Positions 1 through 64,000 of a stretch of DNA of 64,000 nt are shown here, in pieces (the stretch's first letter is position 1; the number at the start of each line of letters is the position of its first letter). The stretch lies in assembly GCA_041576165.1 (NCBI GenBank), contig JBFGLM010000001.1, positions 64,001 through 128,000 on the forward strand, written 5' to 3'. Below the pieces are notes generated by a model. That model was not told where the DNA came from, ran no database searches, and saw nothing but the letters and a program-made list of their open reading frames with translations. Made by a program: the position numbers and the translations under genes. The stretch is from Acidimicrobiia bacterium (GTDB lineage: Bacteria > Actinomycetota > Acidimicrobiia > Spongiisociales > Spongiisociaceae).

Positions 1-2
1 CT

Positions 3-230
3 CTGGACGTCGAGCTGGGGGCGGAGGTGGCCGCGGGTGATGTGCTGGGCACAGTCGGCGATGTGCTGGGCGGGCGCCGGCGGATCGTCCGGGCGCCGGA
101 GGCGGGGTTCGTGATCGCCGCCAACCTCATCCCGCTGGTCAACCGAGGTGACGCGCTGGTGCACATCGCGATTCCGGGCGTGGAAGGCGACGATGAACCG
201 GTCGTGCCCCGCCGGCGCCGGCGGGTCTAG
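3..230 (+). CDS. 3' end of a succinylglutamate desuccinylase/aspartoacylase family protein (partial, runs off the window start)
   Basis: Frame is open from the window edge. The C-terminal GDVLG...APEAGFVI...PLVNRGDALVHIA matches the barrel-sandwich tail of AstE/AspA-family proteins. Confidence 0.7.
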   Translation: MDVELGAEVAAGDVLGTVGDVLGGRRRIVRAPEAGFVIAANLIPLVNRGDALVHIAIPGVEGDDEPVVPRRRRRV

Positions 231-242
231 CCTCCGGCGGGC

Positions 243-665
243 TCACGCCATGGAGGGCGGTTCGTCCTCTTCGCTTCCGAAGATCTCCGCGGCTTTGCGC
301 CGGAGCCGTTCTTGTGCCTCGTGCACTTCATCGAGCGATTCTCGCAGCTGATCCAACTCGCCGGCCCGCACCCGCAACCCTTCGCGGATGAACAGAGCCG
401 CGGCCTCGGAGCGGCTCTTGACCGCCCCCACCTTCACCCAGTCGTCCAGCGCCCGGGTGCTCTCCTGGTCGAGCCGCACCATCACCACCTGGTCTCGGGG
501 TGCCCCCGCCATGTCCTTCAGCGATTCGATGAGCTCCGGTATGAACGCGAACGCCTTGATGCGGGCCGCGTCGAAATCGCGGGGTCGCATGTCGAACTCG
601 ATGTCGAGATCCGACAGCTCCCGTCGAATCGCGTCGAACATCTCTTCGAAGTTGCGTCCGCTCAT
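243..665 (-). CDS. Hypothetical protein with a ribbon-helix-helix-like DNA-binding segment and C-terminal coiled coil
   Basis: ATG at 665 follows AAAGGA. VVMVRLD...ALDDWVKVGAVKSRSEAAALFIREG resembles a CopG/RHH pattern. Confidence 0.6.
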   Translation of the reverse strand: MSGRNFEEMFDAIRRELSDLDIEFDMRPRDFDAARIKAFAFIPELIESLKDMAGAPRDQVVMVRLDQESTRALDDWVKVGAVKSRSEAAALFIREGLRVRAGELDQLRESLDEVHEAQERLRRKAAEIFGSEEDEPPSMA

Positions 666-706
666 GCGCCTGTCCTTTCCCAGCCAATCAAGCCTCACCG
701 TATGTC

Positions 707-719
707 GTAATACTATTAC
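707..719. promoter_or_regulatory. Palindromic putative operator GTAATA-C-TATTAC
   Basis: Perfect AT-rich inverted repeat in the divergent intergenic region, about 40 bp upstream of the RHH-like gene. Confidence 0.45.
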
Positions 720-790
720 ATCCTCTTTGATACGCGCGTTTGTGCCAGGGGCCTCTAGGCGACAGCGAGGCCTGCGCATATGGTGCCGGT

Positions 791-1033
791 ATGGGTTGGC
801 TTGTGGACATCACGATCGGCGCCGTGGTCGGGACCATCGTGGGAGCGATTGTCGCCATCAATGTCGGGCTGCTGCTGGGGATCGACTACGAACAGGCGAT
901 CTCTGGAGCGTTCAGTCGCACCTCCTTGGGCGGATGGCTCGTCACGCTGCTACTGGTGGCCGGACCGGTGTGCGGGGTGTGGCTGATGCGCAAGTTGCGG
1001 GCAGACCGGCGTTCGGTCCCGGTCAGCCGGTAG
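791..1033 (+). CDS. Small two-helix membrane protein
   Basis: ATG 791, 80 aa, two hydrophobic stretches and a basic C-terminus. Confidence 0.6.
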   Translation: MGWLVDITIGAVVGTIVGAIVAINVGLLLGIDYEQAISGAFSRTSLGGWLVTLLLVAGPVCGVWLMRKLRADRRSVPVSR

Positions 1034-2237
1034 CCGGTTCCGCCGTCATCACCACTTGCCGCTCGCTGATCGGCAGGTGGATGAGCGCCGACACCAGCCC
1101 CAAGCCAATCGAGATCATCCACACCGGATCGTACGAGCCGGTGGCATCAAACACCCGGCCGCCCAGCCAGACACCGAGAAACGCCCCCACCTGGTGGCTC
1201 AGGAACACGATGCCGTACAGCGTGGAGAGATACCTCGTCCCGAAAATGGCGGCGACGATGCCGCTGGTCAGGGGCACCGTGGCGAGCCACACGAAACCGA
1301 TGGCGGCACTGAATGCGAGCGCCGAGACGGTGGTGAGCGGCGCCACGAGAAACACCACCATCAGCACCGCCCGGACCGAGTACACGACGGCCAGCAGGGT
1401 CCGCTTGCGAATACGGTCGCCCAATGAACCGAACATCAGCGACCCGGCAATGTTGAAGACTCCAATCAACCCCAGCGCCGTGGCAGATACCCACGTCGGG
1501 AGCCCGCCGTCCTGGATGAACGCCGGAAGATGGTTGGCGATGAAGGACACATGGAAACCACACACGAAGAAGCCGGTGACGAGCAGCACATAGCTGCGGC
1601 TCCGGCGGGCACGCTGCAGCGCCTGGGTCATGGACAGTGTCGCCGTCGGATCGAGATCCCGCTTGCCCTCCACGGGGAGCAGCAAGGACAGAACCGCGAC
1701 GCCGACGAGCACCAGTGCCAGCAAAGCCATCGCGGTGCGCCACCCCAATCCGTCGATCCAGCGCTGGGAGATCGCAGCCATCACGAAGATGCCGGCCGAG
1801 CCGGCGGCGGTGACCAGCCCGAAGACGGCACTGCGCCGATCTTCCGCCACCACCCTGCCCACCGCCCCCAAAGCGACAACGAAACCCGTGCCGCTGAGCG
1901 CGATGCCGACCATCCCCGCCATCCCCACGAACAGGCCCACCGGGTCGGCGGCGATCGAGGTTATGTAGAGGCCTCCCGCGAAGAGCAACGCGGACCCGAA
2001 TATCACCCAGCGCGGACCCAGCCGGTCGGACAGCATCCCCGCCAGCGGCAAGCCGAACAGCACGCTTTGGACGGCGATCGCCAAGCTGAACAACTCCCGC
2101 CCCGACCCCAGGGCCTCGGACACCGGCGGCAGGAACAGCCCGAAGGAACGGGCGGTGCCCGACGAGACGAGGACAGCGAGCGCAGCGATGCCGACAACAA
2201 TCCACCCGCGACGGAGGTTGGGGCTGGACTGGTGCAT
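1023..2237 (-). CDS. MFS transporter
   Basis: About 12 hydrophobic helices and MFS motif A-like GMLSDRLGPR and GSLGDRIRKR. Start set at MHQSSP. Confidence 0.9.
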   Translation of the reverse strand: MHQSSPNLRRGWIVVGIAALAVLVSSGTARSFGLFLPPVSEALGSGRELFSLAIAVQSVLFGLPLAGMLSDRLGPRWVIFGSALLFAGGLYITSIAADPVGLFVGMAGMVGIALSGTGFVVALGAVGRVVAEDRRSAVFGLVTAAGSAGIFVMAAISQRWIDGLGWRTAMALLALVLVGVAVLSLLLPVEGKRDLDPTATLSMTQALQRARRSRSYVLLVTGFFVCGFHVSFIANHLPAFIQDGGLPTWVSATALGLIGVFNIAGSLMFGSLGDRIRKRTLLAVVYSVRAVLMVVFLVAPLTTVSALAFSAAIGFVWLATVPLTSGIVAAIFGTRYLSTLYGIVFLSHQVGAFLGVWLGGRVFDATGSYDPVWMISIGLGLVSALIHLPISERQVVMTAEPATG

Positions 2238-2359
2238 GGCGGCACGGTACTCGAATAGCATCATCAGATTCACAAGGGAGTTGAGCTGACCGGGCCACCG
2301 GCGGGTTGGCGGCGGCCCGGCTGCTCGAAGCAATGGAGTCATCAATGGGAGGCTTTCGC

Positions 2360-4003
2360 ATGAGAAAACTCGCACTCGTCGGCCTGGTAATAGCCCTGAT
2401 CGCAGCGCTGACACCAGCGGCCGCGGCTGTTCCCGGCTCGGCCACGATCCGGGTCGTCAACGCCCTCGCCGACCGCAGCATCGATGTGTACGTGGATGCG
2501 ACGCTGGAGGTGGCCGGCACGGCAGCCCTGAGCGTGTCCGACCCGTCGGTGGTCGCGGCCGGCTCGCTCACGTTCTCGTTCTTCACCACCGGCGACGGGC
2601 CGCCGTCGGCGCCGACCGCGTCGCTGACGACCACCGTCGACAGCGGGGATGACGTGCTGGTGATCGCGCATCAGCTCGACGACGCCTCGTTCGCAATCTC
2701 GGTGGTACAGGCGTTACCCGTCACACTGGAGCTGAGCGAGTCGTACACACAGGTCATTCACGCCGCCGACGCCCCGCAGTTGGAGATCACCGAACTCAAC
2801 AACCTGTTCATCACCCCTGCCGAAGGCTTCACCCTCGTCTCGGGACAGGCGGAGGGCACGCAGTTCTCGGTGCCGGGCACCAACTCGTTCCAGTTCGTCG
2901 ATGCGAGCGGGCCGACGACGGTCTTGGGACCGACCGACGTGGATATCGCCGATGGCGCCTACAACGCGGTGGTCCTGGCCGGTTCCCAGCCGGACGGCAC
3001 GCTGACCATCATCTCCTTCCAGATCGGTGGGCTGTGGGACACCGTGTACTACTCGGCGCTCCTGTCGGGAGACAACGAGGTCCCGCCGGTGGTCAGTGCC
3101 GACCGGGGCCGGGCGGCACTCGTCGACTTCGGCAGTGAGCTGTGGGCCACGATCACAATCCAGCCGGGTTCGGCAAGCACTGTGACCGCCGCGCACATCC
3201 ACGCCGGTCAGCCTGGAGACAACGGGCCGGTGCTGGCCGTGTTGCTCGATGCGGCCGGATCCCCCGAGCTGGGCGGCGGCCGGCTCGTCCAGTCGTTCGT
3301 GACCGATGCCGACCTCGCAGTGGTGGACGCCGCCGCATTCGACGGCAACTACTCCACGCTGATCCGCATGCTCAAGGCCGGTGAGGCGTACATCAACGTA
3401 CACACGAGCGAGAACCCGGCTGGTGAGGTGCGCGGCCAGATCGAGCCGCTCACCATTCCGATGGAGCCGGCGCTGTTCCCCGACATCGAGACCAACGTCC
3501 ACAGGAACAACATCAGCATCATTGCGGAGGCGGGCATCGCACTCGGCCGGGCGGACGGCAACTTTGAGCCGAACGCCAACGTGACCCGCGGCCAGCTGGC
3601 GACCTTCATTGCCCGTATCTTCGGGCTGGTTCCGATCCCCGGGTCGGTCTTCTCGGATACGGCCGGGTCGGTGCACGAGGCCAACATCAACGCGGTCGCC
3701 GCGGTGGGCGTCGTGCAGGGCCGGACCGACGGCACGTACGGTCCCAATGATCCGGTGACCCGCGGCCAAGCTGCCGCCATGGGCGCCAGGGCGCTGGCGA
3801 TCGATGCCAACGTCCCACCGCCAACGCCGTTCACCGACATCGGAGGCAACACGTTCGAGCGCGAAATCGCGCTGCTGTTCGGGATCGAGGCGGTCAACGG
3901 ATGTACCACGACCACCTACTGCCCCAACGACCCTCTGACCCGCGGACAGATCTCGAGCGTCCTCAGCCGGGCCTTCGGATGGGAAGTGATGCTGAATGTG
4001 TAG
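2360..4003 (+). CDS. Secreted surface protein: DUF4397-like + CHRD + S-layer homology (SLH) domains
   Basis: Signal peptide after GGGAGG. IRVVNA...IDVYVD and VIHAADAP (DUF4397-like); LSGDNEVPPV...AAHIH...AYINVHT..NPAGEVRGQI (CHRD); three F.D...TRGQ.A repeats (SLH). Confidence 0.8.
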   Translation: MRKLALVGLVIALIAALTPAAAAVPGSATIRVVNALADRSIDVYVDATLEVAGTAALSVSDPSVVAAGSLTFSFFTTGDGPPSAPTASLTTTVDSGDDVLVIAHQLDDASFAISVVQALPVTLELSESYTQVIHAADAPQLEITELNNLFITPAEGFTLVSGQAEGTQFSVPGTNSFQFVDASGPTTVLGPTDVDIADGAYNAVVLAGSQPDGTLTIISFQIGGLWDTVYYSALLSGDNEVPPVVSADRGRAALVDFGSELWATITIQPGSASTVTAAHIHAGQPGDNGPVLAVLLDAAGSPELGGGRLVQSFVTDADLAVVDAAAFDGNYSTLIRMLKAGEAYINVHTSENPAGEVRGQIEPLTIPMEPALFPDIETNVHRNNISIIAEAGIALGRADGNFEPNANVTRGQLATFIARIFGLVPIPGSVFSDTAGSVHEANINAVAAVGVVQGRTDGTYGPNDPVTRGQAAAMGARALAIDANVPPPTPFTDIGGNTFEREIALLFGIEAVNGCTTTTYCPNDPLTRGQISSVLSRAFGWEVMLNV

Positions 4004-4039
4004 CGCCGGCGGCGCCCTGATCGACCCGGCATCGCCGCA

Positions 4040-5134
4040 GTGGCACACGGCCGGCCACGGCCGCGCCGCCAGGTGACTGTGTTCGCAGCGCGGCGGCCGT
4101 CGCTGGCCGCCGCGCTGAACAACGCCCGCGCCGCGCTCGGGACGCCGGGGACCTGGCTCACCGGTACCCAGCGGGTGGCGGTCACAGCTGAGGCGCGGGC
4201 CGCGCGCCGCTGCGACCAGTGCGATCGCCGCCGGACCGCCCTGTGGGCCGGGTCCGAGCCCGGACACCACCACACGGCCGGCGGTGTACCGGCGAATACC
4301 GCCGAGCTGATCCATCGCATCACCACCGACAGTGCCCGCTTGACCCGGGCCGTGGTGGACCGAGCGGCCGCCGCACTGGGCGAAGGCGACTACGTCGAGA
4401 TGGTCGCCACCGTGGGAGTCCTGGTCACCCTCGACACCTTCACTCTGGCGCTCGGGACCGACACACTGGATCTACCGCCGCCAGTACCCGGGGAACCCGA
4501 ACGCACCGCTCCGCCGGGCGCGGCCCGCCGGCACAACTGGGTGGCCACGGTGGATCCCGAACAGGCTGAAGGGCTCGTCGCCCGGCTGTATGCCTCGGAC
4601 GCGACCGTGGCGACGGTCGTCGAAGCGCTGACGCTGGCACCTCGCGGCGCAGCCGATTTCTGGCGGCTGGCGGGACCGCTCTACCTCAAACCGGATGAGC
4701 CCGGCCCGGGGCACGAGACGGAGGGCAGCCTCACCCGGGCCGAGGTCGAGCTGATCGCAGCTCGGGTTTCCGCTCTCAACGAATGCTTCTACTGAGTGTC
4801 CATGCACGCCGAGCGGCTCCGGGTGAGTCGTCCCGACGACCTTCCGCTGGAGGCTGTGATCGCGGATGAGATTCCGCTGGACGAACGCGCCACCGCGCTC
4901 GTCCTGTTCATCGACGCGGTCCATAGCGGCCGGTCGGACCGGATCGAGGCGGCTCGCCGGACCGTGCAGGACGCGGCCAACGAGCCCACGACGATCGACG
5001 CAGCCGGGGTGATTGCGGTGTTTCACGGCCTCAACCGCGTTGCGGACGCGACCGGCTGCGGGCTGGGTGCAGACGCAGCCGCCACTGCCGGGGTACGCGC
5101 CTACCTCAACCTCGACCGCCACGCCCCCACCTGA
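4040..5134 (+). CDS. AhpD/alkylhydroperoxidase-related protein, probable selenoprotein (in-frame TGA at 4793-4795)
   Basis: ORFs 4040-4795 and 4796-5134 share a frame and are separated only by TGA. Read-through gives ELIAARVSALNECFY-U-VSMH, the AhpD CxxCxxxH motif with Sec. Exact start uncertain. Confidence 0.75.
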
Positions 5135-5165
5135 GAGTCACCAGCAAGGCGACCACCGGCGCGGA

Positions 5166-6494
5166 TCAGGCTGTCGTCCAGATCATTTGATTCACATGAT
5201 TCTCGAGTGCCTCCTGGCGGCCGGAGACTGGGGCGGGATCGATGTTCTCGGCCGCCACCTGATCGGCCAACGACGCCAGAGAGGCGGAGGTCATGATCTC
5301 CTCGCCCAGCCCGCTGTTCCATCCTGCATACCGTTCTGCCAGGGCTGCGGCCACGCCGCCGTCCGCGATGAGGCGCTCGGCCACCAGCAACGACCGGGCG
5401 AGGGTGTCGATCCCCCCGACGTGGCCGTGGAACAGGTCGTCGCGGGAAAGGGACTGGCGCCGCAGCTTGGTGTCGAAGTTGAATCCGCCGGTGGTCAACC
5501 CGCCGCCGCGGATGATCTCATACATTGCCAGCGACAGCTCGTCTACTGAGTTGGGGAACTGGTCGGTGTCCCAGCCGTTCTGGTAATCACCCCGGTTGGC
5601 GTCAACCGAACCGAAGATCCCGTTGGCCACGGCATATGCGACCTCGTGATGGAATGAATGCCCGGCCAGGGTGGCGTGGTTGACCTCGATGTTGACCCGG
5701 TACTCGTCGGTGAGCCCGTATCTGTCCAAGAACCCGTGGACCGACTGGCAGTCGTAGTCGTACTGGTGTTTGGTGGGCTCCTGCGGCTTCGGTTCGATGA
5801 GCAGGGTTCCCCGGAATCCGATGGCGTGCTTGTGCTCCGCGACCAGGGTGAGGAAACGGGCCAGCTGGTCGGCCTCCCGCTTGAGATCGGTGTTGAGCAG
5901 CGTTTCGTAGCCCTCGCGCCCTCCCCACAGGACATAGTTCGCCCCGCCCAGCCGGTGAGTGGCCTCCAGCGCATGGCGCACCTGAGCGGCTGCGTGCGCA
6001 AACACCTCGGGGTTGGGATTGGTGGCGGCGCCGGCTGCGTATCGGGGGTGCGCGAACAGGTTGGCCGTACCCCACAGCACGCCCACCCCCGTCTCGTCCA
6101 TCTTTGCCTGTGCGTAGTCGACCATCTCGCTGAGGTTGTGGACCGATTCGGCAAAGGTCGCTCCTTCGGGGGCAATGTCCCGGTCGTGGAAGCACCAGAA
6201 CGGAACACCCAGCTTGGCGAAGAACTCGAACGCGGCGTCCATCTTGCGGCGGGCAGCGGCCATCGAGCCGGGCTCCGCCAACCAGGGACGGTCGAAGGTG
6301 CCCGCGCCGAAGACGTCGCTCCCGGGCCAGTTGAAGGAGTGCCAGTAACACACCGCGATCCGCAGTTGATCCTCCATGCGCCGGCCGAGCACGACGCGGT
6401 CGGGGTCGTAGACCCGGTAGGAGTGAGGACCTTCCGCCCCAAGCCCGCCGTACGAAATCTTCTCCGGAACGTCAGTGAAAAAGGGCTCCGACAT
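5166..6494 (-). CDS. xylA: Xylose isomerase (class II)
   Basis: Motifs [46 protein letters not shown] and GWDTDQFP. Confidence 0.97.
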
Positions 6495-6565
6495 GCTGCG
6501 CCTCCTCGATCGGGCGCCAATCTAGACAGTCGGCGTTCCCGCCCGCTGTGGGCGGCTGACCTGGT

Positions 6566-7699
6566 TCAGACCACAGGGGTCTGCTTGGTACCCCACCGGC
6601 CGACGCGGGGAGACCTGACGATGCTCTGCGCCAGGGTGACGGCCCCAAGGGCTGCGGTGGGGAGGGCGACCGACTTGATCCCCGAGATGAAGGCCAGACC
6701 GAAGGCCTGGACGATGGTGAAGAGATCGCCGAGTGGCGCGGCCACCGGTCCCGGCAGCCTCACCCGCAGGAATTGCAGCGCGCCGTCGAGATCGAGCGAA
6801 GGGGCCGCCGCCGCACTGCCAACCGGCTCTGAGGGCGCCGGCCTCTGCGAATACGTCTGCAGCTGGGAGGCGAGCGCCGCCAGCGATTGTGGCTGGGGCG
6901 GAGAGAGGGACCGATCGCCGGTGGCTTCCAGCAGCTCTGATCCAACGCCGGCCCGGCTGGTGTCGGCCGACCCGGGCTCGCTCGGGGACTCGTCGGTGGC
7001 TCCGCCGGCCGGGCCTGATTGGGACCCGGCTGGGCGCGGGGTAGTGGTCGTCGGCCCGGATGTGACCGTCGCCGTGGTGGTGGCGGGCGCCGCAGCTGCG
7101 GCGGTGGTAGCGGTAGTGGTGGAAGGGCTGGCTGTCGCCGTGGCAGCAGTGGTCGTGGTGACGGCAGTCGTCGTCGTGGCCGCCACTGTGGTTGTGGTGG
7201 TGGGAGCCGCGGTCGTCGTGGTGGTGGCGCTCGACGTGGTGGTCGCCGTCGAGGTGGTGGTCGTGGTGGGGAGCGGCAGGCCGGCAACGTAGCTGGCGTA
7301 GGCGGCCGACATGCTCGCCTCCACATCGGCGGCTTTCTCATGGACCTCTTGTTTCGCTTCGGTGCCCTTGGCCTGGACTCCCGGGTCCAGCGGGTAGAGG
7401 AGCATGATGTTCGTGATTGCCAGGTCGGCGGCGGCAGCATCTGCCTCGACGTCGGCGATCGCTACCGTCAGTTCGGCCTGCGCCGCGGCTGGCGACGGCT
7501 CAGTCTTCAGATAGTCGCCGAATGCTTCCTCGCGATCATCCATCGACCGCATGGCGTCAGCGGCGATCTCTTCGATTTGCTGCTCAGGATCATTGGTGGC
7601 GTGCGCCGCAGGTGCCATCATCACCGCTGCCGCCACCAGAATGACCAAGAGAGTCACCGCTGCCGCGGCGGCCCGGCCGCCGGCCCCAGATGTGCCCAT
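6566..7699 (-). CDS. Secreted or membrane-anchored protein with a Thr-rich linker
   Basis: N-terminal signal peptide (..APAAHA), acidic helical domain, long poly-Thr/Ala linker and hydrophobic C-terminal segment. Confidence 0.6.
   Translation of the reverse strand: MGTSGAGGRAAAAAVTLLVILVAAAVMMAPAAHATNDPEQQIEEIAADAMRSMDDREEAFGDYLKTEPSPAAAQAELTVAIADVEADAAAADLAITNIMLLYPLDPGVQAKGTEAKQEVHEKAADVEASMSAAYASYVAGLPLPTTTTTSTATTTSSATTTTTAAPTTTTTVAATTTTAVTTTTAATATASPSTTTATTAAAAAPATTTATVTSGPTTTTPRPAGSQSGPAGGATDESPSEPGSADTSRAGVGSELLEATGDRSLSPPQPQSLAALASQLQTYSQRPAPSEPVGSAAAAPSLDLDGALQFLRVRLPGPVAAPLGDLFTIVQAFGLAFISGIKSVALPTAALGAVTLAQSIVRSPRVGRWGTKQTPVV
7040..7270 (-). repeat. Low-complexity poly-Thr coding repeat (ACC/ACG triplets)
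   Basis: Runs of gtggtg/gtcgtc on the + strand encode TTTTTSTATTTSSATTTTT... Confidence 0.7.
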
Positions 7700-7766
7700 G
7701 CGACCCTATCGGCGATCGGCCGAATACCTTTAACCCGCCGCACCTGCGGCACTCAGGTTTACCGGC

Positions 7767-9149
7767 ATGACAGTCGATCTACCAGAGGTGAGCTGGTTGA
7801 AGGACTTGAGGGGCCGTCGGGATGCCGCCACCATCGTCATCGGCGTGCTGGTCGCCGTGTGCGTGGCCGCCGCCTCGGCGCTGTTTGCCCAAAGTGACCA
7901 GACGGTGCGCGCAATCGACAGCTCCTACGAGCTACAGCACACCGAGGAGGCGCTATCGGCCACGACCGCCCTCCGGGCCGCCTTGGCAGTTTCGTTGCTG
8001 ATAGCAGACGCCCGGGCAGAAGGCCGGGTATCTGATGAAGAGCGCGACGTTGCCCTGGCGGATCTGGCCGCCATCTCGGCCGAGCTCACATCGAGGGTCG
8101 ACCGAATCGAACCGCTCGGGGGCGGCGCGCCGGACCTCGCGTCGCACGCTCGCAATCTCGATGCGTCGGTCGCATCCTTCATCGGCCTGATCGAAGAGAC
8201 GGACCTCGCAGGCGCCCAAGCGGAGGCGACCCGTCAATCGATCCCCGCGCTGGAAAGACTCGAGTCGGAGCTGGAGTTGCGCCGTTCCGACGCGCTCGAA
8301 CGCCTCGGCCGCGAGCAGGGCCAGGCCGGGACCATGGCGCGGGCGGCCAGCATCGCGGTGGCACTCCTGGTCCCGCTCGTCGCCCTCGCCGGATTCAGGA
8401 TCATCCAACGGCGACGCCAGCAGGAGCGTGAGCTGAAGCTGGCCCTCCGGCACGAGGAGGAGCGATCAGCGGTCAAAGACCAGATGATCGCCAATGTGAG
8501 CCACCAGCTACGCACTCCCCTGACCGGCATCTACGGGATGGCCGTGGCGATGCTCGAACAAGGTTTCGAGGACGAAGAGTTCAGCCTCGACGCGACCGAG
8601 ATGATCGTGGCCGAGGCCGACGGTCTGGCGCGTATGGTCGATGACCTGCTCATTGCGACCAAACTCGACAATTCAGAGATCGCGATGGTTCCGGAACGTT
8701 TGGAGCCCGCCTCGGTCATAGCTGAAGTGCTGGAGGGCACCCGCTTCCCCCAGCCGATCGAAGCCGCATGCGAGCCGGGTGAAGTGGTGGCGGACGGGAT
8801 TCGGCTGCGACAAGTGATCAGGAACCTGATCGCAAACGCAGTTGCCCACGGGGCCGGCCGACGATGCATCGAAGGACGCGTGGCCGGGGACTCGTACATC
8901 ATCAGCGTCATGGACCACGGCTCGGGGGTTGATGCAGCAACAGAGCCGCACCTGTTCAAGCGCTTCACGCGTTCGGAATCGGCCGAAGTCGCAACCGGGT
9001 CGCTCGGCATCGGGCTCGCCATCGCCTCCGAGCTGACGATTCTGATGGGCGGCGAGCTGACGTACCGGCGCGAACAGGGGATGACGGCGTTCGATCTGTC
9101 GCTGCCGCTCGCACGGATGACCACCGCAATCGTGCCCGCCGGCACCTGA
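7767..9149 (+). CDS. Membrane-bound sensor histidine kinase
   Basis: Two TM helices, H-box VSHQLRTPL, N-box NLIANA, DHGSG and G2 box GSLGIGL. Confidence 0.92.
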   Translation: MTVDLPEVSWLKDLRGRRDAATIVIGVLVAVCVAAASALFAQSDQTVRAIDSSYELQHTEEALSATTALRAALAVSLLIADARAEGRVSDEERDVALADLAAISAELTSRVDRIEPLGGGAPDLASHARNLDASVASFIGLIEETDLAGAQAEATRQSIPALERLESELELRRSDALERLGREQGQAGTMARAASIAVALLVPLVALAGFRIIQRRRQQERELKLALRHEEERSAVKDQMIANVSHQLRTPLTGIYGMAVAMLEQGFEDEEFSLDATEMIVAEADGLARMVDDLLIATKLDNSEIAMVPERLEPASVIAEVLEGTRFPQPIEAACEPGEVVADGIRLRQVIRNLIANAVAHGAGRRCIEGRVAGDSYIISVMDHGSGVDAATEPHLFKRFTRSESAEVATGSLGIGLAIASELTILMGGELTYRREQGMTAFDLSLPLARMTTAIVPAGT

Positions 9150-9162
9150 CGGAAGGTCCGTA

Positions 9163-10083
9163 TCAAACCGCTCGTTTGTAGGCCCCTGGCCGCGTCCCCA
9201 TCACCCGCAGGAAGGCGTTGCTGAAGGCGGCCTCGGTGGAATAGCCGACGGCACGGGCGGTCGACGCGACCGACGCGTCCTCCTCCCGGAGCAGCCGCGT
9301 CCCCAGGTGGACCCGCCAGCGGATGAGGTAGTCCGCCGGCGTCTCGCCCACCATCTCCTTGAACCGCGCGAAGAAGGTGGAGCGCGACATCCCCACTGCG
9401 TTTGCCAGCTCGGCCGCCGTCCACTGATGGTCAGGACGCCGGTGCAGCAATCCCAGCGCCAGCTGGACCTGAGGATCGCGCAAAGCACCCAGGAACCCCA
9501 CCGCCGCGGCCGGCAGCTGATTGATGTACTCGCGCAACAGGCAAACGATCAGCGCATCGGTCAAGCGCGCAACGATCGTCTCCGAGCCGGGGACGGGCCG
9601 GTCGACCTCACCAGCGATCAGCCCGATCAGCGTTTCGACCATCGTGGCCATCGCCCCGTCTTGGTCACGCACGTGGACCATCTGAGGCAACATCGAGAAC
9701 ACCGGATGGGCTTCTCCCCGGTCGAACTCGACGGTGCCGCAAATCAGCGAGGTGCGCGGTCCCTCACCCGCAACGACCAGATGACCCATCCCCCGCTCGT
9801 CGACCCGGGTCAGGCTCTCCATAGACTTGGTTGGACGGTCGGGGGCATCGGACATCAGGTGATTGTCGCCGTGGGGCATCAACACCACGTCGCCCCGCTC
9901 CAGGAGTTGCGGCCGTCCGTTCTCAACGAGTTGGGCCCACGCACGACCCCGCACGACGGCGTGGAAGATGCCCGTCGTCAAGTGGCCCGACTCGAAGCCC
10001 CACGGCGCCGCCAGCGAGGCCCGCGAGAACACCGAGCCCCGCATACGGACCGAGCTGAGTATATCGGTAAGTGCATCCGACAC
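9163..10083 (-). CDS. AraC family transcriptional regulator (cupin_6 N-terminal domain)
   Basis: DALTDILSS...APWG N-terminus; LANAVGMSRSTFFARFK and VGYSTEAAFSNAF...G.RPGAY HTH motifs. Confidence 0.93.
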   Translation of the reverse strand: MSDALTDILSSVRMRGSVFSRASLAAPWGFESGHLTTGIFHAVVRGRAWAQLVENGRPQLLERGDVVLMPHGDNHLMSDAPDRPTKSMESLTRVDERGMGHLVVAGEGPRTSLICGTVEFDRGEAHPVFSMLPQMVHVRDQDGAMATMVETLIGLIAGEVDRPVPGSETIVARLTDALIVCLLREYINQLPAAAVGFLGALRDPQVQLALGLLHRRPDHQWTAAELANAVGMSRSTFFARFKEMVGETPADYLIRWRVHLGTRLLREEDASVASTARAVGYSTEAAFSNAFLRVMGTRPGAYKRAV

Positions 10084-10184
10084 AGGATCTTCGGACTTTC
10101 CAATAAGAAATACCGACTAACGAATATTACTTCATCTCTCTTCACAGATTACATTGCTGATAACGGCATGCAAGGAGCAAACCC

Positions 10185-10445
10185 ATGCGCAAGGAACACC
10201 TGGCCGCCATCGCCAACTTCTTTTTCCCGGGCGCCGGATATCTGATCGCGGGGGTCAAGCAAGGCCTGGCGATCTTGTGGCTGGCCGGTGTGATCGGCCT
10301 GACCTATGTCGAGTTCGGCATTCGAGAGTCCGAGCCCACACTGTATGCGATCATGTTCGGTTCCGTCTTCCTGATGAACATCGCCTTCGCCATCGACGTC
10401 TTCAGGATTGCCCGAGGGGAATCCCGCGAGCTCGCCTCCACCTGA
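10185..10445 (+). CDS. Small membrane protein, divergent from the AraC regulator
   Basis: AAGGAG RBS, 86 aa, three hydrophobic segments, NFFFPGAGYL motif. Confidence 0.7.
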   Translation: MRKEHLAAIANFFFPGAGYLIAGVKQGLAILWLAGVIGLTYVEFGIRESEPTLYAIMFGSVFLMNIAFAIDVFRIARGESRELAST

Positions 10446-10560
10446 GCCCGCCGCCCGCGTGGCCCACCCCGCGGGCCCGCGAAAAATCTCCCAAAGCTGG
10501 GAACCACAAAACTAGTCACTGACCGTGACGCGACCACGCAACGTGGTATTGTGAGCCCAG

Positions 10561-10663
10561 TCTTCCGCCGGCCGCTGAGCTGGCACATGGTCCGGGCTCT
10601 GCCCGGACCACCGGAAGAGCTTGGGGGGTGGAGCTGCGGGCAGGGGTCGCCCGCAGCTCTCTC
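10561..10663 (+). ncRNA. Candidate structured sRNA or leader RNA (three-way junction + terminator-like hairpin)
   Basis: Pairings 10561-67/10612-18, 10568-72/10579-83, 10588-97/10601-10 and 10631-41/10649-59. Extended -10 TGGTATTGT just upstream. Confidence 0.4.
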
Positions 10664-10730
10664 GCGTACATACCGGTCGCCGGCGGGAAGGTTGGCCGGA
10701 GGACGCCCCGGCCTAGATAGTCTCTGATGC

Positions 10731-11234
10731 ATGGAGATTCGCCCGCCCGATCCCTCCGAACACGACGCCCTGGCGGCCCTCGCCGTGCGCGCGTATATGG
10801 CCGTACCCGGGATCGAACGCTATGCCGACCATTTGGGTGAGCTTCGTGACGTCGCCGGCCGGGTACACGACAACGTCGTGCTCGTCGCGTACATCGGGGG
10901 CCGCCCGGTCGGGCTGGTGACCTACGTTCCTGGACACGACAGCCCCCTGGCGGAGTTCGAAGATCGGGACGCGGCCGGTATCCGGGCACTTGCCGTCGAT
11001 CCCGGCTACCAGCGCCGCGGGATCGGCAGAGCGCTCACCGTCGCCTGCCTCGATCAGGCGCGAGCCGACGGCCGCCGGCTGGTTGTGCTGCATACCACGG
11101 ACGAGCTGGTCGCCGCTCACAAGCTCTACGGGTCGATGGGCTTCGAGCGCGATCCTGCTCGCAACTATTCGGCGGATGGGATCAACCTCTCCGGCTATGT
11201 ATACCGGCTCGAGGAACAGGCCGATTCGCCATGA
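10731..11234 (+). CDS. GNAT family N-acetyltransferase
   Basis: Motif A LAVDPGYQRRGIGRAL and AHKLYGSMGF. Confidence 0.92.
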   Translation: MEIRPPDPSEHDALAALAVRAYMAVPGIERYADHLGELRDVAGRVHDNVVLVAYIGGRPVGLVTYVPGHDSPLAEFEDRDAAGIRALAVDPGYQRRGIGRALTVACLDQARADGRRLVVLHTTDELVAAHKLYGSMGFERDPARNYSADGINLSGYVYRLEEQADSP

Positions 11235-11320
11235 TCCAACCGTGCAGGGGCCGGACCGCGTCACGTTTCCGCTGGCGCAGGCGGGCTGGGTAGACCACCC
11301 AGGGGACCGCCGCCTCCGGC

Positions 11321-12850
11321 TCAGTGGTGGTGGCGTTCGAAGATCTCTCGAACCGCCCCGATAGTGTCGGCGTCATCGGCCGACTTATCCGGCCGGAACC
11401 CCTTTACCCGCGCGAAGCGCAGGGCCATGCCGCCCGGGTACCGGCTGCTCGACTGGACGCCGTCGAATGCAACCTCGACAACCAGCTCGGGCCGAACCGT
11501 GACCTGCCACCCGTTCTCGTCGATCGCCAGCGACTTGAGCCGGTCTGTCTGCCATTCGAGCATGTCATCGGTCAACCCTTTGAACGTCTTGCCGAGCATC
11601 ACGAAGCCACCCGCATCCGGATCGCGGGCTCCCAGGTGGAGATTGGACAGCCACCCGGTGCGGCGTCCGTGACCCCATTCGGCCGCCAGGACCACCAGAT
11701 CAAGGGTGTGGCTCGGTTTCAGCTTGAGCCAAGAGGCGCCTCGCCGTCCCGCCGCATACGGGGCTGTGAGTGACTTGATCATGATGCCCTCGTGGCCGGC
11801 TGCCAGCGCCTCGCCCAGGAAACTCTCGGCCCGGTTCCGGTCCGAGGTCACGAGCTGAGGTATCCGGTAGCGCTCGGGCACTGCCGACATCAGCAGCTCG
11901 AGCCGGCGACGCCCGTCTTCATCGACCGTGTCGGTGCCGCTCAGATGCAGAATGTCGAAGAAATACGGCGTGAGGGGCATCCCACTCGCCCCATCGTCCG
12001 GCTGGCGCCCGAACCGGCCCATCGTCACCTGAAACGGAAGCGGACGCCCGTCGTCGCGGAGGGCGATCACCTCGCCGTCGAGTACGAACCGGGTAGCCGG
12101 GAAGGACCGGACGATCTCGACGACCTCGGGCGATCGATCGGTGACGTCCTTGAGGTTACGCGTGAACAGCCGCACCTCGTTGCCGTTGCGGTGCACCTGG
12201 ACCCTGGCCCCGTCCAGCTTCCACTCGAGAAGAACCGCGCCGGCATCCGGAATCGCCTCGTCCAAAGAATCCGCCGGTTTGGCCAGCATTGGCTGGAGTG
12301 GCCGGAATAGCTCGAGGCCCACCCGGGCGAGGCCCTCCCCGCCTTCAGTCATCGCGGTCTCAGCCACGTCCGGTAGATCACCGTGCAGCATGTGCGCCCG
12401 GCGCACGGCTGCGGGTTGGACCCCGGCCGCGATGGCAATTGCCTCGATCATCACGCCGTCGAGGGCACCCTGGCGCATCTCGCCCAAAAACAAACGCGAG
12501 ATGAACTCCTGTTCCTCGCGGGTGGCCCGACCGTACACCGCCCGCAGAGCGTCGATCTTCTGGATCTGGGACCCGGGCCCGGTGATCGCCCTCAACTCCT
12601 CGGCCAGTCCGTCGATGTTCTGCACCGTGAGGTTGGCCGACGTGGATGGGGAAACGTCGAGATCTCGAATGGTGGCGTAGCCGACCCCGACCTTGCCCTG
12701 TCGCAGCTCGCCGGTCAGAAAGCCGACTACCAACGGTATTTCCGTTTCATCCGCTGCTGAGAGCAGGTCCGCCAGCCGGGCGATCTTGGCCTTCCGCCCG
12801 GACACCTCGGCGACGTCCCGCGACGCTGTGACTACGTCGGCGAGGAGCAT
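11321..12850 (-). CDS. ATP-dependent DNA ligase (actinobacterial LigB type)
   Basis: EWKLDGAR adenylation motif, VLDGE, HEGIMIK, WLKLKP and ALRFAR. Confidence 0.95.
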   Translation of the reverse strand: MLLADVVTASRDVAEVSGRKAKIARLADLLSAADETEIPLVVGFLTGELRQGKVGVGYATIRDLDVSPSTSANLTVQNIDGLAEELRAITGPGSQIQKIDALRAVYGRATREEQEFISRLFLGEMRQGALDGVMIEAIAIAAGVQPAAVRRAHMLHGDLPDVAETAMTEGGEGLARVGLELFRPLQPMLAKPADSLDEAIPDAGAVLLEWKLDGARVQVHRNGNEVRLFTRNLKDVTDRSPEVVEIVRSFPATRFVLDGEVIALRDDGRPLPFQVTMGRFGRQPDDGASGMPLTPYFFDILHLSGTDTVDEDGRRRLELLMSAVPERYRIPQLVTSDRNRAESFLGEALAAGHEGIMIKSLTAPYAAGRRGASWLKLKPSHTLDLVVLAAEWGHGRRTGWLSNLHLGARDPDAGGFVMLGKTFKGLTDDMLEWQTDRLKSLAIDENGWQVTVRPELVVEVAFDGVQSSSRYPGGMALRFARVKGFRPDKSADDADTIGAVREIFERHHH

Positions 12851-12911
12851 GAAGCATCGAATCTACCTGTTCCACGACGGAACGGAACCGCGCAGCCTGC
12901 ATTAAGGGTCC

Positions 12912-14402
12912 ATGGCACGGTCCCGGGATGTACGGTCGTACGCACCTACCGAGCTGCCTACCGCGAGGCGCACGGTGGAAGCGGCACGACGAAAGCAGGC
13001 ATCCGTGAGATTGCGCCGGGCCGTTGGCCGCGGATGGGGATCGACCCGGGAAGAGCAGTTCCGGCCGCTCCCCGGAGACGAAATCATCCCGCAGCCGGCA
13101 TGCGCCACCACCCACGCGATCACCATTGACTCCGGACCTCACGACGTCTGGCCATGGCTGGTTCAAATGGGCTACGGCCGCGGCGGCTGGTACACGCCCG
13201 CCTTCGTCGACCGCTTGTGGGGCGTTCGCAACCCCAGTACCGATGAGATCCTCGGCGAATGTCAGCACCTGGCGGTGGGTGACATCATCTTGGACGGCCC
13301 GCCGGGAACGGCTGTATTTCGCGTGGAGGGGGTCGATCCGCCGCGTTCCCTGCTTCTCCATTCCCGCCGTCATCCCGTGACGGGTGTTGCCCCCGACCCC
13401 GCCGGCCCCCGACCCGGCCCGTACGTGGACTTCAGCTGGTCCTTTGTGCTCGAACCGATCGCGCCGGATGCCACCCGCCTGCTGCTGCGCGCCCGGAGCA
13501 ACGCTTCACCCGCCTGGCTGAACTTGTTCGCCCGGGCGGTACTCACACGCATCGACATCGTGATGGGCCGCTGGATGCTGCGGGGCATCCGACGACGGGC
13601 CGAGTCGGGACCGCTGCGCCGTCGTGCGACGCCCCCGTCACGGCGAATGATCCTGGATGCCTCCCGTGCCACCAGGCGCAACTCGGCAACCGGATTCTTC
13701 CAGTGTGACGTGACCGCAGCGCGGGGTCTGCTGGCATCCCGGCGTGATGAGAGCAACCGTCCGTTGTCACTCACCGCTTTCGTATGTGGCGCCCTGGCCC
13801 GGGCGGTGGCAGCCGAGCCACTGGCCAACTCGGTACTGGACTTGCGCAACCGAGTTGTGAGCTTCGACGATGTGGATCTGATGGTGATGATCGAATCGGA
13901 GGTCGACGGTCGTTCTGCCCCGATCGGCCGGATCATTCGCTCGGCGAACCGGAAGTCGGTCGAGGAGATCACCAATGAGTTGCGGCGGGCTCAGGCGGCT
14001 CCGCTGGCAGCAGAAGCCGGTCGGATGCTCCAGATGGGTCGATGGGTTCCCGCCCCACTACGACGGACGGTGCTGCGCTGGATCGATCGCAATCCGAGGC
14101 TCGCCAAACGAACCAAAGGAACCGTTTCCGTCTCATCGGTCGGAATGTTTGCTCGCGGCGGCGGATGGGGCCTGGGCGCCCTTCACCACACCGTCGGCGT
14201 GATCGTGGGGGGTATCACGGCTCGGTCCGTTGAGAAGGACGGTCGGCTGGATACCCGGGAGTTTCTCAGCATCACATTCTCGGTCGATCACGACATCATC
14301 GACGGCGCCCCGGCCGCCCGAGTGGCCGCGGAGATGCGCCGGATCATCGAAAGTCCAGGCGCGGCGATGATGAGTGGAGCGCCCCAGACGGCCGCTCGCT
14401 GA
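12912..14402 (+). CDS. Fusion of an SRPBCC-like domain and a 2-oxoacid dehydrogenase E2-type acyltransferase catalytic domain
   Basis: N-half LPGDEII...AITID...VWPWLVQMGYGRGGWY; C-half GTVSVSSVGMF and DHDIIDGAPAAR. Confidence 0.75.
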   Translation: MARSRDVRSYAPTELPTARRTVEAARRKQASVRLRRAVGRGWGSTREEQFRPLPGDEIIPQPACATTHAITIDSGPHDVWPWLVQMGYGRGGWYTPAFVDRLWGVRNPSTDEILGECQHLAVGDIILDGPPGTAVFRVEGVDPPRSLLLHSRRHPVTGVAPDPAGPRPGPYVDFSWSFVLEPIAPDATRLLLRARSNASPAWLNLFARAVLTRIDIVMGRWMLRGIRRRAESGPLRRRATPPSRRMILDASRATRRNSATGFFQCDVTAARGLLASRRDESNRPLSLTAFVCGALARAVAAEPLANSVLDLRNRVVSFDDVDLMVMIESEVDGRSAPIGRIIRSANRKSVEEITNELRRAQAAPLAAEAGRMLQMGRWVPAPLRRTVLRWIDRNPRLAKRTKGTVSVSSVGMFARGGGWGLGALHHTVGVIVGGITARSVEKDGRLDTREFLSITFSVDHDIIDGAPAARVAAEMRRIIESPGAAMMSGAPQTAAR

Positions 14403-14448
14403 CGACCCGACTGACCGATCGGCTCGAGTACATCTACGCTGCTGCTCC

Positions 14449-16293
14449 ATGCGATTCGGTGTCTGTTATTACCCGGAACAGTGGCCACAGGAGCGTTGGC
14501 CCACAGACGCCGCCATGATGGCGGAAGCCGGTCTCGAACTGGTCCGCGTGGCCGAGTTTGCCTGGTCGTCGTACGAACCCGGGCGGGGTCGCTTCGAGTT
14601 TGGCTGGCTGGACCAGGCTCTCGACGTCTTGGCTGCGCACGATCTGGGGATCGTGATGTGCACTCCTACCGCCACCCCGCCCGTGTGGCTCGTGCGGGAA
14701 CGTCCAGAGGTCCTGTCTGTCGGACCGGACGGGCGGCGACGAGCCTACGGCTCGCGGCGTCATACCTGCGTGACCGCACCCGCCTACCGGGAGGAAGCAG
14801 CCCGAGTGGTGGACGTCCTGCTGGATAGGTATGCCGATCATCCCGCCATCGTGGGATGGCAGGTCGACAATGAGCCGGGAAATCATGATTCCGCCCGCTG
14901 CTGGTGCGACGCCTGCCAGGCGGCATTCGGCACGTGGCTGGAGGACCGGTTCGACACCGTCGACGCGTTGAACGAGGCGTGGGGTACGGCGTTCTGGTCG
15001 ATGACGTATCCCGATTTTGCGGCTGTGCGTCTACCGGTCCCGACGGTAACCTCTCACAACCCTTCGCTGCTGCTCGCCCATCGGCAATTTGCGTCCAGGC
15101 AAACCCTCGACTTCCTGCGCAACCAGTTCCAACAGATCGAGTCTCGCGTGACCGCCGATGTGATGCTCACCACTAACTTCTACGGCGAGGACACGGCCGT
15201 CGACCAGCGAGCTGCGTCCCGGCTGGGCGGTCACGCCGCGGTCGACAGCTACCCCCATGGGCCGCGGGATCCGATGATCACCGCATACCACCTCGACCTC
15301 ACCCACTGGGCACCGGGCGGCGACGGCGGGGCATGGGTCATGGAACAGCAACCGGGACCCATCAACTGGACACCGGACAACCCGCCGGTACCCGACGGCC
15401 AGGTGCGGGTCTGGACCTGGCAGGTCGCGCTTCACGGATTCGACGCGCTGCTGTACTTCCGCTGGAGGCCGGCCCGAGGCGGGCAGGAGATGTATCACTC
15501 GGGGTTGTTGCGTCACGACGGTACGCCCCGGGCTGCGCTGGCCGAGGTCGGGGACACGATTCGCGAGCTACGGGGATCCGGAAGGGTGCCGCCCCCGGCA
15601 CCCTCGGTGGCGCTCCTCCAGTCCTACGACGACGCATGGGCCATCGAAGTCAACCCACATCGCCGTGGTCTGACGCACCGAGATCTGCAGCTGGGTGCTT
15701 ATGTGGCGGCCCGACGGCTCGGCCTTGACGTGGCGATCGTCGACCCGGAGGACGATCTCACTCCGTATGACTGGATCCTGGCGCCGGCTCTGCACGTGGC
15801 AACCGAGAAGCGGGTGGCCGCGCTCGTGAACGCGATCAATCGAGGCAGCCGGCTCGTCATCGGTCCCCGCAGCCTGGTGGTTGATCGGCATGGCAAGATC
15901 TCGGATCGCCCTCTGCCCCATGGGCTGACCGACCTCCTTGGAGCCCGGGTGGACGAGATGCTCAGCCAGACCGAACCGCTCACGGTGGAGCCGTGGGGTA
16001 CTCCGGCGGGCGTATGGACCGATGTGCTCGAAGTGGCAGGCGGAGAGGTGGTGGCCACGTACGCCGGCGGGACCTCTCTCGACGGCCGGCCCGCCATCGT
16101 TCGCAGCGGCAATCTGGTCTATGTCGGATGCTCCGACGCGGGTACTTGGACGCGGTTTCTGGCCGGTGTGACCGATCGGGTGCCCCGGCCGGACCATCAG
16201 GAGGTGTTCGAGCGCACCGGGGGGGTGGGAGCTCGTAGCTGGCGGGCGACGATCGACCACCGAACACTCGACGTAGCGATCACCCTGCGCTGA
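14449..16293 (+). CDS. Beta-galactosidase, GH42
   Basis: FGVCYYPEQW, AEFAWS, TPTATPP, WQVDNE (acid/base), VMEQQPG (nucleophile) and YFRWR. Confidence 0.93.
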   Translation: MRFGVCYYPEQWPQERWPTDAAMMAEAGLELVRVAEFAWSSYEPGRGRFEFGWLDQALDVLAAHDLGIVMCTPTATPPVWLVRERPEVLSVGPDGRRRAYGSRRHTCVTAPAYREEAARVVDVLLDRYADHPAIVGWQVDNEPGNHDSARCWCDACQAAFGTWLEDRFDTVDALNEAWGTAFWSMTYPDFAAVRLPVPTVTSHNPSLLLAHRQFASRQTLDFLRNQFQQIESRVTADVMLTTNFYGEDTAVDQRAASRLGGHAAVDSYPHGPRDPMITAYHLDLTHWAPGGDGGAWVMEQQPGPINWTPDNPPVPDGQVRVWTWQVALHGFDALLYFRWRPARGGQEMYHSGLLRHDGTPRAALAEVGDTIRELRGSGRVPPPAPSVALLQSYDDAWAIEVNPHRRGLTHRDLQLGAYVAARRLGLDVAIVDPEDDLTPYDWILAPALHVATEKRVAALVNAINRGSRLVIGPRSLVVDRHGKISDRPLPHGLTDLLGARVDEMLSQTEPLTVEPWGTPAGVWTDVLEVAGGEVVATYAGGTSLDGRPAIVRSGNLVYVGCSDAGTWTRFLAGVTDRVPRPDHQEVFERTGGVGARSWRATIDHRTLDVAITLR

Positions 16294-17650
16294 ACCCGCT
16301 TCGGCCGCCCGGGACCTGGAGTATTCGGGGCATGCGCAACTGAAAAACCGTCCATCCGCCATCGCGCAGATACCTCAGGTCGCCCTCCATGAGCTCGGCC
16401 AGCTTCCTGCTGATGGACAGCCCGATGCCGACCGAGTCGGCGGAGTGGCGGGCAGTGCGCGTCCGTTCGTACGGGCGGAACGCACGCTCGGCATCGCCCG
16501 GCGGCAGCCCGTCACCGTCATCGCACACCTTGACGATGATGTGCCTGACGTCTTCTCCCAGCCGGATTTCGATCTTTGGCCCACCGTAGCGCTGCGCATT
16601 GGTGAGGAGGTTGCGCACGATCTGGCGGAACCGGGCCGGGTCTCCAGAGCAATACAGGTCCCGTTCGGCCGGATCCGGCGGGGAAATCCGCTCTCCGGCG
16701 AAGTCGAGACCGGCTACCACCGCCGCCACCTCGGCCAGCACGTCGATCTCCTCACATTCGACGGCGAGGTGCCCGAGATCTGCCCGGGCCGACACCAGTA
16801 GATCGTCCACCATGTGCGCCACGTCTTGAGCCTGGCGGTGCAACACGGCGGTCATGGCCTCACGGTCCTCCGCGGCCATCGCCTCACCCTCACTCCTCAG
16901 AACCTGGGCATAACCAACGACCGCTGACAGCGGCGTCCGCACTTCGTGGGAGACCGAAGCGAGCAGTTGCATCCGGGCCTCGGCCAGATGCTGCATATCA
17001 CGTTCTCGAGAGCGCTGCTCGGTGATGTCGTGGATGGTGACCACCACCCGGGAGTAATCGGGCCGGCCTCGCTCCTCCGGTATCACCATCGTCAGCCGGG
17101 CGTCGAACACCGATCCGTCGGCATGAGCCCCGTTGAACTCGATGAGTGCCGAGCGCTGTCCCGTCCATACCGTTTCGAGCTGACGGGTCCAAGAAACGTG
17201 CGACCCCTCATTGATGATCGCGGGATCCACGGGACCCATGACCTCGTCGCGCGGCTTGCCGATGACTTCAACCCCCGCCGGGTTGATGGCTGTGATCCGG
17301 ATCCGGGAAACGGCGGCGGCCAGGCGGTCGGGCCGGCCGGCCAGATAGCCGGCGAGGTCAGCGACTCCTTGCAGCCGGAGTTCGGCCATCCACTCCACCA
17401 CGTCGGTGTAGTCCTGAGCCATGGTGGGCGCAGGCGATTCCCGAAACAGCTCCTTGAACGACATCCCGCCTGGCGCTGCCGGGGCCGATTGCTGGGCTGC
17501 GAGGTTGGTCAGGAACTGCTTCCAATCTTCCCGGTCAGACGGTGGGCTTTCGGTCGATAGACCCGATTCGGCCAGCGCGCGAGCAACAGCCGGACCGAGC
17601 TCCGGTTCGAGGCTCCCGAGGAGCCGCAACGGTCGGCCGTGCTCAGGCAT
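16280..17650 (-). CDS. Cytoplasmic PAS-domain sensor histidine kinase
   Basis: PAS/PAC ending IHDITEQR, H-box VSHEVRTPL, NLLTNA, DDGDG and GIGLSI. Confidence 0.9.
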   Translation of the reverse strand: MPEHGRPLRLLGSLEPELGPAVARALAESGLSTESPPSDREDWKQFLTNLAAQQSAPAAPGGMSFKELFRESPAPTMAQDYTDVVEWMAELRLQGVADLAGYLAGRPDRLAAAVSRIRITAINPAGVEVIGKPRDEVMGPVDPAIINEGSHVSWTRQLETVWTGQRSALIEFNGAHADGSVFDARLTMVIPEERGRPDYSRVVVTIHDITEQRSRERDMQHLAEARMQLLASVSHEVRTPLSAVVGYAQVLRSEGEAMAAEDREAMTAVLHRQAQDVAHMVDDLLVSARADLGHLAVECEEIDVLAEVAAVVAGLDFAGERISPPDPAERDLYCSGDPARFRQIVRNLLTNAQRYGGPKIEIRLGEDVRHIIVKVCDDGDGLPPGDAERAFRPYERTRTARHSADSVGIGLSISRKLAELMEGDLRYLRDGGWTVFQLRMPRILQVPGGRSGFSAG

Positions 17651-17711
17651 GCGATTCAGTTATCGGCGTAGAACCGCCAGGAGCTGAACATCCGGGTTCC
17701 GCACCTACAGA

Positions 17712-18833
17712 TCAACGGGCCGGAATGACTCGTACGACGTGCACGTCGTGGGCGTCCACCCGGGTCGAATATGACGTCCGCGTGCCAGAGCGCTGCTCGC
17801 CCGTTGTCACGTTGTGCACGACGGCCGAGGCTCCAACGTCCAATCCGAGGTGCTCCCAGCCAATCGTGAGCAGGGCACCGTCGGTTTCGCTGGTGTTGAA
17901 GAATCCTGCAGCCCAACTCCCGTCGCCCAGCGCCTTGACCCACACCTGGCCGTGGCCATGCCCCAGCGCCGGGATGCGAAATCCCTGGCGGCCGAGCGGG
18001 TCCTGGTTGATTGCGACCAGATCCGGATCGGTCAGCAGGCCCAGGGTGAACTCATCCATCGCCCGCACATCGCATCCGATCATGAGGGGCGCGGCCAGCA
18101 CACACCACAACGCAAAGTGAGATCGGTACTCTGCGTCGCTCAGCCCACCTCGCCCCACGTGGCCGGCGCCCCGCATCCCGACCACGAGCATGTCGGGATC
18201 GTTCCAGTGACCGGGACCGGCATAGGGGTGGAGATCTGCCTGCAACTCGAATCCGATGTGCGCCACCGACTCCCAGGAGTCGAAGATGTCTCCCGTCGTC
18301 CGCCACATATGTGCACCAATCGACGCCGCCCATTCCCACGGCCGGTTGACACCCCATTCGCAGATCGAATAGAGGATGTCGCGCCCGGACGTGCGGAGCG
18401 CCTGGCCCATACGCCGGTAGAGGCCAACAGGGTCGCCACCGGCTGCCGTGTAGCAGTAGTCGTACTTCAGGAAGTCGACACCCCATTCGGCGATTGTCGC
18501 CGCGTCGAGGTGTTCGTAGCCGTAGCTGCCCGGCAGGCCCTCGCAAGTGTGGGTGCCGGCACAGGAGTAGATGCCGAACAGGAGGTCGCGAGCGTGAACC
18601 TCGTTGGCGAGCTCGGAGATGCCCATGGAGAATCGATCCGGGTCAGGGGTGAGACGCCCGTCGACTCGTGCGGGAGCCATCCATGCGTCGTCGACGACCA
18701 GATACCGGTAGCCGGCTTCACGCAGCCCGGTCTCGACCAGGGCATCGGCCGTCTCGAGAATCAGCTCCTGGTCGATGTTGGGACCAAAGGTGTTCCAGCT
18801 GTTCCAGCCCATGGGCGGGGTCGCGGCAAGCAC
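17712..18833 (-). CDS. Alpha-galactosidase, GH27
   Basis: TPPMGWNSWN, VVDDAW, GVDFLKYDYC, WRTTGDI and WNDPDML. GTG start after GGAG. Confidence 0.94.
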   Translation of the reverse strand: MLAATPPMGWNSWNTFGPNIDQELILETADALVETGLREAGYRYLVVDDAWMAPARVDGRLTPDPDRFSMGISELANEVHARDLLFGIYSCAGTHTCEGLPGSYGYEHLDAATIAEWGVDFLKYDYCYTAAGGDPVGLYRRMGQALRTSGRDILYSICEWGVNRPWEWAASIGAHMWRTTGDIFDSWESVAHIGFELQADLHPYAGPGHWNDPDMLVVGMRGAGHVGRGGLSDAEYRSHFALWCVLAAPLMIGCDVRAMDEFTLGLLTDPDLVAINQDPLGRQGFRIPALGHGHGQVWVKALGDGSWAAGFFNTSETDGALLTIGWEHLGLDVGASAVVHNVTTGEQRSGTRTSYSTRVDAHDVHVVRVIPAR

Positions 18834-19064
18834 GTTGTTTCTCCGTTGACTGCTCGAAACGCCCCGCCGCGTCGCCAGAGGGGGCAAGGTGGCTTTCACC
18901 TGGTCAAACGCGCGAAGGGCATCAACCTTGACGCACGGCTTCGACCGTAGCCCAGCGCCGGCGACACGGTCAAGGCAAGGACAAGGCGGCGAGTCCGCTC
19001 GTGTCCCGCCCGTTATGCTCGCCGCCGAGCCGGAGGTAACGCGGGAATGAATCCCTGCTGAAAC

Positions 19065-20177
19065 ATGCGTGATCACGTCGCACGGATCTTCCGCGATCGG
19101 TTCGGCGGTACGCCGGACCTGGTCGTGCGCTCGCCCGGGCGGGTGAACCTGATCGGCGACCACACCGATTACAACGATGGGTTCGTCCTGCCGATGGCAA
19201 TCGATCAAGCCACCTGGCTGGCCGCCCGCTCCCGAAACGATCGCCGCATATCGCTCCAATCGGAGAAGCTCGGCAGCGCCGAGTTGAGCCTCGACGAACA
19301 CGCCCCGACCGGCACCTGGTCGGACTACGTGCAAGGTGTTCTGTGGTCATTGGAGCTGCCGCTCGACCGCGGCTTCGACGCGGTCATCGCTACGAGCGTT
19401 CCTGTGGGCGCCGGGCTGTCGTCGTCGGCCTCCCTCGAGCTGGCCGTCGCTCGACTCACCGTCGAGCTCGCCGGTGGCGGCTGGGATCCGGTCGCAGCCG
19501 CCCTGGCGTGTCAACACGCAGAAAACGAATTTGTCGGGATGCCCTGCGGCATCATGGATCAGCTCATCGTCGCATCTGGCATCGCCGGCGCCGCACTCCT
19601 GATCGACTGCCGAACGCTCGAAACGAACCCGGCGCCCCTTCCCCATGAGGTGACCGCAGTGATTCTCGACACAGGCACTCGCCGCCGGCTCGTCGACTCC
19701 GAATACCAAAGCCGCCGCGCGGCGTGCGACAGGGTGGCTGCAGCTGTCGGGGCGCCCGCCCTGCGCGACGTCAGCCTCGACCAACTGGATGCCGTCCGCC
19801 TCGACGAGAATGACCGGCGCCGGGCGCGCCACGTGGTCACGGAGAACGACCGCACGGTGCGAGCCGCCGCCGCCATGGCCTCCGGCGATGTCGCCGGGAT
19901 GGGCCGGCTGATGAACGAGAGTCACGCCAGCCTGCGCAACGACTACGAGACATCGAGTCCGGCGCTGGACGCGATCGTCGAGATCGCCCGCGGTCACCCT
20001 GCCTGCGTCGGCGCCCGGGTCACCGGGGCCGGGTTCGCCGGTTGCGCCGTTGCCCTCGTCCGTTCGGAACGAGTTGGGGATTTCACCACCGCCGTCGGGC
20101 CCGGCTACGACGCAGCCACCGGCAACACGTCGGCGCTGTATCCCACATCCGCCGCCGCCGGGGTCTGCCTGGCCTGA
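19065..20177 (+). CDS. galK: Galactokinase
   Basis: PGRVNLIGDHTDYNDG, GAGLSSSAS, CGIMDQ and GARVTGAGFAG. Confidence 0.95.
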   Translation: MRDHVARIFRDRFGGTPDLVVRSPGRVNLIGDHTDYNDGFVLPMAIDQATWLAARSRNDRRISLQSEKLGSAELSLDEHAPTGTWSDYVQGVLWSLELPLDRGFDAVIATSVPVGAGLSSSASLELAVARLTVELAGGGWDPVAAALACQHAENEFVGMPCGIMDQLIVASGIAGAALLIDCRTLETNPAPLPHEVTAVILDTGTRRRLVDSEYQSRRAACDRVAAAVGAPALRDVSLDQLDAVRLDENDRRRARHVVTENDRTVRAAAAMASGDVAGMGRLMNESHASLRNDYETSSPALDAIVEIARGHPACVGARVTGAGFAGCAVALVRSERVGDFTTAVGPGYDAATGNTSALYPTSAAAGVCLA

Positions 20178-20252
20178 TGGACGCGCCAACGCCGGTTGCT
20201 GCCCGCCGAAATCGGCCGGGTCCGCGGCCCCGACTCGCATACCATCAACCGG

Positions 20253-22046
20253 ATGGACGCGCTCCGCCCCCGGGATCTGTTGACCGAAGGCACCCAGCTG
20301 GTGCGGCTTCTCGTGCGCGGGCATCCGGTGGCTTTCGCCACCGCTGTTTTCGGCGCCGCCTTGTTCGTTTCGGCCATCGTTGCGTCTGCGGTCGTCATAG
20401 GACGCGTCACCGAAGAGTTGGTCATCCCGGTGCTCGACTTCGGAGCGCCGAGTCGGGGACGGGTGGCAGGAGCATTGCTCGCGATCGTCGGAGTAGCCCT
20501 GTGGAAGGCGACCGGTATCGTCGTGCGCCGGATCGGCGCCGGGTACCTCCAGTACCGATCGCGTATCGACCTGCGGCGCCGGATGCTCGACCATCAGCTC
20601 CGGCTGGAGGCTGCCTGGTTTGATCAGCAGGCCGTAGGTGAGCTGCTATCGATCTCAGAGAACGACACCGCCAAGGCCACGTTCATCCTCGCGCCGCTTC
20701 CGTACGCCACCGGCACCATCTTTCTCGTCTTGGGGACGCTGGTGCTGCTGTTCGTGTTCGACCCGATGATCGGAGCGATCGCACTTACGGGGGCGGCGGC
20801 GACGATCCTCGGCGACTTCTGGGGGATGTGGAAGACCTTCTCGGCGTTCCAGGAGGTGCTCCAGCTTCGGGGCGAGGTGAGCGCCGTGGCACACGAATCG
20901 TTCGACGGCGCATTGACCGTCAAGGCGCTGGGCCGGGAACGGCATGAGACCGACCGCCTGGCGGCGGTGTCGAACCAACTCCGGGATCAGTTCATCGTCG
21001 TCACACGTTTGTTCGGGACCTACCGCAGCGTCGTTGAGGCCCTCACACCGCTCACCACCATCGTCGTGCTGTGGGTGGGCACCATCCGCACAACGTCCGG
21101 AGCCATTTCGGTCGGAGACCTGGTCACGGCCGTATACCTGCTGGCATTGCTGGCCCTCCCGATCCGCATCCTCGGTTATGTGATGTGGGATCTGACCGAG
21201 AGCACGGCCGCCTGGCGACGGGTTTCCCGGATCCTGACCGCCGACCAGTTTGTGTCACACGGCGACGAGCAAGCACGAACGGATGACGACGGCGCAGAAC
21301 TGGACGCGTCGGCCGTGAGTTTTTCCTATCCGAACGCCGAACCGGTGCTCGTCGACGTCGAATTCTCCGTTGATCCGGGCAGCACCGTCGCGATCGTGGG
21401 CCCGACCGGCTCGGGCAAATCGACGGTCGCGATGTTGCTCGCCCGCCTGTGGGACCCGGCCACCGGGGCGGTACGTATGGACGGCCGTGACCTGCGGCAG
21501 CTAGCCCGGGGAGCGCTGCCGTCCGAGCTCGCCTATGTTGCGCAAGAGGTCTTTCTGTTCGACGACACCGTGCGGGCCAACATCAGGCTCGGAGCGCCCC
21601 TGTCGGAATCCGAGGTCCAAAACGCGGCCCGGATGGCGGGAGCCCATGACTTCATCAGCGAGCTCCCCGACGGATATGCCACGCTGATAGGCGAGCGCGG
21701 TGCGACGCTCTCGGGGGGCCAGCGCCAGCGAATCGCACTAGCCCGAGCGCTCGCTCGCCGCCCCCGCCTTCTGATCCTGGACGATGCCACCTCGGCGATC
21801 GACCCCTCGGTCGAGGCCCAGATCCTCCAGCGTCTGCGCTCGGCCGAGCTGCCATCGAGCATCGTGATCATCGCCTACCGGCCCTCCAGCGTTGCGCTCG
21901 CCGACGAAGTCATCTACGTCGAGGAGGGCCGGGTCAAGGCGCAGGGCAAACACGATGACCTGCTGAACCGGGAGCCGGGGTACGCCGATTTGCTACGCGC
22001 CTACGAGCACGACGCCGGACGCGGTGGGGGTGGTGAGGGGGGATGA
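20253..22046 (+). CDS. ABC exporter half (TMD+NBD) of a heterodimer
   Basis: Walker A GPTGSGKS, signature LSGGQRQR, degenerate Walker B LDDATS and H-loop IAYR. Confidence 0.92.
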   Translation: MDALRPRDLLTEGTQLVRLLVRGHPVAFATAVFGAALFVSAIVASAVVIGRVTEELVIPVLDFGAPSRGRVAGALLAIVGVALWKATGIVVRRIGAGYLQYRSRIDLRRRMLDHQLRLEAAWFDQQAVGELLSISENDTAKATFILAPLPYATGTIFLVLGTLVLLFVFDPMIGAIALTGAAATILGDFWGMWKTFSAFQEVLQLRGEVSAVAHESFDGALTVKALGRERHETDRLAAVSNQLRDQFIVVTRLFGTYRSVVEALTPLTTIVVLWVGTIRTTSGAISVGDLVTAVYLLALLALPIRILGYVMWDLTESTAAWRRVSRILTADQFVSHGDEQARTDDDGAELDASAVSFSYPNAEPVLVDVEFSVDPGSTVAIVGPTGSGKSTVAMLLARLWDPATGAVRMDGRDLRQLARGALPSELAYVAQEVFLFDDTVRANIRLGAPLSESEVQNAARMAGAHDFISELPDGYATLIGERGATLSGGQRQRIALARALARRPRLLILDDATSAIDPSVEAQILQRLRSAELPSSIVIIAYRPSSVALADEVIYVEEGRVKAQGKHDDLLNREPGYADLLRAYEHDAGRGGGGEGG

Positions 22047-23809
22047 CCGCGACGCCCATCAAGACCTTCGAGAGCCTACGTCGCGCTTTTGTGCGAGTGC
22101 CGGCACTGTCGCAGGGGTTCCGCCTGACGCTGCTTGCCGCCCTGGTATCGACCGCGGTTCAGGTAGCAGTTCCGATTGCGGTGCAACAGATCATCGACAA
22201 CCAAATCCTCTCCGCAGAGGGGCTCAACCTGGCCGAGGTCGGGCGGCTCAGCCGCCAGGCCATATTCGTTGTCCTGGCCGGCATCGTGGCTCGGCGGCTC
22301 ACGATCGTTCGGCTCGGAACGGCATCAGCCCGCGGGCTTTCCGACCTGAGAATCCGCACATTCGGCCACCTCCACCAACGATCCGTGCTGCACGTGCAGG
22401 CCGAGCGCCGCGGTTCGCTGGTGTCGCGGGTTACGTCGGATGTCGCCACTATCCAAGACTTCATGGACTGGGGTGGGCTTGGCGCGATCACCGGCGGCGC
22501 CCAGCTGCTGGTGGCATTGGCCGTCATGGTGATCTACGACTGGCGCCTCGCTTCGTTCGTGCTGGGTGCCGTCGGGCTCTACGCAAGCTTGCTTTGGTGG
22601 TTCCAGGGGATTCTGCAACGAGCGCACGACGAAGTGCGCCAACGAGTGGCGGATTCAATGTCGCGGCTGGGTGAGGCGATCGCCGGCGTGATGGTCGTAC
22701 GGGCGTACGGCGCAGAAGAGGCGGCTTCCGGCCGCACCGACGTCTCCTTCCAGGCCCAATTCGAGGCCGAGTACAGGACGGCCAAGCTGGGAGCCGCTCT
22801 GTTCTCGACCGCAGACATCTTTGCAGGCTTCATCACGGCCGGGGTTGTCGGGTTTGGCATCCTGCTGGGCGACATGTCGGCCGGGACGCTCCTCGCCTTC
22901 CTCTTCCTGGCGACCCTGCTGGTGGAGCCGGTCCAAATGCTGGTCGAGGTGCTCGAGGTGGCGCAGTCGGCCGGAGCCGGCCTGCGGAGAATCCTCGAGG
23001 TGCTCGACACGGAAATCGACATACCCGACCCGGCCGACACCCGCCGCGAGCTGCCCAGAGGTCCGTTGACCGTCGAGTTCGCGGGAGTCGGCTTCTCCTA
23101 CCGGCCGGGCCAACCGGTGCTCCTGGATGTGTCGGTGGAGATTGACGCCGGTCGGCGTGTCGCCATCGTCGGTGAAACCGGCTCGGGCAAGACGACGTTC
23201 GCCAAACTCGCAGCACGACTGCTCGACCCGAGCGAGGGCACAATCGCGATCGGTGGCATCCCCATCAAGGAGGTGCCCTTCTCCAGCCTGCGGCGGCGGG
23301 TCGGCTTTGTCCCCCAAGAGGCGTTCCTGTTCAACATGACCATCGCCGACAATGTGCGGTACGGGCGGCCCGACGCCAACTACAGCGAGGTGCGTTCCGC
23401 GTTCGAGGACCTCGGGCTACACGAATGGCTGGATGACCTGCCGCAGGGCCTGGCGACTCCTGTCGGTGAAGGCGGCGGCCAGCTGTCGGCCGGCGAACGG
23501 CAGCTCGTAGCACTCGCCCGGGCGTGGATCACCAACCCCCACCTGCTGATCTTGGACGAGGCGACGTCGGCGGTCGACCCGGCGCTGGAGGTCCGGCTGC
23601 GCCGGGCGATTGCCCTGCTGGCCGAGGGCCGCACCTCCATCACCATCGCTCATCGGCTGTCGACCGCCGAGGCGAGCGACGAGATCCTGGTCTTCGACCG
23701 AGGCCGGCTCGTCGAGCGCGGCACCCACCCTGTGCTGCTGGCAGCCGGCGGCGTGTATCGCGCACTACACGCCGATTGGTCTTCCGGCATCAAGGGTGAT
23801 GTTGGATGA
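22043..23809 (+). CDS. ABC exporter half (TMD+NBD) of a heterodimer
   Basis: ATGA overlap with the upstream half; GETGSGKT, LSAGERQ, LDEATS and IAHR. Confidence 0.92.
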   Translation: MTATPIKTFESLRRAFVRVPALSQGFRLTLLAALVSTAVQVAVPIAVQQIIDNQILSAEGLNLAEVGRLSRQAIFVVLAGIVARRLTIVRLGTASARGLSDLRIRTFGHLHQRSVLHVQAERRGSLVSRVTSDVATIQDFMDWGGLGAITGGAQLLVALAVMVIYDWRLASFVLGAVGLYASLLWWFQGILQRAHDEVRQRVADSMSRLGEAIAGVMVVRAYGAEEAASGRTDVSFQAQFEAEYRTAKLGAALFSTADIFAGFITAGVVGFGILLGDMSAGTLLAFLFLATLLVEPVQMLVEVLEVAQSAGAGLRRILEVLDTEIDIPDPADTRRELPRGPLTVEFAGVGFSYRPGQPVLLDVSVEIDAGRRVAIVGETGSGKTTFAKLAARLLDPSEGTIAIGGIPIKEVPFSSLRRRVGFVPQEAFLFNMTIADNVRYGRPDANYSEVRSAFEDLGLHEWLDDLPQGLATPVGEGGGQLSAGERQLVALARAWITNPHLLILDEATSAVDPALEVRLRRAIALLAEGRTSITIAHRLSTAEASDEILVFDRGRLVERGTHPVLLAAGGVYRALHADWSSGIKGDVG

Positions 23810-23874
23810 CCGCGGCGGGGCAGGAGGGTGAGTCAGCGGCTCCTGGAGCCGGCGGGTGTGCGATCAGTGGCGTG

Positions 23875-24264
23875 TCACGTCGCAGGAGCGAAGAGGTCTA
23901 CCGGGTTGCCGTCGGGGTCGAGCACGGTGGCGTAGCGCTGGCCCCAAAAGGCGTCGAATGGGGTCTTGACGGATTCATGGCCGGCTGCGATGACCTGGTG
24001 GTAGATCCGATCGACAGACAGAGCGTCCCTACACATGAAGGCCAGGGTGACACGGCCGTTCCCGTCACCCGGCTGCCAGGCCGGGTTGACCGATGCGATC
24101 AACTCTTCGGTATCAAACATGATCCGAAGCCCATTGCCGATCTCGGCTTCGACGTGAGATTCGGCCTCGGCGCCGGGCGGTATGTCAAGTCCTACCATGC
24201 GGTAAAAGTCGAGCGTCGCAGCCATGTCCGCCACCACTACACCGACGGCGTCGAGTGTCGCCAC
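23875..24264 (-). CDS. VOC/glyoxalase family protein
   Basis: VGVVVADMAATLDFY...PFDAFWGQRYATVLDPDGNPVDL. GTG start after GAGGGAGG. Confidence 0.9.
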   Translation of the reverse strand: MATLDAVGVVVADMAATLDFYRMVGLDIPPGAEAESHVEAEIGNGLRIMFDTEELIASVNPAWQPGDGNGRVTLAFMCRDALSVDRIYHQVIAAGHESVKTPFDAFWGQRYATVLDPDGNPVDLFAPAT

Positions 24265-24398
24265 CCTTCCCTCCCTCATTGCTCGGGGCGATTCTGCCAA
24301 AACCCGGGGTGTGAACGCCGCGTTCGGTCCCACGGGCGCCCGACTCACTAGTCGGGTCGGCCTCTAGCATATGCCGTCGCACCACCAGGAGGACGTCG

Positions 24399-25076
24399 AT
24401 GCAGGCAGTCGAGTTCATCTACGTCGGGGACGTGATGTGCTCCTGGTGCTGGGGTTTTGCCCCCACCATCCAGGGTTTGGGCCGACACTTCACCGTTCCG
24501 ATCCGGCTTGTGAACGGCGGCCTGCGGCCCGGCCCGGAGGCAGAGAAGCTGGACGACGGCATGCGTTCCATGTTGCGACACCACTGGACCCAGGTGGCAT
24601 CGGTTTCGGGACAGCCGTTCGATCTGACTTTCCTCGACCGCGAGGACGGGTGGGTCTACGACACCGAACTGCCCGCAATGGCGATGGTGACTGTGAGAGA
24701 AATGGTGCCCGATCTGACATTGCCCGTATTCGAGCGCCTCCAGCGGGCCTTCTATGCCGACGGGTTCGACCTCACCGATCCCGCGGAATACCCCCGGCTG
24801 ATTGATTCGTTCGAACTCGATTCCGCAGTGTTCTTGGCGACGTTTGCGAGCGAATCGGCCCGCTGGAAAGCGTGGGAAGATTTCGAAGAAGCTCGCAGCA
24901 TGGGCGTCGCCGGATTCCCCACGCTGTTACTCAGGACGGACGGCAAGCTGGCGGTCGTCACCCGCGGCTACGCCCCACTGGAGCGCATCGCACCGGCCGT
25001 CGAGGCCTATCTGCACGACGAGCTGGGGCCCCCCGCTGCGGGCTTGGTGTGCGCAATCGACGACCCGAACTGCTGA
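24399..25076 (+). CDS. DsbA/thioredoxin-fold protein (CSWC)
   Basis: YVGDVMCSWCWGFAP and cis-Pro loop GVAGFPTL. GGAGG RBS. Confidence 0.9.
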   Translation: MQAVEFIYVGDVMCSWCWGFAPTIQGLGRHFTVPIRLVNGGLRPGPEAEKLDDGMRSMLRHHWTQVASVSGQPFDLTFLDREDGWVYDTELPAMAMVTVREMVPDLTLPVFERLQRAFYADGFDLTDPAEYPRLIDSFELDSAVFLATFASESARWKAWEDFEEARSMGVAGFPTLLLRTDGKLAVVTRGYAPLERIAPAVEAYLHDELGPPAAGLVCAIDDPNC

Positions 25077-25188
25077 CAATCCTGGGGCCGGCACCGGGCG
25101 CAGCGACACCCAGATGAACGCGGTTGAAGCGGCAGGACGGACAGCTGCTGGTGATGAAGCTGTCCGGTTCCGAGAAGCGAGCAGAAGA

Positions 25189-25226
25189 GGCCCCCCGGTC
25201 GGAGCATGCTCCGACCGGGGCCTTTT
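25189..25226. terminator. Intrinsic, probably bidirectional terminator between convergent genes
   Basis: Stem CCCCGGTCGGAG-CATG-CTCCGACCGGGG followed by CCTTTT on +, and by a pyrimidine tract on -. Confidence 0.75.
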
Positions 25227-25322
25227 CACGTTGGAGGGACTGAGATCTGGAAAGAATGTTCAAAATCTCGGAACTTCCTCCCTCCGCCACCGTCTGATCA
25301 GCGCCGGAGAGGGCCGGGGAGG

Positions 25323-25532
25323 TTATCCCCCCCAATCTCCCCGGGCTGATCCGGCGCCTTTCCTCCTCGAGGAGGGGCGGCTTGGCCGCCCCTCCTCGAC
25401 GTACTGGGCTCGGAGGACGATCAGCGATTGATCACGCGCGCCCTGCTCGTCTCGGCGGTCCCGACGGGCCACGAGGCCCAACAGCAGCCAGACCAGTCCG
25501 TTGAGGACGACGGTCACCGCCAACCAGGTCAT
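25323..25532 (-). CDS. Small single-TM protein translationally coupled to the OsmC-like gene
   Basis: ATGA overlap with the OsmC-like stop; N-terminal hydrophobic helix followed by RRDRR. Confidence 0.45.
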   Translation of the reverse strand: MTWLAVTVVLNGLVWLLLGLVARRDRRDEQGARDQSLIVLRAQYVEEGRPSRPSSRRKGAGSARGDWGG

Positions 25533-26047
25533 GCCAGATCGATGTCGACCGGTACCGCCCGGGTGAGGGTGTGTCCCACCGGTGACGTCGCCACCACCTT
25601 GCGGTGGATCTCAGCCAACGCGGCCTCGTCTGCCTCCGCATCCAGATGGACGGCTACCCGGATCTGCTCGTAGCCGGCGTTGCCATCACCCAGTCCGAGG
25701 AACGTGTGCAAATCCACGTCGCCCTCGAGGTCTATACGAAGATCGTTGATGGCAATACCCGCGGCCGTCAGGTTGGCGGCGTATCCGACCGCCAGGCAAT
25801 TCCCCAGCGCTGCGAGCAGCTGCTCGACCGGGTTGGGGGCGGTGTCGGATCCTCCGAGACCGGTCGGCTCATCCGACTGGGCCGGCGGGAACTCGCGTAT
25901 TCGACCTCGGGACCGGAACCCACCATCCCAGGTCACGGTCGCGGCCCACCTGGTATCGGCCTTGCCCGGTTCCCGGCGAATCGCCTCGACCAGGGAGCCG
26001 ACCGCCTCGATGTCGACATCGTTCAAATGGGTGGAAGTAGTGGTCAT
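25529..26047 (-). CDS. OsmC/Ohr family protein
   Basis: DEPTGLGGSDTAPNPVEQLLAALGNC. The second Cys position reads TSPV. GAAAGGA RBS. Confidence 0.88.
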   Translation of the reverse strand: MTTTSTHLNDVDIEAVGSLVEAIRREPGKADTRWAATVTWDGGFRSRGRIREFPPAQSDEPTGLGGSDTAPNPVEQLLAALGNCLAVGYAANLTAAGIAINDLRIDLEGDVDLHTFLGLGDGNAGYEQIRVAVHLDAEADEAALAEIHRKVVATSPVGHTLTRAVPVDIDLA

Positions 26048-26129
26048 TCATATCCTTTCTCCGGCCGGACGCCCCGCGACAGACCGCAGGTCGAACAATG
26101 GGTGCTCCCGGGTGCCGACGTCCGGCTGG

Positions 26130-26210
26130 TCAGGGCCTTGTGATCACCCGGGAGCGCGGACAGCGAGCGCGGCCGAACGTTCGGTGGGTGGTTCTCCAGG
26201 GCTCATACAT
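26130..26210 (-). CDS. Putative 26-aa leader peptide (MYEPWRTTHRTFGRARCPRSRVITRP)
   Basis: GGAGG 7 nt upstream of ATG. Lies between the riboswitch and the OsmC-like gene, with its stop inside an 11-bp hairpin. Confidence 0.45.
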   Translation of the reverse strand: MYEPWRTTHRTFGRARCPRSRVITRP

Positions 26211-26276
26211 ACGCGATCCTCCGCTCGCATGGCACGCGCTCTGAGAGCGCCGCGAGCGGGAGTCCCGCCACGACCA

Positions 26277-26362
26277 CTCATCGGTCAGGCATTGGCACCC
26301 ACGCACGAATGCGTTGGTTGCCGCGGTTTCGCAGGGCCTGTCCCTCCACCGCTCTAGATGAG
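26277..26362 (-). ncRNA. SAM-I (S-box) riboswitch, compact form lacking P4
   Basis: Minus strand reads CUCAUC UAGAG CGGUGGAGGGACAGGCCCUGCGAAACCG CGGCAACC...GGUGCCAAUGCCUG ACC GAUGAG. This gives P1 CUCAUC/GAUGAG, the kink-turn P2, GGCAACC/GGUGC P3 and a CAGG/CCUG pseudoknot. Confidence 0.9.
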
Positions 26363-26415
26363 CGCGTTGGTTGTGAATGGGGAGCATACCCGGTTGTGGC
26401 ACACTCGGGAACCGC

Positions 26416-27474
26416 TCAAGCGGAGCCGATGTCTGGCTCCTCGCGGTTCAGGTCGGTAATGATGCCCAAGGCCGCACCCAGCGTGTCGAGCCGGTCCGAC
26501 AGCGTCTCGCCCGCCGGATACAGCCGAAGCGTGTTGATGCCCTGATCGCGCCACACCCGCATCCGGTTGCGCACCATTTCGGGCGTGCCAATCATCGTGG
26601 TTTGCAGCACCATTTCGTCGGGGATCATCCCGGCTGCCGCCTCCCGCCGACCCTCGGTCCAGAGCCGCCGGACCTCGGCCGCTACCTCGGCCCAACCTTG
26701 TCGCGAATACGCGTCGTTGTAGAAGTTGGTCGTCGACGATCCCATTCCGCCGAGGGTGAAGGCCAGGCCCGGTTTGCGGGCCGCCACCATGTCGGAGACG
26801 TCGTCCCCGAACGCGACCTCGCCACCTTGCGAGATGTCGATGTCTGCCAGCGTGCGGCCGCTCCTGGCAGCCCCGGCGGCAATGTCGCCCAGGAACGCTT
26901 CCGCCCGTTCTGGGATGAACGCGGTGCCCAGCCAGCCGTCGGCCAGCTCACCGGTAAGTTGCAGCATGCGAGGCGACAGGGTCGCCAGGTACAACGGCAT
27001 GAACGGCTGCGGCTGCACGGCTAGGCGGAGCGCCTTTCCTTCCCCATCGGGCCGCGGCAGCTGGATGGTCGCACCGTCGTACACCACCTTCGATCCGTTC
27101 AACGCCAGCCGAATGACCTCAATGGTCTCGCGCAGGCGGAGAAGCGGCCGGGCGAACTCCACGCCGTGTAAGCCCTCGATCACCTGAGGGCCGCTCACCC
27201 CGAGCCCCAGCAGGAACCGCCCGCCGCTCATAACGGCCAGTGACGCTGCGGTCTGGGCGGTCATCGCCGCACTGCGGACGCCAACTTGGAAGATTCCCGC
27301 ACCGATCAGCATTCTGTCTGTGACCGCCGCCAGATATCCCAGCGGAGCGGCGGCGTCGTAGCCCCACGCCTCCGGGACCCACACGACGTCGACTCCTAGA
27401 TGCTCGGCCTCGCGCACGTACGGCAGCGTCTCGTGCCAGTCATGATCGGGCGCAACGCTGATGGCCGATCTCAT
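26416..27474 (-). CDS. LLM class (probably F420-dependent) oxidoreductase
   Basis: WVPEAWGYDA, GGRFLLGLGVSGPQVIEGLHG and GELADGW. Confidence 0.9.
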   Translation of the reverse strand: MRSAISVAPDHDWHETLPYVREAEHLGVDVVWVPEAWGYDAAAPLGYLAAVTDRMLIGAGIFQVGVRSAAMTAQTAASLAVMSGGRFLLGLGVSGPQVIEGLHGVEFARPLLRLRETIEVIRLALNGSKVVYDGATIQLPRPDGEGKALRLAVQPQPFMPLYLATLSPRMLQLTGELADGWLGTAFIPERAEAFLGDIAAGAARSGRTLADIDISQGGEVAFGDDVSDMVAARKPGLAFTLGGMGSSTTNFYNDAYSRQGWAEVAAEVRRLWTEGRREAAAGMIPDEMVLQTTMIGTPEMVRNRMRVWRDQGINTLRLYPAGETLSDRLDTLGAALGIITDLNREEPDIGSA

Positions 27475-27959
27475 CGCTTCTCAACGAGTTCTTTGATCCC
27501 CTCTACCACCTTGCGCATCTGGATCCGCTGTTCATCGATGCGACGCTGGATGATGTCGTCTTCCCGATCGGGCCGTCTCTCGATCGCCGCACTGAGACCG
27601 CTAGGCCCGGGCCCAAGCTGCATTCGGTAGGTGAGCGACGCTCCTCGCTCTCGCGGTTCGATCAGAAACGTCCACACGGCGGCCGGTTGCTCAACGCTGC
27701 TGACGGCCCACCCAAAAGCCCGATTCGGCTCGAACACCACCACCGTGCTGGTCGTCTCCCACTCACCTATTCGTTCGTGGTGGCTCCTCCCCCGAAATGT
27801 CGCGCCCAGCCCGGCGGGCCTCTCGATCCACTCACCACCCAGGTACTCGTCGCTGAACCGGCTGGGCAGGTCGATATCGGTGATGAGCGGCCAAATTTCT
27901 TCGGGGGCGGCGTAGATCTCGACAGTGAGGTCGGTGGTAGGCGCATCGATCAGTCGCAT
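27471..27959 (-). CDS. SRPBCC (polyketide cyclase-like) family protein
   Basis: EIYAAPEEIWPLITD...GATFRG...FEPNRAFGW. ATGA overlap with the LLM gene. Confidence 0.85.
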   Translation of the reverse strand: MRLIDAPTTDLTVEIYAAPEEIWPLITDIDLPSRFSDEYLGGEWIERPAGLGATFRGRSHHERIGEWETTSTVVVFEPNRAFGWAVSSVEQPAAVWTFLIEPRERGASLTYRMQLGPGPSGLSAAIERRPDREDDIIQRRIDEQRIQMRKVVEGIKELVEKR

Positions 27960-28017
27960 CTTCACGTCCTTTGCGGTGAAGCGTACCGACGCCGTCACGG
28001 GGCGGCCACACAAAGCG

Positions 28018-28053
28018 AAGAGCGAGACGTCGTCCCTACCACGTCTCGCTCTT
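28018..28053 (-). terminator. 13-bp perfect hairpin, terminator-like
   Basis: AAGAGCGAGACGT-N10-ACGTCTCGCTCTT, followed on the minus strand by CGCTTTGTGT. Confidence 0.6.
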
Positions 28054-28221
28054 GGCTTGGTGGGCCGGGCGTTTCCTGGCAGAGGTGCTCGACCGTTTCA
28101 CCTGGTGATGGGCGTTTCCCTGGGCAAGTTCCGCACCATCGCTCTTCTCATCGGCCGGTGAGGTACCCCTGCTTGATGACCATTCTGGGATGGCACGACC
28201 GGACTGACCACCCAACGCCGC

Positions 28222-29562
28222 TCAGTCGGCGAAGCCGGCCGCACCCAGAGTGGCGGTCAATGTGAGGACCTCGTCATTGCGGACGATGGTGAGCTCGATT
28301 TCTGTGCCCGGGAACTCCGAGAGGATCTCGGCCCGCAGATCCGACGAGTCGGATATCGGCGCGCCGTCTACCGCCGTGATCAGGTCTCCGACCAGAATGC
28401 CGGCCTCCTCGGCGGCCGAACCGGGCGTGACGTCGCTGACCAGTGCACCGACCATGCCATCGTTGAAACCGGTGGCGGCGACTCCGAGGCGGGCCAGCTC
28501 AACGTCGACACCCTCGACGAGCTGCTCTGCCACGATGTACGCCAGATCAATGGGAATGGCGAATCCGACACCATCATTCGCCCCACTCTGGGTGCGGATG
28601 GCATCGTTGATCCCGATGACACGACCGTTCCGGTCGACCAGTGGACCCCCCGAGTTTCCGGGGTTGATGGCGGCGTCGGTCTGGATCATGCCCACGCCGT
28701 TGACGTCGCGATTGAGCGCGCTGACGATACCGGACGTCACCGTCTGATCTAGCCCAAATGGGCTGCCGAGGGCAATTGCCCGCTGCCCCACGACCGGCTC
28801 GACGTCGACGCCCAGGGTCGCCACCGGCAGGTCGGGTAGCGGGTCGATCTTCACGACCGCCACGTCGGTCGGGGTGTGAGCCCCAACCACCTCGCCGCTC
28901 ACCCGCAGGCCATTGGCCAGCCGGACCCGCACATTGGCAGCGTTCTGGACGACATGCGCAGCAGTCAGGATCAATCCGTCGGCGTCATAGATGACGCCGG
29001 AGCCGACGCCAACGGCCAGCTCTATTTGCACAACCGCCGGGCCGACTGCCGCCGCGACCGCTGCCGCCGGTTCGGAAACGTCGCCTTCGATGACAATCGG
29101 GGGCTGCGTCGCACGCGGCGCTTGGGTGGTCGGGCTAGAAGGTTCGGGGGTGGGCGGGGCAGTCGTCGGCGGCGCAGTGAGCGACGTGCTGATCGGCGTT
29201 GACGCTGCCGGCGCTGGAGATTCGGCCGACAACCGGCCGAACGTGAACGACGCCGCCGCCACCACGATGGTCACCAACCCGGCGACGAGCCATGGCACGA
29301 CACGGTGCGATAGGGCGGGCGCTGAAGCGGCAGGCGGGATGGGATCCTGCGGCGGGGACGGAGGTGGGGGCGAGTGTGGTGCAGATTCGCGCCACGGCTC
29401 GCGGGGTTCGAGCAGCTCCGTGGGCTCTGTGGCCGGCTCCGTGGTTCCGGATGCGGGCCGACTCTCCTCATCGACCGGTTCCACCCGCATCGGCGGACGC
29501 TCCGGCAATGAGCCGGGGCCGCTTCCGGCGGCCGGCCATTGGTGAGGTTTGCTCTGAGTCAC
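28222..29562 (-). CDS. HtrA/DegP-like membrane-anchored serine protease (trypsin + PDZ)
   Basis: LTAAHVV, DVAVV, QTDAAINPGNSGGPL and a C-terminal PDZ; Pro-rich N-terminus and TM helix. Start uncertain. Confidence 0.92.
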   Translation of the reverse strand: MTQSKPHQWPAAGSGPGSLPERPPMRVEPVDEESRPASGTTEPATEPTELLEPREPWRESAPHSPPPPSPPQDPIPPAASAPALSHRVVPWLVAGLVTIVVAAASFTFGRLSAESPAPAASTPISTSLTAPPTTAPPTPEPSSPTTQAPRATQPPIVIEGDVSEPAAAVAAAVGPAVVQIELAVGVGSGVIYDADGLILTAAHVVQNAANVRVRLANGLRVSGEVVGAHTPTDVAVVKIDPLPDLPVATLGVDVEPVVGQRAIALGSPFGLDQTVTSGIVSALNRDVNGVGMIQTDAAINPGNSGGPLVDRNGRVIGINDAIRTQSGANDGVGFAIPIDLAYIVAEQLVEGVDVELARLGVAATGFNDGMVGALVSDVTPGSAAEEAGILVGDLITAVDGAPISDSSDLRAEILSEFPGTEIELTIVRNDEVLTLTATLGAAGFAD

Positions 29563-29740
29563 AGGAGTGCTCCCTTGCGTTTTAGACGTGACACTAAGCG
29601 GCGTGGTGTCAATAGGGTGTAAACAGGCGTCACCGGGTGGCAACCCCGGCGGCCTCATGCGAATTCCCCCGGATGCCCATCCGCAAACACCGGCGCGATC
29701 CGGTTGCCGGTATGGGTTGCCGCTGCGCTAGCTTCAGTCC

Positions 29741-30238
29741 ATGACGCGTACGGCACAACTGCTCGCCATCCGATTTGACGAGCCACTCAAAGCCCAAGAA
29801 CTGCTGATCGCCGCCCTCCGCCTCCAGAAAAAGGGTTCGATCATCATCGATGACGCGGCCATCGTCACGAACGAAGACGGCCGGGTCCGGATTCATCAGA
29901 CCAAGGACATGAACACGGGCCAGGGAGCCGCCACTGGAGGCTGGTTTGGCGCGCTGGCCGGATTGCTGTTCCTGCAACCGCTGATCGGTGCCGCGCTAGG
30001 TGCCGCAATCGGCGGGTTGTGGGCGAAGCTCCGCGACATCGGCATCGACGATGATCGGATGCGCGAAATGGGCGAGTCGCTCCACGCTGGCGAGGGTGCC
30101 CTGTTCCTGCTTCTGCAGGACGCCTACCCGACCCACGTAGCCCGGGAGCTGCAGCGATTCGACGGCTCGATCCTGCACTCGACATTCGATTCCACCGACA
30201 CGGAGTCATTCGAGACAGCGCTGGCCGGCCTGGTCTGA
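29741..30238 (+). CDS. DUF1269-like membrane protein
   Basis: DDAAIV...GAATGGWFGALAGLLFL...GAALGA...DIGIDD. Leaderless TAGCTT-N6-ATG. Confidence 0.8.
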   Translation: MTRTAQLLAIRFDEPLKAQELLIAALRLQKKGSIIIDDAAIVTNEDGRVRIHQTKDMNTGQGAATGGWFGALAGLLFLQPLIGAALGAAIGGLWAKLRDIGIDDDRMREMGESLHAGEGALFLLLQDAYPTHVARELQRFDGSILHSTFDSTDTESFETALAGLV

Positions 30239-30272
30239 CCGCAGCACGTCGACCAGACCGGACGCCGCCTGC

Positions 30273-30830
30273 TCAGGACAGCCAGCCGCCGGCCCGGTCA
30301 ACGAGAGTCATGGAGACCTCATGTGCCAGGTCGAGCACCTGGCACATGGAATACTCCCCCAAATAGACGCCCACCAGTGGGACGTCGACCCGCCCGACCA
30401 GCGACAGACTGCGCTGGGGCGCGTCGGTCACTGCGGCGAATGAATCAATTGCCGAGACTTCGATTGGAAGATCGGTGCGCCCGATCCCCGCTAGATCAGT
30501 CGCCAGCACCAGGAGATCAGGCGGAGCTGCGAGAGGGGGCAGCGCCCATTTGAAAAAGAGCGGAAGTCGGAACACCCCGTCTGGGTCGTCGACGGCTTCG
30601 CCCATCTCCGCAACCCGGTCTTCGAACCCGAGCATGACCCGCGGCTCTATCTCGAGCACCAACAGCATCTCGACAGGCCCATCACACGCCTCGCCGGGAT
30701 GCAGATCGACTTCCCAGGCCTGGCCCAGGGAATACGACTCGATGAAGTGCCGCTCATCATGGACGTGAAAGCCGTGATCGATTGCGTGCGCTTTCAGATC
30801 GGTGACAAAGGCGGCGATGTCGATGGCCAT
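30273..30830 (-). CDS. Hypothetical protein
   Basis: GAGGA RBS; protein-like, acidic composition; no family recognised. Confidence 0.65.
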   Translation of the reverse strand: MAIDIAAFVTDLKAHAIDHGFHVHDERHFIESYSLGQAWEVDLHPGEACDGPVEMLLVLEIEPRVMLGFEDRVAEMGEAVDDPDGVFRLPLFFKWALPPLAAPPDLLVLATDLAGIGRTDLPIEVSAIDSFAAVTDAPQRSLSLVGRVDVPLVGVYLGEYSMCQVLDLAHEVSMTLVDRAGGWLS

Positions 30831-30934
30831 CGGCCGTTTCCTCTCGCGGACGGGGCAAGCGTAGTGAACAGCGGAGGACAACCCGACCAGTCAGATACCA
30901 GCCATACCAGGCGGTTTACGTCAGATTTCGCCCG

Positions 30935-32419
30935 ATGCGCTTGAATCGAGCTGTGAAACTTCGCTCTGTCGCGATCGCCGCAGCACTCGCCCTCACCGCG
31001 GCCGCCTGTACTTGGGGCGCGAGCGACGACGATGCCCGGCCGCCGGCGACCTACGGCGCGGCATCGACGGCCGCTCCACCGATCACTTCCTCAGCTACCA
31101 CCGCTCCCGCCCCGCCCGCCACTCCGACGACGGTGCGGGCCGCACCCGCCGCGGTGGAACTGGCCTCGTGCTCGGAATCCGGCGACTTCGACCTGCTGTG
31201 TGAGGCCTACACGATCTTGACCGATGAGTACGTGGATGTTCTGGACGATGAAGTCCTGGCCCTGGCAGCGGCCCGCGGGATCTCCGAATTCGCGGCAGAC
31301 GAAGCTGGGGATTCCGGCACCGACCGCTTCGTGTGCCAGACCCCGAGCGACGAGTTCACGATCACCTGTGACGCGGCCGCCGAGGTGCTCGGCCGGGTCG
31401 AGGTGGAGACCGTGACCGAAGCCGCCATCCGCGGGATGCTCGAGTTCGGGCTCAACGATCCCAACACCGTCTATTTGCCGCCCGAGGCGGTAGCGCGCAT
31501 CGCCGAAGACAGCTCCGGCGAGATCTCCGGCATCGGCGCGGTGGTCAGCTCTCAGCGGGTAGAGGCGGACGGATCGACCTCGTCGTGCTTCGTCCTCTCC
31601 GAGACCTGCCGGATGACGATCGTGGGGGTCATTGCGGATGCCCCCGCCGACACGGCCGGTATGCGCGTAGGGGACGTCACGATCAGCGTCGACGGAGAAT
31701 CGGTCCTGGGGTGGACCGCCGATGAAGTCATTGCGGCCGTGCGCGGAACCGAAGGCACCACCGTCGTACTGGGAATGGAGCGGGACGGAGAGCTCATCGA
31801 GCTCTCGATTGTCCGCGCGTCGATCCTCGTGCCGGTGGTCGACGTAGATGTGCTCGACGGCGGCATCGGCTACATCGCATTGACGCAGTTCACCAACAAC
31901 AGCGATGAGTTGTTCCACCAGGCCCTGGCAGATCTGCTCGACAGCGACGTGGACAAGCTCATTGTCGATCTGCGCAACAATCCGGGGGGCGCTTTGACGG
32001 CATCGGTCCGGATCGCGTCTGAGTTCCTGGCCGATGGGTGGGTGTTGCGGACCGAAGCACCCGATGGTGCGCGCACATATGAAGTGCAGTCCGGCGGGCT
32101 TGCCACCAGTGACGACCTGGCGATGGTGGTGCTCGTCAACGCCGCCAGTGCATCGGCGTCCGAGGTCGTGAGCGCCGCGCTGCAGGAGGCAGGTCGGGCG
32201 ACAATCATGGGAGAACCGACCTTCGGCAAGAACACCGTCCAACAGCAGTTCAGTCTTGCGAATGACGGCGCCCTGAAGGTGACGATCGCGCGCTGGGTCA
32301 CGCCGGCGGGCGCTTCGTTCGGCGGCCACGGGGTGCAGCCCGACGTCGTGGTCGAGGTACCCGGCGAGGCTGAAGCAGACGTGATGCTGGAGCAGGCGAT
32401 CGCTTTCTTCGGGATGTGA
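30935..32419 (+). CDS. S41 C-terminal processing peptidase (CtpA/Prc-like), lipoprotein
   Basis: Lipobox TAAAC, PDZ (SGIGA), DLRNNPGG, SASASE and GEPTFGK. Confidence 0.92.
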   Translation: MRLNRAVKLRSVAIAAALALTAAACTWGASDDDARPPATYGAASTAAPPITSSATTAPAPPATPTTVRAAPAAVELASCSESGDFDLLCEAYTILTDEYVDVLDDEVLALAAARGISEFAADEAGDSGTDRFVCQTPSDEFTITCDAAAEVLGRVEVETVTEAAIRGMLEFGLNDPNTVYLPPEAVARIAEDSSGEISGIGAVVSSQRVEADGSTSSCFVLSETCRMTIVGVIADAPADTAGMRVGDVTISVDGESVLGWTADEVIAAVRGTEGTTVVLGMERDGELIELSIVRASILVPVVDVDVLDGGIGYIALTQFTNNSDELFHQALADLLDSDVDKLIVDLRNNPGGALTASVRIASEFLADGWVLRTEAPDGARTYEVQSGGLATSDDLAMVVLVNAASASASEVVSAALQEAGRATIMGEPTFGKNTVQQQFSLANDGALKVTIARWVTPAGASFGGHGVQPDVVVEVPGEAEADVMLEQAIAFFGM

Positions 32420-32450
32420 CCATCGCCGGCACCGGCCAGACGGACGGAGG

Positions 32451-32903
32451 CTACGGCTGGTAGGCGTAGCCGGCGTGACTGGGCTCAAACCCGAGCCCGG
32501 CATAAAACCGGGCCAGCCGGTCACACCGGCGGTCATGCAGCAGCTGCACCGCCGTGCAGTCTCGTCCTTCGCCGTAGTGGACGGCCCAGCGCACCAACGA
32601 AGAGCCGATCCCACGATTGCGCTGCTCCGGAGCGACCCGGAGATCCGCCAGCTGGAGCCGCCGCCGGCCGGTGGCCAGATCGGGAATCTCCACCACCTGC
32701 ATGCAGCCGACGACGTCATCGCCCATCACCGCCACGATCAGCCGGTGGGCGGGATCCCATTGAATCGTCTCGAACGCCTGGTGGTGGTCCGCGGTGGGCG
32801 CTGGTATGGGCGCTGCTGACGCATCCCGGCTCATCAGCGACACGATCGCTTCCAGGTCATCGGGGTGAGCGTCCCGCAGCGCAATGCCTGCCGGGAGGGT
32901 CAT
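32451..32903 (-). CDS. GNAT family N-acetyltransferase
   Basis: RVAPEQRNRGIGS and RFYAGLGFEPSHAG. Confidence 0.85.
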   Translation of the reverse strand: MTLPAGIALRDAHPDDLEAIVSLMSRDASAAPIPAPTADHHQAFETIQWDPAHRLIVAVMGDDVVGCMQVVEIPDLATGRRRLQLADLRVAPEQRNRGIGSSLVRWAVHYGEGRDCTAVQLLHDRRCDRLARFYAGLGFEPSHAGYAYQP

Positions 32904-32907
32904 GGTG

Positions 32908-33963
32908 TCAATGCCGCACTTCGTAATAGAGATGCGCCGGGTCGGGCGTGTCCAGGACACGCAGCGAACCAAACCCCGCGCCACGAGCAATCTCCCGGGC
33001 CTTTTCCGGATGAAAGCCCATGGTCCCGAGAGCCATTCCGTCGGCGGTCGAGGTGCCCGAGGGGAGGCAGCTGATGATCGAATACCCGTACTGCATGGCG
33101 AGGAGCGGATTGCGGAGATTGTCCTCGAAGACCGGAGCGCATTTCATGTCTTTGATCAGCCATACCCCTTCATCGGCAAGTTGCTGCTTGATTGTTACCG
33201 CTGCGACATCTGGGCGCGGCATGTCGTGCATGCAGTCCAGGGTGGTGATCAGATCGAACGGCTCCGTCTCAGGCGTGTCCTCCAGCGCAGTGTCGTAGAT
33301 CGTCACATTGGTCCGACCTCCCAGGCGGAGGCGGGCGCGCTCCGTAGCCGGAGCCGAGGGATCGACTCCCACCAATGTGGCGTCGGGAAACGCCTCGGCG
33401 AATGCCTCGAGAGCCACGCCTCCCCCACACCCGACATCGGCCATCCGGCCGCCGGCGGCCAGCCGCTCTGCGACGCCTTCGAGCTGCGCCACCACAACCG
33501 GGATCAAGAAGTTCTTGAGCCAGGGGGCATTCATGCGGTCGATCTGCGCAGCTGTTTCCATTCCCATATCGCCGTACGTGAAACCACGGCCGGTACGGAA
33601 GCTATCTGCGACTCGGGCAATGTCTTCGGGCGGCGTGCCGCCGACAAACGCGCCGATTGCACACAGCAGCGACTCCTCGTCAACGAGAACGGCCGCCGCC
33701 TCGTCGGTCAACACGTACATACCGGTTGCCTCCCGCTCGAGGAGCCCGGCCGCAGCCTGGCCCAACAGCCATTCGGCAACCCATCGCTCGTCGAGATTCA
33801 GCGCGTTTGCCAGCTGCCCGGCGGCAGTTGGACCTCTGCCGGCGAGAGCCCTGTACAGCCCGAGCCGATCGCCGAGGTGAATCATGACCGAGACCAGCTC
33901 GCCCTGTTTGTACTTCCACACGTCCAGCGCCAGCTCCTGCGCCCGTTCCATGTCGAAGCTCAT
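32908..33963 (-). CDS. Class I SAM-dependent methyltransferase with N-terminal winged helix (Rv2258c-like)
   Basis: GDRLGLYRAL...ERWVAEWL, ADVGCGGG and DCMHDMPRP. Confidence 0.88.
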   Translation of the reverse strand: MSFDMERAQELALDVWKYKQGELVSVMIHLGDRLGLYRALAGRGPTAAGQLANALNLDERWVAEWLLGQAAAGLLEREATGMYVLTDEAAAVLVDEESLLCAIGAFVGGTPPEDIARVADSFRTGRGFTYGDMGMETAAQIDRMNAPWLKNFLIPVVVAQLEGVAERLAAGGRMADVGCGGGVALEAFAEAFPDATLVGVDPSAPATERARLRLGGRTNVTIYDTALEDTPETEPFDLITTLDCMHDMPRPDVAAVTIKQQLADEGVWLIKDMKCAPVFEDNLRNPLLAMQYGYSIISCLPSGTSTADGMALGTMGFHPEKAREIARGAGFGSLRVLDTPDPAHLYYEVRH

Positions 33964-34005
33964 GCGCCTCCTCGCTCGCGTCCGGTCAATCTAGGGCCGG
34001 TGACG

Positions 34006-35046
34006 CTACGGGCTGGGCGGATCGACCTGGCCCGGCCGGGGCGCAGGCTGGCAGCTCCAGTGCCCCCACGCCCCCCGGGGGTGGTTGATCGTGATCGAAT
34101 AGTGCACCAGCCAGGCCGCAGCCGCGATGTTGGGCTCTGGGGCGTAACGACTGGCGCCCGGAAAACCGGCGTTGGCCGAAGCGAAGGCCCAGGTTCCCTC
34201 GAGGAACTGGAAAAGCCCGGCGGCGCCCGATTCGGGGTGAGTGGCGTCCGGGTTGCCCCGGCTCTCGCAGTGCATGACCTCGAGCGCCTCGCCGACCCGA
34301 CCCGGCGGGAAGTAGCGTTGGACCAGAGGCCGCCAATGCTCAACGCCGGTCAGCGCCGCCAGCCGCCGTTCCTCCAGTTCGACGCGGTCCAGCGCCGCCT
34401 GGTACGACTCGTCCGCGGCCGCCACCTGCTCGAGGGCCGCCGCGAGTATCTCCTGGGCGATACCCAACTCCTCGGCCAGGCTCACCTCGGCCACTGCCAA
34501 ACCGTCCCGCAGTCCGCGCAGCTCACCCTCCTGGTCTCCCAGCTCCGCCCGAGCGGCCTCCAGGGTCCCCCGCCGCTCCCGCAACCGATCCATGAAGCCG
34601 ATCGCCAGATCTACGTGCTCGTCCAGCGCCTCGCTAACGACTGCCGCGCCGTGATACGAGTCGCTGAGCCACATCGCCGTCCGCCCCACCGCGGCAGTTT
34701 GATATGCGGCCACTGCGGCCGCTCCGGCAGCCGTGCGCAGCTCTACGACCTCTGCCTCCAGTTGGTCGAGCTCGGCCCTGACCGCCAGGTTGCGGTGTCC
34801 CACCGTCCAGAGGTCCGCGGCCGCGCGGTCAAAACGCTCGACGGTGTCGAGCAGCGTCGACTCCACCTCCGACTCCACGAATTCGGCCGCGACCAGCTCG
34901 GCCGCAGCCGCGTTGAGTTCCGCTTCGGCTCGGCGGGCGTCGGCCCGGGCCGCATCGACCTCGGCCTGTGATTGGCCCAGCGCCACCGGTGGCGGTATGG
35001 AAATGGCCGCGGCCAGAACCAGCACAAGCGCAGCAGCTCGCCGCAT
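34006..35046 (-). CDS. Secreted coiled-coil protein with a C-terminal lytic transglycosylase (SLT/Rpf-like) domain
   Basis: Signal peptide, long Ala/Glu heptad region, then VMHCESRGNPDA...AAGLFQF..TW...WGHWSC. Confidence 0.85.
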   Translation of the reverse strand: MRRAAALVLVLAAAISIPPPVALGQSQAEVDAARADARRAEAELNAAAAELVAAEFVESEVESTLLDTVERFDRAAADLWTVGHRNLAVRAELDQLEAEVVELRTAAGAAAVAAYQTAAVGRTAMWLSDSYHGAAVVSEALDEHVDLAIGFMDRLRERRGTLEAARAELGDQEGELRGLRDGLAVAEVSLAEELGIAQEILAAALEQVAAADESYQAALDRVELEERRLAALTGVEHWRPLVQRYFPPGRVGEALEVMHCESRGNPDATHPESGAAGLFQFLEGTWAFASANAGFPGASRYAPEPNIAAAAWLVHYSITINHPRGAWGHWSCQPAPRPGQVDPPSP

Positions 35047-35107
35047 GGACCGAAAGCGTACCGGCCGTCCGCCGGGTCATCGCGCCAATCCCCGGTAGGG
35101 TGCAGGT

Positions 35108-35776
35108 ATGGATCATGTCGTCGCCTACCGGCAGAGCCGAGAACGCCTGACCGACCTGGCCGCCGACCTCTCGGGGGAGAACCGAGCAGCCATCGTCCCG
35201 GCATCACCGGCGTGGACCGTGAAGGACACCTACGCCCACGTGGTCGGCGCGGCAGCCGATGTCGTGCATGGGCGCCTGGACGGCGCCGGCGGCGACGCAT
35301 GGACCGCAGCCCAGGTCGAAGCCCGGGCCACCCACGGTTTGGAGCAAATCCTCGAGGAGTGGGACGGGATAGGACCCCGGTTCGAAGCGAGCCTGGCGGC
35401 CGCGCCCGATGCGCTCTGGCGATTCGTCAGCGGGACCTGGCTCCACGAACAAGACATCCGAGGGGCGATTGGGTTGCGCGGACTGCGCGACACCGAGGGC
35501 GGCGCGGTGGCCCTTCGCTTGGTCGATGCAGTCGCCGACCGGGTGGACAGCGCCGGACTCACGGCGCTGCAGGTGGAGGCCGGCGATCACCGTTGGGTCC
35601 TCGGCCCAGGTGAACCGGCCGTTGTGCTGACGAGCGATCCGTACGAACTCGCCCGGGCGGTGGGTGGACGCCGCAGCCTCCGCCAGATGGCCGCTATGGA
35701 GTGGCAGGGGGATTTCGAGCCGTACATGCCGCTCCTTCCCTCTTACGGACCGACCGCGGTCGACCTGACCGACTGA
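35108..35776 (+). CDS. Maleylpyruvate isomerase family (DinB-fold, mycothiol-dependent) enzyme
   Basis: VPASPAWTVKDTYAHV and WLHEQDIRGA metal-binding motifs. Confidence 0.88.
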   Translation: MDHVVAYRQSRERLTDLAADLSGENRAAIVPASPAWTVKDTYAHVVGAAADVVHGRLDGAGGDAWTAAQVEARATHGLEQILEEWDGIGPRFEASLAAAPDALWRFVSGTWLHEQDIRGAIGLRGLRDTEGGAVALRLVDAVADRVDSAGLTALQVEAGDHRWVLGPGEPAVVLTSDPYELARAVGGRRSLRQMAAMEWQGDFEPYMPLLPSYGPTAVDLTD

Positions 35777-35939
35777 CGGCCCGGCGCTCATGGCGAGTGG
35801 CCGCGGACCCGGCGGTCAGAGCAAGCCAATCATCGAGCGGCCGCCGCGCTCGTTGGTGGGGAGCGCGCCCACGGTGCCTCCTACCACCCGTACCTGCCGA
35901 CCATTGCTCTTCGCCCCACAAACGCCATACTGCCTGCCC

Positions 35940-36320
35940 ATGTTCGACGGGCAGATAACCTTCATCTACGTAGCCGATCTCGAGCGGTCACACGATTTCT
36001 ATCGCGCCACGCTCGGTCTCAGCCTGGTGCTCGACCAGGGCCGGTGCCGGGTCTACCGGGCAGCCACAGCCGCCTACATCGGGATATGCGACACGCGGCC
36101 TCCTGTGGCGTCGAGTTCGCTGATCCTGACGCTCGTCACCGATGACGTGGACGGTGTGCACACCCGGTTGGTCGACGCCGGTGCTCCTATCGACGTCGCT
36201 CCCCGATCCAACCCCGAGTTTGGGATCTACCAACTGTTCACCCGCGATCCCGACGGCTACGTGGTCGAGGTGCAGCGCTTCGACGATCCATCGTGGGCGA
36301 GCAGTGACGAGAGCATTTGA
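35940..36320 (+). CDS. VOC/glyoxalase family protein
   Basis: ITFIYVADLERSHDFY...LGL...RDPDGYVVEVQ. Confidence 0.88.
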   Translation: MFDGQITFIYVADLERSHDFYRATLGLSLVLDQGRCRVYRAATAAYIGICDTRPPVASSSLILTLVTDDVDGVHTRLVDAGAPIDVAPRSNPEFGIYQLFTRDPDGYVVEVQRFDDPSWASSDESI

Positions 36321-36349
36321 GGGTCGCGTCGGGGGGCCGGTAGGACCGC

Positions 36350-37549
36350 TCAACCGGCCTGAGGCACTTTTTCAACCCGGCGAGCCAACCCGCCAATGGT
36401 GAGCGCGGCGACACTCAGCGCGCCGGCTACCAGCAGCCACGCCGCCCGGAACGAGACTTGCTCGCTGAGGAGCCCGATCAGGACGGGAGCCAGGCCGGCG
36501 CCGACGAAGACACCCGCCTGCGCGATCGCTGAGGAGGAGGCCACCGACCCGGCATTGGCTCTGACGACGGAATATGTCATCAACCCGGGCCAGCCCCACC
36601 CAGTGGCGAATGCCACCAGCGCGGCGATGGTGAAGCCGAGTCCGGCGGCAACGGATAGAAAAAGCGCGGCGACCGCTCCGGCGGCCATCAACACCGCCAT
36701 GGCCCCAAACCCGCGCCAGCCGAATGCGTCGGCGAGCAGCCCATTGACGATCCGGGCCATGATGGTCACCAATCCCCCAACGGACAGGAGCACCCCCGCG
36801 GTGGCTTCGCTCAGCCCGGACGCCACCGCTGCGGTGACCGTGAAGGTGCCCAGCATCGACGGCGCAACGGTGGCGAACACTCCGCCGATGGCCAGCCTCC
36901 GCAAGCTGGCCGGATCCAGCAGCGCCCGTGTTTCCCGCGGCGAAGTCGTGGCGTCGCCCGGCCCCGGCGCATCCGGTGGGATCAGCAGATAAACCCCCGC
37001 TGCCACGACGGCGCCGGCTGCGAACGACCAGCGCCACCCGGCGTTGACGATGATCAGCGGCACTGCGAGGCCGGCCAGGAGGGTCGACGTGGGAATGCCG
37101 GCATGTTTCAGCCCGAACACCACGCCTTGCCGCTCTCGGGACACGATTTCGGCCAGGGCGGTGTTCGCAGCCGGATTGCCGAATCCATAGAAGAAGGCGG
37201 CCACCATCAGCAGGACGGCGAGTGAGGCCAAATTGCGGATGGCGACCGACATGGCCAGCAACAGAACGCCGGTCCCGATGACGTTGATGCGCATGGCGGT
37301 TCTCCAGCCGATCCGTTCGACCAGACGTCCGATCGGGAAGCTCACGACTCCGGCCGTCAGGAAGAAGGCGGCGGTCAGATAGCCCAGGCCGCCGGCCCGA
37401 AACCCGACGTCCTTGCCGATCGTGATGGCCCCCGCCCCGAGCAAGAACACCGGCAACGTGCCTACCGCGATCAGCAACACGGACAACGCCAGCAGGCGGC
37501 CGTGCAGCGCAGTAGGAAAGAGCTGCGGCGGGCGAGGATGTGGCACCAC
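36350..37549 (-). CDS. MFS transporter
   Basis: About 12 TM helices; GRLVERIGWR and GLLADAFGWR. Confidence 0.88.
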   Translation of the reverse strand: MVPHPRPPQLFPTALHGRLLALSVLLIAVGTLPVFLLGAGAITIGKDVGFRAGGLGYLTAAFFLTAGVVSFPIGRLVERIGWRTAMRINVIGTGVLLLAMSVAIRNLASLAVLLMVAAFFYGFGNPAANTALAEIVSRERQGVVFGLKHAGIPTSTLLAGLAVPLIIVNAGWRWSFAAGAVVAAGVYLLIPPDAPGPGDATTSPRETRALLDPASLRRLAIGGVFATVAPSMLGTFTVTAAVASGLSEATAGVLLSVGGLVTIMARIVNGLLADAFGWRGFGAMAVLMAAGAVAALFLSVAAGLGFTIAALVAFATGWGWPGLMTYSVVRANAGSVASSSAIAQAGVFVGAGLAPVLIGLLSEQVSFRAAWLLVAGALSVAALTIGGLARRVEKVPQAG

Positions 37550-37592
37550 CAGATCGTAGGGTGCCGCCGAGCCGGTTCTGCCGCTCGGTTGC

Positions 37593-38159
37593 CTAATTCA
37601 GGCTGGGGTCGATCGGCATCGAAGCAAGCAGCGACAGCCAGCCGCCCTGACGCCGTAGCACGTCCGACCAGAGGTTATCGGGTTCATGGGAGAAGACGTC
37701 GTCGGGTACTGCCTCCACCACGATCCAGCTGCCGACCGCCAGCTCGCCCTCCAGCTGGCCCGGCCCCCACCCGGCATATCCTGCAAAAACCCGCACCTCG
37801 AGGCTGTCGCCCTCGGCCGGTTCGGCATCCAGATCCACGGCGCGGATCCCGTGTACCTGGGCCCATCCTTCCAGCACGCGTCCCCCAACGCCCCGGGCCA
37901 GGCCCAGGCCACCGCCTTCGCCGACGGGCCCGCCGATGAACACCACCCTTGGCTCCACTGCGAAGGACCACCAGCCGGGCAGATGGTCCAGCAAATCGGC
38001 GTCGGCCGGGCGATTCAGAACAACCCCGGCGGCTCCCTCCTGGTCGTGCTCGAGCACCAGAATCACGGTGCGGGCGAAGTTTGGGTCCAATAGGCCCGGG
38101 CTGGCTACCAACAGCCTGCCGGCCACCGGGTCCCCCGTGGCAGCCCCGTCACCGGACAC
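37593..38159 (-). CDS. YqgE/AlgH (DUF179) family protein
   Basis: LLVASPGLLDPNFARTV, GVVLNRP, GGPV and GYAGWGPGQLEGE. Confidence 0.93.
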   Translation of the reverse strand: MSGDGAATGDPVAGRLLVASPGLLDPNFARTVILVLEHDQEGAAGVVLNRPADADLLDHLPGWWSFAVEPRVVFIGGPVGEGGGLGLARGVGGRVLEGWAQVHGIRAVDLDAEPAEGDSLEVRVFAGYAGWGPGQLEGELAVGSWIVVEAVPDDVFSHEPDNLWSDVLRRQGGWLSLLASMPIDPSLN

Positions 38160-38359
38160 GGTCCCTCCCAACCGTGCTGACAGGCGCAGGAGGCGTCTCG
38201 ATTTGCCGAGGCGCGGCGGCATCGACGGGTGCCTTTCGGCGGCGCCCCACATGTCGCTGGGCAGGCAACGCTCGCATGGGCAAACGCTACCGTCCGGCAC
38301 ACGAAATTGGAGGGGGCCCCGGCCCGGGCCGGGCCCGGCGGAGCCGTTAAGGTACCGGG

Positions 38360-40651
38360 ATGCCTGGCTCAATCCTCGGAAACGTCGTGAAGCGAGTGGA
38401 GGACCCTCGGTTCATCACCGGCACCGGCAGCTATCTAGACGACAAGCAACTCGACGGCCTCGTGCACATGGTCACCGTTCGCTCACCCGTTGCCCACGGC
38501 GTGATCACCGAGATCGACACGGACTTCGCAAAATCGATGCCCGGGGTGGTCGGCATCTACATCCACGGCGATCTGGAGATCGCTGACCTCCGAGGCACCG
38601 GTGGTGCGCCCAGACAGGCCGCAATGCCGGTACCGGCCCGCGATCGGGTGCGGTACGTCGGTGATGTTGTCGCCGCGGTAGTGGCGGAGACGCAACGCCA
38701 GGCGCAAGACGCGGCGGATCAAGTATGGGTGGAGATCGATCCATTGCCTGCGGTAGCGGATGCCTCCGCAGCCACCGCAAATGGAGCCCCCGTCATCTGG
38801 GAAGAGATCGGTACCAACGTCGTGAAAGAAACCGATCACCATCCAGATGGCGATCCGCTGGCCGACGCCGACGTGGTGGTCTCCGCCACGTTCGTGAATC
38901 AACGGCTGGCGGCGGTGCCGCTCGAGAACAACTCGGCCCTCGCCTATCCAGACCCTGAAACCGGGGGACTCGTCCTGTGGGCGGGCACCCAGAACATCTT
39001 CGGCCACCGGAGCGGTGTTGCTCGGGCCCTGGGAATGGATGAAGGCCTGATCCGGGGCCGCATGCCCGACATGGGTGGTGGGTTTGGCGCCAAGTTCCCC
39101 GTCTATCCGCAGCAAGTACTGGTAGCGGCACTGGCCCGCCACCTGGAGCGGCCGGTGAAGTGGATCGAGACTCGGAGCGAGAACCTGACGATCATGACGC
39201 ACGGTCGCGATCAGATCCAACACGTGAAGCTCGGCGCCAAACACGACGGCACGTTCGTAGGCATGACGGTCGAGATCGATGCGAACGTCGGGGCCTATCC
39301 AACGTTCGGCGTCTTCCTTCCCGGGCTGACGCTGAGGATGGCGCCCGGCGTGTACAACATTCCCAAGGTCTCGGCGAAAGCGCGCTGCATAGCCACCAAT
39401 ACCACACCGACACACGCGTACCGGGGGGCCGGCCGCCCCGAAGCTGCGTCGCTGCTGGAGAGAGTCGTCGACATGCTCGCCACCGAGCTGAATATGGACC
39501 CTGTCCAGCTGCGACGCGTCAACTTCATATCCAACGACGCGTTCCCGTTCGAGACCGCAACCGGTGAGACCTACGACGTCGGCGACTATGCGGCCGCTCT
39601 CGACCGGGCGGTGAAGCTGGCGGGTTACGAGGAGCTTCGCGCCGAGCAGGCGCAGCGCCGGGAACGCGAGGACCGGGTGCAGATTGGCATCGGGGTGTCG
39701 GCGTATGTCGAGATAACGGCACTAGCCCGCGGCGACTGGGGCTCGGTCGTGGTGGATCAAGACGGTGGGATCACCGCGCTCGTCGGCACCAGCGGCCATG
39801 GCCAGGGCCACGAAACCGCGTTCGCCCAGATCGTGGCCGAGCTGTTCAAGGTGCCGATCGAGCAAGTCCGGGTGGTGGAAGGCGACACCAAGCTGATAGC
39901 TCGCGGCGAAGGAACCGGGGGCTCGCGGTCCCTCCAGATTGGAGGCTCGGTGATCCTGCAGGCCGGAGAGGGCGTGATCGACAAGGCCAAGCGGCTGTTC
40001 GCCCACCTCAATGAGGTTGCCACCGAAGACGTTGTCGTGTTCGACAACGGCTCAGTCGGCGTCGCCGGAGTACCAGACTCCGGCATGACGTGGGGTGAGC
40101 TGTCGCAGGCGGCCCACGATGCCGACCGGCGCCCCGCCGACATGGAGGCCGGTCTCGAATACGCGACGGAGTTCGAATCGGAGCGAGCCTCATTCCCATT
40201 CGGCGTCCACATATGTGTCGTAGAAGTCGACACCGAGACCGGGGATGTACGGGTGCGGCGCCACATCGCCGTGGACGACTGCGGCCGGATCTTCAACCGG
40301 CTGCTCGTGGACGGCCAGGTCCACGGTGGCGTGGCCCAGGGAGTCGGCCAGGCTTTGCTCGAACATGTCCAGTACGACGCCGACGCCAATCCCGTCACCG
40401 CCAATTTGGTCAGCTATCTGATCCCCGGGGCAACCAACGTGCCGTCAGTCGAGGTGGATCACACCGAGACGCCCACACCGCTCAATCCGCTCGGCGCGAA
40501 GGGGATTGGGGAGTCGGGGACGATCGGGTCGACTCCGGCTGTGCAAAACGCCGTCGTGGACGCGCTGGCCCATCTCGGGGTGCAGCACATCGACATGCCG
40601 GCCAGCCCCTCCCGGGTGTGGACCACGATCCAGGCCACGCGCCGCACCTGA
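38360..40651 (+). CDS. Xanthine dehydrogenase family molybdopterin-binding large subunit (CoxL form II-like)
   Basis: RVEDPRFITG, MGGGFGAK, AYRGAGRPE, HGQGHET, GQVHGGVAQG and GAKGIGE. Confidence 0.93.
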   Translation: MPGSILGNVVKRVEDPRFITGTGSYLDDKQLDGLVHMVTVRSPVAHGVITEIDTDFAKSMPGVVGIYIHGDLEIADLRGTGGAPRQAAMPVPARDRVRYVGDVVAAVVAETQRQAQDAADQVWVEIDPLPAVADASAATANGAPVIWEEIGTNVVKETDHHPDGDPLADADVVVSATFVNQRLAAVPLENNSALAYPDPETGGLVLWAGTQNIFGHRSGVARALGMDEGLIRGRMPDMGGGFGAKFPVYPQQVLVAALARHLERPVKWIETRSENLTIMTHGRDQIQHVKLGAKHDGTFVGMTVEIDANVGAYPTFGVFLPGLTLRMAPGVYNIPKVSAKARCIATNTTPTHAYRGAGRPEAASLLERVVDMLATELNMDPVQLRRVNFISNDAFPFETATGETYDVGDYAAALDRAVKLAGYEELRAEQAQRREREDRVQIGIGVSAYVEITALARGDWGSVVVDQDGGITALVGTSGHGQGHETAFAQIVAELFKVPIEQVRVVEGDTKLIARGEGTGGSRSLQIGGSVILQAGEGVIDKAKRLFAHLNEVATEDVVVFDNGSVGVAGVPDSGMTWGELSQAAHDADRRPADMEAGLEYATEFESERASFPFGVHICVVEVDTETGDVRVRRHIAVDDCGRIFNRLLVDGQVHGGVAQGVGQALLEHVQYDADANPVTANLVSYLIPGATNVPSVEVDHTETPTPLNPLGAKGIGESGTIGSTPAVQNAVVDALAHLGVQHIDMPASPSRVWTTIQATRRT

Positions 40652-40669
40652 ACACCGTGGGCTCGTGGC

Positions 40670-41356
40670 TCAGAACTCAAGGCCGACGGCCCCACACAAG
40701 AAGCGGGTGAACGGAACCGACCGCCGGCAATAGTCCGTGAAGTCCTCCATGAAGTGATCCGAGGTAACGGTGGATTGCTTCACGCGGGTCGATGCAATGA
40801 AATCCTTCCGCTTCAGATCTTCGATCAGTGGATGATCCGCGTCGAAGCCCTTTGGGGGGCGGGCTAGCGTGTCGCCCCCCAGCTCGAAAACGTCGGTGAA
40901 CCGCTTGGTGCGGGAGGCCTTCCTCCAGCCGTCGGGGTCATCGTCGATCGCATGGCGGATCTGGTAGGCCGCCTTCGTTTCCGGTCGCCACAGCCCGACG
41001 CCCATGTAGCACTGACCCGGCTGCAGGTGGAGGTAGAAGCCGGGTGCGTGCACGTCCTTGGCGCGCTCGTGTCGGAAATGCATCCCGGTGTTCGTCTTGT
41101 AGGGGGTCTTGTCCTTCGAGAAGCGGGTATCCCGTTGGATCCGAAACAGCGAACCGCCCACGGTTCGAGAATCTGCCACGAAGTGCGGTGAAATCCTGGC
41201 AAGGGGTTTGGCGAAGTCGTTGATGAAGTCGAGCGCGGGCTCTCGAATGTGCGCCTCATAGGCGTCTTGGTTCGCCTTGAACCAGTCTCGATCGTTGTTG
41301 GCTTCCAGGTCGCGCAGGAAGGCGAACAGCTTTGGCGTGAAGTAACGGGTACCCAT
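40670..41356 (-). CDS. DUF2461 family protein
   Basis: FLRDLEANNDRDWF, FRIQRDTRFSKDKTPYK and PGFYLHL. Confidence 0.92.
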   Translation of the reverse strand: MGTRYFTPKLFAFLRDLEANNDRDWFKANQDAYEAHIREPALDFINDFAKPLARISPHFVADSRTVGGSLFRIQRDTRFSKDKTPYKTNTGMHFRHERAKDVHAPGFYLHLQPGQCYMGVGLWRPETKAAYQIRHAIDDDPDGWRKASRTKRFTDVFELGGDTLARPPKGFDADHPLIEDLKRKDFIASTRVKQSTVTSDHFMEDFTDYCRRSVPFTRFLCGAVGLEF

Positions 41357-41494
41357 GACTCAACGCTACCGGGCCGGGCGCAGAGCCGGAAGGGGCCTGT
41401 GGGCCGACCCGCCGCGCCCCCTCCTCCGAACCTCTGCCTGTCCCTCAGGCAGCCGGCCGGGGCCCGGAGAATCCCCCCACGGAGGCGTGACTGA

Positions 41495-41806
41495 TCAGAG
41501 CCAGTCGAGACCGGTCTTGCGCGCAACCGCGTAGGTCACCCCGAACACGGCGGCCACCAGGACCACGGTCGGTATCACCACGAATGTGGTCGGCGAAGGC
41601 CAGAGGGTCCACGTTGCGACTATGGCACCGATCAGAGCGAGCACTGCGACGCCGCCGCCCCATACTGCCAGGCGTCGACTGATGCGCCGCCGGGTGGAAA
41701 CACGGTGCGTTCGTGCGACGGCTCGCCGAGCCATCCGCCCGTGCCGGCGTATGACGTAATCCGGGATGGTGTCCGGTACCTGGACGTCAAACTTGTCGCC
41801 GTTCAT
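41495..41806 (-). CDS. Hypothetical two-TM membrane protein
   Basis: AAGGGG-type RBS; basic N-region then two hydrophobic helices. Confidence 0.55.
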   Translation of the reverse strand: MNGDKFDVQVPDTIPDYVIRRHGRMARRAVARTHRVSTRRRISRRLAVWGGGVAVLALIGAIVATWTLWPSPTTFVVIPTVVLVAAVFGVTYAVARKTGLDWL

Positions 41807-41926
41807 TCCGTGATCCCCTTACGGTCCTATGGATGCTTCGGCATGGTGCCACTTGTCCTTGAACCGTGCGTTTCGCGAATTCGCACCCGTGGCAGGTTCC
41901 TAGACTGAGGATACGGGGAGGTCGGA

Positions 41927-43222
41927 ATGCATGAGGAAATGCATGAGAAACTGAAGCGGCGCGCGGCAGCAGCCCGCCGGGCGCAACGCAACCTGGGCAG
42001 CGCCGGCGGAGCGCGCCGCACGGAGGTTCTGGTCCATCTCGCACGGCTGCTCCGAGAGCGGGAGTCCGAGCTCGTGGGCGCCAACAAGCTCGACCTTGAA
42101 GCAGCCGAAGGCACCGACCTGCCGCAGCCGATCCTCAAACGATTGGCCCTCACCCCCGCCAAGCTCGAGACGCTGCGGGAAGGAATCAGCCAACTCGTCC
42201 AGAGCGAAGATCCCGTCGGCACCACGATCACCAGGCGGGAGCTTGATGACGGCTTGATCCTCCGTCACGTCCGGGCCCCACTGGGGGTGTTGCTGATCGT
42301 CTTCGAAAGCCGGCCGGATGCCGTGATCCAGATCGGGTCACTGGCCCTTCGCGCAGGGGATGCCGTGCTCATGAAAGGTGGGTCCGAAGCGGCCAACTCA
42401 AACCGGGCGCTGACCGGCGTGTTGCGCGAGGCGGTCGCAGCCGCCGACCTTGATCCGGACGTCGTGCAGAACGTCGAGGGACGGGAAGCGGTCGGCGCCC
42501 TGCTCGAAATGGACGAGGACATCGACCTCGTGATCCCTCGCGGCTCCAACGAGCTGGTTCGATCGATACAGGCCCAGTCGCGGATCCCGGTCCTGGGCCA
42601 TGCCGACGGCGTCTGCCAGCTGTTCATCGACGTCGCGGCAGACGGCGACAAGGCGGTGCGGATCGCAGTCGATGCCAAGACCGACTACCCGGCCGTCTGC
42701 AATGCGATCGAGAACCTGCTCATCCACCGAGCCTTCCCGCACTTCGATGCCGTGCTCGATGCACTGGAGGCGGCTGGAGTCGAGCTGCGTGGCGACAAAG
42801 CCGTAGTCGCGCGGCGGCCGGGCGTGATGCCCGCAACTGACGAAGACTGGTCGACCGAATACGGCGATCTGGTCTTGTCGGTTGCGATCGTGGACGGAGT
42901 CGAGGACGCCGTCGACTTCATCCATACCTACGGCTCCGCTCACACCGAAGCGATTGTGACCGAAGACCAGGACGCTGCTCACCGGTTTTTGAACGACGTC
43001 GACGCCGCCTCGGTCTTCTGGAATGTTTCGACCAGGTTCGCCGACGGCTTCCGGTACGGGCTGGGCGCCGAGGTCGGTATCGCCACCGGCCGTATCCACG
43101 CTCGCGGACCGGTCGGCGTCGAGGGCTTGTTGACGACCCGATGGCTGCTCGAAGGTGACGGCCACATCGCGTCGGACTACGGGCCCGGCAAGCGGTCCTT
43201 CATCCATCGCGACCTGACCTGA
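41927..43222 (+). CDS. proA: Gamma-glutamyl phosphate reductase
   Basis: PLGVLLIVFESRP, KGGSEA, DLVIPRGS, PAVCNA, GSAHTEAI and STRFADGFRYGLGAEVGI..IHARGPVG. Confidence 0.96.
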   Translation: MHEEMHEKLKRRAAAARRAQRNLGSAGGARRTEVLVHLARLLRERESELVGANKLDLEAAEGTDLPQPILKRLALTPAKLETLREGISQLVQSEDPVGTTITRRELDDGLILRHVRAPLGVLLIVFESRPDAVIQIGSLALRAGDAVLMKGGSEAANSNRALTGVLREAVAAADLDPDVVQNVEGREAVGALLEMDEDIDLVIPRGSNELVRSIQAQSRIPVLGHADGVCQLFIDVAADGDKAVRIAVDAKTDYPAVCNAIENLLIHRAFPHFDAVLDALEAAGVELRGDKAVVARRPGVMPATDEDWSTEYGDLVLSVAIVDGVEDAVDFIHTYGSAHTEAIVTEDQDAAHRFLNDVDAASVFWNVSTRFADGFRYGLGAEVGIATGRIHARGPVGVEGLLTTRWLLEGDGHIASDYGPGKRSFIHRDLT

Positions 43223-43229
43223 TCGTCAC

Positions 43230-44180
43230 GTGGAACTCGACCCATGGCTGTTCGAGCCCGACTCGATAGACCCCGAAACCGCTGCGTTCAACGAAAACCT
43301 GCGGGTTGTGTCACGGGATGCGCCCAACATCACGACGGTGACGCCCGAGCAACTGAGGGCCGCCCGGGCTCAGGGTGAATCAGTCTTCGGTCTATTCCAG
43401 ACGTCCGACCGTGGAGTTGAGCGGACGATCGATGGGCCGGGCGGGCCGGTCACCCTGCGGCAGATCCTCCCGGCGGGCACTCCCCGGGGCATGCTGTTGC
43501 ACCTCCACGGCGGCGGATGGGTGCTGGGCAATGCCTCGGAGCAGGACCTGCGCCACCTGGCCCTGGCCGATCACCACAACGTCGGAGTGGTTTCTGTCGA
43601 ATACCGGCTGGCGCCGGAGCACCCCTACCCCGCCGCGCCTGACGACTGTGAAGCGGCCGCGCTGTGGCTGGTTAATCACTGCCAGGAAGAGTTCGGGACC
43701 GACCGGCTCGCGATCGGCGGCGAATCCGCCGGTGCGCATCTGACGGCGGTGACGCTCGTTCGGCTGCGCGACCGGCACGGCTACACGGGCTTTCGAGCGG
43801 CCAATCTCGTCTACGGGGCGTACGACCTTGCCATGACCCCGAGCGCCGCTAACTGGGGGGACGAGGTGCTGGTGCTGTCGACCGAGGTCATCGAATGGTT
43901 CCGGGAGGCATTCGTCGATCGGGAGCTGACCCGGGACCCAGACGTGTCGCCGCTGTATGCCGATCTGCGCGGACTGCCACCGGCGCTCTTCACGGTGGGG
44001 ACTCTCGATCCGCTGCTCGATGATTCACTGTTCATGGCGCAGCGCTGGATCGCAGCCGGTAACCGGGCCGAGCTCGCCGTGTATCCCGGCGGGGTGCATG
44101 CCTTCGACTACTTCCCGGATCTCGCCTTGGCCCAGGCCGCAATCGGCCGGATCAATCAGTTCCTCGCAGAGGCGATCTGA
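43230..44180 (+). CDS. Alpha/beta hydrolase (HSL/family IV esterase)
   Basis: HGGG oxyanion motif, YRLAPEHPYPAA, GESAG, DPLLD and HAF. Confidence 0.93.
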   Translation: MELDPWLFEPDSIDPETAAFNENLRVVSRDAPNITTVTPEQLRAARAQGESVFGLFQTSDRGVERTIDGPGGPVTLRQILPAGTPRGMLLHLHGGGWVLGNASEQDLRHLALADHHNVGVVSVEYRLAPEHPYPAAPDDCEAAALWLVNHCQEEFGTDRLAIGGESAGAHLTAVTLVRLRDRHGYTGFRAANLVYGAYDLAMTPSAANWGDEVLVLSTEVIEWFREAFVDRELTRDPDVSPLYADLRGLPPALFTVGTLDPLLDDSLFMAQRWIAAGNRAELAVYPGGVHAFDYFPDLALAQAAIGRINQFLAEAI

Positions 44181-44192
44181 GGCTCGCCGCGC

Positions 44193-44645
44193 TCAGCCGT
44201 GCAGCCCCGCCAGCACGAAGCGGGACGGGCCATCCAGCACCACCTGGGTTGCCCGGGCGGCGGCGTACAACACAGTGTCGTCATCCGAGCGGACCTCGGC
44301 GGCGGTGAAGATCACCCGCCGGGTGCGGCGGATCACCGACCCATGGGCGATGATCGGGCCGGCCGGGGCGGCGCGGATGAACTCAGCCCGTAGGTCGCCG
44401 GTCAAGAACTCCGGGGGATCGGCCAACCCGTACACACACCAGGCCATGGCCGAGTCGGCCAGCATCGTGATCATGCCGCCGTGTACGACCGGGCCGTTGG
44501 CCGTGGGAATCGTGTAGCCACCGGTATCGGACCAGGAGATCGTGGCGCTGCCGTCCGAGCGGACGTCGATCCAATCGAATCCAACCGTGCTGGCCGCCGC
44601 CACATCGAACTCGCTGACGCGCACTATCCGGATATCACTCTGCAC
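44193..44645 (-). CDS. PaaI family thioesterase
   Basis: Hotdog motif VHGGMITMLADSAM. Confidence 0.85.
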   Translation of the reverse strand: MQSDIRIVRVSEFDVAAASTVGFDWIDVRSDGSATISWSDTGGYTIPTANGPVVHGGMITMLADSAMAWCVYGLADPPEFLTGDLRAEFIRAAPAGPIIAHGSVIRRTRRVIFTAAEVRSDDDTVLYAAARATQVVLDGPSRFVLAGLHG

Positions 44646-44712
44646 CCTTCAACTCCCTCTACACCCGCGATGATCGCTTCACGTGCGGGCTCCCGCCAAC
44701 TCCCGGTTGCCG

Positions 44713-45102
44713 TCATCGAGCACCCGGTCGTAACGCCGTGACTTCGATTTCGACTTTGATCCTCGGATCGGCCAGTCCAGCTTCGATCATCGTCGCGGCC
44801 GGGCGGGCCGCGCCGAAGTAGTCGCGGAGCAGCGGCCAGCACTTCGGGAAGTCGGCGGCGTTGACCAGGTAGTAACGGACGCGCACTATGTCGGAAGCCG
44901 AGCTCCCGGCCTCTCGCAGCGCCCCGTCGATGTTCGCCAGCGCCTTGCGGGTCTGTTCGATGATGTCATCGCTGATCGTCATGGACGGGTAGTCGAATCC
45001 GGTGGTTCCTGAAACGAACACCCAGCGGCCGTCAACCACGGCCCGTGAATAGCCCACCTGCTCCTCGAACGTGCTTCCCTGACTGATGTAGGCGCGACCC
45101 AT
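44713..45102 (-). CDS. RidA/YjgF family protein
   Basis: GYSRAV...VFVSGTTG...RPAATM...KVEIE. Confidence 0.9.
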   Translation of the reverse strand: MGRAYISQGSTFEEQVGYSRAVVDGRWVFVSGTTGFDYPSMTISDDIIEQTRKALANIDGALREAGSSASDIVRVRYYLVNAADFPKCWPLLRDYFGAARPAATMIEAGLADPRIKVEIEVTALRPGAR

Positions 45103-45185
45103 CGCAGCTCCTGGTTGGGGGGTGGGACGGTACACCGACCGCCGCCCTGCCGGGACCAACCGACCAGGGTGGAGTGTCAGCGGCC

Positions 45186-45494
45186 TCAGACCACGAATCG
45201 GGCGGCTTCGTCCAGCAGGACACGCCAGCGAGGGGCATCAGGCGCGGGTACCTGCACCCATTCTCGAAAAGCCCTCCCGGCCGGGGCGAACGGCCGCCCG
45301 ATACCCTCGGCCACCAACTCGTCGACCCGCGCAGCCGGGAGCTTCACGATCAGGCCTCCCCCTCCGTGATCCGGCATCGCGAAGAACTCTCCGTTGATTC
45401 GCAGGCAGGGCGTCCCCATCATGGTTCCCTCCTCCACGCCGCCGCGCCCCACCAGGTCAGCGGCGAGTTCCCAGAAGAGCTCCATGGGATCCAT
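45186..45494 (-). CDS. Small hypothetical protein (TfoX/YjbR-like fold suspected)
   Basis: GGAGG RBS; GTMMGTPCLRINGEFFAM...LIVKLP..RVDELV...FREWV. Confidence 0.7.
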   Translation of the reverse strand: MDPMELFWELAADLVGRGGVEEGTMMGTPCLRINGEFFAMPDHGGGGLIVKLPAARVDELVAEGIGRPFAPAGRAFREWVQVPAPDAPRWRVLLDEAARFVV

Positions 45495-45544
45495 GTTGAC
45501 CTCCATCTGGACCACCGACGTCGCATCCCGGCGGGATTCGACGT

Positions 45545-45991
45545 CTAGAAGTAATACCGGGTCAGCGTCTCGGCCACCGCAGCCGGTCTGGGCGAGCCTT
45601 CCAGTTCGATGGTCACCTCTGCTTTGACCTGAATGCCGTCGTCGGTGTCCTTGACGTCCCGCAGGACCGAGCGAGCTCGGATGCGGGAACCCGCTGGAAC
45701 CGGCGAGATGAACCGCACGCGGTCGAGGCCGTAATTGATGCTCATCTTGGCTTGGGGAAGGCTCAGCCGGGGCGCCAGCGACGCCAGCATCGAAAGCGTC
45801 AGGAATCCGTGGGCGATGGTCGTTCCGAACGGCCCATCCGCCGCTCGTTCCCGGTCGACGTGAATCCATTGATGGTCCTCGGTGGCGTCGGCGAACTGAT
45901 CGATCCGTTCCTGGCTCATGACGAACCATTTCCCGACGCCGATCTCGTCGCCGACCCGTGCCTGCAGGGCTTGCTGTTCAGACGCATCCAT
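45545..45991 (-). CDS. MaoC family dehydratase
   Basis: FADATEDHQWIHVD, TIAHGFLTLS and NYGLDRVRF. Confidence 0.92.
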   Translation of the reverse strand: MDASEQQALQARVGDEIGVGKWFVMSQERIDQFADATEDHQWIHVDRERAADGPFGTTIAHGFLTLSMLASLAPRLSLPQAKMSINYGLDRVRFISPVPAGSRIRARSVLRDVKDTDDGIQVKAEVTIELEGSPRPAAVAETLTRYYF

Positions 45992-46137
45992 GCCGGGGAG
46001 GGTACCGAAGTCGGACGCCGTCCACCCACACAAGCTCTCGCCCCGTGCGGCCCGCTATGCATCCCTGACCCACCCCGAGAGCGAATCCGGGGGTGTTCCC
46101 GATGGGGTCAGGGGCTGTGATCGCCGACGCTGGAGGC

Positions 46138-47490
46138 ATGCCAACTGTGACTGCATCAATCCGCCGGGCCCAGCGTCTCGCCGAGGCGACTCCGGCTTCT
46201 CGCAACCGCTACGTCGACTTCCTTCGCGCCGTCTCCATCGTCGCCGTCGTCATCGGCCACTGGCTGATCGCAGCTCCTTACGCGGCCGGCGGCGAGCTGC
46301 GGGGCGTCAACATGCTGGCGCACACCCCGTGGACCCAGTGGCTGACGTGGATCTTCCAGGTCATGCCGGTGTTCTTCGCCGTCGGCGGCTACGCCAACGC
46401 CGCATCATGGAACGCGTCCCGCCGCGCAGGCCACAGCTACGGCACGTGGCTCGCCGCCCGGCTGCGCCGGCTGACGATCCCCCTGCTGCCGCTGCTGGCC
46501 GTGTGGGCAGTGATCGGCATCGGTGGCGCCGCGTTGGGAATCGATGAGGATCTGATGCGCCTCGGGTCCCAGTCGGCCCTGATCCCCGTTTGGTTCCTGG
46601 CGGTCTACGTGGTCATCGTGGCAATGAGCCCGTGGCTGATCGAGGCCTGGGACCGGTACGCGTGGAGATCGTTCCTGGCCCCGGCCGGGGCGACGTTCAT
46701 CGTCGACCGTGCGGTGGCGGGGGGATTGGAACTTCTCGGCTGGGTCAACTTCATCCTGGTGTGGTCGGCAATCCATCAGCTCGGGGTGGCGTGGCGACGC
46801 GGCGCGTTGCCCGCGGCCCCGGCGCGAATCGTGGCAGTGGGTTCGGCCCTCATCGCTGCGTTGTTGGTGACGATTGGCCCCTACCCGGTGGCGATGGTTG
46901 GGGTCCCCGGAGCAGAGGCCTCCAACAACGCTCCCCCCACGCTGGCGCTGATCGTCTTCGGCACCATGCAGATGGCCGCGCTGCTCGCAGTGGAGCCGGC
47001 CGCGCAGCGGATGCTGCAGCGCCCCGCCGCGTGGACGGGCACGATTCTGGTCAATGGGTGGATCATGACGTTGTACCTGTGGCATCTGACCGCCATGGTG
47101 CTGGCAATCGGTGCCATGCTGCTCGTCGGTGGAATCGGATTGGGTATCGAGCCGTCCTCAGTCGGATGGTGGCTGACCCGACCGTTGTGGGTCGTCGGCC
47201 TGCTGGCGGTGACGCTTCCCTTCCTGGTCCTGTTCGGCCGCTTCGAACGACCCCGGCCGGCCCCGGAGGCGTCACCGCATCCGCTGGTGGCGCTCGGGGC
47301 GGTGGCCGCCGTGAGCGCCGGGCTCGGCCTGCTGGCGGCCCAAGGCGTGCAGGGATCGTTCTTCGGGGTCCGGCTCGAGGCGCTGGCGCTGCCAGCGGGG
47401 GCAGTGCTCGGATTGATCTGGGCCGGTCGGACGAGACGGGCATCCGAGGATGCGTCCACGTCCTCCGAGCGGGCGGCCGCCCACGGCTAA
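46138..47490 (+). CDS. Acyltransferase_3 family membrane acyltransferase
   Basis: RNRYVDFLRA..VVIGHW, QVMPVFF and MTLYLWH; multiple TM helices. Confidence 0.88.
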   Translation: MPTVTASIRRAQRLAEATPASRNRYVDFLRAVSIVAVVIGHWLIAAPYAAGGELRGVNMLAHTPWTQWLTWIFQVMPVFFAVGGYANAASWNASRRAGHSYGTWLAARLRRLTIPLLPLLAVWAVIGIGGAALGIDEDLMRLGSQSALIPVWFLAVYVVIVAMSPWLIEAWDRYAWRSFLAPAGATFIVDRAVAGGLELLGWVNFILVWSAIHQLGVAWRRGALPAAPARIVAVGSALIAALLVTIGPYPVAMVGVPGAEASNNAPPTLALIVFGTMQMAALLAVEPAAQRMLQRPAAWTGTILVNGWIMTLYLWHLTAMVLAIGAMLLVGGIGLGIEPSSVGWWLTRPLWVVGLLAVTLPFLVLFGRFERPRPAPEASPHPLVALGAVAAVSAGLGLLAAQGVQGSFFGVRLEALALPAGAVLGLIWAGRTRRASEDASTSSERAAAHG

Positions 47491-48212
47491 CCGGCCGAGT
47501 CGGTGAGCGCCACTCGGATTCGCCGGAAGCCCTTGCCTTTCGACTCGACCTTGGTGATGGCGACCCCTCCCACCTCAGCGGTCGTCTCGACGTGGGTGCC
47601 ACCGTCGGCCTGCCGGTCGAGGCCCACGATGTCGATCACCCGGACCTGGGTGAGCGTAGGCGGTAGCAGGTTCACCTTGGTTCGGATCAGGCTGGGATCT
47701 AGGTCGGCCTCCTCCCGGGGGAGGAACGACACCTCGACCGGGAGCTCCCGGGCGATCGCCTCGTTGAGCGCCTCCTCGAGCGGATCGCGGTCTTCCGGGT
47801 CCCAATCGGGTATCTCGAAATCGAGCCGGCCGTGGCCCGGCTCCATATTCCCGCCGGTCACCGGGCTCTGAAACCGCTCCCAGACGACGCCGCACAGGGC
47901 GTGGAGGCTGGTGTGGGTGCGCATCAGACGGTACCGCCGTTCCCAGTCGATCTCACCCCGCAGTGACGTGCCGGTGGCCGGCAGCGACCCTTCGACCCAG
48001 TGCCAGACGCCGTCCCGGTCCTGAGTGACTCGGGTCACGACCAGTTCGTCGTCCCCGATCCAGAGCGAACCGATGTCGTGCGGCTGGCCGCCTCCGCCGG
48101 GATAGAAGACCGTCCGGTCGAGCAGTATGCGGCCGTCGTCCACGTCGCTGCCCACCACGCTGGCATCCATCGTCGCCGCATAGGCGTCGGTCGAGTAGAT
48201 CCGCTCAGTCAT
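47487..48212 (-). CDS. Free-standing Ala-tRNA editing protein (AlaX-M type)
   Basis: FYPGGGGQPHD, MRTHTSLH and QADGGTHV. Confidence 0.92.
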   Translation of the reverse strand: MTERIYSTDAYAATMDASVVGSDVDDGRILLDRTVFYPGGGGQPHDIGSLWIGDDELVVTRVTQDRDGVWHWVEGSLPATGTSLRGEIDWERRYRLMRTHTSLHALCGVVWERFQSPVTGGNMEPGHGRLDFEIPDWDPEDRDPLEEALNEAIARELPVEVSFLPREEADLDPSLIRTKVNLLPPTLTQVRVIDIVGLDRQADGGTHVETTAEVGGVAITKVESKGKGFRRIRVALTDSAG

Positions 48213-48301
48213 GCCGCAACGCTAGCGGGCCCCGCCGGCACGACCCACTGCGCCCGCCGCAACCGGTCGTACGAGCGGGGCCGGCCCCTATCCTCAACGC
48301 C

Positions 48302-50332
48302 ATGCATCCACCCCAACCCAAGAAGGTCCGGACCATCCGCTCGTTGCACGGTGAAGATTTCGTTGACGACTACAGCTGGTTGCGAGACCGCAACGACCCG
48401 GACACCATCGCATACCTCGCTGCCGAGAACGAGTACACAGAGAGGGCCACCGCTCACCTCGAGGATCTTCGCACCCAAATCTTCGCAGAGATCAAGACCC
48501 GCACTCAGGAAACCGATCTGTCCGCCCCCGCCAAACGCGGCGAATACTGGTATGCCTCCCGCACCGAGGAGGGCAAGCAGTACCCAACGCACGTGCGGAT
48601 GCGGGCCGAACCAGACGGTCCCGAAGAAGTTCTGCTCGACGTCAACGCGCTGGCTGCCGACCACGAATACCTGCGGGTCGGGGTCTTCAGCGTCTCCCCC
48701 GACGGGCAGATGCTCGCCTACTCGACCGACACCGATGGCAGCGAGAAATATACGATGCGGATCAGAGACCTCGCCGGCGGCGCCGATCTGGACGATGTCC
48801 TGGAGAACACGTACTACAGCGCGGCGTGGTCCGCTGATGGCCGCCACCTCTTCTACACGACCATCGACGCCGCGCACCGGCCGGACAAGATCTGGCGCCA
48901 CGCCCTCGGCACCGCGCAGTCGGAAGACGAACTCGTGCTGCATGAGCCGGATGACCGCATGTTCATTCACGTGACGACGAGCCAGGACGAGCAATATGTG
49001 ATCGCAGCCGCCGGCAGCCAGACGACGGCCGACGCCCGTTACATTCCCGCAGACCAACCAACGGCCGAGTGGCAATGGGTCCTCCCGCGGGAGCATGGCG
49101 TCGAATACCAGGCAGACCACAGAGAGGGGCGCTGGCTGGTGGTCACGAACGACGATGCGGTCAACGGCCGGCTTCTGTCCGTGTCGGTCGGCGACCCCGC
49201 CGACGTGATCGAGGTCATCCCGCACGACCCGGCCCGCAAGCTCAGCGGAGTAGTGGCCTTCTCCCAGCATGTCATCGTCTTCGGGCGCGGCGCCGGGCTC
49301 ACCGCAGTCACAATCCTCGCCGACGGCACCGATCCCCACGACCTCGACTTCGATGAACCGGTGTACACGGTCGGCCCTGAACGCAACCTCGAGTACGACA
49401 CAACAACCTTGCGGATCCACTACCAGTCGCTCGTGACGCCTCGCCGCATCATCGACGTGGACCTCACGACCGGCGAGCGGCGGGTCGTGAAGGAGACGCC
49501 CGTGCTCGGCGGTTTCCACTCGTCCGACTACACGTCGTCGCGTGACTGGGCGACGGCCGCCGACGGGACCCGGATCCCGATCTCCATCGTCCACCGCGCC
49601 GATCTGGACCGAACCCGGCCGGTTCCGGTATTGCTCTATGGCTACGGGTCGTACGAGATCCCGGTCGATCCCACCTTCTCGATCCCCCGCCTGTCGATCC
49701 TGGATCGGGGCGTCATGTTCGCGATCGCTCACATCCGGGGTGGAGGCGAGATGGGAAAGCCCTGGTACGAGTCCGGCAAGATGACCAACAAGGCGAACAC
49801 CTTCGAGGACTTCATCGCTTGTGCCCGCCATCTGATCGACACCGGCGTCACCACACCTGAACTGCTGGTTGCGCGAGGCGGATCAGCCGGCGGCTTGCTG
49901 ATCGGTGCCGTCGCCAACATGGCGCCGGAGCTGTTCAAGGCCTTGATGGCCCAGGTCCCGTTCGTCGACGTCGTCAACACCATGTTGGACGAGACCCTGC
50001 CGCTGACGGTGATCGAGTGGGAGGAATGGGGCAACCCCAAGATCGAGGAGCAGTACCGGTGGATCCGGGAGTACTCGCCCTACGACAACGTGGATGGCCG
50101 CGAGTACCCTGCGATGCTCGTCACCGCCGGGCTCAACGACCCGCGGGTCAGCTACTGGGAACCCGCCAAATGGGTCGCCAAACTGCGTGAAGTCGGCACC
50201 ACACGCGGACCGCTCCTCTTGAAGACCGAGATGGGAGCAGGCCATGCGGGACCCTCCGGCCGCTACGACGCTTGGAAGGACGAAGCGTTCGATCTGGCCT
50301 TCATGCTGGACCAGGTTGGGCTGGCGGGCTGA
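48302..50332 (+). CDS. ptrB: Oligopeptidase B / protease II (S9A)
   Basis: DDYSWLRD, YGYGSY, GGSAGG, DPRVSYWEPAKW and GAGH. Confidence 0.93.
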   Translation: MHPPQPKKVRTIRSLHGEDFVDDYSWLRDRNDPDTIAYLAAENEYTERATAHLEDLRTQIFAEIKTRTQETDLSAPAKRGEYWYASRTEEGKQYPTHVRMRAEPDGPEEVLLDVNALAADHEYLRVGVFSVSPDGQMLAYSTDTDGSEKYTMRIRDLAGGADLDDVLENTYYSAAWSADGRHLFYTTIDAAHRPDKIWRHALGTAQSEDELVLHEPDDRMFIHVTTSQDEQYVIAAAGSQTTADARYIPADQPTAEWQWVLPREHGVEYQADHREGRWLVVTNDDAVNGRLLSVSVGDPADVIEVIPHDPARKLSGVVAFSQHVIVFGRGAGLTAVTILADGTDPHDLDFDEPVYTVGPERNLEYDTTTLRIHYQSLVTPRRIIDVDLTTGERRVVKETPVLGGFHSSDYTSSRDWATAADGTRIPISIVHRADLDRTRPVPVLLYGYGSYEIPVDPTFSIPRLSILDRGVMFAIAHIRGGGEMGKPWYESGKMTNKANTFEDFIACARHLIDTGVTTPELLVARGGSAGGLLIGAVANMAPELFKALMAQVPFVDVVNTMLDETLPLTVIEWEEWGNPKIEEQYRWIREYSPYDNVDGREYPAMLVTAGLNDPRVSYWEPAKWVAKLREVGTTRGPLLLKTEMGAGHAGPSGRYDAWKDEAFDLAFMLDQVGLAG

Positions 50333-50357
50333 GCCGGCTCCCCCGGCCCCCGGCCGA

Positions 50358-51938
50358 TCAGCGAATGCCGACCGGCCGCCATCCTGGGTCGAATGTGGCC
50401 CCCCAGCTGTCGGACAAGCGTTGCTCTGCGAGCTGGCTCCAAGCCTGCAATGCACAGAACGGAGCACATTGCGGAGTGTCGCCGTTGCGGGTGCCCACGT
50501 GCACGCAACATTGCATCAGGCGCTCCTCGATCATGTTTGACATGTCCATGAACGGCTTGACCGTGAGCCGCACGATCCGCTCGGCCATCAGTGTTCGCAG
50601 CCGTTTGGCGCCGCCTCCCACCACCGCCCGACCGGCCATTCGCAACATGGCGGGTATTCCGAGGTCGCACGTGCGGCACACGATCTCGAACAGGTCTCCG
50701 ATCGTGGGGTGGGAGAGCGACTGTTGCTCCGACAGCAACCCGAGCAGGGAGACTCGGACCGAATCGCGCAGGTCGTTCATGATGTCGGAAGACGCGATGG
50801 TATTGGACACGAGTCCCAGGTGTTCGCGGAGGCGGTCATGGCCGATTGCGCGTACCAGCGACCGCCACGACCCATCGTCCTGTCTGATCATGTAGCCGAT
50901 AGAGCAGCAATGAGGGTGCGAGCAGGGCAGGGCGGTGAGGTCCTCCCACGTCACCACCCCGGCTGTCTGCGGTCCCAGCCGCCGCAACACGCCGCCATGG
51001 GTCAGGCGATCGCGGCGATCAATCGGTCCTGAGCGTCCTGAACCAAACTGCGGCTGGATCGACACCCCGCCGACGAAGGGAGTGTCGAGGGCGAGGCTCA
51101 CGACGGCGCCGATCTCGTCGTCGTTGACATCTTTTGCTGCCGTCATCGTGAGGGTCGTGAAGACACCGGCTTCGCTGAGCCGTGCTACCGCTCGCAGCTT
51201 CATTGCGCTGAGATCGGCACCCCGATGATGGCGGTACGTGGCCGAGCGGAGGCCGTCGAACTGGAGGTAGACCTCGACCCGGTCCCGTCGCGCTTCGAGC
51301 GCAGCGATCAATGAGTCGTCACGTGCCACCGCCACACCGTTGGTGTTGACCAGGATGCGGGTGATGGGACGAGCGGACAGCTCGTCGAGGATGGAGACGA
51401 AATCGGGGTGGAGCGTCGGCTCGCCGCCCGAGAGCATCACCACATCGAGATGATCCCCCTCACGCCCGAGGCGCTGGTCCACGTTGGCCAGCACCTCGCC
51501 CGGCGGGACGACACCGCCGGCATGGGGAGCGGAACCGGCGAAACACGTGGGGCAGCGCAGGTTGCACTCACTGATGATGTCCTCGAGCAGGATGCAGGTG
51601 TGCTGGGTCTGCAGCTCGCCCAGACCCTGCCGGTAGGCCAGGGGGATCTGGTCGTAGTTGCCGGGCGTGTCGGGCACATGCAGTTTGGTAGGGGCGGTCC
51701 AGGTCTCCAGATATCTCAAGATCTGCGGATCCTCGTCGTAGAGGGTTTCCACCCGTCCGTGTTCACGACACCCCCGCACCAGCCATACGCGATCGTCGCG
51801 AACCGACAGGTAACCTGACAACCGCTCGACCAGCTCCAGCGGCCGGTCCGGCCACTGGTCGTGGCAATCGGGGCAAAACGCAACGACGTAGCGGTGGATG
51901 AAATCGCCTCGGAGCGGCATCCCTCGGGCCACCGTCAT
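50358..51938 (-). CDS. Radical SAM enzyme of the tetraether synthase (Tes/GDGT-MAS, MJ0619)-like family
   Basis: N-terminal CPDC...CREHG, radical SAM motif CNLRCPTC, SGGEPTLHP, VYLQFDG, and C-terminal PCSHPHCC and CCVHV...PFC. Confidence 0.85.
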   Translation of the reverse strand: MTVARGMPLRGDFIHRYVVAFCPDCHDQWPDRPLELVERLSGYLSVRDDRVWLVRGCREHGRVETLYDEDPQILRYLETWTAPTKLHVPDTPGNYDQIPLAYRQGLGELQTQHTCILLEDIISECNLRCPTCFAGSAPHAGGVVPPGEVLANVDQRLGREGDHLDVVMLSGGEPTLHPDFVSILDELSARPITRILVNTNGVAVARDDSLIAALEARRDRVEVYLQFDGLRSATYRHHRGADLSAMKLRAVARLSEAGVFTTLTMTAAKDVNDDEIGAVVSLALDTPFVGGVSIQPQFGSGRSGPIDRRDRLTHGGVLRRLGPQTAGVVTWEDLTALPCSHPHCCSIGYMIRQDDGSWRSLVRAIGHDRLREHLGLVSNTIASSDIMNDLRDSVRVSLLGLLSEQQSLSHPTIGDLFEIVCRTCDLGIPAMLRMAGRAVVGGGAKRLRTLMAERIVRLTVKPFMDMSNMIEERLMQCCVHVGTRNGDTPQCAPFCALQAWSQLAEQRLSDSWGATFDPGWRPVGIR

Positions 51939-52294
51939 GCTCCCGAGAGCGAGGCGACGATCAGCGCCACGCATGTGCCGATCAGCACCAGCAGCACCCC
52001 GAGGCCGAGGAAGAAGCCGGTGAGGAACCTGCCCTGGGCCCGGCGGTAACCCCAAATGGGAATCAGAACGAACAGCGCCAGCGTCACCAGCCCGCCCAGG
52101 GAGGCCGCGCCCCGGGTGGCGCCATCGCTGCCGGTGGCGTTGGCAAGACCGGCGAGGAGGCCGCTGATGAGTGCCCCCCCGAACACCGCAACGAGGAACC
52201 CCAAAAACCCGGCCGTCTTCGGGTAGCGGGTTACGAAGGATCCGCCGCGGCCGTCGGGACGGCCGGGTCCCGCCGGTGGTGGCTGGTTGGTCAC
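51935..52294 (-). CDS. Small three-TM membrane protein with a single C-terminal Cys (candidate Lgt substrate)
   Basis: GTGA overlap with the Lgt-like stop and ATGA overlap with the radical SAM start; 119 aa ending YRRAQGRFLTGFFLGLGVLLVLIGTCVALIVASLSGA. Confidence 0.75.
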   Translation of the reverse strand: MTNQPPPAGPGRPDGRGGSFVTRYPKTAGFLGFLVAVFGGALISGLLAGLANATGSDGATRGAASLGGLVTLALFVLIPIWGYRRAQGRFLTGFFLGLGVLLVLIGTCVALIVASLSGA

Positions 52295-53076
52295 GCGATC
52301 CCCGGGACAGCTCGGCCGCGGCGGATCAGGCGCCATGTGATCGATACAACCACCACTGCGAATCCGGTCAGGAGGAACAGCTGGGATCCAGACATGCCGA
52401 ACCAGAGGGCCGGGTTGCCCCGGACGAATTCCAGCGCGAAGCGGGCGATGGCATAAGCGCCTACATACATGGGGAAGAGCCGTCCGGCGAAACGGGCGTC
52501 GTCCCGGACTCGCAACAGGAGCACCAGGGCCAGGACGTGGAACCCAATCTCGTAGAGAAACGAGGGATGCATCGGCAGCCCGAGCCGGCACTGGGGGCAG
52601 AACGGCATCTGCATGGCCTGCTCCGCGCTCACGGCCAGCCCCCAAGGAAGAGAGGTCGTGGTCCCGATCTGCTCGGTGAGGAAACACCCGATCCGGCCGA
52701 TCGCCATACCGAGGGCCACCGCCGGAGCGAAGAAGTCGCCGGTCGAACCACGATATCCGATCAGCTTCTTCGCCACGATCGCCCCTACGTACGCGCCGAC
52801 CAGGCCACCGAGAATGGACCGGCCGGCATGGGTGAAGAGCCCGGTGACAGTCGGTTCGGTCCCTTCGGCCAGGTACCGAATGCCGGTGCCCACCCGGGCG
52901 AACAACCCGCCCCCGACCAGCGCACCGGCCACCACCGTCCATAGTTCATCGCTCCACCGGCCCCGCCGGCGGGCCTCTAGCACGAACACCACACCCGCGG
53001 CGAGGACCCCGACCCCGATGAAGAACTCGTGGGTCGGGATGCTCAGCCCTCCCACCGTGAAGAGGACGGGGACCAT
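52291..53076 (-). CDS. Prolipoprotein diacylglyceryl transferase (Lgt)-like protein
   Basis: PVLFTVG..I.TH, GRIGCF, LPWG, HPSFLYE and RFALEFVRG. Leaderless TAGCGT-N6-ATG. Confidence 0.88.
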   Translation of the reverse strand: MVPVLFTVGGLSIPTHEFFIGVGVLAAGVVFVLEARRRGRWSDELWTVVAGALVGGGLFARVGTGIRYLAEGTEPTVTGLFTHAGRSILGGLVGAYVGAIVAKKLIGYRGSTGDFFAPAVALGMAIGRIGCFLTEQIGTTTSLPWGLAVSAEQAMQMPFCPQCRLGLPMHPSFLYEIGFHVLALVLLLRVRDDARFAGRLFPMYVGAYAIARFALEFVRGNPALWFGMSGSQLFLLTGFAVVVVSITWRLIRRGRAVPGIA

Positions 53077-53135
53077 GGGTTCACGCTAGCTGCGAACACG
53101 CCGGCGCGACCGGCGAGACCCTCACGAAGTTGGCT

Positions 53136-53807
53136 TCAGTCGCGGGCAAGCAGCTGGTCTGCCACTGCGTCCAGGTCGGGCGCGACGATATCGGGACGTT
53201 CGCTGACGGCGGTGAGATACATACCCGGGCGGGCGACGAACGCTCCCAACGCGCCGGCCCGCATTGCGCCGGTAACGTCCCAGTCGTGCGCGGCGATCAT
53301 GCGCAGCTCGCCGATCGGCCGACCCAGCCGCTCGGCCACGGCTCGATACGTCGCAGGGGCGGGCTTGAAAGCTTCCACCATCTCGACGGAGAACGTCTCA
53401 TCGAAGAGGTCGGCCAGGCCGGCGTTGGCCATCTGGTCAGCCACCATCGACCCGCTGGAGTTGGTGAGCGTGACCATCGCAAAGCCGGCGGATCGTATCC
53501 GTTCCAGGGCAGCCCGCACCTCCGGGTGCGGTGGCAGGGCGCGCATGCCGGCCACCACCTCCTGAGCAACTTCTTCGCCGAGTTCGATCCCGGCTCGTCG
53601 GGTAACCAGCAGCAACGCGTCGGTCCCCAGCTCGTCGAACGGCCGGTAGGCGCCAGTGAGGGTCGCAACGAGCGAGTTGCGGAGCATTTGCCCGAACCAC
53701 ACCGGCAACAGATCAACCGTCCCGACTGTTTTTTCAAAGGACGGGCGCAGCGCTCGGAGGTCGAGCAAGGTTTCGTTGACATCGAAGACAAGAGTTTCTC
53801 GGATCAT
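53136..53807 (-). CDS. Haloacid dehalogenase type II (HAD superfamily)
   Basis: FDVNETLLD, LTNS, FKPAP and AAHDWDVTGA. Confidence 0.92.
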   Translation of the reverse strand: MIRETLVFDVNETLLDLRALRPSFEKTVGTVDLLPVWFGQMLRNSLVATLTGAYRPFDELGTDALLLVTRRAGIELGEEVAQEVVAGMRALPPHPEVRAALERIRSAGFAMVTLTNSSGSMVADQMANAGLADLFDETFSVEMVEAFKPAPATYRAVAERLGRPIGELRMIAAHDWDVTGAMRAGALGAFVARPGMYLTAVSERPDIVAPDLDAVADQLLARD

Positions 53808-53886
53808 CCGGGTTCTCCTTGCGGGTGGCTCCAGACGGTCGCTGGCCGCCCGGGCCACGATACGAGTAGCGTGCCGCCCACGAACC

Positions 53887-54624
53887 ATGCCCGATCTGAG
53901 CCTGTTTGTGAACGACCTGGGCGATCCCGTGCCCGCTCTGACCGCCGACGAAATGCGAGAAGTCGACCGCCTCGCCATCGAGGTACACGGGCCGAGTCTC
54001 CTTCAAATGATGGAGAACGCCGGCCGCAACCTCGCCCTGAGCGCACTCGAGCTGTTGGGCAATCGCTGGCGCGATGGGCAACTTCTCGTGCTGGCTGGGA
54101 CCGGCGGCAATGGCGGCGGCGGGATCGCCGCCGCCCGGCACCTGGCCAATCGTGGGGCCGACGTGGCGATCGTCGTGACGAACATCGACGGACTCGAGGA
54201 GGTGCCGACGCTGCAGCTGGACATCTTCAGAGGCACCGACGGCCGCACGCTGGGAGGGTCCGAGCTCGCCTCCACCGAACCAGCGCTGGTGATCGACGCC
54301 ATAATCGGGTATTCCCTGCGAGGATCTCCCCGAGGGGCCGCACTCGACATGATCGAATTCGTCAACGAAAGTTCGGCGCCGGTGGTGTCCCTCGACACGC
54401 CCTCCGGCCTGGATGTCACCTCCGGCACCTGTCCGGGCGCGGTCGTCACGGCCACCACGACGGTCACCCTCGCATTGCCCAAATGCGGTCTCACCGCGCC
54501 GCAGGCCGGCGACGTCGTATTGGCCGACATAGGGATCCCGCCGATCGTGTACAGGTCGCTCGGGCTGGAGTTCACATCGCCCGTTTTCGACCACCGCTAT
54601 CGAGTCCCGCTGGGCCGCGCATGA
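53887..54624 (+). CDS. nnrE: NAD(P)H-hydrate epimerase (stand-alone YjeF-N)
   Basis: MREVD, MMENAG, GTGGNGGGG, IDAIIGYS and SLDTPSG. Confidence 0.88.
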   Translation: MPDLSLFVNDLGDPVPALTADEMREVDRLAIEVHGPSLLQMMENAGRNLALSALELLGNRWRDGQLLVLAGTGGNGGGGIAAARHLANRGADVAIVVTNIDGLEEVPTLQLDIFRGTDGRTLGGSELASTEPALVIDAIIGYSLRGSPRGAALDMIEFVNESSAPVVSLDTPSGLDVTSGTCPGAVVTATTTVTLALPKCGLTAPQAGDVVLADIGIPPIVYRSLGLEFTSPVFDHRYRVPLGRA

Positions 54625-55385
54625 CGCCAGCACCCCGCCTCGCCCTCGTCGCCTCACTGGCCCCGGAGGCCCAGCAGGCGGCGGAGCGCCTGTGCGCGAC
54701 GTACACATTCGTCGACCGTGACGAAGCGGACGTGATCGTGGCACTCGGCGGAGACGGTTTGATGTTGCGTACCTTGCATTCGACCGTTGATCGGCCAGTC
54801 CCGGTCTATGGCATGAACCGCGGCTCATTGGGCTGGCTGATGAACCGGTACCGGCCCGATGATTTGATCGAACGGGTGGCTCGGGCCGCGCCGGTCGTCC
54901 TGCATCCGCTCGAGATGGAAGCTGACACCGAGTCCGGCCAGACCCTCCGTGCCTATGCCTTCAATGAGGTGTCGCTCTATCGCCAGACCCATCAAAGCGC
55001 CAAGCTCTCGATCAAGATCGACGGTGTGGAGCGACTGCCGGAGTTGATGGCCGACGGCCTGGTCGTGTCGACGCCGGCCGGGAGCACCGCCTACAACCTC
55101 TCGGCCGGCGGTCCGATCGTCCCGCTCCAGGCGAATGTGCTCGCGGTCACTCCACTCAGTCCGTTCCGTCCGAGCCGCTGGCCCGGTGCGTTGATCCGGG
55201 ACAGCGCCGCCGTGACGGTCGACATTCTGGAAGTCCAGAAACGACCGGTAGGAGCGGTGGCCGATTCAACCGAAGTGCGAAATGTGAGCTCAGTCCGGAT
55301 TCGCAAATCCTCCCAGACCGCCCGGCTGCTGTTCGACTCGGAGGATTCACTCGATGACCGGGTGATGGGTCTGCAATTTGGATGA
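54621..55385 (+). CDS. nadK: NAD kinase
   Basis: LGGDG, NE and DGLVVSTPAGSTAYNLSAGGP. ATGA overlap with nnrE. Confidence 0.93.
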   Translation: MTPAPRLALVASLAPEAQQAAERLCATYTFVDRDEADVIVALGGDGLMLRTLHSTVDRPVPVYGMNRGSLGWLMNRYRPDDLIERVARAAPVVLHPLEMEADTESGQTLRAYAFNEVSLYRQTHQSAKLSIKIDGVERLPELMADGLVVSTPAGSTAYNLSAGGPIVPLQANVLAVTPLSPFRPSRWPGALIRDSAAVTVDILEVQKRPVGAVADSTEVRNVSSVRIRKSSQTARLLFDSEDSLDDRVMGLQFG

Positions 55386-55437
55386 CCCAGCCGGGGGCCG
55401 GAACCACCGACCCCCGCGGGTGTCCGTCCGTCGCCGA

Positions 55438-56319
55438 TCAGAACTCAACGGTCAGTTCGATCATCTCGTTGGCGCGCAAGATGACCGCCGGCACCCTGGC
55501 GCCCTCCTCTATCGTTTCCAACACTGCGTAAAGGTCATCCGCGGTGCTCAACTCGGCCCCGGCGACCGACACCAGCAGATCGCCCTCCCGAATGCCCACT
55601 TGGCCTGCGGGGCTATCGTCCTCGACCACCCGAACCAGCAGGCCGTCGGCTTCCTCCAGCCCGACCGCCCGACGCATCTTGCGGGCGACCTCGTTGGGCG
55701 CAACTCCCACCCCCAGCCTCACCCGGCTTGCGGCTTGACCCGTCCGCAGCCGCGAGATCGTCTGGTCGAGCGTGGGGCCGGCTGGGATCGCCAGGTAAAA
55801 GCCCTCGCCGAGCCGGTTGGTGTTGATCCCGAGCAAGCGACCGTTGCGGTCGACCACCGGCCCACCCGACGACCCGGGGAGGAGCGGCGCCGTGTGTTCG
55901 AGGCTTCCTCGGATCTTGCGGCCCCGCGGACCGCGGAACTCGCGCTGGGTGCCGGATATGTACCCGATGGTCACCCGGAGCCCCTCCCCGCCCGGATTAC
56001 TGAGGCCCAAGACCGGCAGACCGATATCGGGCGTTTCGCCGGCCTCGCGTGAGATCGGCACCATCTCGCCGGTGTCTGCCTCGATGATGGCCAGGTCGGA
56101 TTCGTAATCAGCCGCGACGACGGTGCCCTCCGCCCGCCGTCCGTCACCAAAACTCACTCCGACCCCCTCACGGCGGACGTTGTGGGCATTGGTGAGCACG
56201 ATGCCCGGCTCGATCACGATGCCCGAACCCCGGGGCCCGCGGCGGCCGATCCCTACGACCGATGGACCCACCTGATCGGCGATTTCGCTGATCGCTTGCT
56301 GCATTTCTTCCAAGAGCAC
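55438..56319 (-). CDS. S1C trypsin-like serine protease with PDZ domain, no signal peptide
   Basis: GSGI..LTNAHNV, DLAI and PGSSGGP; C-terminal PDZ. Confidence 0.9.
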   Translation of the reverse strand: MLLEEMQQAISEIADQVGPSVVGIGRRGPRGSGIVIEPGIVLTNAHNVRREGVGVSFGDGRRAEGTVVAADYESDLAIIEADTGEMVPISREAGETPDIGLPVLGLSNPGGEGLRVTIGYISGTQREFRGPRGRKIRGSLEHTAPLLPGSSGGPVVDRNGRLLGINTNRLGEGFYLAIPAGPTLDQTISRLRTGQAASRVRLGVGVAPNEVARKMRRAVGLEEADGLLVRVVEDDSPAGQVGIREGDLLVSVAGAELSTADDLYAVLETIEEGARVPAVILRANEMIELTVEF

Positions 56320-56477
56320 CGCACATCCTTTCGTTGCGGTCTGGTCCGCCGCCTCGCCACCGGATCGGATGTCCGGTAGTCGCCGGCCCTCCGGCCCGCC
56401 GGGCCCAGCCAGCCCAGTGGCAGCGGGGTTGAGATTTGCTGGCTGGTTGTCGGCTCCTCGTCGGCCTCCAGGTTGAT

Positions 56478-56501
56478 ACTTGTTACTTGCAAGTTACAAG
56501 T
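56478..56501. promoter_or_regulatory. 24-bp near-perfect palindromic operator, probably bound by the HxlR-family regulator
   Basis: ACTTGTTACTTG|CAAGTTACAAGT (one mismatch), immediately upstream of the -10 TACCAT of the leaderless regulator gene. Confidence 0.65.
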
Positions 56502-56513
56502 TACCATAGAGGC

Positions 56514-56945
56514 ATGCGGGCCGAAGCCGGATCGGAGAGCGAAGTGAATCCCCTCACCGCCGCCTTGGAGCGGGTGGGTGATCGCTGGACGCTGCTGCTC
56601 GTCCAGGCCCTGCTGCGGGGCCCGCGACGGTTCGGCGACCTCGAGCGCGAGATCCAGGGGATCGCACCCAACATTCTCACGAAACGGCTCCAGCATTTGG
56701 GACGCGAGGGCCTCGTGCTCGCTATCCCCTACACCCAACGACCGCTGCGGGTCGATTACCGGCTGACGGGCACCGGCCAGGAGCTGGCCGGGGCGCTCCG
56801 GCTACTGGCTCACTGGGGTGCCCGCCACAGCGAAGCCGACCCACCCCGGCATGATGCCTGTGGGACTCCGTTGGAGCCGCGCTGGCACTGCCCTACTTGT
56901 GAGCGTCAGGTCGCCGATGATGAGGAGGCCATCCGGTTCCTGTGA
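56514..56945 (+). CDS. HxlR family winged-helix transcriptional regulator
   Basis: ALERVGDRWTLLLV...GPRRFGDL...ILTKRL...YRLT..G..L. Confidence 0.92.
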   Translation: MRAEAGSESEVNPLTAALERVGDRWTLLLVQALLRGPRRFGDLEREIQGIAPNILTKRLQHLGREGLVLAIPYTQRPLRVDYRLTGTGQELAGALRLLAHWGARHSEADPPRHDACGTPLEPRWHCPTCERQVADDEEAIRFL

Positions 56946-56975
56946 GTCGGGTGGCCGGCGGTGGGTCGGGATCCC

Positions 56976-57863
56976 TCAGCCTTCGATCGTGTGCTCGGGA
57001 CCGCGGAAGAAGCGGGTGGTGGGGTACGCCAGGCTGATGCTGGGATCCTCAGCAAACGCGGCCAGGATGGCCTTCCAAACCATATGGTCGATCGTCCGCC
57101 GGCGGCGGACAACCACCAGCAGCCGGCCGGTGAGCCGAACTCCGTTCTTCACCGCACGAACGTAGACCGTCGGGGTCAAATGCCGATAGCGAAGAAAGTA
57201 GTAAGTGGACGCCTTCTCGATCTCGGCGGCAACCCCGTCGGCCGGATCTGCCGAGAACTCGTCCAGGATCTTCTGGAGCAGTGATTCGGCTCTCTCCCAG
57301 TTCGATTCGAACGTCACCGTGACTTCGATCTCATGCCAGACGTAGGGAAAGCCCTCCGTGAAGTTGGCGGTCGGCTCGGTGAAGAGCAGCCCGTTCGGCA
57401 CGTGCAAGATCCGCCCCGTCGACTGATCCGCATCCACCCAGTTGCGGATCTCCAACAGACTGAAGCGCAGCAGCCGGATGTCGATCACATCGCCGGCGTG
57501 CTTGCCGATCTCGATTCGATCGCCGGCCCGAAACGGCCGCCGCACGAGGATGTAGACCCAGCCGGCGATGTTCTTGATGACGTCGGTGAGCGCGATCGTC
57601 ACACCGGCTGCGATCAGACCGATGAAGGTGGAGATGTTGCCGAGTTCCTCGATCCAGACCACGCCGATCGCCAACACGGCAACACTGACGGCCAGGTAGC
57701 TGAGGGTCTTACGCGATCGGAAGATCGCAGCCGAGTCTTCGAACCGAGTTGTGATCGTCCGAATCGCCAACCAGCGCAGCAGAGCGAGACTGCCGACAAT
57801 GAACACCGTCCACAGCACTTTGGCGCTGTTGGTATCGAGGAACGTATTGAGGTAGTCGGTCAT
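56976..57863 (-). CDS. Small-conductance mechanosensitive channel (MscS family)
   Basis: TM helices then RPFRAGDRIEIG...GDVIDI...VPNG. Confidence 0.92.
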   Translation of the reverse strand: MTDYLNTFLDTNSAKVLWTVFIVGSLALLRWLAIRTITTRFEDSAAIFRSRKTLSYLAVSVAVLAIGVVWIEELGNISTFIGLIAAGVTIALTDVIKNIAGWVYILVRRPFRAGDRIEIGKHAGDVIDIRLLRFSLLEIRNWVDADQSTGRILHVPNGLLFTEPTANFTEGFPYVWHEIEVTVTFESNWERAESLLQKILDEFSADPADGVAAEIEKASTYYFLRYRHLTPTVYVRAVKNGVRLTGRLLVVVRRRRTIDHMVWKAILAAFAEDPSISLAYPTTRFFRGPEHTIEG

Positions 57864-58230
57864 CGGTCACACCCGGCAGTCCGCCGCCCGCCTGGATGGA
57901 AGGTGTCCGTGGGGTCGAGGCGACGGGCAGCACCATCGAGGCACGTACCGACTGGGTCCCCCGCCCCATTCGTTCGCCGTCCCGCGCAGGCCTGACGCGT
58001 TCGCTCCATGCTGCGCACCCTACCGGGGCTGGTACCCCACGCCACAGTCCACGCTCGGCTCTCGACCCGCCAGCCTCTACCCTGCGTGCCACCCTCGGTG
58101 GAGTCCCTGGTGATTCTCGGAAAAAACCAAAAGGTCGTTCTAATATCGGTGGCCGGCGCGGGCCGTACCTCATGACTGCAGTGCGGCCTTCGGTGCCTGC
58201 ACGCTGCCGGAAGCTGCAGGGGAGGGACCG

Positions 58231-58878
58231 TTGACAAATCAGCCCGACAGCAGCGACTGGGTGACCGAGCCGGTTCAGGCTCGTAGCCAGGAAACTCTCA
58301 CCCGGTTTCTGGACGCCGCCGAGGAGCTCCTGAAAGAGCAGTCGTTCGACGACATCACTGTCGCCGAGATAGTGCGCCGAGCGGAGCGGACGGTGGGCTC
58401 CTTCTACGCCAGATTCACCGACAAGGATGCTCTCGTCCGCACTCTCGTCCAGCGTGTGATGGATGAGCTCGTCGCCAACATGCGGGATCGGTTCGCACCC
58501 GACCACTGGCGTGAGACTCCTATTGTGGAAATCGTGTCGGCCGCCGTCGCCGCTGCCGCCACTACGCTCTGGAAGCACGTCCACGTGGCCCGCGCCGCGC
58601 TGATCCTGGCCAGCCGCGACGAGCACGCACGCATCTTTCGGGCTGCCAACTATCAGGCGATGTCGGAAGCTGTCGTCTTCGCCATGAAGGCCTCAGAAGC
58701 GGACCCGGACGACGTTCCCCCCGACAGTGCGATTCGTGACGCCATCGAGGTGGTGACCGCCGTGCTGGACACACGCCTCCTCTACGCCGACTCGTGGAAA
58801 CCCGGGGAGATGCTCGACCTCGGCCGGGAGATAGACGACATCACCGATATCTGTCTACGGGTGCTGCGACTGGGATAG
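58231..58878 (+). CDS. TetR/AcrR family transcriptional regulator
   Basis: QARSQET...ITVAEIVRRA..TVGSFYARFTDK. TTG start after GGGAGG. Confidence 0.92.
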   Translation: MTNQPDSSDWVTEPVQARSQETLTRFLDAAEELLKEQSFDDITVAEIVRRAERTVGSFYARFTDKDALVRTLVQRVMDELVANMRDRFAPDHWRETPIVEIVSAAVAAAATTLWKHVHVARAALILASRDEHARIFRAANYQAMSEAVVFAMKASEADPDDVPPDSAIRDAIEVVTAVLDTRLLYADSWKPGEMLDLGREIDDITDICLRVLRLG

Positions 58879-59055
58879 TGCCGATCGACGACGCGGGCGC
58901 TGGTCCAGCGAGACCGAACCGCACCGTCCTGCGCGGCCGTTGCCCTCGAGGCCCGCGGCCACCATCTCGCCGGACTCTGATCGAGTCAGCTCCCCCGCCA
59001 TCGGCGCCGCCGGGACGGGTGGCTAGGTTGACTGATCCACGATCGGGATGAGGCC

Positions 59056-59838
59056 ATGACGAGGAGGATCCGGATCGGCGTGCAGCTGGCCCCACAACAC
59101 GCCGAGTATGCCGACATTCGCCGGGCCATACTCCGCGCCGAGGAGCTCGGGGTGGACGTCGTCTACAACTGGGATCACTTCTTTCCAGTCTGGGGCGATG
59201 CCAACGGCAAGCACTTCGAATGCTGGACGATGCTGGGGGCGTGGGCGGAGGTGACCGAGCGTGTAGAGATCGGCGCGCTGGTCAGCTGCAACTCCTATCG
59301 CAACCCGCACCTCCTGGCCGACATGGCCCGCACGGTCGACCACATCAGCGGCGGACGCCTGATCTTGGGCATGGGTTCGGGCTGGTTTGAGCGCGACTAC
59401 ACCGAGTATGAGTACCCGTACGGGACCGCCGGCGGTCGGCTCCGGGAGCTGGAGGTGGGTTTGTACAAGATTCGGCGTCGCTTGTCCCAGCTCAATCCCC
59501 CGCCGACTCGCTCCATCCCGGTGCTTATCGGAGGTGGCGGGGAGAAGCTCACACTGCGGCTGACGGCGCAATACGCCGACATCTGGCATGGCTTCGGCAG
59601 CCCGGACGTCATTCAGCGAAAGAACGCGGTGCTGAACGATTGGTGCGTCCGCCTGGGCCGCGACCCGACCGAGATCGAGCGGGCGGTGGGGGTGGACGCC
59701 GGAACGCCCGTTGCCACCGGTGACGAGCTCTTCGCAGCCGGAGTGACCCAGCTGACGATCGGACTCAACGGTCCCGATTACGATACGGATCCGATCACCG
59801 ACTGGCTGGCCTGGGCGCAGGAGAAGAACGGCCGATGA
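59056..59838 (+). CDS. LLM class F420-dependent oxidoreductase
   Basis: NWDHFFP, HFECWTML, YRNPHLLADMARTVDHISGGR and IGGGGEK. Confidence 0.92.
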   Translation: MTRRIRIGVQLAPQHAEYADIRRAILRAEELGVDVVYNWDHFFPVWGDANGKHFECWTMLGAWAEVTERVEIGALVSCNSYRNPHLLADMARTVDHISGGRLILGMGSGWFERDYTEYEYPYGTAGGRLRELEVGLYKIRRRLSQLNPPPTRSIPVLIGGGGEKLTLRLTAQYADIWHGFGSPDVIQRKNAVLNDWCVRLGRDPTEIERAVGVDAGTPVATGDELFAAGVTQLTIGLNGPDYDTDPITDWLAWAQEKNGR

Positions 59839-59887
59839 GGCGGCCGCCGGTCTCAGCTTGGGACTGGTGATGCTCTAACGTCTCCCG

Positions 59888-60850
59888 ATGCTCATTTGGG
59901 GACTGGTGCTGGTTGTCGCCGGCATTGTGGTGATGTGGCTCGCGGCGGACCCGTTCGTAGTCGCCGCCGCCCGTCTCGCCTATTTGTGGGGAGTCTCGCC
60001 CGTCCTCATCGGCGCGTTGGTGATCGGATTCGGCACATCTGCCCCGGAGCTCCTCGTCAGCGGCATCTCGGCGGCCCAGGGTGAACTCGAAGCTGCGGTC
60101 GGCAACGTGGTCGGCTCGAACGCCGCCAACTTGAGTCTGGTGCTGGGCGTCAGCGCACTGATGTCCCCTGTGTCGGGGCACCTCCGCACGGTGCGGCGGG
60201 AAGGAGCCGTCACGCTGGTGGCGATGGTCATCATGAGCTGGATCATGCTCGACGACCGGCTGGACCGAGTTGAGGGTCTCGCGCTGCTCATGGGCATGGC
60301 CGTCGCCAGCGCATTGATCGTGGCATGGTCCAGGCGCGACATCGCTATCGGGGCGGTCGAGTTGGACATCGAGGGGGTGCATCCTGGCGAGCACTACGCA
60401 GTTTCCCGCGAGCTCCGCAACGCGGCCCTCGGCATCATCGCAATTGTCGTGGGTGCGGCGTTACTGAACCGGGGAGGAACGATCCTGGCCGACGTACTGG
60501 GGCTGACCGGCGGGTTCATCGGCGCCACCATTTTCGCGCTCGGAACCAGCCTCCCCGAGCTCGTCACCGCAATTGCAGCAGCCCGCCGCCGAGCCAACGA
60601 CCTGGTTGTCGGCAACGTCATGGGCTCCAACATCTTCAACTCGCTGTTGGTCGTCGGGAGCGCGGCTGCCCTCGGGCCCGGCGTGCTCAGCGAGCGCCGC
60701 ATAAGCGAGCTCATCATCATGCTGTTGATCGGGGTGGCGGCCGGAACGTTCGTCGCCACCGGGAACCGCCTCAACCGGATCGAGGGCGCCGGGCTGCTGC
60801 TTGCATACGGGGGCTTCCTGGCCGCCACTGCCCAGATGGCGACCGGCTGA
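59888..60850 (+). CDS. Calcium/sodium antiporter (YrbG-like)
   Basis: Alpha repeats GTSAPE...GNVVGSN and GTSLPE...GNVMGSN. Confidence 0.93.
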   Translation: MLIWGLVLVVAGIVVMWLAADPFVVAAARLAYLWGVSPVLIGALVIGFGTSAPELLVSGISAAQGELEAAVGNVVGSNAANLSLVLGVSALMSPVSGHLRTVRREGAVTLVAMVIMSWIMLDDRLDRVEGLALLMGMAVASALIVAWSRRDIAIGAVELDIEGVHPGEHYAVSRELRNAALGIIAIVVGAALLNRGGTILADVLGLTGGFIGATIFALGTSLPELVTAIAAARRRANDLVVGNVMGSNIFNSLLVVGSAAALGPGVLSERRISELIIMLLIGVAAGTFVATGNRLNRIEGAGLLLAYGGFLAATAQMATG

Positions 60851-60865
60851 TCTGCGGCCCACCTG

Positions 60866-61759
60866 TCAGGTCGCGGCCGGATCTAGCGCGGCGCCGATCT
60901 CACGATCGTTGGCCTCGCTGACCACCGGCATCCTGCGGGCAAAGACCCGGAGCAGAATGAGGCCGCCGATCCCCGCCGCCAGCCCGCTCCATTGGCTCCA
61001 GGTGAACGGGCCGAGGGTCGCATCACCGTTGACGTCGAGCGACAGGCGGGCGAAGTCGATGACGAACCGCTGGAAGCCGTACCAGGTCACCCAGGTGGCA
61101 AACAGCTGGCCGTAATGCAGCGGGCGCCCGGACCGGTACAACCAGACGAGAAACACCAACAGCAGGGCTGCGCCCACCAGGTCGTACAACGCCGTGTGGT
61201 GGTAGACGCCGCACAGGCCGTCGGCCCCCGCAGTCGCACATTCCAGCGCATCGTGCTGAGGGGCGACGTCGTAGCCGGGTTTGATGCCGAAGCCGAGGAA
61301 GAACGTCGTTGGGCCGCCGAGGTGCTCGACGATGGCCAGGTCACCGATTCTCCCGACAACGGTACCGAGCGCCATGCCAAAAGAGGCCATGTCCGCGTAG
61401 GCGAGGAACGGAAGCTGCAGCCGGCGCAAACGCAGCCATCCCCCCAGAATGCCGCCGGCATAGCCGCCCAGTATGGAATACGAGCCGGCGGGGTTGAATG
61501 CGTCGCCCAATCCAAAACCAGGATCACCGAGGTGGGCGGGCACCGTCAGGAAACGGGCGCCCAGAATGGCACCAATCAGGGCCCACGTCAGTACCGAGGC
61601 AAACTTCTCTGCGTCGTAGCCCCGAGACCGGACATAGCGGGTGGCCAGCCATGCGCCGGCGAGAAAGCCCAGGGCAGCAAACACCCCGTGCAACGAGAGG
61701 CGGATCGGCCCCACCTCGAAGATGGGTATCGGAGGATATGAGATTGCGCCCAGCACCAC
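60866..61759 (-). CDS. lgt: Prolipoprotein diacylglyceryl transferase family protein (probable housekeeping Lgt)
   Basis: PIFEVGPIRLSLHG, GRIGD...EHLG, HHTALYD and RFVIDFAR. GTG start at 61759 or 61756. Confidence 0.8.
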   Translation of the reverse strand: MVLGAISYPPIPIFEVGPIRLSLHGVFAALGFLAGAWLATRYVRSRGYDAEKFASVLTWALIGAILGARFLTVPAHLGDPGFGLGDAFNPAGSYSILGGYAGGILGGWLRLRRLQLPFLAYADMASFGMALGTVVGRIGDLAIVEHLGGPTTFFLGFGIKPGYDVAPQHDALECATAGADGLCGVYHHTALYDLVGAALLLVFLVWLYRSGRPLHYGQLFATWVTWYGFQRFVIDFARLSLDVNGDATLGPFTWSQWSGLAAGIGGLILLRVFARRMPVVSEANDREIGAALDPAAT

Positions 61760-61870
61760 GCTGAGGTTACCGCCCCCGGGCACGCATTGAATCAGTCGAA
61801 TGTCGCGCCATGGACTCTGATTGTCCGGCCCGGGGTACAATGGCGCCGTTCCGCCAACCCCCCGCATCGC

Positions 61871-62326
61871 ATGATCGATCCTTCCAATCAACGATACGTC
61901 GCGCCGACCCTCGTCCTGGCCGGGCTGTGGACAGCCGCCGTGTGGGGTTCGAGGCTCCGACTGCTGACAGCGGGCGAAGCCGCTAACTGGCCGACCGTGG
62001 CCCGCATCGTCGTTTCTCTGGCTCTTGCGGGCATGCTGCTGCTGCTGGCAGTCGGCGCTAGCAGTCGCCAGAGTTCGGGTGCGCCTGCGATCCTGTTCGC
62101 GTTCTCCGTCTGGATGGTGATCGTGTGGGTGCCGGCCACGTTGAGCGTGGCGGCGGGCAACGGTTCGTTGTCTTTCAAGGGTGTGCACACCGTCCTCGCC
62201 ATCGTGTCCCTGGCGTTTGGCGCGGCGCTGGCCGGCCAGGCGCGGCGCGAAATGACTTTCAGCCGACCAGCACGTCGATCAGGACCGCCGCGAACAGCAG
62301 TGCCAGGTATACGTTCGAGTAGGTGA
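61871..62326 (+). CDS. Four-TM membrane protein
   Basis: LWTAAVWGSRLR...WMVIVW...FKGVHTVLA; TACAAT upstream; 3' end overlaps the convergent ctaB. Confidence 0.65.
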   Translation: MIDPSNQRYVAPTLVLAGLWTAAVWGSRLRLLTAGEAANWPTVARIVVSLALAGMLLLLAVGASSRQSSGAPAILFAFSVWMVIVWVPATLSVAAGNGSLSFKGVHTVLAIVSLAFGAALAGQARREMTFSRPARRSGPPRTAVPGIRSSR

Positions 62327-63167
62327 ACAACCGCATGGACCGCTGCGGGTCCTGCATGACCCGGAACGCTTGGAGCACAAACCCGGCTCCGAGAGCTACC
62401 GCTGCCAGCATGTACAACCAGCCGAGGCCGGCGACAGGCACCAAGGCCAGTGAGACCATCCCCACGATGCCCGTATACAGCAGGATGTGGCGCGTGGTCT
62501 GTGTGACTCCGGCCACCACCGGCAGCATGGGCACCCCCGCCGCCGCATAGTCCTCCCGATAGCGCAATGAAAGTGCCCAGAAATGAGGCGGGGTCCAGTA
62601 GAAGACTATGGCGAACATGATCCATGCGGCCAGGGAAAGGGAGCCGGTGACTGCGGCCCAACCCACCAGCGTGGGCGCGGCGCCGGCCGCACCTCCGATC
62701 ACGATGTTCTTGGGAGTTGTCCGCTTCAACGCCAGGGTGTAGACCAGCACATAGAACAACAACGCTGCGGTCGACAGTGCCGCTGCCAGTAGGTTGGTCG
62801 CGGCCCACAGCCAGGCGAAACCAGCGAGGCCAAGGACGATTCCGAACCGAAGCGCTGCAGCCGGTTCCACCCGATGGCGGGGCAGCGTCCGCTGCGAAGT
62901 CCGGCGCATCAGCCGGTCGATGTCGCGATCGACGTAGTTGTTGATGGCGTTGGCTCCGCCCGCCGACAGGGTGCCGCCGATGAGCGTGGCTACAACAAGC
63001 CAGGTACCTGGCCACCGGCCGGCGGCCAGGACCATCGACGGTACGGTGGTGATGAGAAGCAGCTCGATGATCCGCGGCTTCATCAACTCCACATATGCCG
63101 CAGCGATCGCTCGCCCCCCTCGAATCGGAGACGCGGGGTCGGTGATCGTCACGCCGGGATCCGCCAT
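62259..63167 (-). CDS. ctaB: Protoheme IX farnesyltransferase (heme o synthase)
   Basis: LMKPRII, NNYVDRDIDRLMRRT, LKRTT..NIVIGG and WTPPHFWAL...DYAAAGVPMLP. Confidence 0.95.
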   Translation of the reverse strand: MADPGVTITDPASPIRGGRAIAAAYVELMKPRIIELLLITTVPSMVLAAGRWPGTWLVVATLIGGTLSAGGANAINNYVDRDIDRLMRRTSQRTLPRHRVEPAAALRFGIVLGLAGFAWLWAATNLLAAALSTAALLFYVLVYTLALKRTTPKNIVIGGAAGAAPTLVGWAAVTGSLSLAAWIMFAIVFYWTPPHFWALSLRYREDYAAAGVPMLPVVAGVTQTTRHILLYTGIVGMVSLALVPVAGLGWLYMLAAVALGAGFVLQAFRVMQDPQRSMRLFTYSNVYLALLFAAVLIDVLVG

Positions 63168-63204
63168 CGGCTCAGGATACCGCTCTGCTCCCGCACAGCC
63201 TCAT

Positions 63205-63814
63205 TCACCGGCCGGCGATCACGGCGGCAGCGGCTACTACCGGCGGGAGCTCCAGCCATCCCCGGTCCGCCCCGACCCTCGGATTGTGGAGATGCGGAAA
63301 TGGGACCGGCGGGATCGGATGACCGAGAAACGGACACAGCTGCTCCCATCCGTCGCCCTCTGTGATGTTCAACTCGAGCAGGTCGTACGGCCCCCCTGTA
63401 AAAGACGACCGGAACTCACGATCGTGCCGCCGGTAACGAGCCAGGTAGTGCTCTTCCTTCCCGGCAGGCGCCCCGACGCCGTCGTAGACCCACTCCCGCA
63501 TCGGAGTCGAGCTGGTCCCGAATTGATCGACAACGCGGCGGATCCAGTCCCCCGCCCGCCGCCACGTGAGGATGAACTTGCTGTCCGGGTACGCAACGTC
63601 GAACTCCCGATAGAGCAGCGGCCACGGATTGTCTCGAAAAGCGTCGTAGCGTCGCACCAGCCGCCGGGCGATAGTGAGCGCCCTCTTGTCGAGATCCGAT
63701 CGGAACACGGCATTGGGACCCGTGACCCGGTAGCCCAGAATGCGAAGAGGCGGCGCCGAGCGAAGTCGTACCCGTCGTGTGAAATCCGATCCCAAAGACC
63801 TTCGGCGGCCGCAT
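63205..63814 (-). pseudogene. Sulfotransferase-family gene with a single-base frameshift
   Basis: The N-terminal PAPS loop KVFGIGFHTTGTTSLGAA is in one frame and LRILGY...DNPW...PDSKFILTWR...DGWEQLCPFLG...FPH in another. Removing one base near 63748 joins them. Confidence 0.8.
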
Positions 63815-63937
63815 CGTCGCCCCCGTCACGTCCGGCGCCCTCGGGCACCAAGCTACCGGGAAGAGACCCCTTCCTGGGTGCTCTGTCCGGGCCGGGGCAC
63901 GCGAAGCTTGCTGCTGGAGGCCGGTAGCCTCCACCCC

Positions 63938-64000
63938 ATGCGCAGTGCTCGGCTCCTCATCTGGATGATGATTCTCACCGCAGGCGCCTGTGGAAGCCCG
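63938..64000 (+). CDS. Lipoprotein, N-terminus only (runs off the window)
   Basis: MRSARLLIWMMILTAGAC-GSP with lipobox; TAGCCT-N7-ATG leaderless start. Confidence 0.6.
   Translation, partial: MRSARLLIWMMILTAGACGSP

What the first reader, a model, noticed from the sequence alone, without database searches (positions are those of the whole stretch)
50358..53076. Candidate undescribed system: Lgt-like transferase + small Cys membrane protein + tetraether-synthase-like radical SAM
Seen: three genes fused by 4-nt overlaps (GTGA at 52291-94, ATGA at 51935-38) behind their own leaderless promoter, with a separate lgt-family gene at 60866-61759. Knowledge: Lgt transfers diacylglyceryl from phosphatidylglycerol to a Cys thiol. 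The archaeal Tes/GDGT-MAS radical SAM family forms C-C bonds between lipid tail termini. Tes-like genes occur in bacteria, but I know of no established function for Lgt-linked ones. Inference: a dedicated RiPP-like pathway in which the Lgt paralog lipidates the small protein and the radical SAM crosslinks or cyclises the acyl tails, giving a macrocyclic or membrane-spanning lipopeptide anchor. Alternatively, the small protein is a carrier for making membrane-spanning lipids.
Basis: partly seen in the sequence, partly recalled or inferred. Interest (0 to 1): 0.88.

Follow-up and report, generated by a model that had tools for sequence, protein, structure and literature searches.

The report
Lgt-like and radical SAM cassette
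A lipid-transferase paralog, a tiny membrane protein with one invariant cysteine and a tetraether-synthase-like radical SAM enzyme form a tightly conserved, undescribed gene cassette that probably makes an unusual lipid-modified membrane protein.

Summary
On the minus strand, 50358-53076 carries three genes joined by 4-nt overlaps: an Lgt-family transferase, a 119-aa membrane protein with a single Cys, and a 526-aa radical SAM enzyme.

The linkage is conserved. The Lgt-like gene flanks the rSAM in 74 of 80 related loci from at least six phyla. A small ORF ending in a TM helix with G-x-C lies in 82 of 87 cassettes (background: 6 in 644 kb). In 301 genomes of the phylum, the same 7 carry both enzymes. 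Natural Lgt-like::rSAM fusions exist.

The Lgt paralog keeps the phosphatidylglycerol-binding residues (R143, R239, Y235) but always has N146C, with Y26H and H103L. M. smegmatis MSMEG_5408 is reported to carry Y26H and N146C.

The rSAM has the full GDGT-MAS fold (TM 0.72-0.77). It forms its own long-branched clade, far below the Tes and TrsS cut-offs.

The small protein's Cys sits about 21 residues after the last cytoplasmic K/R and about 10 before the C-terminus. This resembles a signal peptide, but the motif is not a canonical lipobox.

Best reading (about 0.4): dedicated S-diacylglycerylation of this Cys, coupled to radical chemistry on lipid tails. No chemistry was tested. I found no description in the searched literature.

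The parts
52291..53076 (-). Lgt-family integral membrane transferase paralog (261 aa) of the N146C / Y26H / H103L class. The active-site Cys131 codon is at 52686-52684.
   Evidence: PF01790 at 115.2 bits, but TIGR00544 at 73.5, below the 118.9 cut-off. The only significant PDB fold match is E. coli Lgt 5azb (E 1.4e-7, TM 0.60-0.65). Motif residues come from an alignment with E. coli Lgt.
51935..52294 (-). Small membrane protein 'A' (119 aa, GTG start). It has a Pro-rich N-terminus, predicted TM helices and a last helix carrying G-T-C. The invariant Cys108 codon is at 51973-51971.
   Evidence: No Pfam or NCBIfam family. In alignment A2 of 55 homologous-position ORFs, only M1 and C108 are invariant and G106 and G93 reach 90% or more. 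An A-like ORF is present in 82 of 87 cassettes.
50358..51938 (-). Radical SAM enzyme (526 aa) with the GDGT-MAS/MJ0619 fold. It has a rubredoxin-like CX2C...CX2H site (C22, C25, C57, H60), a CX3CX2C motif at C125-C132 (51566-51543) and C-terminal cluster cysteines.
   Evidence: PF04055 and PF23545. TrsS 198.7 and Tes 150.9 bits, both below their cut-offs. PDB 7tol by sequence, E 3.7e-30. AF2 model pLDDT 87; Foldseek 7tom/7tol TM 0.72-0.77 over about 535 columns. Invariant Cys/His in A3.
53077..53135 (-). 59-nt spacer upstream of the operon, with a TANNNT-like hexamer TAGCGT (53088-53083) 6 nt before the ATG. It is a possible, unverified promoter for a leaderless transcript.
   Evidence: Direct reading. 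The consensus scan found no sigma-70-like promoter here.
60866..61759 (-). Stand-alone Lgt-family gene. It is not part of the cassette and is presumably the housekeeping Lgt, but it is itself non-canonical (H26, L103, D146, D243).
   Evidence: PF01790 at 115.1 bits. It is one of three LGT matches in the genome. One LspA (PF01252) gene lies elsewhere in the genome.

Best explanation
This is a self-contained, patchily distributed membrane cassette for modifying a dedicated small protein. The small protein A inserts with its last helix running from the cytoplasm outward, which places its invariant Cys near the outer face of the membrane. The Lgt paralog uses phosphatidylglycerol, or a tailored derivative of it, and transfers the diacylglyceryl group to that Cys as a thioether, as Lgt does for lipoproteins. 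The radical SAM enzyme sits at the cytoplasmic C-terminus of the Lgt paralog. It performs GDGT-MAS-like radical chemistry on hydrocarbon tails, either before transfer (on the donor lipid) or after transfer (on the protein-bound lipid). The product would be a small membrane protein carrying an unusual lipid, possibly macrocyclic or membrane-spanning. Shown here: gene order and translational coupling, conservation of the triad, residue conservation, folds, and the existence of fusions. Inferred: every chemical step, the lipid donor, the order of the steps and the product.
For: (1) Linkage. An Lgt-like gene lies next to the rSAM in 74 of 80 related loci. Five of the six exceptions have under 300 nt of upstream DNA.
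(2) Genome-level co-occurrence. In 301 genomes of the phylum, the same 7 handles hold the rSAM ortholog (55% identity or more) and the Lgt paralog (E <= 1e-35), and the coordinates are adjacent in all of them. Eight distant rSAM homologs (27-31% identity) have no Lgt-like gene in their 14-kb loci.
(3) Fusions. Two predicted natural proteins join Lgt-like to the rSAM N-terminus (772 and 760 aa). This fits a cytoplasmic Lgt C-terminus.
(4) Protein A. An A-like ORF is present in 82 of 87 cassettes, always beside the Lgt-like or the rSAM gene, against 6 such ORFs in 644,023 nt of same-strand flank. Its start commonly overlaps the Lgt-like stop by 4 nt. Its only invariant residue is the Cys (55 of 55; mean column identity 15%).
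(5) Position of the Cys. It lies a median of 21 residues after the last K/R (range 14-32) and a median of 10 before the C-terminus. The shortest A proteins (35-40 aa) amount to a basic n-region, a hydrophobic h-region, G-x-C and a short tail.
(6) Lgt paralog active site. It keeps G142, R143, G145, G154, Y235, R239, E243 and R246 in 74 of 74 sequences. It has C146 in 74 of 74, H26 in 73 and L103 in 72. The passages read in bioRxiv 10.1101/2025.03.27.645668 assign R143 and R239 to positioning the phosphatidylglycerol phosphate.
(7) rSAM. It has the full-length GDGT-MAS fold and conserved rubredoxin, RS and C-terminal cluster ligands. GDGT-MAS binds two lipids and forms tail-to-tail C-C bonds (passages read in PMC9433317).
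Against: The motif is not a lipobox. Gly is at -2 in 79 of 82 tails, and -1 is mostly bulky (L, F, V, I, Y).
The canonical Lgt residues Y26, H103 and N146 are all replaced. The M. smegmatis homologue reported with Y26H and N146C is described as having 'presumed low Lgt activity'.
There is a topology problem. The Cys and the Lgt active site are on the outer side of the membrane, while the Fe-S enzyme must be cytoplasmic.
The rSAM clade is very divergent (199 and 151 bits against TrsS and Tes, versus 293-356 bits for its non-linked relatives). It lacks the N-terminal auxiliary-cluster cysteines in the alignment.
Its nearest non-linked relatives sit beside methyltransferase/MauE or molybdopterin oxidoreductase/DUF2064 genes, not beside recognisable lipid genes.
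A second conserved small protein (B), found after the rSAM in 64 of 80 loci and absent from this genome, has no role in the model.
No expression or chemical data exist.
Confidence: 0.4

Rival explanations
1. Lipid-only pathway. The Lgt paralog acts as a phosphatidylglycerol-binding and presenting (or transient covalent, via Cys146) partner. It feeds lipid tails to the membrane-tethered rSAM, which makes a modified free phospholipid such as a macrocyclic, diabolic-acid-type or membrane-spanning lipid. A and B are small structural or regulatory subunits of this complex. The invariant Cys of A would be a catalytic, redox or metal-binding residue rather than a lipidation site.
For: Lgt-like::rSAM fusions point to a stable complex. 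Cys146 is invariant in the Lgt cavity, and most members have CPxC in the reduced head domain. B has two nearly invariant Cys (64 of 64 and 63 of 64). The Tes, GDGT-MAS and Mss precedents all act on free lipids. The motif is not a lipobox.
Against: Structural subunits are usually better conserved than A (15% mean column identity, length 35 to over 260 aa). Several cassettes carry two A-like ORFs (5 loci), which looks more like substrates. The fixed K/R-to-Cys spacing mimics an Lgt acceptor. I know of no membrane-spanning lipids reported from Nocardia, Mycobacterium or Nonomuraea (recalled, not searched).
Confidence: 0.25
2. RiPP-like peptide chemistry. The rSAM acts on the peptide itself, for example a thioether or C-C link at or near the Cys of A. 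The Lgt paralog adds the lipid. After cleavage, the short C-terminal segment (about 10 residues) is released or displayed as a small lipopeptide.
For: A resembles a precursor. It is hypervariable, has one invariant residue, sometimes occurs in several copies, and is translationally coupled to the enzymes. After GDGT-MAS, the next-best fold matches of the rSAM core are the peptide maturases SkfB and SuiB, at TM 0.34.
Against: The full-length fold match is to a lipid enzyme, not to SPASM or twitch peptide maturases. No protease or exporter gene is conserved in the 80 loci (clustering). The bulky -1 residues argue against LspA cleavage (LspA's preference for small -1 residues is recalled). The rSAM is 60-68% identical across phyla while the A tails vary, which fits an invariant non-peptide substrate.
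Confidence: 0.12
3. Ordinary redundancy. The gene is only a second housekeeping Lgt, and its neighbours are unrelated genes that happen to lie beside it.
For: Databases name the family 'prolipoprotein diacylglyceryl transferase'. One paper suggests that M. smegmatis MSMEG_5408 is redundant with MSMEG_3222.
Against: Adjacency in 74 of 80 loci across phyla, identical presence and absence in 301 genomes, and natural fusions. N146C is family-specific and invariant.
Confidence: 0.03

Closest known systems
Lgt, phosphatidylglycerol:prolipoprotein diacylglyceryl transferase (E. coli Lgt, PDB 5azb)
   Same: It has the Pfam LGT domain, the same fold (the only significant PDB hit) and the N-out/C-in charge pattern. 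G104 (68 of 74), G142, R143, G145, G154, Y235, R239, E243 and R246 are retained.
   Different: Y26H, H103L and N146C are fixed in the family. The periplasmic head domain is much reduced and usually carries CPxC. The score is below the TIGR00544 cut-off. The gene is tied to a dedicated mini-protein and an rSAM rather than acting on the general lipoproteome.
MSMEG_5408, the second Lgt homologue of Mycolicibacterium smegmatis
   Same: The passages read in bioRxiv 10.1101/2025.03.27.645668 report Y26H and N146C, which are among the substitutions fixed in this family. Close family members occur in many Mycobacterium and Mycolicibacterium species.
   Different: I could not fetch the M. smegmatis locus, so membership and the neighbouring genes are inferred, not shown. 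The papers treat it as a weak or redundant Lgt and mention no rSAM or small-protein partner in the passages I read.
GDGT-MAS / Tes (archaeal tetraether lipid synthase, MJ0619; PDB 7tol, 7tom)
   Same: Full-length fold (TM 0.72-0.77). Rubredoxin-like CX2C...CX2H site, CX3CX2C motif, and the C-terminal FMD...CC...PFC cluster region.
   Different: 21% identity. Tes HMM 150.9 bits against a cut-off of 450. The N-terminal auxiliary-cluster Cys triad is not aligned to any Cys. It is a bacterial, Lgt-linked clade on a very long branch. The substrate is unknown.
TrsS (NF045646, radical SAM (seleno)protein) and other bacterial Tes homologs; Mss of Thermotoga
   Same: TrsS is the best-scoring NCBIfam model (198.7 bits). 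Bacterial Tes homologs have been proposed to make membrane-spanning lipids (PMC8941075 passages), and Mss makes diabolic-type diacids (PMC13459092 passages).
   Different: The score is far below the TrsS cut-off of 490, and there is no in-frame TGA. In the one review passage I saw, TrsS appears only as a table entry with no function given. Non-linked actinobacterial relatives score 293-356 bits and have other neighbours. I did not compare the protein with Mss sequences.
Bacterial lipoprotein signal peptides (lipobox) and C-terminal sorting or lipidation signals (PGF-CTERM/archaeosortase, recalled)
   Same: A basic n-region, a hydrophobic h-region of about 20 residues, then an invariant Cys.
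   Different: The signal is at the C-terminus of A and would leave only about 10 residues beyond the Cys. Gly is at -2 and a bulky residue at -1, instead of L-[AS]-[GA]-C (the lipobox consensus is recalled). No sortase-like gene is present.

Membership tests
Lgt (PF01790 / TIGR00544) | Match to the Pfam LGT model above its gathering score | tested here: met
   115.2 bits against 24.9, covering residues 3-247.
Lgt (PF01790 / TIGR00544) | Match to the NCBIfam equivalog TIGR00544 above its cut-off | tested here: not met
   73.5 bits against 118.9. The stand-alone Lgt of the window also fails, at 72.1 bits.
Lgt (PF01790 / TIGR00544) | The 13-residue Lgt motif Y26 H103 G104 G142 R143 G145 N146 E151 G154 Y235 R239 E243 R246, as defined in bioRxiv 10.1101/2025.03.27.645668 | tested here: not met
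   Of 74 sequences: G142, R143, G145, G154, Y235, R239, E243 and R246 are present in 74. G104 is present in 68. Position 26 is H in 73, position 103 is L in 72 and position 146 is C in 74. Position 151 varies, but an invariant Glu lies one position earlier.
Lgt (PF01790 / TIGR00544) | Lgt fold | tested here: met
   AF2 model pLDDT 85. Foldseek against the PDB: 5azb at E 1.4e-7 and TM 0.60-0.65; no other hit at E <= 0.001.
Lgt (PF01790 / TIGR00544) | Transfer of diacylglycerol from phosphatidylglycerol to a Cys thiol | not testable with these tools
   This needs biochemistry.
Tes / GDGT-MAS (NF045702; PDB 7tol) | Match to the Tes equivalog model above its cut-off | tested here: not met
   150.9 bits against 450, and only residues 20-343 are matched.
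Tes / GDGT-MAS (NF045702; PDB 7tol) | Full-length GDGT-MAS fold with rubredoxin, RS and C-terminal cluster domains | tested here: met
   TM 0.72-0.77 over about 535 columns; the next hit has TM 0.34. C22, C25, C57, H60, C125, C129, C132, C339, C344, C477 and C495 are invariant in A3.
Tes / GDGT-MAS (NF045702; PDB 7tol) | N-terminal auxiliary [Fe4S4] cluster bound by three Cys and a His (PMC9433317 passages) | tested here: not met
   In the phmmer alignment to 7tol, the archaeal C-x3-C-x2-C stretch faces 'PLAYRQGLGELQT', which has no Cys. This rests on one pairwise alignment, so confidence is moderate.
Tes / GDGT-MAS (NF045702; PDB 7tol) | C-C coupling of lipid tail termini | not testable with these tools
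   This needs anaerobic enzymology and lipid mass spectrometry.
TrsS (NF045646) | Match above the cut-off; selenocysteine form | tested here: not met
   198.7 bits against 490. The ORF has no in-frame stop.
Bacterial lipoprotein precursor (for protein A) | N-terminal signal peptide ending in the lipobox [LVI][ASTVI][GAS]C (consensus recalled) | tested here: not met
   The n-region, h-region and Cys are present, but at the C-terminal end of A. Position -2 is Gly in 79 of 82 tails, and -1 is L, F, V, I, A, Y, T or P in 73 of 82.

The most novel reading that the evidence does not exclude
This is a previously unrecognised post-translational lipid modification. A dedicated Lgt paralog puts a diacylglyceryl group on an intramembrane Cys of its own mini-protein. 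A GDGT-MAS-like radical SAM enzyme then joins hydrocarbon tails, either within that lipid or to a lipid of the opposite leaflet. The result would be the first protein-bound macrocyclic or membrane-spanning lipid anchor in bacteria. The cassette occurs in aerobic actinomycetes, including many mycobacteria, and in at least five other phyla.
Probability: 0.2. Interest if true: 0.92.

Novelty: new variant of a known kind. Interest (0 to 1): 0.8.

Why it matters
It would give a function to a widespread Lgt paralog that has so far been written off as a weak duplicate, MSMEG_5408 being the probable example. It would also give the first genomic handle on what one large bacterial branch of the tetraether-synthase superfamily does. 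It defines two new small-protein families (A and B). It offers a compact cassette of three or four genes that can be expressed and assayed directly. If the product is a protein-linked, tail-coupled lipid, it would connect bacterial lipoprotein biogenesis with archaeal-type membrane-spanning lipid chemistry. It would also bear on the search for bacterial sources of membrane-spanning lipids.

Tried and rejected
Complex prediction of the Lgt paralog (alignment A1) with protein A (A2, residues 20-119) returned no verdict: ipSAE 0.01 and 0.00 against a mark of 0.32, and the controls were not run. This counts neither for nor against binding.

Sequencing runs: no RNA holder is listed for 50300-53200. 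I therefore did not lay reads, and expression and the transcription start remain unknown.

Promoter scan: no sigma-70-like site was found.

ESM Atlas search for protein B found only unnamed 'hypothetical protein' clusters. Pfam and NCBIfam gave nothing credible for A or B.

Literature: 'tetraether' + 'radical SAM' + 'Lgt' + 'bacteria' gave 0 papers. 'Lgt' + 'radical SAM' + 'lipoprotein' gave 2 irrelevant papers, and adding 'co-occur' gave 0. 'diacylglyceryl transferase' / 'radical SAM' / 'gene cluster' / 'membrane-spanning' gave nothing relevant. 'MSMEG_540' + 'radical SAM' gave 0. A search for MSMEG_5405, 5406, 5407 and 5409 found only MSMEG_5406, listed as a hypothetical protein repressed by TPEN. 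I could not link that gene to the cassette. The 2012 J Bacteriol paper on mycobacterial Lgt is not held.

Supplements are closed. Suppl. Fig. 5 of bioRxiv 10.1101/2025.03.27.645668 (Lgt motif variants on a tree) and Suppl. Fig. 4 of PMC8941075 (bacterial Tes homologs) may already display these clades, and I could not see them.

A phylogeny against archaeal Tes and Mss sequences was not possible because no tool gave me those sequences. I used HMM scores, the PDB alignment, the fold match and a tree rooted on 8 distant actinobacterial homologs instead.

An ICMT/PEMT-like methyltransferase lies upstream of the C68 copy. I considered it as a CaaX-like partner and dropped it, because the clustering of the 80 loci found no such conserved neighbour.

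P0245 (488 aa) looks like a deletion or assembly chimera of the Lgt-like and rSAM genes. I did not count it as a fusion.


Full report
WHAT IS THERE. The minus strand of 50358-53076 carries three ORFs. The first is a 261-aa Lgt-family protein (52291-53076). The second is a 119-aa protein that starts at the GTG at 52294 and ends at 51935. The third is a 526-aa radical SAM protein (51938-50358).

Pfam gives LGT (115.2 bits) for the first ORF, nothing for the second, and Radical_SAM plus the MJ0619-type zinc ribbon PF23545 for the third. NCBIfam places the rSAM nearest TrsS (198.7 bits, cut-off 490) and Tes (150.9 bits, cut-off 450). It places the Lgt-like protein below the TIGR00544 cut-off (73.5 against 118.9).

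The flanking genes are unrelated housekeeping genes: a HAD hydrolase 59 nt upstream on the same strand, a convergent prolyl oligopeptidase, NAD kinase, an HtrA-like protease, MscS, a CaCA exchanger, a stand-alone Lgt and heme O synthase.

The promoter claim could not be verified. The scan found no sigma-70-like site. Only a TAGCGT hexamer 6 nt before the ATG can be read directly.

THE GENOME HAS TWO COPIES. The assembly is a MAG (96.5% complete, 7.5% contamination). It has three LGT-family genes and two rSAMs of this type. The second pair is on contig C68, where the Lgt-like stop overlaps the rSAM start. A short A-like ORF lies directly upstream of that Lgt-like gene (C68:16499-16651). In the tree the two rSAM copies are not sisters. 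The C68 copy is therefore either an old paralog or comes from a contaminating organism.

THE LINKAGE IS CONSERVED. A scan of one genome per species found 324 relatives of the rSAM, and the best 80 were kept (60-68% identity). They come from Actinomycetota (Nocardia, Mycobacterium/Mycolicibacterium, Nonomuraea, Agromyces, Janibacter, Acidimicrobiia and others), Chloroflexota, Acidobacteriota, Gemmatimonadota and Dormibacterota, plus single MAGs labelled Pseudomonadota and Bacillota.

An Lgt-like gene lies beside the rSAM on the same strand in 74 of the 80 loci. Five of the six exceptions have under 300 nt of upstream DNA. One (L055) has 6 kb upstream and no Lgt-like gene. In five Agromyces loci the Lgt-like gene lies downstream of the rSAM.

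In an even sample of 301 genomes of the window's phylum, 16 have an rSAM match at E <= 1e-20. Seven of these, including the window's genome, have 55% identity or more. Exactly those seven handles have the Lgt paralog at E <= 1e-35, at adjacent coordinates.

I fetched eight of the nine distant homologs (27-31% identity). None has an Lgt-like gene within its 14-kb locus. They score 293-356 bits on the TrsS and Tes models. Their neighbours are class-I methyltransferase and MauE genes, or a molybdopterin oxidoreductase and DUF2064.

The tree has 85 rows: 75 of the 80 loci, the two own copies and the 8 distant homologs. Five loci were left out because their ORFs were incomplete. The 77 Lgt-linked sequences form one clade (SH-aLRT 100), separated from the distant homologs by a very long branch, and the branches inside the clade are short. 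The non-actinobacterial members form one subgroup inside actinobacterial diversity. Together with about 2% occupancy of the phylum sample, this suggests horizontal spread of a strongly constrained module.

Two predicted natural proteins (772 and 760 aa, about 54% identical to the window's Lgt paralog) fuse a complete Lgt-like domain to a complete rSAM. I could not inspect their contigs.

THE SMALL PROTEIN (A). tblastn did not detect A. However, the gap between the Lgt-like and rSAM genes nearly always holds an ORF whose start overlaps the Lgt-like stop by 4 nt.

I aligned 55 such ORFs: the window's plus 54 loci in the order Lgt-A-rSAM. L073, L076 and L079 were left out. Only the initiator Met and Cys108 are invariant. 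Gly106 and Gly93 reach 90% or more, and mean column identity is 15%.

Where the Lgt-like gene abuts the rSAM, an A-like ORF lies directly upstream of the Lgt-like gene instead. In Agromyces it follows the Lgt-like gene.

I then applied a simple rule: a Cys within the last 45 residues, a 15-residue hydrophobic stretch before it, and a Gly in positions -3 to -1. By this rule 82 of 87 cassettes have an A-like ORF. The 87 are the 80 loci, the 2 own copies and 5 from the phylum sample. The same rule finds 6 such ORFs in 644,023 nt of same-strand flank. Of the five misses, two have no upstream DNA, two have the Gly at -4, and one (L024) has none.

The gene orders are Lgt-A-rSAM in 57, A-Lgt-rSAM in 14, rSAM...Lgt-A in 5, Lgt-rSAM-A in 2, and A-rSAM with no Lgt-like gene seen in 4.

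Across 82 distinct tails, the last K/R lies a median of 21 residues before the Cys (range 14-32). A median of 10 residues follow the Cys (range 4-42). Position -2 is Gly in 79 of 82, though this count is partly built into the rule. Position -1 is mostly bulky and hydrophobic. A ranges from 35-40 aa (a bare basic-hydrophobic-GxC-tail unit) to over 260 aa with Pro-rich N-termini. Five loci have two A-like ORFs.

By the positive-inside rule (my inference), the last helix runs from inside to outside. The Cys would then sit near the outer membrane face, where the Lgt active site is thought to act.

THE LGT PARALOG. I aligned 74 family members with E. coli Lgt: 72 loci plus the two own copies. L058 and L078 were left out because their hits are split. 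G142, R143, G145, G154, Y235, R239, E243 and R246 are present in 74 of 74, and G104 in 68. Position 26 is His in 73, position 103 is Leu in 72 and position 146 is Cys in 74. An invariant Glu sits one position before E151. The periplasmic head domain is much reduced and carries CPxC in most, but not all, members.

The passages I read in bioRxiv 10.1101/2025.03.27.645668 define this 13-residue motif. They assign R143 and R239 to positioning the phosphatidylglycerol phosphate. [quoted passage not shown] Another preprint treats MSMEG_5408 as possibly redundant or as having a different lipid preference.

Close relatives of the paralog occur in many Mycobacterium and Mycolicibacterium species under the plain name 'prolipoprotein diacylglyceryl transferase'. 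I infer, but did not show, that MSMEG_5408 belongs to this family.

The AF2 model (pLDDT 85) matches only E. coli Lgt in the PDB at E <= 0.001.

The window's stand-alone Lgt also has H26 and L103, but it has D146. The H26/L103 pair is therefore not unique to the linked family, whereas C146 is. One LspA gene is present in the genome.

THE RADICAL SAM ENZYME. The AF2 model (pLDDT 87) matches GDGT-MAS (7tom, 7tol) over its whole length, with TM 0.72-0.77. The next hit, SkfB, has TM 0.34 and covers only the core.

Several residues are invariant across the 42-sequence alignment that includes the distant homologs. These are the rubredoxin-type C22/C25/C57/H60, the RS motif C125/C129/C132 and the C-terminal cysteines C339/C344/C477/C495. 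They correspond to motifs described for GDGT-MAS in the passages I read.

A FOURTH COMPONENT ELSEWHERE (B). A protein of about 100 aa follows the rSAM in 64 of 80 loci. Its consensus is DPLRLC...GP...Y.rA.r.GL..s.C.L.DtRlVl.YL, with Cys in 64 of 64 and 63 of 64 sequences. Of the 16 loci without it, four have too little downstream DNA or an incomplete rSAM ORF (the rSAM ORF runs off the locus in two; 203 and 341 nt remain in the other two). Twelve have 3 kb or more downstream, and nine of those twelve are Mycobacterium or Mycolicibacterium. B was not found in the window's genome; the best hit has E 0.099. B has no Pfam or NCBIfam family.

HOW IT MOST LIKELY WORKS. The data show a functional unit made of the Lgt paralog, A and the rSAM. 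The two enzymes are probably in physical contact, given the fusions. The only constrained feature of A is a Cys held at a fixed membrane depth. The simplest chemistry consistent with the families is this: the paralog transfers a diacylglyceryl group to that Cys, and the rSAM performs GDGT-MAS-like chemistry on hydrocarbon tails. I give this reading about 0.4.

The order of steps is open. Letting the rSAM modify the donor phospholipid at the cytoplasmic face before transfer would remove the topology conflict.

The rivals are a lipid-only pathway in which A and B are subunits (0.25), peptide-directed RiPP chemistry with release of a short lipopeptide (0.12), and mere Lgt redundancy (0.03). The remainder is unassigned.

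The main counter-evidence is as follows. The motif is not a lipobox. Y26, H103 and N146 are replaced. The rSAM clade is very divergent. The nearest non-linked relatives lack any recognisable lipid-gene context. There are no expression or chemical data.

NOVELTY. NCBIfam (release of June 2026) and Pfam have no model specific to the paralog, to the rSAM clade, or to A or B. None of my literature searches found a paper that links Lgt with a Tes-like rSAM.

I rate the finding a new variant of a known kind: Lgt-type protein lipidation with a dedicated substrate and an added radical SAM partner. It would become categorically new if a protein-bound, tail-coupled lipid were demonstrated.

Noticed in passing
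own genome contig C68 (L006: 6500-9026; outside the window): This is a second complete cassette in the order A-Lgt-rSAM (rSAM 60% identical to the window's). An ICMT/PEMT-like methyltransferase lies just upstream (L006:5890-6525) and gpsA lies convergent downstream. In the tree the two rSAM copies are not sisters, so this copy may be an old paralog or may come from the 7.5% contamination.
   Followed up: partly
L007-L086, directly after the rSAM (e.g. L038:7560-7865): A second small membrane protein family (B, about 100 aa) has the motif DPLRLC...RSKCxLxDxR and two nearly invariant Cys. It is present in 64 of 80 loci and has no Pfam or NCBIfam family. It was not found in the window's genome or in nine Mycobacterium/Mycolicibacterium loci.
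   Followed up: partly
proteins P0243, P0244 (metagenomic); P0245: P0243 and P0244 are predicted natural fusions of a complete Lgt-like domain to a complete rSAM (772 and 760 aa). P0245 (488 aa) looks like a deletion or assembly chimera of the two genes. Their contigs could not be inspected.
   Followed up: partly
window 60866-61759 (-): The stand-alone, presumably housekeeping Lgt is itself non-canonical (H26, L103, D146, D243). It scores below the TIGR00544 cut-off, yet the genome has a normal LspA gene.
   Followed up: partly
These are other uncharacterised branches of the superfamily.
   Followed up: partly
L055 (Oscillochloridaceae MAG): This locus has the rSAM, an A-like ORF upstream and a B gene downstream, but no Lgt-like gene within 6 kb upstream. 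It is the only locus with enough flank that lacks one.
   Followed up: no
literature lead (M. smegmatis): MSMEG_5406, two genes from the Lgt homologue MSMEG_5408, is listed as a hypothetical protein repressed about 9-fold by the zinc chelator TPEN (PMC7174638, passages read). Whether it belongs to the cassette is unknown.
   Followed up: no
window 53136-53978 (-): A HAD-family hydrolase gene ends 59 nt upstream of the operon on the same strand. It is not conserved next to the cassette in other genomes.
   Followed up: partly
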